From positions 1,862,001-1,926,000 of the forward strand of contig CM075992.1 in NCBI GenBank assembly GCA_038087875.1: 64,000 bases of DNA, written 5' to 3'. Below the pieces are notes generated by a model. The model made no database searches. It was not told the DNA's origin and saw only the letters and a program-made list of their open reading frames with translations. Positions 1 to 64,000 of the stretch are shown here, in pieces. This stretch comes from Malacoraja senta (taxonomy: Eukaryota). Each line of letters opens with the position of its first letter. Position 1 is the stretch's first letter. The position numbers and the translations under genes were made by a program.

Positions 1-42
1 TAGTCACTTTATTTAAATGCTAGAAAATATTTATTTTCAAAC

Positions 43-141
43 CTTGATATATTTGAGAAGGGACTCCAATGTCAGGTTGAGGAACTAAAATATCTTTGAC
101 TCCATCTCTGATAGTTTGCTGTTCGCTGGGATAAACTGCTT
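43..141 (-). CDS. Internal coding exon D of unidentified minus-strand gene (99 bp, phase 1-1)
   Basis: atttatttttag|AAGCAG...TATCAAG|gtttga; reads (E)AVYPSEQQTIRDGVKDILVPQPDIGVPSQIYQ(G); same length and similar C-terminal half as exon 1897-1995. Confidence 0.55.
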
Positions 142-1896
142 CTAAAAATAAATATTTTGAAACTCACATCAGAACTTTTCTGCAGTTTATTCATTTTTTC
201 TTTACTTTGCTTTCCAGCTTTATGCATTAAAGTCTTGCATTCATTTATTTGGTAATATTTCTCCTTAGAAAATCTCATTGACCAAGATCTCTCCTCAGAA
301 ATGCATCTAACATTTTGCAACATTAAAGGTACTCAGAAAATATCAATTATTGTATTGTAGAATTATGCCTCATCTCATCAAACCACTTAATTATATTATA
401 TTTTGAAGTATATTTGAACATAATTTTGATTCCCACTTAAGCAGTCATCCTTGATTTGGTGCAATGGTAACTCTAAAGTTCTTAAGGCACGAGTCTTAGT
501 CAATTGCTGAGATGACATGTATATAAACTTAACGTTGCCTGATGCAAATCTTATGAAATGGTTGTTGACTTGTCTTTGATTCAATAATGATTACAGTTAA
601 CAAGAAGAGTGTCAATCATGTCCCAAGTTAAGAATCTGCATAAATTAACAATTCAAGATGCATTTAAAAAAACATTGCGCACTCATAGTAGTAACTTTAC
701 AAACCACTTTAATGGAGCGATGGAATTAAAAGCATCTCATAGAATATTAGTGATACTGAGCCACATGGTGGTCTAAGGATAAATGAACACAAATTTGAAC
801 AAGGGTAGATTTTATAGATGTGTGTTGAAGGAAGAAAGAAGGTAGAGAAGCAGAAAACTTTAGGGAAGTAATTCCATAGTTTAAGATGTCGGCGGTGGCT
901 AGTGGTGGAGTGATTACACCTGGGGTTGGTTTATTCTACAACTATAGGACTGCTACAAACTGATTGCAAATGTTCTCCTGTATTAAAAAATACTGTGCAA
1001 TCTGAGTGGATTCTTTTGACTACACAAAGATCTCTTGCAAGCAGAAGATGGCAGTTTACAACCATCATCTCAATAATGGCAGGCTAATAAATGCTCACAT
1101 GTCAGCAACACCTGAATTCCAAGAATGAAGGGGGGAAAAAATCAACTATTTCTGATAAGTTCCCTATACTAAAGACTTTCTGGATAAAAGAAACTCTCCT
1201 AAATTCTTTATTGGTTTTATAACTATCTTTATCATATGATCCAAGTTTTGGTTTCCTTTACAACTGAAAGCATAAGGGTGAAGAATAGATTTACCAGAAT
1301 GGTGCCACAGATATAGAACTTCAGTTACAAGGAAAACATACATGTCTGCAATTCTTCACAGATCTGTGATTGAAAGCTGTGAATCATTGAAAACTTAAAG
1401 AGTTTTATTGAGTAATCAGAAACTGTCATTTATTAAAATGAAGATTTATAGTAACTAGCTAAAGAAGCAGAGTGCTGTAATAATCTGGAATAGACTGTGT
1501 GAAAGGTTAGAGCAGTAGATTTCATCAATGCTTTCGAAAGGGACATGGAAAGATACTGTGAGGAAAGTACCATGGGTTAAAGTTAAGAAAAGTAGTGATT
1601 AAGCTCCAAGAGAACTAAATGAACGTCCTCTCTCTACTATATGACAATATATGATCTTATATTACTGACTGTTTTTGATCTCTCCTATAAGTTGAAATTA
1701 CTCCTTATCTACTCTATCAAAACCTATAATTATAGAGACCTCCATTATAACACCCTTCATCCTCTTTCAGGTTCTATTAGAAAATCAAATCATCTTTGTA
1801 ACTTAGAGATTGAGGATGTTATTTATCCATGCACATACAATCACAAAAGCCTCGTTACTGTACTGTCCATTACAGAATCTTGGATTTTTTCCACAC

Positions 1897-1995
1897 CTTG
1901 ATATACATGCGGAGACAGTCTTGATGGAGGTACAGGTAAATAATATTCTTTACGTTTCTTATTTTGTTCTTCATCTAATATGCCTCCTTGATTAC
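1897..1995 (-). CDS. Internal coding exon C of unidentified gene (99 bp, phase 1-1)
   Basis: aatcctctag|GTAATC...TATCAAG|gtgtgg; reads (R)NQGGILDEEQNKKRKEYYLPVPPSRLSPHVYQ. Confidence 0.55.
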
Positions 1996-2205
1996 CTAGA
2001 GGATTTGCAAAGAGATATTTTACAACTGTAGTATTAGAATTGTTAAAATGATAAAGTTCAAATTTGACATTGATATAAAGTGAAAAAAAAATAACAATGA
2101 AAATGTATTAACCATAATGGAACATAATTAAGAGGACCGCTGATACCCAATTTCTAATACTCCCAATGATGAATTAACACCACCACCCAACCACTGTTTT
2201 TTTAT

Positions 2206-2398
2206 GTGTTGGAAAGAACTGCAGATGCTGACTTAAATTGAAGGTAGACACAAAATGCTGGAGTACCTCAGCGGGACAGGCAGCATCTGGAGAGAAGAAA
2301 TGGGTGACGTTTCAGGTCTTGACCCGAAACGTCACCCATTCCTTCTCATCAGAGTTGCTGCCTGTCCCGCTGAGTTACTCCAGCATTTTGTGTCTACC
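2206..2398. mobile_element. Penelope-derived fold-back short repeat (inverted pair)
   Basis: Long arms gtagacacaaaatgctggagt... / ...actccagcattttgtgtctac centred on ggtcttgacc; direct repeat ACCACTGTTTTTTTAT at 2190-2205 and 2396-2411. Confidence 0.8.
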
Positions 2399-2692
2399 AC
2401 TGTTTTTTTATCATAAGTTTTGCTTGTTCTTTATCGTAGTCATTTGTCTCAGTGTAATTTCTCCTGTTCTCTACCTACTATTATCCATCACGATAAATAT
2501 AATAATTATTAACCTCACATATTTGTAAATTAGAACAATCTCATCCATAATTTGGAATCTCTGTCCTATGCTTTGTTCATAAATCATGACAACCATCCCT
2601 GCTCACATATGCCTCAACAAAAGATTATGATGGACAGATAACAGTTATGTTTTACATAATAAATACTCCATTTGTGACGTTTTGTTACTCAC

Positions 2693-2785
2693 GAAAAACT
2701 GTGTAATATCGTCTTCTACGAATAAATGACTGGCTGTTTTCCTGCTGCTTTGCTTTGGGAAATGGAAGCACTTTCTTTGAATGGT
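2693..2785 (-). CDS. Internal coding exon B of unidentified gene (93 bp, phase 1-1)
   Basis: ttttgattatttcag|ACCATT...TTTTC|gtgagt, both sites strong; reads (D)HSKKVLPFPKAKQQENSQSFIRRRRYYTVF. Confidence 0.6.
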
Positions 2786-3996
2786 CTGAAATAATCAAAA
2801 ATGTCAGTTTAACAAATATCACATGATGTGGCAGCTCACTGTGATAACTTCCCAAGACAGCACATTACATTGTTTTTTTTAGTCGTGTAAGTAGGATCTT
2901 ATAGCTATCAATATACAAAGAAACCATGGCATATAATTTTTGGTAGAAGTCAAACAAAAAACTAAATCATAGTCAAAATAATGGACTACCAATGGCTTGC
3001 AAGAGACCTTGAGGCTTGGAGGTGACATATGCAGGTTATGCATCCAGCTACAAGATTTCTGAACTTGAGGAAGTACGCAAGTCATTGCGAAGTATAAGAA
3101 AGGCTGAGAGATTCCTGGACTGTACATTCTAGGAGGTTGCAACTTTACAGATGATTTTAAAAGAGATAAGTTAAATACTTTTGAGGACAAATGGATTTTA
3201 AGAACTGCCAATTAAAGGTCATTGTCAGCAAATCCTTGGTGATAATAAAAAATCTATTTGTGGAAAATTTGTGTGATGTTGAAAATTTAGATTCAGATTA
3301 TTAATGTTACTGTCAAGTAAATAAAAGTATACCCAAAAAAACTGATGGAACATTTGTTTTCATCACATCATGGACAAAATATAAAAATCACAATATAATG
3401 ATGGTTTAATAACTCTGGATTCCACTCCACAAGAAGGTTATGCAAACAAAGAATATGCTAAACTGCATATTCAAATATCACCTTCCGTTTTGAAGTCATG
3501 ACTCACAAATGCAGTTTTATGGACTAGGACCAGTGAAAGGAAACATAGTACACCAAGAAGCATCAGCTGCAGGATAAAGAAGGAAAAGCAGGAGAAATCC
3601 CACCGAGTACTCTAGGTATCAATCACAGACTAAGAGTGATATTTTCAACTCTGAATCTGAAGGTTGCAGGCTGAGGCCCAAATGAAGACACAACAGATAA
3701 TTAAACTAAACCAACAATGTTATGCAATATAGGGGAGTTTTAAACTATAAGAAGCACTTTTTTGCAGATGAGATATTAAATCGAAATGCTGTTTTCTCTC
3801 TCAAATTGATGGAAAAAGATTCCAGAGCACTAACTGAGCAATGGATTTCTTTCCATACATTGACTAATATTCACCCCTCACTTAAAACACTTTGCACTGT
3901 GTATTCTAGGCTCTAGATGTCCCCGATATCTTGCCACACTGTACCAGAAATATTAAAATGGTCCAAGGTCACGTGTTTTGGAGAACACTATCTATA

Positions 3997-5006
3997 CAGT
4001 AAACCCTTGTTATTAGGACCATGGAGGGGATGGAGGCGGAGTGTCCGTTATTGCCGATTTTCCATAATAATCGAATAAAGTATTATCATTGTATGTAGTT
4101 GAAGCAAAGAACTGCAGATGATGATTAATACGCATAAGACTCAAAGTGCTAGAATAACTCAACAGGTCAGGCAGCATCTCTGGCGAACATGGATGGGTGA
4201 CATCGGGACCTTTCAGATTGACTCAGTCTGTGAGTTACTTCATCACTTTGTGTCGCTTCACCTTGAAACTGGCACTGATGCCAATGGTCTGCACCTGCGA
4301 GCCCTTCTTCAAGAGGAGCCGCACCATCCGGTTGAAGTGGCTGTTGTTGCAGCTCACATTGTAGCTCCTGGGGCAGCGCTTTCTTCAAGCTGCTGCCACC
4401 ATCAACAGGACGCACTCAGTCACAGAGGGGCTCCTTCCTCCTCACCAACTGCCGCTTTTTTTAAAAACCAAAACTAATTTAAATCAATTATTTACAAAAA
4501 TGATATGTACAAAATACAAAACAATACAAACAAACCCACCACCATCATGCAAAGTAAAACATGATTCTAAATATTAAATTTCCCCATCTTTATTGAGGAT
4601 ACATTCCACTCCCTCCGTGCCATGCCCAACGGTCCCGGAAATCCCCCAGAAACTGCCGCCTCTATCTGTTGACCATCACTTTATCTGCTCCTTATGCTCT
4701 GCTGTTGCTCTGTCCACTCGGCCTCTCCCCCGACAGGAAGAAGCAGCGGCAGGTGGAAGGGGAGACCCACGGTATCCGAGCATGCCGTCGGTGGCCTGAA
4801 GAAAACGCTGTCCCCAGGGGCTATAACGCGAGCAACAACAGCCGTATCAACAGCCGTGCGGTGGGTGAAGAAGGGCTCGCTGGTGCACCTTGTAAGCCGG
4901 GACTGGAAGCGGATGGGGAGGGTGCGAGCTGGGGATGGCGTCGGCGGGTACGTACACTATAACCCAAATCCGTTATCATGGGGTCTGTTAAATCAAGGGT
5001 TTACTG
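3997..5006. mobile_element. Tigger/pogo-like non-autonomous DNA element with nested inserts
   Basis: 13-bp TIR CAGTAAACCCTTG / CAAGGGTTTACTG, TA on left flank; contains a Penelope-type fold-back (~4100-4265) and a probable Tx1-like LINE 3' fragment on minus (~4455-4670, GDFRDRWA...GVECILN). Confidence 0.55.
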
Positions 5007-5124
5007 TTATGGTTTGAAACTAACAGCAAAGGTAAATAGTGAGTATACTACTTTACAACATGCCTGATCAATAGGACATGTAAAGTTTCATTTACCATTG
5101 TTTGACTGTAGCAGTATACCTCAC

Positions 5125-5238
5125 CTCCATGCAGTTTGGAAGAATGTTCATTCCTATGTTCCAGCATAGAAATTGGACCAGAATATCTCTGATTGTCCTC
5201 TTCAGGTGTAGCTCTCCATTCATTTAGACGAACAAGTG
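5125..5238 (-). CDS. Internal coding exon A of unidentified gene (114 bp, phase 1-1)
   Basis: gcttcatttcag|CACTTG...ATGGAG|gtgagg; reads LVRLNEWRATPEEDNQRYSGPISMLEHRNEHSSKLHG. Confidence 0.6.
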
Positions 5239-5344
5239 CTGAAATGAAGCACAGTATGGGAATCATTACATACATGTAAATAAATGTGGGTAAGCAAACC
5301 GTTGTTCTCTAACTTTAACTGTGACTACAAATATAGACTGCAAG

Positions 5345-5825
5345 AACTAAGACTGTAAGAAATTGCAGCAAATTGTGGATGCCACTCAGAACATCATGCA
5401 AACCAACCTCCCTTCTATAGACTCCATTTATACCCGATGCTGCCTTGGCAAGGCCAGCAGTATAATCAAGGATGAGTCGCACCCTGGTAACTCCCTCTTC
5501 TCCCCTCAGGCAATAGGTATAGAAGTGTTAAAACGCTCAGCACCAGATTCAGGGGCAGTTTCTTCCCAGCTGTTATCAGGCAACTGAATCATCCTGCCAT
5601 AACCAGAGAGCGGTGCTGAACTATTATCTACCTCATTGGTGACCCTTGGACTAACCTTGATCGGACTTTGCTGGCTTTACTTTGTATTAAACGTTATTCC
5701 CTTATCTACACACTGTAAATGGCTCGATTGTAATCATGTATTGTCGTTCTGCTGACTGGTTAGCACGCAACAAAAGCTTTTCCCTGTACCTCAGTACACG
5801 TGACAATAAGCTAAACTGAAACTGT
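5345..5825 (+). mobile_element. Rex1/Babar LINE 3' fragment (degenerate)
   Basis: ORF 5363-5587 LPSIDSIYTRCCLGKASSIIKDESHPG is typical of the Rex1 C-terminus, followed by 3' UTR and short tail. Confidence 0.7.
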
Positions 5826-6012
5826 ATAGTTTGTATACTCAATAAATCAAGTGAAATGATCATCAGCTTCAAAACTAGGTATAGACACATTCAAATGTGG
5901 AGGCAGCTTAAAACAGAATTATTTAACTTATTTTGTATAAACACTTAAATAAATACAATACACTGCAAAATATGGTATGTTGTTTTTTTAATTAAATCGC
6001 ATGGTGTAACTT

Positions 6013-6864
6013 TTTTCTTTTTTAATTATTATTATTATTTTTTTTTAAATTAGAAGTATTGTACAATGCAGTGATCTCAAACAAACATAAAATTATACAT
6101 TTCTTGTACCACTTCTTATTTGAAACTTTAATAAGAAAAAAGATAGAGAGAGAGATAGCAGAGATAGTGAGTGAATGAAAGAGTGGTCCAGGGAAACCCG
6201 TAGGGACCTAAACCACAAGAAAGAGTTAAACAAAAAACAAAAGAAAAAGGAAAAAAAAAAGTTAAATGAGACAAGATAAAAGGGATGTACCTACTTCGTA
6301 TCTTTACGCACCCCTCACCAGGTCCTGAAACCATTTATTTTCAACATTTTGTTGCACCCTATGTTTGTAATAAGTCGATAAATGGAGACCAAATCTTTTG
6401 GAAATGGTCTGATTTACCTGCTAAGAGGAATCTCATATCTTATAGGTGTAACAGTTCGGACATATTAGAAGTCCACATTTTTATCGTTGGTGTGGGAGCG
6501 TTTTTCCAGAATATCAGTATGTTTTTTTGCCATTATTAAGCCGTAATTAAGGAAGCTCTTTTGAAACGAAGTCAGCTCAAAGCTGGCTTCCATTGTTCCA
6601 AAAATAATCAGTTTTGCATTCGGTTTCAGTTTTATTTTAAATAATTTCATAAAAATTTCAAAGATTTCATTACAAAATTTTTGAATTTTTATACAAAAAA
6701 CAAAAGAATGTGCTATAGTTGCTTCTTGGGTTAGACATTTATCACAGATGGAAGAGACATTTGGATAAAATTTACTTATTTTAGCTTTTGAGTAGTATAG
6801 TCTATGTAAAGTTTTAAATTCAATTAGAATGTGTCTTACATTAATCGAGCATTTATGCACATAT
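6013..6864 (-). mobile_element. L1-clade LINE, 5'-truncated 3' end
   Basis: ORF 6465-6860 with CDKC...H zinc-knuckle region, A-rich tail, 14-bp TSD GCATGGTGTAACTT (5999-6012 / 6865-6878). Confidence 0.8.
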
Positions 6865-7042
6865 GCATGGTGTAACTTGTAAGTGCAAACATATGCTCAC
6901 TGCATTTTGCAGCCTGCAAAACATCAATTTTTTTGGTCTTTCTGTTCAAATTTTCACAATAAACAAAGTTTAATTACCAATACGGCAATGCATCCAGTGA
7001 TTTGAGTAATCAATATGCTCCAGAATACAAACAATACAAGAC

Positions 7043-7240
7043 AGAAGATAATTGGGACACAGCTACCAGTCTTGGAGGGCATCTACAATACACGGTGCCT
7101 CAGGAAGGCCATCTGCATTCATAACAACTCCTCACACCCTTGCAATAGTCTGTTCGAACTTCTACCATCCGGCAGACGTTACAAGGCCTTCTACGCCCGC
7201 ACCTCCAGACTTAGGAACAGCTTCATACCCAGAGCTATAG
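7043..7240 (+). mobile_element. Rex1/Babar LINE fragment, 5' part (resumes at 10576-10822)
   Basis: IIGTQLPVLEGIYNTRCLRKA...LPSGRRY...RLRNSFIPRAI; the sequence after the L2 insert ends in an (att)n tail. Confidence 0.7.
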
Positions 7241-7833
7241 TCAAGTCAAGTCACATTTATTTATATAGCACATTTAAAAAACAACTCTAAATGTAAAGCA
7301 CTTTTAGCCAAAGTGCTTTACATTTGTTATAAGAATAGTATAAACAAACAAACTACATACATATATACATATAGCCCTCGCTCAGAGGACGTCAAGAAAG
7401 GCTTGGGAGTATACAGGGCTCTCGCTTAACTTTTTTTCCCTGTTGCCAGCCGGGCAACCTTGGCAGCTTTTTAGGTTGCCAAATGACAGTTTAGGTGTCA
7501 TTTAAGATGGCTTGCATGACGCGTGCGATAATGTGCTTGGATGAAGTGCGTAGTTACCAGTCGGAATTATACACAATGAAGCATTCACATATTATTTCTG
7601 CTTCAAAAAAAGTCACAAACTAAACATATTCACCAATCAAGACATGATATATCCCACAATGACATGCAGCAAAATTATAAGACAGTATCTCAACTCTTTT
7701 TACACATTGCAATTAATGCAATTTCTATTAGTTCTTTCCACTTCCACTTCCACACAAAAATGTGTTTGGATTATTCCAGCATATGATCAACCTGTGTCAA
7801 TAAATCCTGGACCATGGTAACATATATGCGTAC

Positions 7834-8295
7834 TATCAGAACTGAACGAGGAGCAGGACTCAAATGCAGGCTCAGACACAGGGCAGATCAGTTTTCAGAG
7901 TTTAATCGGTCCAAGTCGGTACACAGGTAAGCAAAAACGGAGGCAACAGTACAATCGAGGAGCAGGCAAAAACAGTGGTCGAACACAGGCACTGGTCGAA
8001 ATAACAAGGTCAAAAGATTTCCAGAGCTGGCACGAGGTGATACAAAGTAACATACACAACGAACTGGCAATGAGAACTAAAACACAAAGGGCTTAAATAC
8101 ACCGCCTAACAGGGGATAACAACACAGGTGAAACCCATCAGGGCGGGGCCAACAATCACACGAGGGGAAACGACATGACAGGAAATGGGACCTGAAACGA
8201 GAGGAGATGTTCAGACACCAGAATAAAACAAGAATGCATCTAATAATAACAAAAACAATAAGAAACAGAAACTAGATCAAACGTGAGACCTGACA
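7834..8295 (-). mobile_element. Probable solo LTR (Gypsy-like)
   Basis: Minus-strand termini TGTCAG...CTGATA (one change from TG...CA with short IR); flanks cgtac/catac as an imperfect 5-bp TSD. Confidence 0.55.
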
Positions 8296-8910
8296 CATAC
8301 GTATAGTTGTGAATGTTGCTCATTAAATAACTACAGTACTGATATTCCATATTAAGAGCATTGATTTGCCGTTAAAATGAATTCTGTAATAACGTGTCAA
8401 CAGCAGCAGTGACAATCGAACACTGCGGTTTTAATGTTTCACGTGTTCACAATTTAATTAATCCATCTTTATGGATTAAAACAAATAATAACATTGGGAA
8501 TTAAACACATTTGATTGCATTCCGTTATCAAACATAGTCAATGTTCGCTCTGAAGACATTTCCAGCACAATAGGGTCAGGGAGGGGTGTGTGTGTGAATC
8601 AGTGCGGGGTGGATAGATGGCGGGGGGTGGGGGGGGGGTTAGAAGGCAGTCGGTGCAGAATGGATGGATTGAGGCAGGTGAATAAGTACGTGTTGGTTGG
8701 AGTAGTGTAGGATGGATGCGGGGGAGTGGCAGGAGAATCAATGCGAGGTGGATAGGGTGATCAGCGTAGGATGAATAGATGGGGGGGGGTAGATGGGGAG
8801 GGGAGCACAGGGGATGTCAGTGAGGACTGAATTAGAGGCGGGAATGGGGATCAGTGCGGGATGGAGTGGAGGGGTCCCAGGATTAAGGGGGGGGGTGGAG
8901 GGGGGGTACA

Positions 8911-8942
<32 letters not shown>

Positions 8943-9116
8943 GGGGAGCTAGGTGGGGAGGAAGGAAGGTCAGCGCTCCTCGGACAACATCGCCCCGCTG
9001 CCTTGGCCGTTGGGAACTCCTCGCCACCGCCTCCCTCCTCCGCCAGCCAACAGCAAGGTGTGGGCCGGGCGGTGCAGCTCAGAGATCCTATAGGATCTTT
9101 GGTGCAGCTGCTTCAG

Positions 9117-9586
9117 ACGCGACGTTTCGTGTCGGCGGCTGTTGTGCGGGGCAAAGATACTAGGTGCGGGGTGAGGAAGGGTCGGAGCGAATGACGGGTC
9201 CCGCACAGCGGCAACAGCGGCCGCAAACAGCAGCTCCATCTCCTCCTCCTCCCGCACCCCGCCCGCCCAGATAAGGACCTCTGCTTGTAAACCCGCTAAT
9301 GGCGCTTTCCAAACAAACTCTCCCGCACTCCAAGGCCTCCCCCTCCCTCCCTCCTCCCGGCCTCGGAGTGCGGGAGTTTGTTTGAAAGCGCCGTTAGCGG
9401 GTTTACAAGCAGAGGCCCTTATCTGGGCGGGCGGGGTGCGGGAGGAGGAGGAGATGGAGCCGCTGTTGCGGCCGCTGCTGCCGCTGTTCGGGACCCGTCA
9501 TTCGCTCTGACCCTTCCTCACCCCGCACCTAGTATCGTTGTCGGCGCGGCGGCAGCACAGCCGCCGCCGACACGAAACGTCGCGTT
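9117..9586. repeat. Long GC-rich inverted repeat (~220-bp arms, ~20-bp pyrimidine loop)
   Basis: 9117-9337 is the near reverse complement of 9359-9586; mirrored ORFs 8970-9257(-) and 9378-9611(+) share AVRDPSFA.TLPHPAPSI. Confidence 0.9.
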
Positions 9587-11215
9587 CCTTTTCTCCAGAG
9601 ATGCTGCCTGACCCGCGGAGTTACTCCAGTTTTTTGTGTCTATCTTCGGTACAAACCAGTATCTGGTTGCCAAGCCGGGCAAAATGACTCGGTGTTTAGG
9701 TTGCCCGGCGGCGCTTTGAGTGGTCAGTGGCACCTGGGCAACCGCTAATTTTGAGCCCTGGTATAGATAAGTTTTTAGTCTTGACTTAAAGGAGTCGATG
9801 GAGGGGGAAGTTCTGATGGGAAGGGGGATGCTGTTCCACAGTCTAGGAGCTGCAACCGCAAAGGCGCGGTCGCCCCTGAGCTAATGCCTAGACCGCGGGA
9901 TATTCAGCAACCCCAAGTCCGGCCGATCTGAAGACCTGGAGGTGGAGTGGTGGGTAAGAAGACTTTTGATGTAGGTGGGGGCAAGCCCATTGAGGGCTTT
10001 GTAGACATAGAGGAGGATCTTGAAATGTATACGGAACCGCACAGGGAGCCAGTGCAGAGAGGCCAGGATCGGGGTGATGTGCTCCCTTTTCGGGTGCCCG
10101 TCAGGAGTCTCGCTGCGGCGTTTTGGACCAGTTGCAGGAGGGACAGGGAAGATTGGCTGATGCCAGTGTAAAGGGAGTTGCAGTAATCTAGGCGGGAGGA
10201 GATAAATGTGTGGATGATCTTTTCGAGGTCATCAAAGTGGAGGAATTGTTTTATTTTAGCTATCGTCCGAAGCTGAAAGAAGCTAGCTTTTACCACGGCA
10301 TTGACTTGTTTGTCAAATTTCAGTGCTGAGTCAAATATCACGGCCAAGGTTTTTGACGTGAGGTTTGAGTAGTGGGGTAAGGCTTCCAAGGCTGCCTGCT
10401 ATCATTTTGATTGAGTCCGAGGGGCCGAGAAGGATGACCTCAGACTTACTCACGTTTAGTTGGAGGAAGTTCTGGGCCATCCAACACTTTATATCTTCGA
10501 GGCAGTGGGTAAGGTTAAGCAGATTTGATTGGTTTTGGGCTTCAGGGGGAGATAGAGTTGTGTATCGTCTGCGTAGCTGCTCGGAACCGGCCCTGCTGAG
10601 TGTCCCCCCATGAACTGTCTCCCTCGGATGGTCACGTCGCACATCGACCCAGCACAAACCCATTTGCACTTAATACTGTTTTAACTGGGGTTTTTTAAAC
10701 TTGTTTTTCTGGGTGTCTAAAATTTTAGCTAATTAAGTTATTACAACGGATGGAAGTTGCATTCCAAATCTCGTTGTACCTCTGTGCAATATAAAAGATA
10801 TATTATTATTATTATTATTATTGTGACACTTATAACAGTATATTCCGCTATTTGGGAGAGCTGTCTGCAAATATTCCATCAACAAAGCTCAGCACACTTA
10901 ATGCAGATAGCACACGAACACAAGACAACATACTTTGGCTTATCAACTGTCTCTGTATCCACAGAATGAAGGGAGATATTTCTGCCACCGTTTCTACTTT
11001 TCCTCATCGCAGATAAATTAATCGGTTTAGTTTTTAAATTACATTACTGCTTGAGTTAGAAGAATACAGATTGATCAACCAACCCCAGATGATTCAAAGA
11101 TCATGGTTGAGTGTGCAGGAAGCTTTTGTTGCAGTAAGAGTTGTGTATATTGAGATAATGATCCAGGTTTTTCTGAGTGGAACTCAATTCCTGCACATAA
11201 ACTATTCTTGTAGGG

Positions 11216-11320
11216 CGATATAGAGTGATATAGAGGGTGGTATAGAGATATAGAAGGTGGTATAGAGTGATATAGAAGGTGATATAGAAGGTGGTATAGA
11301 GAGATATTGAGGGTGATATG
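11216..11320. repeat. Minisatellite-like tandem repeat (gatatagaaggt / ggtatagagt variants)
   Basis: Direct tandem repetition visible in sequence. Confidence 0.8.
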
Positions 11321-11405
11321 GAAGGGTCTTGACCCAAACCGTCACCCATTCCTTTCTCTCCAGAGATGCTGCTTGTCCCGCTGAGTTACTCAGCATTTTG
11401 TGTCT

Positions 11406-11605
11406 NNNNNNNNNNNNNNNNNNNNNNNNNNNNNNNNNNNNNNNNNNNNNNNNNNNNNNNNNNNNNNNNNNNNNNNNNNNNNNNNNNNNNNNNNNNNNNN
11501 NNNNNNNNNNNNNNNNNNNNNNNNNNNNNNNNNNNNNNNNNNNNNNNNNNNNNNNNNNNNNNNNNNNNNNNNNNNNNNNNNNNNNNNNNNNNNNNNNNNN
11601 NNNNN
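11406..11605. other. Assembly gap (200 N)
   Basis: Run of N, flanked by repeats on both sides. Confidence 1.
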
Positions 11606-12003
11606 CAACATGACATACAGTGACAGTTACGAATGACTCAGAAAACACTAAACATTAATAATAATATAACATTAATGATAAAACACCATTGATCAAGCAT
11701 TGTGAACCAACAAAATACCAGATCAAAGGGAGGCTACAGATTTTGGGCTGTTGAGTAGAGCAACTACTCGTGGATAAAAACTGTTTTTGTGTCTGGCTGT
11801 GGCAGCTTTGACAGTCCGGAGTCGCCTTCCAGAGGGAAGTGATTCAAAGAGTTTGTGGCCAGGGTGAGAGGGGTCAGAGATGATCTTGCCCGCTCGCTTC
11901 CTGGCCCTTGCAGTGTACAGTTCATCAACGGAGGGAAGGTTGCAGCCAATAATCTTCTCTGCTGATCGGACGATTCGCTGCAGCCTCCAGGTGTCGTGCT
12001 TGG
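11606..12003 (-). mobile_element. Rex1/Babar LINE 3' fragment
   Basis: Minus strand reads RLQRIVRSAEKIIGCNLPS...DPSHPGHKLFESLPSGRRLR. Confidence 0.7.
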
Positions 12004-12669
12004 TATGTATGGGGATCGCTGATCGGTGCAGACTCGGTGGGCTGAAGGGCCTGTTTCTGCACTGTATCTCTAAACTAAACTAAACATAAGCTATTCACCA
12101 TTACCAGTGTGGCGTTGGACAAAGCACAGCCGTGGGAAAGCCAGCCGCTTCAGATTCCCAAATGATAAGATTGTGTAGCACACTTGGTGAACTGTCACTT
12201 GAGTGGCTGAAGCCTCAACGTCATGGGACAGATTCTAGTACGCAACCTACAGTGTGATAATTTAGTGGCATGCAGAGTAGACCTCTCATTAATGCAACAC
12301 AAAATAAATACAGTGAGTGAATCACCAGCAAAAATAATGAACAATGTGTTGAAATGATGAGGGATGGTACACTGCAAACATTGTGAGATAATGGGAAAGC
12401 CTTGGATTGTGTGTGTAGGAGTGCAGTACAGAACAGAACAACATCTTCAATATAAATTCCAGTTTTCAATTTCATGCTGAGACGTGCAAGCATGTTTAAT
12501 ATAGTTATTTCTATTTCCACTCTCTGAAGTGATACTTCTAATAAGTTATCTGTGATGGGTTCACTATTCAACTCATTCCCTGATAAACAAAGCACGGTAC
12601 TGTCATTAATGGACCTAAAGTCTGAGCTTCCTCAATGACTCTACACAGATCTAACCACATATCCAACCT

Positions 12670-12925
12670 TGCTTCCGAGTCCGGCCATCGTTTCGCTCAA
12701 CACCTTCGCTCAGTTCGCTTCGGCCCACGTGATCTCCCGTTTTTCTTTACATTTTAACACCGCCTCCTGTTCCCACACTGACTTTTCTGTCCTGGGCCCC
12801 CTCCCTTGTCAGAGTGTAAATTAGAGGAACAACATCTCATATGTTGCCTGGGCAGCTTACAACCCAGCAGTATGAATATTGATTTCTGTCACTTCCCAAA
12901 TCCCCCTCCCTCCGACCCTCTCCTG
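12670..12925 (+). mobile_element. Degenerate Penelope GIY-YIG 3' remnant (continues ~14142-14406)
   Basis: Resembles RFAEHLRSVR...LEEQHLI..LGSLQP.GMNIDF of the better-preserved copies; downstream part ends in the ctgaagaagggtctcgacccgaaa unit. Confidence 0.6.
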
Positions 12926-12995
12926 CCTTAGTCGGCGTGTGAGTTTTAACAGATAATGTTTTATTATTAATGTTTAATTAATAATAAAACGTTTA

Positions 12996-14017
12996 ACCGC
13001 AAGGCTCAGTGCTGGGACCCCAGCTATTTACAATATATATTAATGATCTGGATGAGGGAATTGAAGGCAATATCTCCAAGTTTGCAGATGACACTAAGCT
13101 GGGGGGCAGTGTTAGCTGTGAGGAGGATGCTAGGAGACTGCAAGGTGACTTGGATAGGCTTGGTGAGTGGGCAAATGTTTGGCAGATGCAGTATAATGTG
13201 GATAAATGTGAGGTTATCCATTTTGGTGGCAAAAACAGGAAAGCAGACTATTATCTAAATGGTGGCCGACTAGGAAAAGGGGAGATGCAGCGAGACCTGG
13301 GTGTCATGGTACACCAGTCATTGAAAGTAGGCATGCAGGTGCAGCAGGCAGTGAAGAAAGCGAATGGTATGTTAGCTTTCATAGCAAAAGGATTTGAGTA
13401 TAGGAGCAGGGAGGTTCTACTGCAGTTGTACAGGGTCTTGGTGAGACCACACCTGGAGTATTGCATACAGTTTTGGTCTCCAAATCTGAGGAAGGACATT
13501 ATTGCCATAGAGGGAGTGCAGAGAAGGTTCACCAGACTGATTCCTGGGATGTCAGGACTGTCTTATGAAGAAAGACTGGATAGACTTTGTTTATACTCTC
13601 TAGAATTTAGGAGATTGAGAGGGGATCTTATAGAAACTTACAAAATTCTTAAGGGGTTGGACAGGCTAGATGCAGGAAGATTGCTCCCGATGTTGGGGAA
13701 GTTCAGGACAAGGGGTCACAGCTTAAGGATAAGGGGGAAATCCTTTAAAACCGAGATGAGAAGAACTTTTTTCACACAGAGAGTGGTGAATCTCTGGAAT
13801 TCTCTGCCACAGAGGGTAGTCGAGGACAGTTCATTGGCTATATTTAAGAGGGAGTTAGATGTGGCCCTTGTGGCTAAAGGGATCAGAGGGTATGGAGAGA
13901 AGGCAGGTACGGGATACTGAGTTGGATGATCAGCCATGATCATATTGAATGGCGGTGCAGGCTCGAAGGGCCGAATGGCCTACTCCGGCACCTAATTTCT
14001 ATGTTTCTATGTTTCTA
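12996..14017 (+). mobile_element. CR1-clade (HER1-like) LINE, young 5'-truncated copy
   Basis: ORF 13009-13920 with SKFADDTKLGG and CR1 C-terminus; 3' hairpin region and (gtttctat)n tail. Confidence 0.95.
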
Positions 14018-14769
14018 ATGCCATTCCTAACTGTCACTGCATGTCGAGTTGTTAGTTGTGAGCGGAGCACCAAAGGCAAATTCCTTGCATGTGAATACTT
14101 GGTCAATAAACGTATTCGTTCATTTATTCATTCATTCATTTACTGTTGTCCTGTTGAGTTTCTCTGTATGTATATTCGTTATCACCTATCCCACAGCCAA
14201 CAATGGCCTATTGTGTGCCACATCTTTCCTTGATTATCATTGCTTTTTGCATATCATGCATTCATTTCTCCTAAGTACCTTCTATATCTCTGGTTCCCCT
14301 CTCCCCTGATTCTGAGTCTGAAGAAGGGTCTCGACCCGAAATGTCACATATTCCTTTTCTCCAGAGATGCTTCCTGACCCGCTGAGTTACTCCAGCATTT
14401 TGTGACTTGCTTCTTTCATTTAGTTATGCCACCTGTCCACCCAAATCTGAGGGTTATTCTGTTGCGACTCCGTTAGCGCATGCCCACTGCACATATTCTG
14501 CACTATCCTTCCGCCTACCAGATCCCATAACTTTACAATGCTCTGTATTAACTTCAATGTATTTGTTTAAAAGCCACAGGCGTTTTTTCCCTGTTCCCCC
14601 ACTGAAACTATGTTAACATCATAGATAACTTCATATAATTTTTAAACATTATAAAAAGCCCAGCAAGACCCCTGGGAAACCCTTTAATAAAACTCACTCA
14701 GCTCCTAATTGCCACACATTGACTAAATCTGCCAATTTCTACATCAGCCCAATGCATTGCAGTAAACAG

Positions 14770-14995
14770 TGTAGGAAGGAACTGCAGATGCTGGTTTAAA
14801 CTGAAGATAGACACAAAATGCTGGAGTAACTCAGCCAGTCAGGCAGTCTGAAGAAGGGTTTCGGCCCGAAACGTTACCTATTTCCTTCGCTCCATAGATG
14901 CTGCTGCACCCGCTGAGTTTCTCCAGCATTTTTGTGTACAGTCAGGCAGCATCTCTGGAGAGAAGGAATGGGTGACGTTTCAGGTCAAGACCCAG
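14770..14995. mobile_element. Penelope-derived short repeat with a younger copy nested inside
   Basis: Insert ~14847-14938 flanked by CAGTCAGGCAG duplication (14836-14846 / 14939-14949). Confidence 0.75.
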
Positions 14996-16679
14996 GGTCA
15001 ATCATTGCACTGAACCCAATAAACAAAGAATGCTGAAGTCTTTATGAAACAAGCATATCCATCATCTTATCTCAATGTCCAATATAGACCTTCTAATGAA
15101 ATGTACTAAATATATAATATTTTCTAACATTCGTACATAAATGTATGGCCATATGTCTCCAGAGGTCTGTTCCACCCTTCTTGGCTTCAATTCCATTTTC
15201 TTGACCACTCCCAATAATCCTTGCTTCTCCTACAATCCAAAAATCTATCTCAGCCTTGAATAAATGTATCGACTCCGCCTCCACAAGTGTATGGGGCAGA
15301 TAATTATCATTCTAAAACTACACCTCCAAGTCTGGATTACCCTGCAAGATGAAATATCAATTCATCCTTTACCCCGTCAAGCCAGATCAGAACATTATTA
15401 GATCCTTAAGGATAGGTTATTGCTCTGAAACTACAAATCATTGTTTCTATTTAACCTCTCTTCCCAAAATCATTTTTGTTCATAGTTTGTTCACCTTTCC
15501 ACAGCGGTACTTGAGTATTTAAATCCATGGATATATTCTTGAATAAGTCGAATTATTCTTGACATCCACTTTAAAACTGGGACCAGACTTTTGTGAACAG
15601 CATACAGACATATGATTGAGCCTCCTAGCAACCAAGGGTAGCGAATTCCAAAGATTCACCACCTTTTGTGTGAAAACATTTCTCCTCATCTCAATTGTAA
15701 ACTTTGTACTCTGTATCCTGAGACTGTAACTCCTAGCTCTTGCCTCCTCAACCAGTTGAAATATCAGATCTCCCCTCAACCTCTGACATTATATCTTCTA
15801 GCAAGAACCAGCAATGTCAGAGAGGGAGGGGGGAGGGAGGGGGGGAGATAACTAGAGAGCAAATAAAAGAAGCAAAAATGCATCCATGTAGCAGGAAGGA
15901 TGACAGTAACTGGCATCAGCCACTCATCATGATTTGCAGATCTCAATCTCACCTTCCCAGTCTCGGCAGTGGCTCCCGCTTTCTCCACAAAAGTTGCTCT
16001 TGATTTCCCTCAACAGTCAACATCAGAGCCTTCCCTGTAAACATTTTCCACAAGAGACTATATTTTGGAAAAGCTGTGCTTCACTTCCGCATATTCCTGC
16101 GTCCTTCAATTTTAACCCAGGTCCCTTGGTATGTAAAGATTTCACTGGGTGTCTCCACACCCACATTGCCAACAATAGAGAATCAAAGCACCTCAGCCAT
16201 GGCTGAATACTGTGGGGTTTGGGACAGTGAATCTAATAGAAATACTGGGTAATTTCCTAGCTTATATTGATTATATTTATTTTTATCCTCTGTTTCATCA
16301 GCCATTCAGTCAGGAGAGTCTCCAAGGGGGATGAATCATCCTGCCTTATTTAACATTAAGATTAAGATGGTGCTGTTTTTAACATTCTCCATTCATATGT
16401 TTCTTAATCTCCGTACAAGTATGGAATTAATGTCTTTCTGTTTCCACGAATGCTTGAAACCCAAAGCCAATGCCCTATCAATTGAAAATCAGTGCTTCAT
16501 GTTTAAAATATTTTAACCAACTTATATTCATCAAAATCTAAATCTATAGAGAAAACAAAAGATGGTAAGGACCACCCAGACTCCTATTAGAATGTTTCTT
16601 TTCCCCATCCCTCATCCAGCCCTCCCACTGAATCCTCTCCTCCCAACTGATCACCCCCTTCCCCTCACATCTTCTTTGC

Positions 16680-16872
16680 TGTTGTGTGTTGGGGTAGCAG
16701 GGCGAAGGCTGTGGATGCCAACAGGATTAACAAGCTCATCAGGAAGGCTGGCTCCGTCCTGGAGGGGAGGATGCTCCTCAAACTGCGGAGTATCTTGGAC
16801 AATACAGCTCACCCCCTCCATGACACCACTGGTCAACCTGAGGAGCACCTTCAGCAAGAGACTGGTTTCACC
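16680..16872 (+). mobile_element. Rex1/Babar fragment
   Basis: CWGSRAKAVDANRINKLIRKAGSVL...ILDNTAHPLHD. Confidence 0.7.
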
Positions 16873-17202
16873 AAGATCCCTCCCCAATCGTTGTCTCCTG
16901 TGCCTCCTAAACATAGAGAAACTTCACAAAAAGTTGGTAAAGATATCACGTTTACTTCTTTTGCTGAATTTCAATTCTACCGTCCCCACTATCTCCTCCT
17001 CAAATCCACTCCAATAGACATCTCAGAGGAGCCAACCCTGCTATTAGTACCACAAGCAGCATGATGATAAAACAATTAGTGCAACTGTCTCACAGCTCCA
17101 GGGTACCAGGTTCGATTCTAACTTTGGGTGTTGCCTGTGTGGAGTTTTAATGTTCTCAGCTTTGTGGAACAGTTTCCTTCCTCATCCCAAAGATGTGTTG
17201 CC

Positions 17203-17580
17203 AGATACATAGATACATAGAAAATAGGTGCAAGAGTAGGCCATTCGGCCCTTCGAGCCTGCACCGCCATTCAATATGATCATGGCTGATCATCCAACTC
17301 AGTATCCCGTACCTGCCTTCTCTCCATACCCCCTGATCCCTTTAGCCACAAGGGCCACATCTAACTCCCTCTTAAATATAGCCAATGAACTGGCCTCAAC
17401 TACCCTCTGTGGCAGAGAGTTCCAGAGATTCACCACTCTCTGTGTGAAAAAGTTTTTTCTCATCTCGGTCTTAAAGGATTTCCCCCTTATCCTTAAGCTG
17501 TGACCCCTTGTCCTGGACTTCCCCAACATCGGGAACAATCTTCCTGCATCTAGCCTGTCCAACCCCATAAGAATTTTGTA
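17203..17580 (-). mobile_element. CR1 LINE 3' fragment
   Basis: ORF 17299-17643 carries the CR1 C-terminus; (gtatctat)n tail. Confidence 0.95.
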
Positions 17581-18079
17581 CTGCCTATTGCAAATTACCT
17601 CCAGCACAGGTAAAGGGCAAAATGTATCTAGGTTGATGGACACATAGAAGAGAATAAATTACAGGGTTGCACAAAAATAAGATGGGAATGGCACTGATGT
17701 AGGCATTCCTGGGAGCTGGCATCATTTCAAAGGACTGAATGACCTCCTTCTGCATCATGATAAGTAAGTGTACACAACTTAACATTGGAAATAAAAACAC
17801 AAAATGCTGGAAACACTCACATGTCAGGTAGCATATGTGGAAAGAGGCACAGAGTTATAATTTCAGGACTAAGTCCCTTGGCCCATTGTGTATTTATAGC
17901 ATTTTCTGATTTTATTTCAGGTTTTCAGCATCTGCAGTTTTGTGTTTGATTTTCAACTTACATTTGATTGACTGAAAAATGGTAAGGAAGGGGAACTTTG
18001 ACCTCCGTCTCCTCTTGAAACGTAGATGCTAAAGACAGCTGGTGAGGCTGTTTCCCAGTCCACCCCGAGATGGTTCTTC

Positions 18080-18624
18080 AGGGGCTGTCCCACTTGGGCG
18101 ACCTAATCCACTAGTTCTGGCGAGTTTGCCCTCGACTCATACTCGCAGCATGGTCGACACGAGGTCCTAGGATGTCTTGGTAACTCTCCTTCATGCTCGA
18201 GAGTAGTCTCCGTCTACTCGAGGTCTCAGCTAGGTCGCGGCGAAAAACGCCCGCGAGTAAAAAAAGGTCGCCATGGAAAAAATCGATACTTTTCTTACTC
18301 GTAGGTTTAGTCGTAGTAGGTCGTAGTCGGTCGTAGTCGGTCGGCATGTTAGTCGTAGGTAGTCAAGGGTAGTCGAAGGTAGTCGTAGATAGTCTTCATC
18401 ATCGTCGAAGGGAGGTCGAAGGAGATCGAAGGAGGTCGCCTTCACTCTCCACTATTCGGTGACCAATTTTCCTGAAGTTAGTTGTAGCTAGTCGAAGCTA
18501 GTCTTCAACATAGTCGAAGGAGGTCGAAGGAGGTCTTCTACATAGTCGAAGGAGGTCTTCAACATGACATTTTTTCAAACTCTCCGAAACTTGCCAATTA
18601 GGTCACCCAAGTGGGACAGCCCCT
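18080..18624. mobile_element. PIF/Harbinger-like MITE (545 bp)
   Basis: TIR AGGGGCTGTCCCACTTGGG.GACCTAAT at both ends; 3-bp TSD TTC; internal gtcgaaggag/gtcgtag tandem arrays. Confidence 0.8.
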
Positions 18625-19664
18625 TTCTACCAGGTTTGTGAATTAAATGAGTGATCTCATGGTTTGTACTTACTCACTGCCATTGATGAGTTGGGCTGAA
18701 GGGCCTGTGTTTGTACTAAATAACTATGATTCAATGACCATTAGCTGAACTAGCTTTCTGCTCTATCAATGACACTTATTTAACTATGTTCTCCTCTAAA
18801 TGTATGTTTTCTCTGCATTAAACTGAGGTTAGATGATTTAACTGATGCTCTCCCCAGAGGTTGTTTTTTTAGCAAGTGAGAAGCTTTCGTGGAGATAATT
18901 TTTAAAATGTTCTATCAAAGCCGTGGATTGTCATCAATAATTTAATGACTTAAACTTCGATCAAATGTTTTACTTCATTCCTTCATAATCCTTCCCTTTC
19001 AGTCTTCCACCTCTGGGAGTTCAGTGCCTCACTCAGTCATATTGCCACTGGCAATTTAAGAGATGGTTTGAATATTGTGAGAATTACAATTAGGGTGAAG
19101 AATCTAAAAGACATCCACGGAGCTCATTTTATTTTAAATTGAATGGGTTTAGAATCACATACATTTTAAACCACTGAGGGAAACTTTTTGACCCATTCTC
19201 TACCATTTGGGGAAAAGAAACAGACCAAGTTAAACCTAACTCTCAATTTATAGCCTCATCTGTTCTAGCCCCAGCTCTTCCATTAGTTAACCAGGTATTT
19301 TTGAAATAAGTCAAGGGCTTCTACTCACTTCACCCTTCCAGACACCCGGTGTGCAATAGGTTAAAAAAAACGACCTTGATATTTGCTATCAATTAACAAA
19401 CTTTATGTAGAGACAACTTAAAGTTATGTCCCTAAATTAATGTCCTTTGTGCTGAAGGGAATGGCTGCTTTCTGTTCACTGAGTAGACCTTTTATAATGT
19501 CCCTATTTAAAACAATCTTAAAGTTATGGAAGGTAGACAAAAAATGCTGGAGAAACTCAGCGGGTGAGGCAGCATCTATGGAGAGAAGGAATTAGCGACG
19601 TTTCGGGTCGGGTCTGAATTTTTGTTGATTTTCCTTCGATTTTTCCAGCATCTGCAGTTCTTTC

Positions 19665-19975
19665 TTAAAGTTATGGAGATGTGATCACTATCCCCCAAAA
19701 TGTTCTTCCACTGTAACACCTGGCACCTGACCAGGCTCATTTCCCAACACAAGGTCCAGTATGTCCCCTTCCCGGGTTGGACTATCCACATACTGTTTCA
19801 AGCACCCCTCATGGGTACAACTCACAAATTCTATGACGTCTAAGCCTTTGGAACTGAGCAAGTCCCAGTCAAAGTCACCCACTAAAACAATGTAGTTACT
19901 TTGGTATCTTTCAATAATATGTCTACATATCTGTTTCTCTACCGCTTGCTATGCTTTGCCCCAAAAATGATCCCA
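19665..19975 (-). mobile_element. Old CR1 endonuclease-region fragment
   Basis: ORF 19688-19882 GDFD...QYVDSPTREGDILDLVLGNEPG. Confidence 0.7.
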
Positions 19976-20073
19976 ATGGTCTAAAAATCTGAATCCCTGC
20001 CCTCTATACCAACTCCTGAGCCATACACTCATCTGCCTTAATTTAATAAATCACTTCAACCTTTTGTAAGGAA

Positions 20074-20312
20074 TTTTAGCTTAGAGATACAGCGTTGAAA
20101 CAGGCCCATCGGTCCACCAAGACCATGCCAACCATTGATTGATTACCTGTTCACAGTAGTTCAATGTTATCCCACTTTCACTCGTGCTCCCTACACACAA
20201 GGGGCAATTTATAAAGGCCAATTAACATAAACCTGCACGTTTTTGGGATGTGGGAGGAAACCGGAGCACCTGGAGGAAACCAACACGGTCACAGGGACAA
20301 CGTACAAACTCC
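20074..20312 (-). mobile_element. V-SINE (HE1-like) partial copy
   Basis: Central domain ggtttcctcccacatcccaaaaacgtg and (ctaaa)-type tail shared with other copies. Confidence 0.7.
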
Positions 20313-20440
20313 CAAGTTGTGGTAACTCTACCTCCCAATACATTTTTTTTACTGCAGCAAGAAGAAATCCCAGCTAAATACATGCAAGACACTGGCATGG
20401 ACTGAAGGAGAAGAGGAAATGCCTCATCAACCAACACACC

Positions 20441-20730
20441 TTAGTTTAGTTTAGTTTAGTTTAGAAATACAGTGCAGAAACAGGCCCTTCGGCCCACGGA
20501 AACCACACACTACCACTATCCCACACACACTAGGGACAATTTACAATTATAACAAGCCAATTAACCTACAAACCTGTACCTCCTTTGAGTGTAGGTGGAA
20601 ACTGGAGATCCCGGAGAAAACCTATGCAGGTCACGGGGAGAATGTACAAACTGCGTACAGACAGAGCCCCTAGTCAGGATTGAACCTGGGTCTCTGGCAT
20701 TGTAAACAGCAACTCTACCACTGCGCCACC
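20441..20730 (-). mobile_element. tRNA-derived V-SINE (HE1-like), near full length
   Basis: Minus strand ggtggcgcagtggtagag (A box) ... ggttcaatcc (B box), central domain, (ctaaa)n tail; further copies at ~12005-12085, 21899-22078, 52741-52950, 53266-53534. Confidence 0.8.
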
Positions 20731-20949
20731 TCTGATGGAGAACGAGGCGCCTCAGCCTCAATCACCTTGTTCTTATAATTTCCTTTTGCGTTTATAAGTT
20801 AAGGAGAAATATTGAAACATTGGATTTATTGCCATGAGGTCTTGCTACATAAATACATCACAAAATAATTGAGCTGTATAGTTGTAATTTGACCTGACAC
20901 TGTGTGGAACTATAAAGAAGGGATACACGTCTTGCTAAACAGGAGTTTG

Positions 20950-21170
20950 AAGGGAAATACAAAGTGCTGGAATAACTCAGCGGGTCAGGCTGAATCTGTG
21001 GAGGGATTGGACAGGCGTCGTTTCTGGTCGTGACCCTTCTTCGGACAGCCTGAAGAAGGGTCCCGACCTGAAACGTCAACTGCCCGTTCCCTCCAAAGAT
21101 GCCGCCGGACCCGCTGAGTCATTTCAGCACTTTGTGTTTTGCTCGAGAACCCAGCGTCCGCAGTTCCCTG
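20950..21170. mobile_element. Penelope-derived fold-back repeat with two opposed hammerhead-like cores
   Basis: ...gacccttcttcggacagcctgaagaagggtcccgacctgaaacgtc... with inverted arms. Confidence 0.7.
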
Positions 21171-21493
21171 TGCAGTTCCTCCAAATGTGACGGAGGCAGA
21201 CCTGAAGGCTGCCAGCTTCCATTCCCCTCCCTGAGTTGTCAGCTCAAATCTAGGGAAGAGATAAACGAGCTTAACTTCTGCTTCGGATCTTCAAGCAATA
21301 ATTTTCCCGCGGGTACCAGGTGAGGAGAAAGCCGTGCCTCTGGTAACAAGCTTCCTTGTGAGGGACTTGGTAAACTTGCCATAGGGAAGCTCAGGGCTTT
21401 GCACAGTGTGAGAGAACATCGTTCCACAACAGCAGAGGAGAAACGTGGAGGAAATATTAAAAATATGTTCATGGTCATTGCATTGTGGCCCAT

Positions 21494-21507
21494 GTTGCTA
21501 TAGCAAC
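21494..21507. promoter_or_regulatory. RFX X-box, perfect palindrome GTTGCTATAGCAAC
   Basis: Matches X-box consensus GTNRCY-AT-RGYAAC; lies in sequence not recognisably repetitive. Confidence 0.5.
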
Positions 21508-22259
21508 AGGCTAGGCATGTCCTAAGTGGTTCTGCCAGATGAAACACACTGGTGGGAAGGGACACAGCATTTCATCTATGACCCTTTCACTCTGTAGGCG
21601 TCCAGTACCCAGATATTTTTGTTACCAATATTATTATTTTGTTATAAGGATGCAGAATGAAATAAGTTTAGAACAAACTCAGCATTGCCTTCATCTCTCT
21701 GGCAAAGAACTAATTCCTCTCCTTAATCCAGTCTTGATTTCTGCTGGGAGTAGGAATGTGCAAAATAATGTATATTTGACGCTTTTGTTGGGGTTGGGTA
21801 AATAGATGCATATTATACATATAAAAAGGCATTATATTGAAACAAAAGCAAAATACCACAGATGATGGAATTCTGGAATAAAATGAGTAAATATTGCAAT
21901 TTAGTTTAGTTCAGAGATATAGCATGGAAACAGGCCCTTCATCCCACTGAGTCTACAGCAAGCTTTGATCACACTAGTTCTATGTTATCCTACTTTCTCA
22001 TCCACTCCCTTCACATTAGGAGCAATTTTGGTTTTACAGGGACTAGTAAAATCACAAACCCGCACGTCTTTGGGGTGTAGCTACAATATTTATGTGGATG
22101 GTACTTGGATAGACAAGGAGTAGAGGGATGTGGGCCTAATGTGGGGACATGGGATTAGTGTAGATAGGCGTCACGGTTGGCATGGATGTGTCGAGGCAAA
22201 GGGCTTATTACAGCTTTTTGGTGCTATGACAGTACTACCAATAATGTTTCAGTGGTGTG

Positions 22260-22928
22260 TACACAAAAATGCTGGAGAAACTCAGCGGGTGCAGCAGCAT
22301 CTATGGAGCGAAGGAAATAGGTAACGTTTCGGGCCGAAACCCTTCTTCAGACTGATAGGGGGTGGGGAGAAGAAAGGAAAAAAGGAAAAAGGCGGAGGAG
22401 GAGCCCGAGGGCTGGGGGAGGGGAGGAGACAACCAGATGGCTGATGAAGGGGAGGGGACAGCAAGGGCTAGCAGAATTGGGAGAATTCAATGTTCAGGCC
22501 ACCAGGATGTAGAGTGCCCAAGCAGAATATGAGGTGCATTTCCTCCAATTTACGGTGTTGCTCGCTGTGGCCATGGAGGAGACCCAGGACAGAGAGGTCA
22601 GATACGGAATGGGAGGGGGAGTTGAAGTGCTGAGCCACCGGGAGTTCAGGTTGGTTATTGCGGACCGACCGGAGGTGTTCGGCGAAACGATCGCCAAGCC
22701 TCCGCTTGGTCTCACCGATGTAGATCAGCTGGCATCTAGAGCAGCGAATGCAATAGATGAGGTTGGAGGAGATGCAGGTGAACCTCTGTCGCACCTGGAA
22801 CGACTGCTTGGGTCCTTGAATGGAGTGGAGGGGGGAGGTGAAGGGACAAGTGTTGCATCTCTTGCGGTTGCAAGGGAAAGTACCCGGGGAGGGGGTGGTA
22901 TGGGAGGGAAGGGAAGAATTGACAAGGG
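22260..22928 (-). mobile_element. Penelope-like element, truncated (GIY-YIG domain + terminal repeat)
   Basis: ORF 22468-22794 NLIYCIRC..C..IYIGETKRRLGDRFAEH; TSD TGTTTCAGTGGTGTG (22245-22259 / 22937-22951). Confidence 0.9.
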
Positions 22929-23578
22929 GTGTGGTGTGTTTCAGTGGTGTGGTTTAGAGTGGCAACTAGGTGCCTTCTCAGGCCACTGAACAAGCTATTC
23001 TCTCTCCCTCAGTGCTAGAGTAATCACAAATAGATCATTGTTGGCAATGCGTACCAGCCTTTACAGAGAAACAGCACTGCCAATAAAATGAAGGTCAACG
23101 TTTGAACAATTTGCTAAAGTGGAGTAGACCACACCAATGATGAATGAGTTAGAGATGGCTCTGATTCTTTTCCAGCTGCTTATTCACATTGCTTCAGCCA
23201 GCAGAATTCCAGCCAACTAATCCACTTCATTTTGTTCCATTTCAAATGCATGACCACAAAGATGTGTCCTTGCTCAAAGGCACTGAAAGGGACAATGTTG
23301 GACATTTGCCACTGCACTTAGGTTATATTAAAGGAAATAAAACTACTGGGCCTTGAAACTCAGATGGTATGTGAGCCTTTCGTTTGAGGAGACAACGGGA
23401 TAAATCGACCATCGGGTGAAACATTTTAACATGGACTAGAGAGCCAGAGGAAGGCTGATCTCTGGGCTACATGACAGAACAACTCCCAGTATCCAGAGAG
23501 TGGTGTCACAATAAACTGCCTGCTCTGCTCCATAACAGTGGTGGGTGTACACTGTAGCAAGAACTACCACAAGTGTTC

Positions 23579-24890
23579 GAAGGTACACAAAAATGCTGGA
23601 GAAACTCAGCGGGTGCAGCAGCATCTATGGAGCGAAGGAAATAGGTAACGTTTCGGGCCGAAACCCTTCTTCAGACTGATAGGGGGTGGGGAGAGAAAGG
23701 AAAAAAGGAAAAGGAGGAGGAGGAGCCCGAGGGGCTGGGGGAGGGGCGGAGACAACCAGATGGCTGATGAAGGGGAGGGGACAGCCAGGGCTAGCAGAAT
23801 TGGAAGAATTCAACGTTCAGGCCACCAGGATGTAGACTGCCCAAGCGGAATATGAGGTGCATTTCCTCCAATTTACGGTGTTGCTCGCTGTGGCCATGGA
23901 GGAGACCCAGGACAGAGAGGTCAGATACGGAATGGGAGGGGGAGTTGAAGTGCTGAGCCACCGGGAAGTCAGGTTGGTTATTGCGGACCGACCGGAGGTG
24001 TTCGGCGAAACGATCGCCAAGCCTCCGCTTGGTCTCACCGATGTAGATCAGCTGGCATCTAGAGCAGCGAATGCAATAGATGAGGTTGGAGGAGATGCAG
24101 GTGAACCTCTGTCGCACCTGGAACGACTGCTTGGGCCCTGGAATGGAGTGGAGGGGGGAAGTGAAGGGACAAGTGTTGCATCTCTTGCGGTTGCAAGGGA
24201 AAGTACCAGGGGAGGGGGTGGTATGGGAGGGAAGGGAAGAATTGACAAGGGAGTTACGGAGGGAGCGGTCTTTGCGGAAGGCAGACATAGGGGGAGATGG
24301 GAAGATGTGGCGAGTGGTGGGGTCACGTTGGAGGTGGCGGAACTGACGGAGGATCACTTGTTGTATGTGACGGCTGGTGGGGTGAAAGGTGAGGACTAGG
24401 GGGACTCTGCCTTTGTTGTGAGTGGGGGGATGGGGAGAGAGAGCAGTGTTGCGGGGTATGGCAGAGACCCTGGTGCGAGCCTCATCTATGGTGGAGGAGG
24501 GGAACCCCCGTTCCCTGAAGAATGAGGACATTTCAGATGCCCTGGTGTGGAACGCCTCATCCTGGGAGCAGATGCGGCGTAGACGGAGGAATTGGGAGTG
24601 GGGGATGGAGTCCTTACAGGAAGCAGGGTGGGAAGAAGTGTAGTCCAGATAGCCATGGGAGTCGGTAGGTTTGTAGTGGATGTCGGTAAGGAGTCTATCA
24701 CCTGTGATGGAGATAGTGAGGTCAAGGAATGGTAGGAAAGTGTCGGAAATGGTCCAGGTGTATTTGAGTGCCGGATGGAAGTTGGTGGTGAAGCGGATGA
24801 AGTCAGTCAGTTGTGTGTGGGTGCAGGATGTGGCACCAAAACAATCATCGATGTAGCGGAGGTAGAGGTCGGGGATGGGGCCCTGGTACG
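23579..24890 (-). mobile_element. Penelope-like retroelement, 5'-truncated (RT C-half + GIY-YIG endonuclease)
   Basis: Open frame from YQGPIPDLYLRYIDDCF through FLDL, YKPT to GIY-YIG; 9-bp TSD CAAGTGTTC (23570-23578 / 24891-24899). Confidence 0.95.
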
Positions 24891-25479
24891 CAAGTGTTCC
24901 TTGGCTGAAGATTGGTGATATGTCGTGAATCACCTGCCTCTGCCTGAGCACCGGATCCTCCCCCTCCACTCCCCTTCTCCTCCTAGTGCTTAGGGCCCGT
25001 CCCTGAAGCCAAGAAAGAGTTTGAACATTGTATCGCTGCCACCTGCCAAAGGTGCCACATCTGCAAGAAAATGGCAGCAGACTCTGAAAGCAAGATGTGT
25101 GTGTAACCATTTAGAGTATTCAGATGGACATGTTTGATGCTGAAGGAAGATGTGTAGCACAGGTCAATCTATTGTGTGATGGTGATGACCAGTACAGTTC
25201 CCTCTCTCCTGACTGGATGGCAGAATAACCCAAGTCAGGACAGCGATGAGCAACAGGTCCAGTGAATGCCCAGCGGGTACGTTGAACAGAATCTTGTGAT
25301 GGGTTATCTCCTCTGCTTCTCCCCACTCTCCGACGAAGACCAAAGGATTTATTAGTACTACTTTTTCACATTTTCAGTTCCGATTAAAGTTCCTTATTTG
25401 AAGCATCAACTCTTGTTCCTCTCTTCATTTTTGCTGGTCTGATCTGCAAAGCACTTCCAGAACATTATGCTTAACAGGA

Positions 25480-25812
25480 ATGACGCATCGCCCTGCACAA
25501 AGCACCCAAACACAGAACCAAACTTCCGTGTGGATGGTCAGAGAATTTCAGTAGATGTCAAGTTCATGTACCTTGGCAGCACTCCCTTAGGATCAGTCAA
25601 CATCGATGATGAACATCAACATCAGTCTGAAGAAGGGTTTCGGCCCGAAACGTTGCCTATTTCCTTCGCTCCATAGATGCTGCCTCACCCGCTGAGTTTC
25701 TCCAGCACTTTTGTCCACCTTCGATTTTCCAGCATCTGCAGTTCGTTCTTGAACATCGATGAAGTGCCCAACAGGTTAGCAAATGCCAGCTCTGCTTTTG
25801 GAAGGCTGAGAG
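25480..25812 (+). mobile_element. RTE LINE fragment split by a Penelope-derived insert (~25622-25750)
   Basis: KFMYLGST...NIDDE..NRLANASSAFGRL; aacatcgatga duplicated around the insert. Confidence 0.7.
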
Positions 25813-26329
25813 GTAAACTTAATTGAACATTAAGTTCCAAATGCTGCAACATGTCGAGTTGGAAGAGGAAGAACTATTTCTGCAGCTTACACGGGGCCCC
25901 GTTGAACAAAGCAGCTGCTCACACACAGGTAGAGTGGAAATAGAATGAAGAATTAAAATGACGGGCAACTGGGTTGACTGCCATTCAAGTGTGTCGCAAG
26001 CAGTTAAGTGCCAATCGCATTGCTGTTGGTCTAAATAGATATCCTTTGTTGAAGTGTATTAACAAACCAGAGTGAAAATGATCCAGTAGTTTCATGGTCA
26101 CCATTACTGATGACAGCTCTTCATTCCAAATCTATTTAATTAACTGAATTCCAATGGTGGGATTCAAACATATGTCACAGGATTGCTGGAACACGATGTT
26201 ACTGGGTCATTTAGGAGAGAGATGGGAAATATGTGCAACAGATTTTGTAGGGGTAGAGTGGCCACTCGTGTACTGTTCGTGGATTTTAATAGGGTACCCT
26301 TATTTGTCATCAATCCTTCACATCAAATT

Positions 26330-26736
26330 CTTCACCTCCTCCGTACCCAGTTGCCGGACACTTTAATTCTCTTTCCCATTCCTACACAGGCCTTTCTGTC
26401 CTCGGTCTCCTCCATTGTCAGAGTGAGGCGAAACGCAAATTGGAGGAACAGCATCTCATATTTCGCTTTGGCAGCTTACAGCCCAGTGGTATGAATGTTG
26501 ATTTCTCTAACTTCAGGTAGCCCCGGCATTCCTTCTCTCTCTACCCCTCCCCCACCCAAGTCGCAATAGCTTCTTGTTTTCAACATCACAAACAGCTAAC
26601 AATTGCCTGTTTCCTTTAACATCGTTACTTTATTGCATATCTTTCATTCATTGTTCTTTATCTCTCCACATCATCGTCTATATCTTTTGTTTCCCTTATC
26701 CCTAACCAGTCTGAAGAAGGGCCTCGACTCGAAACT
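26330..26736 (+). mobile_element. Older Penelope 3' remnant
   Basis: RKLEEQHLIFRFGSLQPSGMNVDFSNFR* then UTR ending at ctgaagaagggcctcgactcgaaac. Confidence 0.7.
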
Positions 26737-26744
26737 TCAGCCCT

Positions 26745-27505
26745 TTAATTTGGAAGCTGTGACCTCTGGTCCTAGACTCTCCCACCAGCGGAAACACCCT
26801 TTCCACATCCACTCTATCTATGCCTTTCATTATTCTGTAAGTTTCAATGAGGTCCCCCCTCAACTCCAGCGAGTACAGGCCCAGTGCCGTCAAACGCTCA
26901 TCATATAAAGGAATCAATCTATCTATATATAGGCCTCAACAGGCCTGACTCTGGGGAGAACTGGGGATGGGGACTGGACATTGTGCCTTCCCCCACAGTG
27001 GTAACCATTGTGGGGGGATGATTTTTGTGTGTAAGTGATTATTTCAGTCTGTGTCCAAGATGGCTGTCGGAAGGGAGAGTGGACGCTGGCGCGCTTTAGC
27101 TGCCTCTGCTCTCTCTCTACACATTGTGTTTTTGATTTTTTTTTGTCTTTGGATCGAATTCTATCTTTAATTTGTGTATTGGTGATGTCTTTATTATTTA
27201 TTTTACTCCGATTATATGTTTTTTACTTGTTAAATTCTGTAAGGTGTCCTTGAGACTCTTGAAAGGCGCCCATAAATATAATGTATTATTATTATTATTA
27301 TTATTATTATATGCTAACCCACTCATTCCTGGAATCATTCTTGTAAACCTCCTCTGGTCCCTCTCCAGAGCCAGCACATCCTTCCTCAGATTTGGGGCCC
27401 ATATCTAAATGCGGCCTGGCCAGCATCTTCTAGAGCCTCAGCATTGCATCTCTGTCTTTGTATTCCAGTCCTCTTGATATAAATGCTAGCATTGAATTTG
27501 CCTTG
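26745..27505 (-). mobile_element. Older CR1 fragment interrupted by SINE-like inserts (~26915-27307)
   Basis: YDERLTALGLYSLE..RGDLIETY (26702-26917) and KANSMLAFISRGLEYK (27430-27672); insert ends in L2-type tail and (att)n. Confidence 0.7.
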
Positions 27506-27915
27506 TCAATGAGGAGCACCCCTTTCAAAAGGCAAACTGGAACTGCCTTTGCAGTAAATGGAAAAAAAAACCAGGAGCTCTTGTAATGATAGGCATAGAA
27601 CCGACCATATCTAACACTCCCTCGTAAAAGCAAAAATAATGTGACTTTCACTGATTCAGACAGGCTAAACATTATTAATATTAACAGCTATGTCATTTTT
27701 TTCAAACATGCAATCTGTAAATGTATTCATTCTAATTTAGATTAATGGTTGAGTCCCTTTTGCACATTTGATAAAAATCTTCCAAATCAAAACCCAGCAT
27801 TTCGTCGCTCCCGTCAGCAGAGGGCGGACGTGCTCTATAGTTGTAACTGTTCACAGCTTCTACCTGAATTCCACCAAGTACTTGTGCCTAGGATGGACAC
27901 AAAATGCTGGAGTTA

Positions 27916-28557
27916 AGGGCCTGTCGCACTTGGCCGTCATTTGCGCGCCATTTACGCGACTTGGTAGCGTGTGGGTAGTGTGTGGGTAGCGCGGGGCGGG
28001 CGCATGGAGTGGCGTGGAGGAGTGTGGAGTTGCGCACGGTATCGCGCAGCGTCGCCAGGATTTCGTCCTGTACGAAATCTTCGCCCGCCACCGGCCTGTC
28101 GCGTAAATGGTGGGAACAGGGTGACGTTTCAGGTCGAATGGGTGACGTTTCGGGTCGAGACCCTTCTTCAGACGGAAACATTACCCATTCCTTCTCTCCA
28201 GAGATGCTGCCTGTCCCGCTGAGTTACTCCTGCATTTTGTGTCTATCTTCAATTTAAACCAGCATCTGCAGTTCCTTCCCACAGATTAATTTGGTCTGCA
28301 GCTTGCTACTTTTCATTCACCTCTGTTTTGGAATAGGGGCATTACATCTGCAGTTTTTCCAATTGCTAGCTCAAGAAACTGGAACGTTTTGGAAAATCAC
28401 CATAAATATCATAAACTGGGTAAATATCATAAAATGGGTATTCAAATGACGTCACGCACTCCAGACGGCTGTGCGGACGCATGATGACGCGTGCGACTGT
28501 CGCGCTTCAGTCACTACCGGCCTGTCGGGTAAATGACGGCCAAGTGGGGCAGGCCCT
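27916..28557. mobile_element. PIF/Harbinger-like MITE carrying internal cargo, inserted in a Penelope-type repeat
   Basis: TIR AGGGCCTGTCGCACTTGGCCGTCATTT / AAATGACGGCCAAGTGGGGCAGGCCCT; flanks TTA/TAA; host repeat ...gctggag|taa|ctccgcgggtc is continuous across it. Confidence 0.75.
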
Positions 28558-29134
28558 TAACTCCGCGGGTCAGGCAGCATCTCTGGAGAAAAATAGTGGG
28601 TGACGTTTCGGGTCGAGATCCTTCTTCGGACTTGTGCCCGATGCTCAACACTTTCCGATGAAATTTTGGCATTTAGTTGCCGGACATAATACGACAAGTC
28701 TGTCTGCCAGAAAGTTATGCATTACGTGAATTACACCGGCATCCAGACTGTTGTGAGAAAGCTCAAACAGAAATTAGATTTTAAAGTAGAAAGGTTTGGG
28801 GAAAGCTTAAAATAAGTGTGACGGGAATGGTGAAGCAGAGATGTGAGAAGCTGATGAATGTGATATTGACAGGTGAGGGTTGGAGAGATGGGGTATAACG
28901 GGATCAAGGAGATAGTCATAACACAAGACAAATCTTCCACCAGGACAGGCCTGGATCCGCCTGCAGATAAATCCATAATTGGACTATTCCCAGCATTGTC
29001 TTCCATTAGGGACAGCACTGTAACAAGGAATTCTTCATGAAGGCAAAGTGCCAGTGACAACTCGATTGTCATCATGTATTTTCTTTCTGCTGGTCAGCAC
29101 ACAGCAAAGGTTCTTCACTGTACCTCGGTATGTA

Positions 29135-29611
29135 CCTGGGATGGCAGGACTTTCATATGAAGAAAGACTGGATAGACTCGGCTTGTACTCGCTAAAATTT
29201 AGAAGATTGAGGGGGGGATCTTATAGAAACGTACAAAATTCTTAAGGGGTTGGACAGGCTAGATGCAGGAAGATTGTTCCCGATGTTGGGGAAGTCCAGA
29301 ACAAGGGGTCACAGTTTAAGGATAAAGGGGAAGTCTTTTAGGACCGAGATGAGAAAAACATTTTTCACACAGAGAGTGGTGAATCTGTGGAATTCTCTGC
29401 CACAGAAAGTAGTTGAGGCCAGTTCATTGGCTATATTTAAGAGGGAGTTAGATGTGGCCCTTGTGGCTAAAGGGATCAGGGGGTATGGAGAGAAGGCAGG
29501 TACGGGATACTGAGTTGGATGATCAGCCATGATCATATTGAATGGCGGTGCAGGCTCGAAGGGCCGAATGGCCTACTCCTGCACCGATTTTCTATGTTTC
29601 TATGTTTCTAT
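29135..29611 (+). mobile_element. CR1 LINE 3' fragment (frameshifted)
   Basis: ORFs 29048-29245 and 29250-29513; (gtttctat)n tail. Confidence 0.95.
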
Positions 29612-31168
29612 GGAACACGTGACAATGAACTAAACTCAAACCGGGATTGGGAAACCTGCCCGCTGAGTCTGGAGAAATTACAGGGACCCTCTATAAATGA
29701 AAGGAAGAATATGGCAGCCAGGAGATAAATAGAACTAGATAAATAGGTTAATTTAAGCGTCAAATTAACTGTTTTAAATTACTTTAAGGGTGTATCTGCA
29801 TGCATTTTGATTCATTATTTACTTTTTTTATTTTTATGATTTTAATGCTTCAATCATTATATTATTATTTTTTTAACAGGATCCAAGTGATTTTGAATGT
29901 TGCGTATGTCAAAAAATGTCCAAAAGTCAGAGGAGTTGATTCAGTCCTCATGCTGAACAATGTATCAGTTTATCAATGTACAATCATCAATGTATAATCA
30001 TCAATGTATTGATGAATCATGTATTGGGAACCATAGTGGAAGATATGGGCAAGTGCCCACCAATTTCAGATCAGCAGGCAGTATCCACAAAGAAGTAGGA
30101 GCAGGAGTGGGTCTGCTCAACCATTCAGGGAGATCATGGTGGATGTATGACTAGAAGAATGGTTTTCATCACGTCACCATAGACTGGTCTTGTTGAGATA
30201 GGCTGACGGGCTGACGGGATCTGGTGTGGGATAGCAGTTTTGGAAATCTGAAATTTACAAAGGTTGAAAAGTAAGAGATCAGCAAGGAGAGTATTAAATT
30301 AGTCTGATTTGTACTAATTTTTACTATCTATTAAATCAGTATTAATTTGACATCTCTAACCCTAAGTTCCAACCCTGGTTTTCAAATTCATCCGTGCTCT
30401 CACTTTTCACTATCTCAGTAACATGTAACACTACACAATATATCTACGTGCTTTAAAGTCTGACATCAAGCCTTCCCAAATGTGTTGCTCCACCACCAGC
30501 AGCCGTGTCTTCATTTACTAAGGCCTAAAGCTCAGGAATTCTCTCTCTCTATCCTCATCCTTTGAGACATTCCGTTGAACCAATTTGTCTTTGGGTCACT
30601 CACTATTTAGTTTGGCATCAACAGGTCGGGGGGGCAATGCTTCAGTGAAGCACCTTGGGAGATTCCTGCTCATTAAAGCATATGTGAATGGCTACTGAAT
30701 TAGAAGGTATGAAAGTCATGTCTTCTTCTTCTTAGGCAACTCTGCAGGATCAAGGATAACTTACCTGCAGTCCAGTTTTCTAGGTTGAAGTGGCCGATGA
30801 GGACAATGCGGAGACTACAGTCTCTTCCACAGATGGGGAAGGAGGTGGCGGATGTGGCAGGCAGGTGGGTAGCTTGTGAGATAACTTTCTACTGCTACAC
30901 AGGGCTTCTGTGTGCTGTCTATGCACAGCCTCGAGATTTTCAATATCGTCCTAAATGCTCTTTCTCCACTTTGAGCAGTTATGAGTTCAAGATTCCCGGG
31001 AGTCAGTGGGGATGTTGCACTTCTCAAAAAAATTTGGTGCATCCTTAAATCATTTCCTCTGTCCAACGAGTATAATGTCTTACCATAGAGTTCAGATGGC
31101 AAATCCACAAACAATATGGCCGACCCAACATAGCTGACTGAGAGTGATAAGCATCTCAATGCTGGGGA

Positions 31169-31790
31169 TAGAAACATAGAAACATAGAAATTAGGTGCAG
31201 GAGTAGACCATTCGGCCCTTCGAGCCTGCACCGCCATTCAATATGATCATGGCTGATCATCCAACTCAGTATCCCGTACCTGCCTTCTCTCCATACCCTC
31301 TGATCCCTTTAGCCACAAGGGCCACATCTAACTCCCTCTTAAATATAGCCAATGAACTGGCCTCGACTACCCTCTGTGGCAGAGAGTTCCAGAGATTCAC
31401 CACTCTCTGTGTGAAAAAAGTTCTTCTCATCTCGGTTTTAAAGGATTTCCCCCTTATCCTTAAGCTGTGACCCCTTGTCCTGGACTTCCCCAACATCGGG
31501 AGCAATCTTCCTGCATCTAGCCTGTCCAACCCCTTAAGTATTTTGTAAGTTTCTATAAGATCCCCCCTCAATCTCCTAAATTCTAGAGAGTATAAACCAA
31601 GTCTATCCAGTCTTTCTTCATAAGACAGTCCTGACATCCCAGGAATCAGTCTGGTGAACCTTCTCTGCACTCCCTCTATGGCAATAATGTCCTTCCTCAG
31701 ATTTGGAGACCAAAACTGTACGCAATACTCCAGGTGTGGTCTCACCAAGACCCTGTACAACTGCAGTAGAACCTCCCTGCTCCTATACTC
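31169..31790 (-). mobile_element. CR1 LINE 3' fragment
   Basis: ORF 31266-31904 from EYRSREVLLQLY onward, nearly identical to copy 12996-14017. Confidence 0.95.
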
Positions 31791-32033
31791 AAGGATGTTG
31801 GTCTGAGAGAAGATATTGACTGAAGTTGGTTCGCTTATCCTTCCAGTGAATTTGGAGAATTTTGCAGAGACAGCATTGGTGATTTTTTTCCTGTGCCTTA
31901 ACATTTCTGCTGCAAGTGATCTGGATCTCAGAAGCAGGGTGGAGGCCAGGAATTGGTGTCTGGCCGACCATGAATTTTGTACCAGGTTTTAGTTCTTGAT
32001 CTTCAGATATGCTTCTCCTCAATCAACTAAAGG

Positions 32034-32304
32034 ACTCCATCTTTTCTTTTCTTATTTCCTTTTCTTTCTTCTGCACTGCTTTGGTAGCTTAGGGGTCTTT
32101 TTCCTGCTCTTTTCTACTTCATTCTCTTCATTCTTCTTTTTCTTCTTTCCTTGTTTTCCTTTTTTAAATTTTTTAAATTTTTTTTAAATTTAGGTTATAA
32201 GGTTAAAAATGAAGCTGTACAATAATTGTATAATTGTTATGCCGATCGTCTTATCCTTGTACAATTGCTTCTAATAAAAATAAATAAATATATATATAAA
32301 TAGA
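32034..32304 (+). mobile_element. L1-type 3' UTR insertion
   Basis: Pyrimidine-rich body, AATAAA and A-rich tail, 13-bp TSD AATCAACTAAAGG (32021-32033 / 32305-32317); end resembles that of the L1 at 6013-6864. Confidence 0.7.
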
Positions 32305-33470
32305 AATCAACTAAAGGTTGTAGTAATGAACTGAGGGCGGGACATTTTTCCTGTATTATGAATTGATGCAATGGGACAAACAGGTAGAGGTTGTTGGTCT
32401 TGTCGATGATGCGTGTAAGGTTCATCCTTTTGGATGCTTCAGCAAGCGATTCATCAATGTCTTGGAGTTCAGTTTCCAATTGTGCGTAAACACAAGCACT
32501 ATATGTATTCTGCAGCTGGACTTTATTCATTCAGATGACTTTGGAGTGAACAGTTTCCCATTAGTTCCGAAGATTAGCTCAACTCCCAACAGATGTGTGC
32601 TCAATGTGAGGTGTAACTCCGTAGCAAGAAAGTTGTGTGGCAATGAGTAATGTTGTTTGATAGTGATCTTCACTGAGTTTGGTTTGGTTGAAGACAAAGA
32701 GCAAAAAACGAGCTGTCTGAGGAGCTCCACTGGTCAAGCACCATCTGTAGCGGGAAACTGCCAATCAACATCTTGGTTTTGGGACTCTTCACCTGGACGG
32801 GGAATTTCCCTCCACAGATGCTGTTCAACCTGCTGAGTTCTTCCAGCAGCTCATTTTTTGCACCAGATTCCAGCATCTGCAATATCTTGTGTCTCTTTCG
32901 TAGACCTGTTGGTTAGTATCTTGTCTTGCATACCATGGTGAAGTAAACATAAGATGGAGAAACATTTCCGTGAGAGCCAAATTTGAGAAAATATTCTATT
33001 GCCCTCCAGACTGATGGAGTATACGGTTTTGATGGAATTTAAGAAGCCCATGCATATTCACTTTTATTGGAGTTGTCTTGTGGTGAAGATCATATCCATT
33101 ATGGCTCTAGATAGCCAGAATCCATGCTTTGATTCAGCTATTTGATGGCAGCTATTTGATCACGAGGAAGAGGCGGTTAAAGGGGACCCAGATGATGAAT
33201 TTCTCCGTGCTAGACAGCACAGAAATCAGTTACCATAGTCAGACTTTGCTCCTTTCTTTAAAGAACATCAACATTTTTGCATATCTGAGTTTCACCAATG
33301 CCTTCCAGATGAAGATGACGAGATTGTGGTTTTGCGAAAAAAAGTGTCACCAGCAGAACAGCTGAGGAATGGGTAGAACTTTAGTAACAACGCAAAGGTC
33401 GGTTTAAAGTTGAGCTGAAGATCAAAGATTCTGCACAGCAGTACCAAGCCCACATTGGCCTGAATGTCCC

Positions 33471-34960
33471 TGGAGTAGCTCCTGAGGACTGGAGGGTAGC
33501 TAATGTAACCCCACTTTTTAAACAGGGAGGGAGAGAGAAAACGGGGAATTACAGACCAGTTAGTCTAACATCGGTGGTGGGGAAAATTCTGGAGTCAGTT
33601 ATTAAAGATGGGATAGCAGCACATTTGGAAAGTGGTGATTTCATTGGACAAAGTCAGCATGGATTTATGAAAGGTAAATCATGTCTGACGAATCTTATAG
33701 AATTTTTCGAGGATGTAACTAGTAGAGTAGATAAGGGAGAACCAGTGGATGTGTTATATCTGGACTTTCAGAAGGCTTTCGACAAGGTCCCACATAAGAG
33801 ATTAGCATACAAACTTAAAGCACATGGTATTGGGGGTTCAGTATTGATGTGGATAGAGAACTGGCTGGCAGACAGGAAGCAAAGAGTAGGAGTAAACGGG
33901 TCCTTTTCAGAATGGCAGGCAGTGACTAGTGGGGTACCGCAAGGCTCAGTGCTGGGACCCCAGCTATTTACAATATATATTAATGATCTGGATGAGGGAA
34001 TTGAATGCAACATCTCCAAGTTTGCGGATGACATGAAGCTGGGGGGCAGTGTTAGCTGTGAGGAGGATGCTAGGAGGCTGCAAGGTGACTTGGATAGGTT
34101 GGGTGAGTGGGCAAAGGCATGGCAGATGCAGTATAATGTGGATAAATGTGAGGTTATCCACTTTGGTGGCAAAAACAGGAAAGTAGAATATTATCTGAAT
34201 GGTGGCCGATTAGGAAAAGGGGAGATGCAACGAGACCTGGGTGTCATGGTACACCAGTCATTGAAAGTAGGAATGCAGGTGCAGCAGGCAGTGAAGAAAG
34301 CAAATGGTATGTTAGCATTCATAGCAAAAGGATTTGAGTATAAGAGCAGGGAGGTTCTACTGCAGTTGTACAGGGTCTTGGTGAGACCACACCTGGAGTA
34401 TTGCGTACAGTTTTGGTCTCCTAATCTGAGGAAAGACATTCTTGCCATAGAGGGAGTACAGAGAAGGTTCACCAGACTGATTCCTGGGATGGCAGGACTT
34501 TCATATCAGGAAAGACTGGATAGACTCGGCTTGTACACGTTGGAATTCAGAAGACTGAGGGGGGATCTTATAGAAACTTACAAAATTCTTAAGGGGTTGG
34601 ACAGGCTAGATGCTAGAAAGATTATTCCCGATGTTGGGGAAGTCCAGAACTAGGGGTCACAGTTTAAGGATAAGAGGGAAGTCTTTTAGGACCGAGATGA
34701 GGAAATCATTTTTTACACAGAGAGTGGTGAATCTGCGGAACTCTCTGCCACAGAAGGTAGTTGAGGCCAGTTCATTGGCTATATTTAAGAGGGAGTTAGA
34801 TGTGGCCCTTGTGGCTAAAGGGATCAGGGGGTATGGAGAGAAGGCAGGGATGGGATACCGAGTTGGATGATCAGCCATAATCATATCAAATGGCGGTGCA
34901 GGCTAGAAGGGCCGAATGGCCTACTCCTGCACCTATTTTCTATGTTTCTATGTTTCTATG
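33471..34960 (+). mobile_element. CR1 LINE, 5'-truncated, with complete RT domain; one frameshift near 34617
   Basis: ORF 33574-34653 QHGFMKGKSCLTNL, LDFQKAFD, GVPQGSVLGP, FADD; (gtttctat)n tail. Confidence 0.97.
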
Positions 34961-35284
34961 ACCATAGTTGGAAAGCTCAGCCCAAATTCTGGTCATTTAT
35001 TCCATATGTGTTCAGCTGGTGGCAGCAGGTTTGGCCTTAACTGTGCCTTCATTCAAGACATCTATTATGCATGAAATTAATTTGTGTTAAATGCTAAAGT
35101 GAATAGCCTCCTACCCTACGATCTTACCCCTGGGAGAGAGAGTGGCCTCTTACTGTTTGCCACCCTGCCAGCCTCAACAAAGGGGCAGCCCAGGGGACTG
35201 ATGCATGTCCACCTACCATCCCACCAGTGAAAGCGCAGAGAGGCACCTTACGGAAAGAACCCGTCTCCTCACTCTCGCTGGATG

Positions 35285-36173
35285 ACAATACACAATAGAC
35301 AACAGACAATAGGTGCAGGAGTTGGCCATTATGCCCTTCGAGCCAGCACCGCCATTCAATGTGATCATGGCTGATCATCCCCAATCAATACCCCTTTCCT
35401 GCCTTCTCCCCATATCCCCTGACTCAGCTATTTTTAAGAGCCCTATCTAGCTCTCTCTTGAAAGCATCCAGAGAACCTGCCTCCACCGCCCTCTGAGGCA
35501 GAGAATTCCACAGACTCACTGCTCTCTGTGAGAAAAGGTGTTTCCTCGTCTCCGTTCTAAATGGCTTACTCCTTATTCTTAACCTGTGGTCCCTGGTTCT
35601 GGACTCCCCCAACATCGGGAACATGTTTCCTGCCTCTAGTGTGTCCAAGCCCTTAACAATCTTATATGTTTCAATAAGATGCCCTCTCATCCTTCTAAAC
35701 TCCAGTGTACAAGCCCAGCTGCTCCATTCTCTCAGCATATGACAGTCCCGCCATCCCAGGAATTAACCTTGTAAACCTACGCTGCACTCCCTCAATAGCA
35801 AGAATGTCCTTCCTCACATTAGAGGACCAAAACTGCACACAATACTCCAGGTGTGGTCTCACTAGGGCTCTGTACAACTGCAGAAGGACCTCTCTGCTCC
35901 TAGATTCGATTCCTCTTGTTATAAAGGCCAACATGCCATTCGCTTTCTTCACTGCCTGCTGTACCTGCATGCTTACTTTCATAGACTGATGTACAAGGAC
36001 CCCCAGATCCCGTTGTACTTCCCCTTTACCCAACTTGATGCCATTTAGATAGTAATCTGCCTTCCTGTTTTTGCTACCAAAGTGGATAACCTCACATTTA
36101 TCCGCATTAAACTTCATCTGCCATGCATCTGCCCACTCCCCCCACCTGTCCAAATCACCCTGCATTCTCATAG
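35285..36173 (-). mobile_element. CR1 LINE, second subfamily, 3' fragment
   Basis: ORFs 35695-36171 and 35424-35738; diverged C-terminus (ELDRALKNS) and ttgtct/ttgtcta-type tail. Confidence 0.9.
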
Positions 36174-36328
36174 CAATGAAGACAGCTCTCTCCTCTGGTG
36201 AAAAAGGAGAAAGTTTGAATGGAGAAAAACTGCTATTAAATATTTAACCATTACATGTGAAGTGTACAGCTGAGGTCAGAATCCAGTTTATGGAATATAA
36301 TTCATTGGTTAGCATTTGAGATACTCAC

Positions 36329-36370
36329 ATCTTCTGCGTTCACTGCCAGGACACTGGTGCTCTTCTTCAT
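36329..36370 (-). CDS. PDE4B: First coding segment of a PDE4 long isoform (PDE4B1-like), cAMP-specific phosphodiesterase
   Basis: GCG-ATG...: MKKSTSVLAVNAED then gtgagt donor in phase 0; 9/14 identical to human PDE4B1 N-terminus MKKSRSVMTVMADD as I recall it, also a 14-codon segment; paralogue assignment (vs PDE4A8-type) not proven. Confidence 0.72.
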
Positions 36371-36561
36371 CGCGTGGCAAGCTTGGACAAGTCCTTGGAC
36401 AGGATCAGAGTCGGTGCCGTGCAAGATGTAGCCAGTTCAGTCAATAATTTAATGAGCTGCACGATGCTACATCAAGATGCTGTTCCTTGGCACCCACTTC
36501 TGCCCATCGATTTCAGCCTCTGCCTGTTATGCCCGGCATTTAAACAGTTTCTGACCACCTC
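36371..36561 (-). other. 5' UTR part of the PDE4B1-like exon
   Basis: Acceptor gcttttatttgcag|GAGGTG; all three frames closed before the ATG. Confidence 0.55.
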
Positions 36562-37322
36562 CTGCAAATAAAAGCAAATGGCAAAAATTAATGTTGGTGA
36601 GATGCAGAATAATTATATTTTGCAATGCCCCAGTGCCTGAAGGAGATATCCTCGATTTGTGAGATGCCATGTGGTGGGAAGTCTATTCTTTACATCTATT
36701 CCCTTCAACAACCACCCATGTCTAACTAACATTTCCCTCTGTACTATCATCACCTCCCAATGGAATGATTTAATCACACACCAATCTTTATTTACATGCT
36801 CCTAGTTGCCCAATGTACACCATTTAGTCACGACTCATTGTCTCTAGTAATATCCTTTGTGACTATGACTATGGTATTTTATGCTCCTTTCATCTCTCGA
36901 CAGTGGCAGATATGATGAGTCATCACATTCTTATCTACTACAACAGAAAATGCTGTGAAAACTCAGCAGGTCAGACAGCATCTGAAAGTTAAACAAAGAT
37001 GATATTTCGGGCTGAAGTCCCTTTATCATTTTCATACAAGATACTTGAAAAGTTAACTGATTCTCTTTCCAAGATGATGGACAGCGAAAATGATTGCAGC
37101 ATTTCCTGTTTTTAATTTCAGATTTCAGTTCCATTGTTTACACCCCATTCTCTACCTGATCTCTTTTGCTCCAGGTCATTGCTCCATCTAAGGACTGTCT
37201 TTCCTGCAATTCACACTACTCCTTTCAACGTCTCTTCCAGCTTCTACTTGAAGACTTCCAGCCCCCCAAGACACATTTTCCCCTCTTTATGGATTGCCCC
37301 TCGGTTCACAACACATCATGCA

Positions 37323-37695
37323 GCAGGAAGGAACTGCAGATGCTGGTTTACCCAGAAGATAGACACAAGATGCTGGAGTAACTCAGCGGGACAGGCAGCG
37401 TCTCTGGAGGGAAGGAATGGGTGACGTTTTGGGTCGAGACTGAGAGTAAGGGGAGAGCGAGACAGAGAGATATGGAAGGGTAAGGTGTGAAAACACTGAT
37501 CAAAGGGCACAATGTTCAAGGAAATGTAGAATGGTTCACTGTTAGCTGAGGGGAAAATGACAACGAGGCATAAAATCAGTAATATTTAATCAGGACAGTC
37601 AGACTGGTCCGAGAACTAGGATGGGGGAGGGACGGAGAGAGAGGGAAAGCAAGGATTCCTTGAAGTTGGAGGAATGAATATTCTTACCGCTGGGT
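37323..37695 (-). mobile_element. Penelope 3' remnant / terminal repeat (older subfamily)
   Basis: ggaaggaactgcagatgctgg...gtgacgttttgggtcgagac followed by UTR homologous to 26500-26735. Confidence 0.7.
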
Positions 37696-38393
37696 GTTGT
37701 ATGTACTACTCCATATACGGAATAACATGGTAAAGCAGATTCAAGGAGACAGGCCATAGGGCGCCACATGGCCCATCAAGTCTGTGCCAGATCCAATCTT
37801 GTCAATGGTATTTCCTTCCTCTTTTCCCAAATATTTTCCACACTTTTAAGTGTCTACCTAATTCCTTTATGAAAAGCCTGATTCATCCTGTTTCACCTTT
37901 ATCGGCAGTGATTTACAGATCACAGCTACTCTCTGGGCAAAAAACGACATCCTCACATGCCCTTGGTCTTATCAACCTGATACTTGAACCATCTGCTGAT
38001 AGGAACAACCTCCCATTATTTAGTGGCTCTAAACAAGCTCATGATCTCATATGACTGAGCATCATGAGTATTGAAGAGAAAAAATCTGCAGCTGCTGGAA
38101 ATCTGAAATAACAACTGTATAGGGAAAATACTCAACGGTCTTCTCTGAACCAATAAAAAATGGGTTAAGGAGGTTTTTGGAAGTCTTCCCAGAAATTCTG
38201 GCACTGAATATTTAATGCAGTTTCTTAATTTTGATATAGAATTCCGCCACTGATGTGCAATACTTTAACCAACTTTTCGGGTTGCGGAAGAGAGGGGGAA
38301 GAAGACAGAGGAAGTCAAGTCCTTGTACACCTACACAGTAGATATGCCATTTGATTTTCCTTTTTCCTCTGAGCCCAGTTTTGACATTGCTAC

Positions 38394-38505
38394 CATAGAA
38401 ACATAGAAACATAGAAAATAGGTGCAGGAGGAGGCCATTCGGCCCTTCGAGCCAGCACCGCCATTCATTGTGATCATGGCTGATCGTCCCCAATCAATAA
38501 CCCGT
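38394..38505 (-). mobile_element. CR1 extreme 3' end fragment
   Basis: (catagaaa)n tail plus 3' hairpin region. Confidence 0.85.
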
Positions 38506-38543
38506 CTACTGGCTGATGTCGGTGATCACGACACTGACCAGTT

Positions 38544-41500
38544 ACATAGATACATAGATACACAGAAAATAGGTGCAGGAGTAGGCCATTCGGCCCTTCG
38601 AGCCTGCACCGCCATTCAATATGATCATGGCTGATCATCCAACTCAGTATCCCGTACCTGCCTTCTCTCCATACCCCCTGATCCCTCTAGCCACAAGGGC
38701 CACATCTAACTCCCTCTTAAATATAGCCAATGAACTGGCCTCAACTACCCTCTGTGGTAGAGAGTTCCAGAGATTCACCACTCTCTGTGTGAAAAAGTTT
38801 TTCCTCATCTCGGTCTTAAAGGATTTCCCCCTTATCCTTAAGCTGTGACCCCTTGTCCTGGACTTCCCCAACATCGGGAACAATCTTCCTGCATCTAGCC
38901 TGTCCAACGCCATAAGAATTTTGTACGTTTCTATAAGATCCCCTCTCAATCTCCTAAATTCTAGCGAGTATAAGCCAAGTCTATCCAGTCTTTCTTCATA
39001 TGGAAGACCTGACATCCCAGGAATCAGTTTGGTGAACCTTCTCTGCACTCCCTCTATGGCTATAATGTCCTTCCTCAGATTTGGAGACCAAAACTGTACG
39101 CAATACTCCAGGTGTGGTCTCACCAAGACCCTGTACAACTGCAGTAGAACCTCCCTGCTCCTATACTCAAATCCTCTTGCTATGAAGGCCAACATACCAT
39201 TCGCTTTCTTCACTGCCTGCTGCACCTGCATGCCTACTTTCAATGACTGGTGTACCATGACACCCAGGTCTCGCTGCATCTCCCCATTTCCTAATCGGCC
39301 ACCATTTAGATAATAGTCTGCCTTCCCGTTTTTGCCACCAAAGTGGATAACCTCACATTTATCCACATTATACTGCATCTGCCAAACATTTGCCCACTCA
39401 CCCAGCCTATCCAAGTCACCTTGCAGTCTCCTAGCATCCTCCTCACAGCTAACACTGCCCCCCAGCTTAGTGGCATCCGCAAACTTGGAGATGTTGCTTT
39501 CAATTCCCTCGTCCAGATCATTAATATAAATTGTAAATAGCTGGGGTCCCAGCACTGAGCCTTGCGGTACCCCACTAGTCACTGCCTGCCATTGTGAAAA
39601 GGACCCGTTTACTCCTACTCTTTGCTTCCTGTTTGCCAGCCAGTTCTCTATCCACATCAATACTGAACCCCCAATACCGTGTGATTTAAGTTTGTATCCT
39701 AATCTCTTATGTGGTACCTTGTCGAAAGCCTTCTGAAAGTCCAGATACAACACATCCACTGGTTCTCCCCTATCCACTCTACTAGTTACATCCTCGAAAA
39801 ATTCTATAAGATTCGTCAGACACGATTTACCTTTCGTAAATCCATGCTGACTTTGTCCAATGATTTCACCACTTTCCAAATGTGCTGCTATCCCATCTTT
39901 AATAACTGACTCTAGCAGTTTCCCCACTACCGATGTTAGACTAACTGGTCTGTAATTCCCCGTTTTCTCTCTCCCTCCCTTCTTAAAAAGTGGGGTTACG
40001 TTTGCTACCCTCCAATCCTCAGGAACTACTCCAGAATCTAAAGAGTTTTGAAAAATTATCACTAACGCATCCACTATTTCTGGAGCTACTTCCTTAAGTA
40101 CTCTGGGATGCAGCCTATCTGGCCCTGGTGATTTATCGGCCTTTAATCCATTCAATTTACCCAACACCACTTCCCGACTAACCTGGATTTCACTCAGTTC
40201 CTCCATCTCCTTTGACCCGTGGCCCCCTGCTATTTCCGGCAGATTATTTATGTCTTTCTTAGTGAAGACGGAACCAAAGTAGTTATTCAATTGGTCCGCC
40301 ATATCCTTGTTCCCCATGATCAATTCACCTGTTTCTGACTGCAAGGGACCTACATTTGTTTTAACTAATCTCTTTCTCTTCACATATCTATAAAAACATT
40401 TGCAGTCAGTTTTTATGTTCCCTGCCAGTTTCCTTTCATAATCTATTTTCCCTTTCCTAATTAAGCCCTTTGTCCTCCTCTGCTGGTCTCTGAATTTCTC
40501 CCAGTCCTCTGGTATGCTGCTTTTTCTGGCTAATTTGTACGCATCATCTTTTGCTTTGATACTATCCCTGATTTCCCTTGTTATCCACGGATGCACTACC
40601 TTCCCTGATTTATTCTTTTGCCAAACTGGGATGAACAATTTTTGTAGTTCATCCATGCAGTCTTTAAATGCCTTCCATTGCATATCCACCGTCAACCCTT
40701 TTAGAACTAATTGCCAGTCAATCTTGGCCAATTCACGTCTCATACCCTCAAAGTTACCTTTCTTTAAGTTCAGAACCGTTGTTTCTGAATTAACAATGTC
40801 ACTCTCCATCCTAATGAAGAACTCAACCATATTATGGTCACTCTTGCCCAAGGGGGCACGCACAACAAGACTGCTAACTAACCCTTCCTCATTACTCAAT
40901 ACCCAGTCTAGAATAGCCTGCTCTCTCGTTGGTTCCTCTACATGTTGGTTTAGATAACTATCCCTCATACATTCCAAGAAATCCTCTTCCTCAGCACCCC
41001 TGCCAATTTGATTCACCCAATCTATATGTAGATTGAAGTCACCCATTATAACTGTTTTGCCTTTGTTGCACGCATTTCTAATTTCCTGTTTGATGCCATC
41101 CCCAACTTCACTACTACTGCTAGGTACACAACACCCACCAGCGTTTTCTGCCCCTTAGTGTTTCGCAGCTCTACCCATACCGATTCCACATCCTCCAAGC
41201 TAATGTCCTTCCTTTCCACTGCGTTAATCTACTCTCTAACCTGCAACGCTACCCCACCTCCTTTTCCTTTCTCTCTATCCCTCCTGAATATTGAATATCC
41301 CTGGATGTTCAGCTCCCAGCCTTGGTCACCCTGGAGCCATGTCTCCGTGATCCCAACTATATCATAATCATTAATTGCTATCTGCACGTTCAACTCATCC
41401 ACCTTATTACGAATGCTCCTTGCATTGAGACACAAAGCCTTCAGGCATGTTTTTACAACGCTCTTACCCCTTATACAATTATGATGAAAAGTGGCTCTTT

Positions 41501-41866
41501 TTGATTTTTGCCCTGGATTTGTCTGCCTGCCACTTTTACATTTCACCTTGCTACCTATTGCTTCCGCCCGCATTTTACACCTCTCTGTTTCTCTGCTCAC
41601 CCATTTAAGAAACCCACCACCTCTTATTCTCTGTTTATTATTGTTTTCTTCTTTCCCCCCTACATGTTGGGTCTGAGTGCTTTCCTTCTCTGCCTCCTGC
41701 CTCACACACTGTCTAATAGCATTCTCTATTTGAGTCCCTCCCCCCAACCATTCTAGTTTAAAGTCTCCCCAGTAGCCTTTGCAGATCTCCCCGCCAGGAT
41801 ATCGGTCCCCCTCAGGTTCAAGTGCAACCCATCCTTTTTGTACAGGTCGCACCTTCCACAAAAGAG
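38544..41866 (-). mobile_element. Longest CR1 LINE copy (end of ORF1 esterase + entire ORF2), inactivated
   Basis: ORF1 end DGLHLN...ETLN* (~41753-41860); ORF2 APE start CLNARSIRNK, ITETW; TAG stop at 41229-41231, small deletion near 41122, RT motif mutated to FADAT; 800-aa ORF 38644-41046. Confidence 0.97.
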
Positions 41867-43224
41867 GAATTGCATGTTGGACTCAAGTTACTCAGCCTGA
41901 GTTTCCGTAAGCCTGTTTGTTTGGCTCAGTGGATTTAAAATGAACTGATGAAGCACCAAAGAGTTTAGAAATTGCCATTTAAGATGTCTGGCAGAATTGT
42001 GAGCACAATGGCATGTTACAGTTCTAAGATTTTCAGTATTTGAAGCGTTTTCCTCACCTCTCCCCATCATCTGTTGAAATGCTCAATGCTCTGCACCTGC
42101 TCTTTCTGATTCTGAACAAGCCCCATGGGATCAGATTATATTTCCTGACAATAAACAGATCTTCTGCCAGGATAAGTACTGTAAGTAAACACTGGAATCA
42201 CTTGGGAGTTTGCATTTGATTTTGAGCAGAATTCACACTGCAAACAGGGATATGCTGACAAAGCTGGGACTCGCTCAGGGGAGGTGATAGATGCTAATCA
42301 TTATTTGATTTTATTATCTTTGTTTAGTATAAATCAATGTAAATATTCTCTGCAGGAGTGTGGTATCAATGTAGAATGGATTCTTTCCGAATAGCCACCA
42401 TTAAACAGATCTCTCATTAACATTCGGGACATGAATGGGGGGGGGAGAGAAGAACTGTTGCTCTCTAATCCTGTCCGTCTTCGTGGAATTGTACACTGCG
42501 CCAGAAATGTTCATTGATTCAAGAGAAGAAGCAAACGACAAACAAGTTAGACACTGCCTCAAGTAATGCAACCATAGCAACTGGAAACAAATTATTGGGG
42601 GAGCAAAGAATCTCTTAAGAATTGCATGGAACAGAATTGGTCTCCTCTGTCTCTGACTGGATGGTTTCTAGAGCTTGACAGGAAGCAAGAGAGCTGTTAA
42701 CATCACTGCAGGATAACATTCATTACACTTGACCAATCCATCAGTTAAAGTTCTGAAGCAGATCACACACCTATTATCTGCAATACTGGATATAAATCCC
42801 TGAGCGTCTCATTGATATTGAAGCCTGTAAGGCATGCAAGCAAATCGGTTTACTTCCATTAAACTTAATTACAACAACATTGCTTTCTTCTAAAACTTGT
42901 CACAATATTTAGAAATGGTAAACAGTTAGTAAAACAATAAGAGCAATGTCTCGGAAAATAATCATTTCTGAGATGACAAAAAGCTGGTGGCTTTAGCACA
43001 AACAAGTCCAAAGAAGATGCAGGCATGTTCCAATGAAAGAAGTTGGCTTTGGAAGTTTGCAAAGTAACGTGATCATCCATTGCATGTTGGACCCAAGGAA
43101 ATAAGAGATGGCATAAATCTGTATGGCTGTACTTTGGTGTGGCGAGGCTACTGCTTGTGTGGGTCAGGCACAGTGAGTGAAAACTAGTACTGCTAAATGT
43201 CCAGCCCTTACTCTATCTCACTTG

Positions 43225-43486
43225 AAGAAGGGCCTGGAACATCGGGCCTCCGTAAAGACGACTGCGGAGGCCTAAATAGGCCCGACTATGGGTGGACATG
43301 GGGATGGGGACTGGACTTTGTGCCTTCCCTCAAAATGGGAACCATTGTGGGGGGATGTTTTTTATGTTTAAATTTCTTTATTATTGTTATGTTGTATTCT
43401 TTTTTTTATGTACTGCAATGGCAATACGCATTTCACTACACCAATTGGTGTAGGTGACTAATAAAGAACCTTTGAACCTTTGAACT
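43225..43486 (+). mobile_element. Short non-autonomous retroposon 3' part with (tttgaacc)n tail
   Basis: Shares ggggatggggactggac..tgtgccttccc with ~26930-27030; AATAAA and tandem tail. Confidence 0.55.
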
Positions 43487-46400
43487 TGGCCCTCTGCTGG
43501 GAGATCAAGATGAGTGAAATTTCCAAACCTCCACCGACCATTATCCTCCACACTTGAGTAGTGTCAAATGTTTGACAACATTGGAATGAAATGACACAAG
43601 AACAGTGACCATAATGTTTTACTTACACAGAATATTCCATTGTAAACTCAGAGAATATAATAGATATGGAAAAACCTCCACTTTACCAACATTTTCATCT
43701 TTAGCATCTAAACTAACACCAAATGCCTGCCCTACAACAGACTCCTGCACTTCTTTGTGTCGGAACTGAAAATATAGACTACTGAGAATCAAATCATTAT
43801 TAAACATGTCAATAAATCTCCATGAACACCAATGCAACTTGCTTCCATCTCCCAACCTGCACATTTGACCTCCATTTCTGGTCAATCTCAGTAAAGGAGG
43901 GATGGTGTTGTTACCACAAGAAATTAAGAAGGAGAAGCGAGATATGGTCATTTAGCCATGCATATCTGCTTTACCATTCAATAAGATCACCACTATCCTA
44001 GAAAAACACCATTTTCCATGACTTTCCCAAGATCTAAATGTCTATCAGTATTTTATTTTACACATACTCATTGACTGATCCTCTGCAGCCCTCTTGATCA
44101 GAGAATTCAAAAGATTCATTAACCTTGGGTCAAAGCAGTTTCTTCTGTCCTTTTTCCTGTCTGTCCTCAATGACTCATCCCTTATTTTAAAATTATGACT
44201 GCAGGTTGCGGGCACTGCAGCCAAAGGATGCATCATACCCGCATCCACCTGTTGTACATTTTAATGAGATTATTTTGTCTAAACTCAAGAGAGTAAAGAA
44301 CCATTCTATTTAATTTCTCTTCACACTATTCTCGACTGAAGCCTTCTCAAAGTAATCTCCCATAATCTCCTCAGTTCAACTGTAGCTTGCAATCGCATTT
44401 CAGTTCATTGAGTTCTGCGCTCTGACTCATCCTCAAGTTTTCAATCATTTGGGTTACTGTGATTTACAGGTGGAACCAGATTCCACTAACATTGCCACTT
44501 CAGAGAATTGTTACATCAACAACCGCCCATGACTGTTCCCTTTGGATATGAACAATCTGTCAGGTCGAGTATGGGGCCTGACCAGCAGGGAGGGAGATTT
44601 CTTCCAACATGGATTAAAGCTACAACACCTGCTCCATCCAGAATGAAAGTGTCAAAACAGTTTGTTCATGACACAGGTATTAACCCACCATGTTCTGGAT
44701 ACACTGTACCTTATTTCTCTTGTTCCAATGTTTATCTCTTTTAATTTTTTTTCCCCCAATTTTGTTTTCTTTTGTGGATTTTGCCAAGATTTAGAAACAA
44801 GGAACTGCAGATGCTGGTTTACAACAACAAAAAAGACACAAAGTGCTGGAGTAACTCAGCAGGGTGACTCAGAGATGCTGCCTGACCCACTGAGTTACTC
44901 CAGCAGAAGTTCTTCTCCTCTCTCTATATATATATATATTTTACTTCTCCACTGCAAAATCTCCCCAAGGAATGCTTACTTTGAAGAAGGTCTCCTCCTC
45001 TCTCCAAGAGACGATGCCTAGCCCACTGAGTTATTCCTGCACTTTCTCTCTTTTTGTTTTGCCAAGGTTTAAGACTGGTACCATCCCAGATGATCTGAGG
45101 GAGAGACGGCTTTAAGTGCTTTAAGGGCCATTATTTGATCTATGAATCCAGAGAGTGTAAGCGATGTGTGGAAGTTGCATCCGATCCTCCCTATACTAAG
45201 TAAAATCCCAACAGGAAATGATGGACGACAATAAGAATCAGGAACCTCATTGACTTCTCCTTCACTTTTCAAGGGCACTGGGAAATTCAGCAAGTTTGAG
45301 AATTCAACAGAAACCAGAAATGGAACCCGACCCATTGAGCTACTGTAACTCCAAAGCTGTATGTCATGGTGTCAAATAAGGCACTGTCGAGGGTTTCTCC
45401 TCAGTGAAAGGACTCTTTCTTACTTGATCCTTGTTATATTGACAGTCTAAAGTTCAGGTCAAATAATCACTGCCTCCATCAGTTATTTCACCATGGACCC
45501 TGGTGCCCATTTACTTCAGTGATTGGAGCTAGGTTGAAACAGCAAGCGGAGGTGCAATGTACAAACAAATCATATATCTGTCCATTGTGTTGACTAGTAA
45601 CTATTTATTGACTAATGTAGATCAGTGTCTAAGCTTCTGACAGAAATTTCAACAGGAATTCATGGGATAACTCTATTACAATAAATGGATAGAGATTGAT
45701 AAAAGTTTCTCCAGCCCCCCACCTAAAAACATAATCTTTAACACGTACTTAAAATAACATAAACAGAAGAAAGGACAGACAGACTGCACATCACTGAAGT
45801 AAGCTGCATACAGTGACTTATAATGTTTTACATTCTCTACTGTGCACATATCTGAATTAAGTATGTATGGGCCAGTTATTATATTCACTTGATTTGAGAT
45901 TGAATCTGCCAATATAATTTTCTCTCACCCATTTACACTGTGCACAACTGGAACCAGGCTACTAAGTCAAGCTGACAGATAGACTGAAACTGCTGGGTGC
46001 TGCAGAGATACATGAAATGAATTTAACTGGAAGGTGTAAAAGATTACGTCAACTGTGCACTTTGGCCCCGGAAATACATCATGATATGAATTATGTAATC
46101 AGATCCTGACATTTACATCTCAGCTACTGGATTCCACATTCTGCAAACTCTGGCAATTGCAATGACAAATGTAGGAAATGCAACAGATTTTGCCCCTGCT
46201 TCCATTGTGTCTCCCCGAGCTGCATCCTTCACACGTGCTAAGCAGGCTAAAATCAATCCCTTTTCTGTCCAACCACACGACAGGAGAAGGGTCACTTGTG
46301 AGACGTAATCAAGGACAGTGGTTTAAACCATGCAAGAATGGAGCAGATTGCTTGTGAAGAGGGTGTGTCAATGCCTCTCTATAAGTGTGATGGCTGTTGA

Positions 46401-46604
46401 CTATACAATATATTATACGGAAGGCGTGGATCAATAATTAACATCTGCCTGGTCCATGTGTATGATTCTGTTTGATTGAGGGTGGCAAACAGTGTTTTTT
46501 CACATTTACTTAATTTTGCTGCCCCTTAATTTTGCCTCTCCAGTGGCTTGCCTGGCAGGGTCCAAGGGGGGGGGGGTGCTGCAACCAGCATGGGGGATGA
46601 AGTA

Positions 46605-46713
46605 TTAAAGAAGGAACTGCAGATGCTGGAAAATCGAAGGTACACAAAAATGCTGGAGAAACTCAGCGGGTGCTGCTGCACCCGCTGAGTTTCTCCAGCA
46701 TTTTTGTGTACCT
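46605..46713. mobile_element. Minimal Penelope-derived hairpin insertion
   Basis: Perfect inverted arms aggtacacaaaaatgctggagaaactcagcgggtgc-tgct-gcacccg...gtacct; TSD GGGGATGAAGTA (46593-46604 / 46714-46725). Confidence 0.85.
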
Positions 46714-48290
46714 GGGGATGAAGTAAGTGGGCTAGTGGGACTAGTTCTTTTTTTAATATTAATGGGGGGAATGTAAGCTACATCATCCTTGAAAATAAAT
46801 TTAGCAACTGATTAAAATAGGATTACAATTGGACCAATAGCTACACATCTGAAAGTAAATCTATTTTTAGATGTAATTCCTTTTCATGAACATAAATCTG
46901 GAACTGAACGCTGACAATCGCTGCAGACTATTGATTGCCTATACATTTAATGGCTATTTCAACAGCAGATGTTTTCCATTTGTTAGGGTGGAGTCATTAA
47001 ATATTCTGTAGATATTAGGTGATAGAGACTAATTAGTGTTGGCTGCCATCAGATACTGGAGCAAAGTTACAGGCTTGAAATAATTATCTATGGACAAGAG
47101 TTTTAATTATAGTCTGAGGCTGCAGTAAAATAATGTGTCCTAAACGTAGAACCACAACCTACACATAACACATTGCTTATAACATCGCAGGATGCACACG
47201 GCTAAGTGCCAGTCTCTGTTTTGTTTTCTGTTCTTTAATACCCATTCAAATTTTAATATTGGAATCATTAATCAAATTTCGTTAAATCATTTTTCTTTGC
47301 CTGAATGTCACAGTCAGCTCTTTTGAAATTGCTTTAAGTTACCACAGCATCAGGAGAAATGTTTTTTAAAATTAAAAACTCAATAATAAATCCACAGCTG
47401 ACCTGCGGAAAATATGAGCTGCAGGTCCCTGGTTTGCCAGAAGGGTTATAGCACAACAATTTAATTTCTTTTTTCCTTCCCTCGTCTTCCAACTAGTTAA
47501 GGGAATCCCATTCAATGACTAATAACTTTCAGGCCAGGATTGGTACCGTTCCAAATGTTTGGCACCTTTCTCACATGACGAAAACCCCCCCAAAACACAC
47601 CTGTAAATCTGATGATGTGAGTAAAATATGGTGTCTTGAGGATATCCTCATGCAAGCCCATTATCTAGGCTATCCCGAATTACAGACGTCTGGCCCAAAT
47701 ATACACATATAATGGGCTATTTGATCATAAGGTCACCGCACCCAAGTCCGAACCTGCCCTCAACTATCACCAAGATTTGTACTTCCCATCAGATCCTATG
47801 AGACATCTTTACCCAGAGAATGGGAATAGTTGAGGAGAATAGAGAGTCATAGAGATTCATAGAGTGATACAGCATGGAAACACGCCCTTTGGCCCAACTT
47901 GCCCACACCGGCCAACATGTCCCAGCTACACTAGTCTCACCTGCCTGTGTTTGGCGAGTTGAAAATATTAGATATCAGAGAGTTGAAATTACTAGATCTC
48001 AGGAGGACATTGTTCTCCAGGGAAGGAATGAAGACACAAGAAACTGCAAATTCTAGAATCTGGAACAAGATAAAAAGTTCTATTTTGGAAGAAGGGTCTT
48101 CTGTCCATTCCCTCCATAGATGCTGCCGGACCCACTAGATTCCTCTAGCACTTTGTATTTTACTAAATTAGGTGGCTTGCCGACAGTTTGTGAGAGAGGA
48201 AGGATGAATTATGGCCAAAGGATAATAGAAGGTTGAGTACATTTAGACTCATAGCTCTGATGTAACCAGAGGCAGCAGATAATGAAATTA

Positions 48291-48615
48291 AAGGTACACA
48301 AAAATGCTGGAGAAACTCAGCGGGTGCAGCAGCATCTATGGAGCGAAGGAAATAGGTAACGTTTTGGGCCGAAACCCTTCTTCAGACTGATAGGGGGTGG
48401 GGAGAAGAAAGGAAAAAAGGAAAAAGGCGGAGGAGGGGCCCGAGGGCTGGGGGAGGGGAGGAGACAACCAGATGGCTGATGAAGGGGAGGGGACAGCAAG
48501 GGCTAGCAGAATTGGGAGAATTCAATGTTCAAGCCCCCAGGATGTAGACTGCCCAAGCGTAATATGAGGTGCATTTCCTCCAATTTACGGTGTTGCTCGC
48601 TGTGGCCATGGAGGA
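48291..48615 (-). mobile_element. Penelope-like element 3' fragment
   Basis: Near identical to 22260-22580; duplication GAAATTAAAGG (48284-48294 / 48614-48624). Confidence 0.9.
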
Positions 48616-49542
48616 AATTAAAGGATTGGTTTTAAAGTGGAGTGGATCTTGGACTTGGCAATAGGAGGCAATATTTGTGCAATGCATCAGGGTTACAGCA
48701 AAGAGCTTGATGGCCACACCCAGGCGTGTTCCAGCGATGACTGCAGCTCCTTGAGGAGCAGATCCTCTCTATGCCCTCTGGTGGAGAACATTTATGGAAA
48801 TGGAAATAAATATTTCTCAATTCGGTTGGCAAAGAACATTGAGTAAATGGAAACATAAAGGCCACAGAAATAAATGCACTAAGGATTTTAAAAGAACAAA
48901 GCAACGGTTATGAAATTAATCCAAAATAATGAAGCATTTGGAATACTGCTAACAATTTCATTTCTCAAGGGGATAATTCACATGGTTGCATTGAAGCCTT
49001 TAGTGACCAACTCCTGTAATAAATCAACTCATTAAATCTGCATGAAATAGATATTAATTAATAAAGAGAGTTTATTTTAACAATATTTGGAAGAAATAAT
49101 ATGATTAACTAGAATTTTTGATGCACGTGCATCTTCCCCCGCGCTTAGCTTAACTTCACTGAAGTTTCAACTGAGCTAATCTTAAGACTCACTGAAATCT
49201 TGGGAAAGAAATTATCCATTGAGGTACACAACAAAAGCCATACTGGAAACAATAAGAAAAGAAACTTAATTTTACGTTTTCAACAAGTCAGGTGAAAGTT
49301 GTAAACTCAGTAAAAGCAAAGCAACCCCACCCATATTAACGAAGGTTAACTCTTCGCAGGGAATGTGGGATGAATGAGGCTCAGCCTGAGAAATGTGGCA
49401 AAAAAGACAGTTAGATGAGACTAAGTGAAAATGCGATTAATTTTTGAAAGTTGGGGTATCCTCTTGATTCTTACCGAAATCTGCTGAATTTAGGTGGATA
49501 TAAGTAAACAAAGTCATCTAATATCATGATCAAGATTGCTTT

Positions 49543-51180
49543 ATATATCATAGTTTCGGGAGAAATTTATGCTACCCCAATAACTATGGTAAATATTTAC
49601 GCTCCGAATTTTGATAACCCTCAATTTTTTGAGAAAATTATAGATATAATACTGGAGTTTAATTATCAAAATGTCATAATAGGAGGGGATTTCAACTGTG
49701 TTTTAGATCCTTACTTAGACAAATCAGCAAAACAAAGAGGGAGTAATACAAAATCTAAGACTAGTGAATTTCTAAATACATATATAAAAAATACTAATAT
49801 AACAGATGTATGGAGATCTGCTAACCCAGCAGGAAGGGAATACTCGTTTTACTCTTCGGTACATAAAACATACTCAAGAATTGAGTCTGAAGAAGGGTTT
49901 CGGCCCGAAACTTTACCTATTTCCTTCGCTCCATAGATGCTGCTGCACCCGCTGAGTTTCTCCAGCATTTTTGTGTACCCTCAAGAATTGATTATTTGTT
50001 AGTGGATAGGAAATTAATGCCATATATAATTAACCCAACTTACCATATTAGTAGTATTTCTGATCACTCTCCATTGACTTTTTTAGTAAAATTTGAAGGA
50101 ATGCCGGGAAATAATTTTTTTTGGAGGTTTAACACATATATATTAAATGACTTACAGGGTTATCAATATTTGAAACAACAAATGATATCATTTTTTGAGA
50201 TAAATGATACACCAGGTACCTCACCTTCTTTAATATGGGAAACTTTTAAAGCATTTATTAGAGGAATTATAATTTCATATGAAATTTTTCAAAATAAGAA
50301 GAATAAAACAGAACAGATGCTGTTAGAACAAGAAATAAGACAATTAGAGTTAGATAATGCTAACGATCCCACTATAGATAAACATAATAAGATAATACTA
50401 CTGAAATTTAAACTTAACCGAATTCTCTCGGCAAGAGTAATAAGATTATTCCAAATTACAAAACAGGAACATTTTGAGTTTGGTGACAAACCACATAAGC
50501 TGTTGGCGCGTCAATTGAAAAAACAGGAAAAGGAAAATACTATAAATAAAATTATATCCGAGAATGGTGAATTACTAACACTACCTAAAGATATCAATAA
50601 AAGATTTGTTCAATTTTATCAAAATTTATACACATCAAAAACCAAAACAGAAGAAAGTAAAATTACAAACTTTTTAGATAAATGTAATCTACCAAAACTT
50701 GACCTTTTGGAACAAGAAGAACTAGGAGCGCAAATTACAATCGAAGAAATAGGTGAAACAATAAAATTGCTGAAAAATGGTAAGACACCGGGACCAGATG
50801 GTTTTAGTAATGAATTTTATAAAAAGTTTCATGAGATAACGACCCCCTATCTATTTAATTTATATACTCACGTTTTTAAAGAAAATAAATTACCTGAAAC
50901 ATTAGCAGAATCAACTATTACGCTTATTCCAAAGAAAGATAAAGATCTAGAGGAACCGGGCTCATATAGAGCTATATCACTTTTAAATACCGACCAGAAA
51001 ATTCTAGCAAAGACTTTAGCTAGAAGACTAAGCAAATATATTAGTAAATTGATAAACCCTGATCAAACAGGGTTTATACCCAAAAGATATTCATTTAATA
51101 ATTTGAGATGCCTGTTTAATATAATGTACTCACATAAAAAGGAAGAAAAAGACTTAACAATTATTTCTTTGGACGCAGAG
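49543..51180 (+). mobile_element. L1-clade ORF2 internal fragment (APE C-half to RT N-half)
   Basis: NIYAPN, GGDFNC, SDH, KTPGPDGF, SYRAISLLN, DQTGFI, SLDAEK; 11-bp TSD AAGATTGCTTT (49532-49542 / 51181-51191). Confidence 0.92.
49885..49979 (+). mobile_element. 95-bp Penelope-derived insert within the L1 fragment
   Basis: Starts gtctgaagaagggtttcggcccgaaac; TSD CTCAAGAATTGA (49873-49884 / 49980-49991); removal restores YSRIDYL in frame. Confidence 0.9.
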
Positions 51181-51454
51181 AAGATTGCTTTTCAGAAACA
51201 CCTTTCGGGACCTCAGATATCCCAAAGCCTTTCAAAAATATTGAAGTAGGTTAGTGGATATCTAGTTCTTAGCTGTGCTCATGTTCACCAGGAACGTCTT
51301 GTTGCCATTACACCCATCAGAAACATTGTATTTAAGCATTTAAGCTTCAGATATCTCTGAACTACAAACTGCAATTATCGCCGTTTGTCAATGTTGGGGA
51401 AGTGGCAGAGCCCAGCTATCTGCTTTTAACCAGCACCAGCCAGACAAACATGTA

Positions 51455-52255
51455 CAAGATACAAGATACATTTATTTGTCACATGTACCAATTGGCACAG
51501 TGAAATGTGTGTTCACCATACAGCCATACAAATAAATAAAGAACACAACATACGATAGAGTCCAACATAAAACATTCCCACACAGCAGAATCAAAGTTTC
51601 CCACTGTGAGGGAAGGCACCAAAGTCAGTCCTCTTCCTCGGATGTTCTTGATGTTCACCCGTGGTCGGGGCCTCCCAAGCCCTCCGCAGTTAGGCCCGCT
51701 CGCCGTTATGATGGATTTCCGACGTCAGAACGGGAGGACAACCTCAGCGGCTTGGACCTCCGAATCGGCCACTTCCTACCGGAATCCGCGGCTCCCGAAG
51801 TCCACAGGGCGGAGATTCACGCAGAAGGCCCCAGGGCTCCGCGATGTTGAAGTCAGTGCCGCCCGCGCTGGGAGCTCTACGAACCACAGCCCCGCTATGT
51901 TGTTGCAGCAGGCCCAGCACTCCGGAGCTTCAAATGGCGATTCCAGGTAGGCATCGCCCACTCCGCGATGAATCCAGCGCTGCTCCGCCGCTGCTGAAGC
52001 TCTGGTCGGTACCCGGTCCCCAGCAGGAAAGGCCGCGCCAATCCAGTTGGTAGGCCGCGAGGAGGGGGGCGAGGACTCGACTCGGAGATTAGTCGCATCC
52101 TCGCCAGGAAGTGACTGGGAAACGGTTTCCCCCTTACCCTACCCCCCTCCCCCACATAGAAAAACTAAAGCACCCTCCAAAACATACTGTTAAGACAAAC
52201 TAAAATTAAAAAAAGATTTTAAAAACAGACAGACTGTAGGCAGAGGCTGCCATCA
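51455..52255 (-). mobile_element. GC-rich non-autonomous retroposon with LINE-type tail
   Basis: Minus strand begins gatggcagcctctgcc, CpG-rich body, ends aataaatgtatcttgtatcttg; no coherent ORF. Confidence 0.55.
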
Positions 52256-52964
52256 ATGTGGTGCCCCTAGTGGGGATAGATGTTCATCTATCTGTCACCA
52301 GGTCTCTGTTTGTAACTTACTGGCATGCAATCTGTAAAGCAATATCCATTGACAAACAGGCACGATTGGATATAACCAACTATACCAATGAACCAATTAT
52401 TAAGAAAACCTAATCTCAGTAATATGCTCTTTTCGACACACAGTGGGAGATGCGGTGGATCTAAGCACACCAAACACAGACATAATCATTTCAACCCTTC
52501 AGCTTGCCCCATGAGTGAGAAGCATCTATTTCCCTCAGTATACTGATCAAAGGAGCTGCTGTAGAGATTATCAATAGTTTCCAGTTAAAAGGCATCCATA
52601 TCACCAGCGATCTAACATAACCTCTTCACACTAATGCAGTGATCAAAAAAGCACAGCGGCATATTTACTTTCTTAGGCATCTGAGAAGATTTGGCATGTC
52701 ATAGAGTCATACAGCACTGATATAGGCCCTTCAATTCAACTTCTCCCCGTGACCTGCGTGGGTTTTCCCTGAGTGTTCCGGTTTCCTCACACACTCCAAA
52801 GACGTGTAAGTTTGTAGGTTAATTGGCTTGGTAAAATTGTAAATTGTCCCTAGTGTGTAGGACAGTGCTGGTGTATGTGGTGATTGCTGGTCGGCACTGA
52901 CTCAGTGGGCCGAAGGGCCTGTTTCAGCACTGTAAAAAACTTAAATTAAAACACTTTGCTATGC

Positions 52965-53242
52965 AGACATTGCCACGGAGGTCCGCTGGACTGGAGGGCG
53001 GCATCTTCAGCCTGGATCGATCGCCTCAGCGCAGAGGGAGAACAAGGAGGGAAGAGACGGAGACTAAGACTTTGCCTCCATCACAGTGAGGATGTGCTTG
53101 GTGAACTCACTGTGGTGGATGTTTAATTTGTGTTTATTGTATGTTGTTATTATTGGTTCTGTGTATGACTGCAGGCAACATAATTTCGTTCAGACCGAAA
53201 GGTCTGAATGACAATAAAGGAATCTAATCTAATCTAATCTAA
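52965..53242 (+). mobile_element. Non-autonomous retroposon 3' part with (aatct)n tail
   Basis: Terminal hairpin ttcagacc-gaaa-ggtctgaa, AATAAA, tandem tail. Confidence 0.55.
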
Positions 53243-53600
53243 TGTGAACACAAAGATGCAGTCATTCGGGTGTGATCCCGACTACAGGAGCTGTCTGTAC
53301 GGAGTTTGTATGTTCTCCCCGTGACTGCGCGGGTTTTCTCCGAGATCTTCGGTTACCTCCCACACTACAAAGACGTACAGGTTTGTAGGTTAATTGGCAT
53401 GGTGTATGTGTAAAATTGTCCCTAGTGTGTGCCGGATTGTGTTAGTGTGCGGGGATCGCTGGTCGGTGCAGACTCGGTGGGCCGAAGGGCTTGTTTCCGC
53501 GCTGTATCTCTAAACTAAACTAACTTAAACTAAATTACAAACTATTCTCAAGCTATGTGAATGTCATAAAACTAACGCCATAAACATCTTCACTTTGTTG

Positions 53601-54228
53601 TTAAAGAAGGAACTGCAGATGCTGGAAAATCGAAGGTACACAAAAATGCTGGAGAAACTCAGCGGGTGCAGCAGCATCTATGGAGCGAAGGAAATAGGCA
53701 ACGTTTCGGGCCGAAACCCTTCTTCAGACTGATAGGGGGTGGGGAGAAGAAAGGAAAAAAGGAAAAAGGCGGAGGAGGAGCCCGAGGGCTGGGGGAGGGG
53801 AGGAGACAACCAGATGGCTGATGAAGGGGAGGGGACAGCAAGGGCTAGCAGAATTGGGAGAATTCAATGTTCAAGCCCCCAGGATGTAGACTGCCCAAGC
53901 GGAATATGAGGTGCATTTCCTCCAATTTACGGTGTTGCTCGCTGTGGCCATGGAGGAGACCCAGGACAGAGAGGTCAGATACGGAATGGGAGGGGGAGTT
54001 GAAGTGCTGAGCCACTGGGAGGTCAGGTTGGTTATTGCGGACCGACCGGAGGTGTTCGGCGAAACGGTCGCCAAGCCTCCGCTTTGATCATTCTTCACTT
54101 TGATCATTCTGATGCAGTTAGTCCATCAGCCCATTATGAAGAAGGGTTTCGGCCTGAAACGTTGCCTATTTCCTTCGCTCCATAGATGCTGTTGCACCTG
54201 CTGAGTTTCTCCAGCATGTTTGTGTACT
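53601..54228 (-). mobile_element. Penelope-like fragment with an inverted terminal-repeat copy at its truncated end
   Basis: 53601-54084 matches copy 23579-24030; 54138-54228 is the terminal unit in opposite orientation flanked by agcccattatga duplication. Confidence 0.85.
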
Positions 54229-55769
54229 AGCCCATTATGAATAATTCATATGCATTATCAAGTAACCAAAGCTACGACAAGGTGACTTATTTATTTTAGC
54301 AGAGAGCTTTCCAATTAGATGATACTGTATGTTGCCATCTGCAATACTTCACATTCACTTGATTTTCTCCTTTCATCTTGTCAAGTTGCATATTATACAG
54401 TTGCTGCAGTACAGCCCTGTTCCTATAACACCGAATGAAACCTTCTGTGAATAGCTATCTTTCATGAAGCCTTAGTCACACTATTATGTGTTGATCATTA
54501 GGTCATGGGTTCAAATCTTGCTCGGGGAACTTGAACACAGAAATCAAGACCGTGAATCCTGTGCTGGCACAAGGGAACGTTGCGCTCGCAAAAGGGCCAC
54601 ACTGACAAAATGCAACACTCCCAGGGGAACACTAGCGTGGGAATGTGAGCAGTGCGTCATTGAAATACGTCGAACTGCAAATGCTGGTTTACAACGAAAG
54701 AAACAAAGTCCTGGAGTAACTCAGCGGGACAGTCAGCATCTCTGGAGAAATGGATAGGTGACTTTTTGGATCCGGACCCTTATTCAGACATTGTGGGGAG
54801 GAAGGGAGAAAACTGGATGAAAGGAGGGATAGGACAAAGCCTGGCTGGTAATTAGTATGGGTGTCAGGGGTTATGGGGAGAAGGCAGGAGAATGGGGATA
54901 GGAGAGATAGATAGATCAGCCTTGATTGAATGGCGGAACAGACTTGATGGGCCGAATGGTCTAATTCTGCTCCTATCACTTATGACCTTAATAGGTTGAT
55001 ACAGGTGAGGGGGGTGGGGGGGGGTGGGGGTTGATCGACAAATGCTGCACAAGGGCCAGAGATGAAAAGAGTTATAGAGTAAAGATCTCTCTACACTGTC
55101 CATCAAATCTTCCAGGTCGGAGTTAAACAGAGTAGAGATCCTTCTATACCTACATTCAGAAAAGACCATTGGAATTTGTCGTGCTACCCTGCCTGCAGGA
55201 GAGTTGTGCTCGCCAGCATTTAAAGCAATTTGCAAGTTCCTTGTGCAGGAGTCGCAACCTGCCAGGAGGATGTATGTCATTGGTGAAATATTTCATTTGC
55301 GTGGGTACAATGTTCCTCATAAATAGCTTTGTACCTTTTTCAAATTGCAGAGAGTGGACACATTGATCTAATCGGTTTGGGCTGCTTTCACAGCTAAGTC
55401 ACAGACGTGATTCTAATTGTCTGCATCAACCATCCCACTGGAATTCCTACCTTGACGTCATGCAGAAAATATCAATGGTGTGGCAGTGGAAATATAAATC
55501 AGGATCAAACGGCAAATTTAAAATGTTACCGTCTTCCAAGATAGATAGCTTGCATCAGGGCACTATCAAGATCATATCTATTTTAGTCCACATTATATTT
55601 GCTGCCTTAATCCAGAAAATAAATCTTCATGTCAAGGCTAGTCAATCATTATTACTAATCTCAACTAAACCCAGCAGACCTAACATCCCACCTGTCTAAA
55701 TAGCCTGACAAATGCTCTGCTTTTCAACAGTCAGATGTTAATGTCATTATACAGGTGAACATATTTGTA

Positions 55770-56011
55770 TCTGCGCATGTTTATGTATCCATGTTTATAA
55801 ACATGCATGTGTCTATATATTTTGATATGTGTGCATGTGTGCATGTACATACATGCGTTTAAATATTAAAGTATATATATATATATGTGTGTGTGTGCTT
55901 AAATATATAAACGCATGAACGTACATACATGTACATACAGTTAAATACATTTAGATGTATTTAACTGTATGGACATGTATGTACATACATGCGTTTAAAT
56001 ATTAAAGCATG

Positions 56012-56083
<72 letters not shown>

Positions 56084-56340
56084 TTAATATTTAAACATAC
56101 GTATGTACATTCATGTACATACAATTAAACACATTTAAACGCATGTATTGATATTCATGTATGTAGACTCCATGTGCTTGCACATAGTTACGTGCATGCG
56201 TTGGATTGTGTGCGTGTATTTGTATACTGCACCTCTCCATGTTTCGATGCAGTGTATATTTATCTATGTTCAGTATCTAAATGTGTAGCTGTATGCATGT
56301 ATGTTTCTGTACTCTCCTGCGTGTGCTTGTTTCGCTGCAT
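55770..56340. repeat. Alternating purine-pyrimidine region with (TG)n microsatellite and palindromes
   Basis: (TG)n 56020-56082; hairpin centred ~55952. Confidence 0.85.
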
Positions 56341-56619
56341 GTAAAAACGAATTAATTAGAAACGGTAGCTGGGAAAGTGATGTATTATAGTTTCAGAACA
56401 TGGGAACCTGGATAGTATTCCTAGAAGGCAGTCATAATATCGAACCCAAATTTGCAAATGGTCAGGGACGGGATGGCGTGACTGCAAACGGGGCAGGTAG
56501 AGAGACCCAGAGGCCAGTTCGAGAGGAGGCTTAGCTTTTACGTTTATCCAACAGATACAAGGTTCTTGCTCTCATGTTGGATGAGATTGTTACTACAGGG
56601 TGGATGAGCAACTGCCTAA

Positions 56620-59600
56620 AGCACCATGGCACAGGGAGTAATTTAAGCAGGGAAGTAAAGAGAAATGCAGTGGTTATAGAGGATAGCACAGTTACGGAAA
56701 CTGCTCTCTGCCACAGAGACAGACCTAAATGCTGTGTTGCTGCTGGGGTTAAGGACATCACCACTGGGCTAGAGAAGAACATGGAACAGGTTTCCCTTTC
56801 CCCGTTAGGGAGGGGCAGGACCCAATTGGAGTAGGAGGGGAACTAACTACAAAGGTAGGACTAGGAAGGTTGTTCTGCTGAAGGATTATGAGTACAGGGC
56901 AAAATTGAAACGCAGAATCACAAGCGTAATGGATTATTACCTGAGTCATGTACAAATGTGCAAAGAGAGGCAAATGTGCGGCAGACACCGTGGTGAGGTA
57001 GAAATCGCCTCAGGTTTACGATTCATGGGATACTGGTACCTGTAGTGGGGAAAGAGGTAGCTTGGGCAAGGGCTTCACCCAAATCGTGCTGGGACACTGT
57101 GTACTGGTGAATCACATAAATAGGGTTGTAGATAGAGCGTTAAATTAAATAGCGGGGTGCTAGTGAGAGCTCCTTGCTGGAATGTTTAATACATCAAGAG
57201 GAAATGAGAGAATGCCAGCACGGAAAAGTGAGGGGGAGATTAATAACCAAAGTATACCAATAAATGGGAACAGACAGATTCACTCAGCAAATCTAGAGTT
57301 AGTCAAATCTAAAATTTGAAGGTTACTGGTCTTTATTTGAATGCATGCATTTGCAGTAAGATTAATGAGTTGACGGTATAGATAGAAACATAGAAAATAG
57401 GTGGAGTAGGCCATTCGGCCCTTCGAGCCAGCACCACCATTCAATATGATCATGGCTGATCATCCAGAATCTTTACCCCTTTCCTGTTTTCTCCCCATGT
57501 CCCTTGATTCAGTTAGCCCTAAGAGCTACATCTAACTCTCTCTTGAATATGATCTGATAGGTATTACAGAGATGTGGTTGCAGGGTGCCCCTCCCTGACT
57601 GGGTGCTCGCGATTCCAGGTTATACACGATTCGATAGAACGTTATTTATCCCAGGAGGGAAGTTGATCTGCCAACAGTCGTAAAACACAACAAGATACAT
57701 GAAACATGAAATTAAAGTGAGGAGTGGAAAGTCCAGGATTGGAGATGTGCAAAGATTTGGGGGGGGGGGGGGGAGTCAGGCTACCCCACGACAGAAGGGG
57801 GAGGAGTGCAGTTTGATAGGGAAAAATGGATCTCCTGTGGCATTATGTGCTGCATCTTGGTGGAACCAGTCTGTTGCTGAAGGTGCTCCTCAGGTTGACC
57901 AGTGTGTGATGGAGGGGGTGAGCTGTATTGTCCGGGATGCTCCGCAGTTTGAGGAGCATCCTCCCCTCCAAGACCAATCTCCCGTGAATCCAACTCCACC
58001 CCCAGGACTGTTCCAAAGGGACAAGCTAACAAGGAAAGGAGGTATGGTAGCATTGCTAAGGAAGGAATTAGGGTGAAGCTGAATGATGACACGGAGGCAA
58101 TGGATGATAATGTAGAATCGGTTTGAGTTGAAATTATGAATAGCATGGGAAAGAGGTAAATGTGAGGCTAAGAGCATGGTGTGACAGAAATGGTGTATGA
58201 TTCTTGGGACCAGTAGTGGGGAAGGAGAGTGCTACTTCATTGAGAATCACCTATAAGCTCCCAAAGTGTGGCCTCTTGATTGGGAAGAAAATAAATGGGG
58301 ACATATGTAGGGGGGTTTTGAAGGGAACACCAATGGCACTGGGAGATGTTCATCTTCATTATGATTAAACTAACCAAATTGGCGAAGGCATTGTAGAAGA
58401 TACATTTACGGAGTGTATCGAGGATTGTTGCTCAGAATCTAGCCAGGATCAGGCTATTTTAGATTTGGTCACGAATAAGAAAGAAGGAGTAATAAGAGAT
58501 ATTGTAGTTAGAGATCCCCTAGGAGGTAGTGACCACAATATTATACAATTCCAGATATAGTTTGAGGATAAACCGTACAGGACCAAAACCACTGACTTCA
58601 GCTTAAATAAGGGCAATTATAATGGTGTGAATGTGGGAGTGTCTGAGGTGGACTTGGGAGGATAAGATGAGAGTCAGGACAATAAATGAACAGTGGCAGA
58701 TAGTCAAACCTCAGGTCCATAAGAATCAGCAGAAATCTATCTCAATTAGGATGAGGGAATCCCTGAGAAAGGCGCATAATCTGTAGTTAAACAAGGAGGT
58801 CAAGGATAATGTTAAATGAAAATATGAAGTGGTATGGCCTGGTGAGAGGCCAGAGGACTGGGAAGTTTTTAAGATCTAACAGCAAAAGACATAAAAGCCC
58901 ATAAGAATGGAGAACATTGATTTTCTGATAAAAGGGGTTTGATTTAAAAGCAAACAGTAAGAGTTGGAGATGTAAGAGATTGCAGATGCTGTAATCTAAA
59001 GCAAAATACAAGCTGCTGAAGGAACTCAGTGGTCAGCTATCATCTATGGAGACAGTGGGGTGTTTGTCATATGCAAATAGGACGAGTTTCCATGGATAGA
59101 AAATTGGGAGAAGGCTGGTGAGGTAAGTGTGGGATCTCTGGAGAACGAGGCTGGTGAATTAAAAGAAGCAAATAAAGAAATGGGAGGTATGGTGAATCAA
59201 TTATTTGCATCAGTCTTCACCATGGAGGACACTGCAAATATCCCTAAGATTACAGATGGGCTAACTTCAAATGACAGGATGGAATGTAAAACTCCCATAG
59301 ATGTGGCATAATCAAAGAATCATCCAGCATGGAAACAGCTCAACACCCATGCTAACCAAGATGTCCCATCTAAGCTATCCATATGCCCAAATATGACCCA
59401 TATCCCTCCAAACCTCCCCTACCCATGTACCTGTCCAAGTGTCTTTTAAATGTTGTTATTGTTAAATCATTAGTGAAATTCGTGCAATTTTAGATAGACA
59501 AATCCCTTGGACTGGATTAGCTGCACCTTGGTATTTAATAGAATGGGCTACAGAGATAGGGGACCCATTAACTCAAAATGTTTGACACCTGCAAAATTCT

Positions 59601-60480
59601 GGGAAGGTACTAGAAAATTGAAAAACAGCAAATGTTCCCCTGGTCGAAAAGGGAAGAAGACAGAAGGTGTTAGTTTAATTTATAGATGCTAGAGTCAATA
59701 ATCAAAGAGGAAGTAACCAACCATTTAGGAAATCTGAATACAGGCAGTTCCTGAGTTACAAGTCCATGCCTGAGAACTGATTCTAACCTGAATTTTTGTC
59801 AGTCGGAAATGAACAAATTCACAAAAACAGTTGTAATGGAAGAGCAAGCAGGCATGGGAAGAGTGGCCGCCAACCGACCTGACAACTCAGGAAGTGATCT
59901 GGTGAGTTTGCTCAGTGCTCTCAGATCTTCCCCACTTGCCCCAGGTCACGATGGTCGCAGCTCAGGAGAGTAGGGAAATGGGGAGGCCGGGGAGAGAAGG
60001 GAGGTAGAAATGCTCCATTCCCACCCGGCAGAAGATGCCTGCAGCGCTGTAGCAGCTGGCAAATCCCTCCTCATTCATCATGCCAGACTCCAGGGAAATA
60101 ATCCTACTCAACTCCAAATTGTGCCACCTGCAACCCTGTAGTAGCTGGCAAATCCAATCCCATGCAGACCTCCAAACAGCCGGTACAGTGGCTCAAATCA
60201 CTAATTCCAGCTAAAAGTATCACATCTGCCTCTGCAAAATACAGCTACATGGTCACGTTCCAACCATACAATCCAACTCTAAATCACTTGATTCACATGT
60301 GAAGCTCTACTATAAAGTTAGAGATGCATAACTTGTTTCTAAAAATTGTTTAAAAATTCATTGGAACATTTTCGTAAAATAGAAAATTTGTAAGTCAGTT
60401 CTGCCTTAACCATGTGCCTGCCTGCCTGCCTGTGTAATTAAAACTGGTCAAGATGGTTTCATGAAAGGTAAATTACTGAA
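56620..60480 (+). mobile_element. Ancient CR1 LINE fossil (ORF1 esterase to RT start) with nested inserts
   Basis: AVVIEDSTV (GDS-like), degenerate ITE.W, LGGSDHN and Q.GFMKGK motifs in the expected order; inserts include CR1 3' end 57380-57546(-) and Rex1 ~57630-58005(-). Confidence 0.65.
59741..60406. mobile_element. Tigger-like MITE (degenerate)
   Basis: TA|caggcagttcctgagttacaa ... ttgtaagtcagttctgcct imperfect TIRs; interrupts the old CR1. Confidence 0.45.
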
Positions 60481-60569
60481 ATACAGCATCAACTCATGCC
60501 TAGATTATCAATGGATAAATACTTCAACTTCCTGTGACAAGATTACTAACTCTGCAAGTAGAGTTACTT

Positions 60570-61232
60570 ACATCCAGGAGCGGGAAAGACTGCAAAAAGT
60601 TGTGACCACTGCCCAATTATAAAGAAGGCACATCAGCTCCTCTACTTCCTGAGAAGATTACGGAGAGTCGCTATGTCAAGGAGGACTCTCTCGAACTTCT
60701 ACAGGTGCACAGTGGAGAGCATGCTGACTGGCTGCATCGTGGCTTGGTTCGGCAACTTGAACGTCCAGGAGCGGAATAAATTGCAGAAAGTTGTGACCAC
60801 TGCCCAGTCCATCATCGGCTTTGACCTCCCCGCCATCGAAGGGATCTATCGAAGTCGCTGCCTCAAAAAGGCAGCCAAAATCATCAAAGACCCACACCAT
60901 CCCGGCCACACACTCATTTCACCACTGCCATCGGGAAGAAGGTACAGGAGCCTGAAAACTGTAACGTCCAGGTTCAGGAACAGCCTCTTCCCTACAAGCA
61001 TCAGGCTGTTAAACATGACAACAAATAATCTCTGAACTGCAACAGACTATCATTATTATTGCACTATATTTGTTATTTATTGAGGTTGAGTATGTGTGCG
61101 TGTGTATACATACACTGAACTTTTTTTCTTCTCCCGTTATGTACTATGTTTACATATTCTGTTGTGCTGCAGCAAGCAAGAATTTCATTGTCCTTTCTGG
61201 GACATATGACAATAAAACTCTCTTGACTCTCT
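60570..61232 (+). mobile_element. Rex1/Babar LINE 3' fragment
   Basis: ORF 60673-61035 NFYRCTVESMLTGCIVAWFGN...KDPHHPGH...LPSGRRYRS; ctcttga tail; 60570-60616 duplicates part of the body. Confidence 0.88.
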
Positions 61233-62661
61233 TAACATTCCATGTGCACATGGGATTATCCCCATTAACAAAATATATGCATCCAGTGGTGTTTTCCTTG
61301 CACTGGCTGCTGTGCAGAGTATTTACAGTAACTTCTGTTTTGATATTTGATACGAGTCCATCCCTTTAGTTTGTTACTTATATCCATGATTAGCCTTTTG
61401 AAGGCACAGAATCTTTCTCAGTTAGAGTCTATGGTGACAGCAAATCAACTATCTCTCCAAGTAGTGGTTACTCTTGATGATGCAGGCGATGCCCATGGCC
61501 AGTTTAACTGCAGAAGAAATTGGGGTCGAGCCCAATGCCATCCTCATAAGCATTCTGCCTGGCAGAGGCCAGAATAGTGGCCAGAAGAAAGAATCCACCA
61601 TGATTTACCTTTCTTACCCCAGAGACACTGAAAATGATCATAGCGTCCCTTCCACTGTTCCCACTGCAATCAGATAAGATTCAGCAGAGATCAGAATAGA
61701 GATCCCAAGAGTTCTGGACTGTAAGACTGAATTACCAACTGTTTTTTATTAAATAACCCATCAGTGAGAAACAATATCATTTCTATCCAATTTGAACACT
61801 GCTTTATATAAAAGAATTGATAACACAACATACAGCCAGAGTGAAACCACAAGAGCAAAATGTAGTCCTTTATAAAATTTGTCAACCACCACCCTTTACC
61901 CTCCTCAGCCAGCTACAACACACCCGTGGTCTACGGAAGAACCATACAGTGCTTTATACTGAAACCTGCCTATTGCCTCATGTTCAAAACTGCAACATGA
62001 CTTTCAAACAGCTAATCAGTGGCTGCAGTGAAACACATAACAATTTAAAGAAAATTAGATTGAGATACACGAGAGATTCACAAGAAATTAAAGCGTTGCA
62101 AAGACCAGCAGAAAATATATGATTTAAAAAAAATACAAGACTAAGGCACGATCACTATCATTGGTTAAAATACAGCCAGATTCTGCAGCAGCTCACTGTG
62201 AGGTTCAAAAACGAAGCGTGCAGCGAGATAAAACTGAGGCTCACCTTTATAATAACTGAGAATGGTTAGGTCAGTCAGTTACAAGGAGAGAATCTATAAA
62301 GGGAAGATTGTCCAAAAATAAAAATCCCCAGCTCTTGCACAGGAGAACCCCATTCACAGAACCTTCTCTTTGTTTATCAACGTGCGCAGCCTGACGATGT
62401 GGCAGCTCAGTTAATCACTGTGTGCAGAGCGAGAGAGAGAGAGAGAGAGAGAGTACAGAAGGGAAGCAAGGAAAGACTGCGGATCCAGCGGAGCTTGTGA
62501 ATAAAGAAAGAGCTGTGATATGTGCTTGTGAGTGTGGACGTGTGTGTGTGTGTGTGTGAGTGAGTGAGTGAGTGTATGTGTGTGTGTGTGTGTGTTGGGG
62601 GGGGAGCGACGGTGGAACTATACAGGGAGATTCTTGCAGTGCTTCTTATAGATTCACTTCC

Positions 62662-62691
62662 ATGAGAGCTCACCAAGGAAGCAATGAGGAG
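62662..62691 (+). CDS. Possible short first coding segment of an unidentified plus-strand gene (MRAHQGSNEE)
   Basis: ATG...GAG|gtattt preceded by a (GA)n/(GT)n-rich leader and tataaa at ~62296; no homology recognised. Confidence 0.2.
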
Positions 62692-63000
62692 GTATTTACA
62701 TCATCCTATCTATCCCTTCAGAATACATGTATAAAAATATTTAAAGATAAATATTTAAATCAATTTAAGAAAAATATCCAGTTGGACAGTCACTTGCTCT
62801 CTGGGAAATTAGTCACCGAACCACCTAAGAAGGCAAGATCTTCTTCTGACGTAACGGAACATCAATTATATAATGACAAGTTAAATTAACCTGGGGATTT
62901 TTCCAGTTAAGGAAATAATTCACCCAATACTTCCCATGCAGGCAATGGTGGATTGTTTAGGCGCTGTTCTCAGGAATAAGAAAGTTAGCCTGGGATGCTA

Positions 63001-63502
63001 GTACAGAGAAGGTTCACCAGACTGATTCCTGGGATGGCAGGACTTTCACATGAAGAAAGACTGGATAGACTCGGCTTGTACTCGCTAGAATTTTGAAGAT
63101 TGAGGGGGGATCTTATAGAAACTTACAAAATTCTTAAGGGTTTGGACAGGCTAGATGCAGGAAGATTGTTCCCGATGTTGGGGAAGTCCAGAACAAGGGG
63201 TCACAGTTTAAGGATAAGGGGGAAGTCTTTTAGGACCGAGATGAGAAAAACATTTTTCACACAGAGAGTGGTGAATCTCTGGAATTCTCTGCCACAGAAG
63301 GTAGTTGAGGCCAGTTCATTGGCTATATTTAAGAGGGAGTTAGATGTGGCCCTTGTGGCTAAAGGGATCAGGGGGTATGGAGAGAAGGCAGGTACAGGAT
63401 ACTGAGTTGGATGATCAGCCATGATCATATTGAATGGCGGTGCAGGCTCGAAGGGCCGAATGGCCTACTCCTGCACCTATTTTCTATGTTTCTATGTTTC
63501 TA
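63001..63502 (+). mobile_element. CR1 LINE 3' fragment
   Basis: ORF 63100-63405; (gtttctat)n tail. Confidence 0.95.
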
Positions 63503-63683
63503 AATTCTACCCAATGATGCCAGGGGCTAGGCTAGGCCAGTCTTGGGCAGAGTTCTAATGCTGTCCCTTGGTGAATATCCCACTAATGCCGACGATCTAA
63601 TTTCCAAAATAAATAATAGCCATTTGGAAAAAGCACCGAGAATCTTAATAGAAATTTACTGCAGTTTCATAATTATCATGTGA

Positions 63684-63885
63684 AACACAAGGTGCTGGAG
63701 GAACTCAGCCGGTCAGGCAGCATCTAGGGAGGGAGTGGACAGACGTCTTGGGTCGGGACGCTTCTTCAAGTCTGAACCTGAAACGTTGCCTGTCCATTAC
63801 CTCCACAGGTTCTGCCCGACTCACTGTGTTTCTCCAGCTATTTGTGTTTTGCTCTAGATTCCAGCACATGACGTTTCTTGTGTCT
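63684..63885. mobile_element. Penelope-derived fold-back repeat (older)
   Basis: Inverted arms acacaaggtgctggaggaactcagc / ...ttctccagctatttgtgt. Confidence 0.65.
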
Positions 63886-64000
63886 TTATAATTACCATGT
63901 CTTCAGCTTTCGCCCAGAAAACAATGAGCATTCCAAATCTCTCCTATGGAAACAGGATTAGGGTGAACTTCCGCAGTAATTCCGCAAAGAAGCCCATCTT

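Follow-up and report, generated by a model that had tools for sequence, protein, structure and literature searches.

Four phase-1 exons and their surroundings

The window analysed here, a stretch of 64,000 nucleotides of Malacoraja senta DNA, carries at its left end four coding exons of one gene, separated by introns of 2339, 697 and 1755 bp (Table 1). A first-pass annotation had proposed them as GT-AG exons of the minus strand, all multiples of three and all phase 1-1, and all four are present in our analysis exactly where they had been placed. Spliced in phase 1 they read through without a stop, both other frames contain stops, and the open frame reproduces the peptide already put forward. 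It had also been remarked that three of the four frames are absent from the list of open reading frames supplied at that stage; in our own stop-to-stop list (at least 70 aa) the frames of exons 2 and 4 are missing and those of exons 1 and 3 are included. Within the window none of the four exons overlaps a repeat, and a simple splice-site filter recovered three of them. Among the matches listed for two contig sets of unrecorded type (15 of about 1000), none joined sequence across an exon boundary, and these sets are uninformative on splicing.

Table 1. Features of the window, with the corresponding modules of the Leucoraja erinacea protein and their absence from 33 elasmobranch models.
Feature	Position	Strand	Description	Bounds	L. 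erinacea residues	Identical residues	Missing from models
Coding exon 1 (module A)	5238-5125	minus	114 bp, phase 1-1	AG/GT	41-78	34/37	3/33 (cassette exon)
Coding exon 2 (module B)	2785-2693	minus	93 bp, phase 1-1	AG/GT	79-109	28/30	0/33
Candidate furin/proprotein-convertase site	2709..2720	minus	RRRR; sequence match to R-X-K/R-R
Coding exon 3 (module C)	1995-1897	minus	99 bp, phase 1-1	AG/GT	110-142	30/32	2/33 (cassette exon)
Coding exon 4 (module D)	141-43	minus	99 bp, phase 1-1	AG/GT	143-175	31/32	7/33, 1 of the 7 truncated (cassette exon)
Assembly gap	11406..11605		200 N; only N run in window
Separate short exon	36329..36561	minus	ATG at 36370, 14 codons, phase-0 donor

The four exons are the middle of the gene and account for about two thirds of the ectodomain, namely its outer part. 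A profile of the signal-peptide exon gave at most 7.5 bits in the 3257 stop-free stretches of the window, where true members score about 50 bits, and it is possible that this exon falls in the assembly gap. The transmembrane (TM) exon is not in the window and is expected to the left of base 1. Because neither exon is found in the window sequence, we infer the full frame in Malacoraja senta from its relatives. A GC-rich region (8751-10000), considered as promoter or first exon, was rejected as a high-copy inverted repeat.

The separate short exon upstream appears similar to the exon with which the coding sequence of long PDE4 isoforms begins (PDE4B1/PDE4A8). The main text of PMC2929239 prints no sequence of this kind, and neither the five PDE4 core motifs nor a second N-terminal PDE4 exon was found within the window. 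As this exon is on the same strand, 31 kb upstream, and no first exon of the window gene itself is present in the window, the four exons might be assigned to a PDE4-like transcript, or be regarded as chance or pseudogene sequence. Such a possibility can practically be discounted. The phase-0 end of the PDE4-like exon cannot join a phase-1 acceptor in frame, all 33 elasmobranch models begin with a signal-peptide module of their own, and the four frames and their splice sites are all intact. The four exon peptides showed no UCR or catalytic-domain sequence of PDE4, none of them having a Pfam match, and with the phase mismatch this agrees with the earlier remark that the protein is not PDE4-like. 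Judged from its sequence, the upstream exon is not part of the window gene, and the PDE4-like gene is possibly its host gene.

An uncharacterised gene of cartilaginous fishes

The window gene is, on sequence comparison, the skate orthologue of Leucoraja erinacea LOC129714397 (XP_055519951/2), which is annotated but uncharacterised. Across the four exons 123 of 131 residues (94%) are identical and colinear, and in the tblastn comparison all four match the L. erinacea protein in order with frames intact (E 5e-19, 2e-14, 1e-15 and 1e-16). The modules of the L. erinacea model (38, 31, 33 and 33 codons) equal the window exons in size, and exon limits in the window coincide with module limits of the models. 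Because each exon has its counterpart in order and of equal size, the four are part of a real gene and not a product of chance. The proposal of a multi-exon gene continuing to the left of the window is borne out.

The same gene is present as an uncharacterised RefSeq entry in Rhinoraja (LOC144610593), Carcharodon (LOC121271401), Cetorhinus (LOC144668998), Chiloscyllium (LOC122552459), Hemiscyllium (LOC132835837), Scyliorhinus (LOC119957214), Heptranchias (XP_067828889) and Callorhinchus (LOC103190215). Full-length protein searches gave relatives in 13 chondrichthyan species including Callorhinchus, and none outside chondrichthyans. In the profile search all 23 matches at E<=10 were chondrichthyan, with 8000 candidates scored after preselection by shared 5-mers. 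Two of five representative matches were excluded from all counts, namely P0017, a repetitive protein in which no stretch was aligned, and P0016, a prediction of 44 aa from a single genomic exon; counts over species and isoforms are not independent, because both are related. With a profile from which Callorhinchus had been left out, the Callorhinchus protein reaches 81.8 bits, and its ectodomain alone 48.9 bits against a shuffle maximum of 8.5.

The earlier descriptions of the protein as unrecognised and lineage-specific hold in part. It has no name, family or function in the databases but is already annotated in RefSeq LOC models, and sequence search restricts it to one lineage, which is not a narrow clade but all cartilaginous fishes. 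No family, name or paper was found in the searches made, which covered 12 identifiers of the gene and keywords for the family. Pfam gave 0 families for the four exon peptides; with 14 full proteins its matches, Orf78 and LapA_dom among them, all fell below threshold and were driven by the TM helix. NCBIfam gave sub-cut-off matches only. There was no match among solved structures at E<=1, and structure neighbours in the Atlas reached a TM score of 0.29 or less by query.

It is possible, though on balance unlikely, that the gene is a rapidly evolving orthologue of some bony-vertebrate gene encoding a disordered type I protein, most likely a sperm or acrosomal one of the equatorin/C2orf92 sort. 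The lineage restriction would then be a detection limit. Divergence is indeed fast, with 8 of 131 residues differing between two skates and identity already down to about 30% in Callorhinchus, and detection would therefore fade beyond that species; the word-based searches, moreover, depend on shared 5-mers. By language-model features the skate protein lies nearest to C2orf92 (0.89), PIANP (0.88) and equatorin (0.87). However, these scores are below the 0.9 bar, with 148-154 of 256 features shared against 170 typical of family members, and with the Callorhinchus protein as query the same families drop to 0.76-0.78. C2orf92 (148/256 features shared) is a lead only and is absent among the sequence-search matches. 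No Afaf, AJAP1_PANP_C or TMEM154 match was obtained at E<=1 in any of 14 members, and no bony-vertebrate relative was present among the 5 matches of an exhaustive phmmer search. Such an orthology would be compatible with the explanation we prefer below.

Sharks, rays and chimaeras have all retained the gene and its processing-type site although the greater part of the sequence has diverged, and this retention marks a maintained function. If there is truly no bony-vertebrate orthologue, the gene gives access to cell-surface or secretory processes found in cartilaginous fishes alone, or to a jawed-vertebrate gene that bony fishes have lost.

Anatomy, modules and splicing of the protein

Full-length relatives begin with a segment resembling a signal peptide, followed by a disordered ectodomain without Cys, a His-rich stalk, a single TM helix and a short tail of basic character. 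All five proteins tested have one hydropathy peak at the N-terminus and another close to the C-terminus, and in 12 of 12 elasmobranch species the hydrophobic core is followed by an A or G in the same alignment position; the signal peptide was assigned from hydropathy and alignment together. Type I membrane topology is predicted for 28 of the 33 elasmobranch models, the other five being without a TM helix. For the gene identity and this type I anatomy, taken jointly, our confidence is very high. The earlier suggestion of a secreted protein is right as regards entry into the secretory pathway, but most models are type I membrane proteins and the TM-less forms are minority isoforms.

An AlphaFold2 model of the Heptranchias protein (P0015) has a mean pLDDT of 52.9 and is confident at the TM helix only. 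The ectodomain is rich in Pro, His, Glu and Arg and not in Ser or Thr (no Cys, S+T 5-10% in 6/6 proteins), and a mucin-like stalk protein was rejected on this ground. His content is 9-11% in sharks, 6% in skate and 3% in chimaera, so a His-rich stalk is not a family-wide function. A basic patch stands directly before the TM helix (RRFR; KKKRFK in Callorhinchus), an uncommon arrangement on the extracellular side of type I proteins, and the tail is made of only about 10-15 basic residues. Neither an N-glycosylation sequon nor a dilysine retrieval signal is conserved in the alignment.

Basic residues flank the TM helix on both sides in all aligned species, and this, together with the lack of ectodomain Cys and of a conserved sequon, would also fit a reversed topology, in which the large segment is cytosolic, held by an uncleaved N-terminal or tail-type anchor, and the basic runs are acidic-lipid binding or sorting signals instead of cleavage sites. 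We regard this as very improbable. The N-terminal segment is short, close to the start Met and ends in a conserved small residue, and it is followed by a phase-1 intron; phase-1 introns are described as over-represented at signal-peptide cleavage sites (PMC1626468).

Module A is the first ectodomain exon after the signal-peptide exon and module B carries the polybasic site. Module C contains a Pro-rich P-x-P-P-x-R...H-x-Y repeat, the best-conserved block of the ectodomain, and is present as a tandem pair in a Callorhinchus model. Module D is probably an old duplicate of module C, as suggested by a profile match (E 2.4e-4) and by identity at 41 of 99 DNA positions against 27 by shuffling. C-D is the only one of 15 module pairs with notable similarity; the peptides of exons 3 and 4 of the window, taken alone, are marginally similar (p 0.044).

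Of the 33 elasmobranch models, some lack exon 1, some exon 3 and some exon 4, but none lacks exon 2. All ectodomain exons are phase 1-1, and splicing would therefore alter stalk length and repeat number without a frameshift. All isoforms are predicted gene models, and five of seven Pristiophorus models carry an exonised LINE fragment; some isoforms are therefore probably splicing noise. In human genes, symmetric exons are reported to be associated with disorder, alternative splicing and tandem duplication (PMC3632108). The window gene has the same phase symmetry, disorder, splicing and duplication as the genes described there, which form a general architecture class and not a family.

The basic site of exon 2 and a possible mode of action

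The consensus of furin and related proprotein convertases is R-X-K/R-R. In the same column of exon 2 this motif is present in 10 of 13 species (RGRR in L. erinacea, RRRR in the window), minimal R-X-X-R in two (Carcharodon and Cetorhinus), and neither form in Narcine, which has H at P4. In shuffled ectodomains the strict motif occurs anywhere in 9-33% and the minimal motif in 48-94%. The suggestion that RRRR fits a furin site agrees with the conservation of a convertase-type motif, in its minimal form or better, in all of the 13 species but Narcine. As to the processed precursor that had been proposed, the site is conserved, and cleavage is suggested by the sequence; we consider the proposed convertase processing somewhat more probable than its absence.

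The conserved basic run might also indicate a precursor of the peptide-hormone or neuropeptide type, the strongest form of the earlier proposal, with short active peptides freed between basic sites and the TM helix acting as a sorting anchor only. The repeated P-P-x-R-M-x-P-H-x-Y block, the best-conserved part of the ectodomain, and the nearly identical alternative tails of the TM-less Carcharodon and Cetorhinus models would suit such a precursor. However, the second basic run (KKRK in exon 3) is skate-specific and reads G-H-K in most sharks, so that no short peptide lies between two conserved sites. The alignments hold no conserved Gly-basic amidation signal, and the conserved block itself is skipped in 2 of the 33 models. 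This explanation is therefore considered improbable.

The best reading, which we favour with moderate confidence, is a membrane-tethered pro-protein that would be processed by a convertase of the furin type, with cassette splicing as a means of tuning it. The chain would enter the ER by way of a signal peptide some 15 residues long and, in keeping with the lack of a conserved dilysine signal, the protein would reach the late Golgi. There a furin-like convertase would cut after the exon-2 basic run, releasing roughly the first 65-70 residues. What is left, a stalk rich in Pro, His and Glu (modules C, D and E and the His-rich exon), would be exposed at the cell surface or inside a secretory vesicle, serving short-motif binding or as a spacer arm, with possible shedding at the RRFR patch just outside the membrane. 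Cassette splicing would tune stalk length and repeat number, and skipping of the TM exon would give soluble forms. The protein would then most likely be a processed, tethered ligand or an adhesion/recognition molecule in the manner of PIANP/AJAP1. A bolder version, which we regard as doubtful, is an ancient, chondrichthyan-only family, retained since sharks and chimaeras diverged, of convertase-activated tethered ligands. Splicing would set their repeat number and solubility, their role would lie in a process peculiar to chondrichthyans, for instance gamete recognition during internal fertilisation, and the gene might be nested on the same strand in a PDE4 5' intron.

PIANP is described as a type I protein whose processing involves furin-like convertases, ADAM10/17 and gamma-secretase (PMC7577901), and is a near language-model neighbour of the skate protein. 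Type I topology and a furin-type motif in the ectodomain are shared, in the window family as predicted features. However, the window family lacks the AJAP1_PANP_C domain (PF15298) in the searches above, has a short basic tail and Cys-free repeat modules on cassette exons, and was not found outside chondrichthyans. By analogy, the window gene may work like PIANP without belonging to its family.

Equatorin, C2orf92, TMEM154 and podoplanin (feature neighbours at 0.76-0.89) share a disordered type I anatomy and small exons with the window gene, but their ectodomain composition differs, that of the window protein not being Ser/Thr-rich; the Pfam families of equatorin (Afaf, PF15339), TMEM154 (PF15102) and podoplanin (PF05808) have no match in the window family. 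The anatomy of the gene product is of a familiar kind.

Identity and range of the gene

The four coding exons of 114, 93, 99 and 99 bp (modules A to D) proposed by the first-pass annotation are upheld, as all have AG/GT borders and lengths that are multiples of 3, and together they splice into a stop-free phase-1 frame. None of them overlaps a repeat in the window, which outside the exons consists for the most part of LINE, SINE and other repeats. Querying with exon 1 returned one match among six candidates, the 257 aa isoform X2 of Leucoraja erinacea LOC129714397 (a second isoform, X1, has 277 aa). A tblastn check places all four exon peptides collinearly on residues 41-175 of this protein, with 123 of the 131 whole-codon residues identical. 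This match assigns the window to a skate-like batoid; the gene is already annotated, yet uncharacterised. Pfam, NCBIfam and PDB searches gave no above-threshold match for the exon peptides or the family proteins, and literature on the family was found neither by 12 identifiers nor by keyword in a search outside which most subscription papers and supplements lie. We regard it as a genuine gene family of chondrichthyans, present in annotation yet undescribed, whose architecture is of a familiar kind.

Features of the window
Feature	Position	Strand	Remark
Exon 1 (module A)	5238-5125	-	AG/GT, phase-1 frame
Exon 2 (module B)	2785-2693	-	AG/GT, phase-1 frame
RRRR, candidate furin-type site	2720-2709	-	within aligned basic run of exon 2
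Exon 3 (module C)	1995-1897	-	AG/GT, phase-1 frame
Exon 4 (module D)	141-43	-	AG/GT, phase-1 frame
PDE4-like exon (presumed)	36329-36561, coding part 36370-36329	-	14-codon phase-0 frame
Long open frame, 836 aa	38644-41154	-	almost complete endonuclease-reverse transcriptase frame (presumed)
Long open frame, 421 aa	33388-34653	+	retroelement type (presumed)
Long open frames, 142+452 aa	49508-51249	+	retroelement type (presumed)
Long open frame, 439 aa	23791-25110	-	retroelement type (presumed)

The full skate protein retrieved 13 proteins among 628 candidates, an exhaustive phmmer search 5 matches at E<=0.001, and a nine-sequence profile 23 matches at E<=10 with 8000 candidates scored. Once a repetitive protein and a call on a single exon had been excluded, the family comprised 35 models. 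They come from 12 elasmobranchs and from Callorhinchus milii, so that all 13 species are chondrichthyan. Judged by its scores, the Callorhinchus protein is a genuine relative: it reaches 81.8 bits on a profile from which it had been left out, and its ectodomain alone reaches 48.9 bits, compared with a shuffle maximum of 8.5. The gene had been called lineage-specific, and chondrichthyan proteins alone were matched, with no bony-vertebrate member in the full-protein, phmmer (E<=0.001) or profile (E<=10) searches; because such searches miss fast-evolving disordered proteins, the restriction holds by sequence detection only. The language-model neighbours C2orf92, PIANP, equatorin and TMEM154, all scoring <0.9, are leads that give anatomical hints and nothing more.

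Protein anatomy and the basic site of exon 2

In the alignments, a short hydrophobic N-terminus is followed by an ectodomain of 150-230 residues, a Y-W-x-x-G-Q-R-R-F-R block, a single long hydrophobic stretch and, at the C-terminus, a short tail of basic residues. Both hydrophobic segments coincide with hydropathy peaks in all five proteins tested, and the ectodomain is Cys-free and Ser/Thr-poor in six of six. A small residue occupies the same position after the N-terminal hydrophobic core in all 12 elasmobranch species, as is expected for a signal-peptidase site. Helices in the AlphaFold2 model (mean pLDDT 52.9) are confined to the signal segment, the TM and a short part of the stalk. The family protein is thus predicted to be a type I membrane protein whose ectodomain is disordered, which corrects the earlier description as secreted. 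A reversed topology is highly doubtful.

RRRR had also been read as a furin-type site. At this column the strict motif R-X-K/R-R is present in 10 of 13 species, Callorhinchus included, and the minimal R-X-X-R in Carcharodon and Cetorhinus; as the species are related, these 12 count as one conserved site and not as 12 independent trials. Narcine, with H-R-K-R, fits neither form. Among shuffled ectodomains, 9-33% carry the strict motif anywhere and 48-94% the minimal one. The second basic run of the window, in exon 3, is without conservation in sharks. This speaks against release of a short peptide by cleavage on either side, and a peptide precursor is improbable.

The protein is most likely a membrane-tethered pro-protein, putatively cleaved at exon 2. 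Its signal peptide would be taken off, a furin-like convertase would cut at exon 2, and the stalk might then be displayed or shed, with splicing setting stalk length and solubility. PIANP is handled as a convertase-processed, membrane-tethered pro-protein (PMC7577901), a mode like that proposed for the chondrichthyan protein. The defining domain of the PIANP family is missing from our proteins, so the protein would work like PIANP and not be a family member. That the gene is the orthologue, much diverged, of one for a sperm-type protein is compatible with the pro-protein reading; we consider this a lesser possibility.

Symmetric exons, isoform models and duplication

Module presence was scored with per-module profiles over 33 elasmobranch models, eight of which also built the profiles. 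These isoforms are predicted models; NCBI isoform models are usually RNA-seq-based. Module B is missing from none, module A from three, C from two, D from seven (one a truncated model) and the shark ectodomain module E from 14, while the His-rich exon and the TM are missing from two and five. Deletions coincide with the exon limits of the window. In Carcharodon and Cetorhinus, three models that lack the TM retain a complete ectodomain and would be soluble. Five of seven Pristiophorus models (P0028, P0004, P0011, P0013, P0026) contain a 25-codon in-frame cassette at residues 20-44, an exonised LINE reverse-transcriptase fragment with 84-88% identity to three LINE copies in the window; some isoform models are therefore probably noise.

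Isoforms of Carcharodon, Cetorhinus and Hemiscyllium have five extra residues before module A, similar to the translated intron end at 5239-5253. Use of another acceptor, 15 nt before exon 1, would account for them, although the window has AC instead of AG there.

Exons 3 and 4 seem to stem from an old duplication: their profile match (E 2.4e-4) is the best among 15 module pairs, and 41 of 99 bases are alike compared with 27 by shuffling. In one Callorhinchus model module C is more plainly duplicated in tandem (score 76, shuffle maximum 49). The pattern agrees with PMC3632108, in which exon symmetry is reported to go with disorder, splicing and tandem duplication in human genes.

Upstream sequence and other elements

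Neither a profile search of 3257 stop-free stretches of the window (best 7.5 bits) nor tblastn of the window found the signal-peptide exon. A single 200-N gap at 11406-11605, 6.2 kb upstream of exon 1 and flanked by repeats, may hide it or may mark a misjoin. Further upstream lies a coding exon which we take to resemble the one that opens the reading frame of long PDE4 isoforms. The PDE4B1 and PDE4A8 N-termini have two exons each (PMC2929239); no partner exon or PDE4 core motif was found within the window. Provided that the scaffold join is correct, a PDE4 5' intron may contain the gene for the membrane protein. That the four exons belong to a PDE4 transcript, or arose by chance, is hardly credible; the phase-0 frame of the PDE4-like exon forbids in-frame fusion with phase-1 exons. 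A unique minus-strand stretch at 62273-62410, with a strong donor at its end and an adjoining block of CA repeats, might represent exon 1, without coding sequence, of the PDE4-like gene.

A GC-rich, near-perfect palindrome of ~470 bp (9117-9585; arms of 87, 75 and 31 nt at 94-95%) sits in a ~2.3 kb insertion with inverted ends which interrupts a LINE and looks like a non-autonomous DNA transposon. The long open frames, presumably of retroelement type, point to fairly recent insertions.
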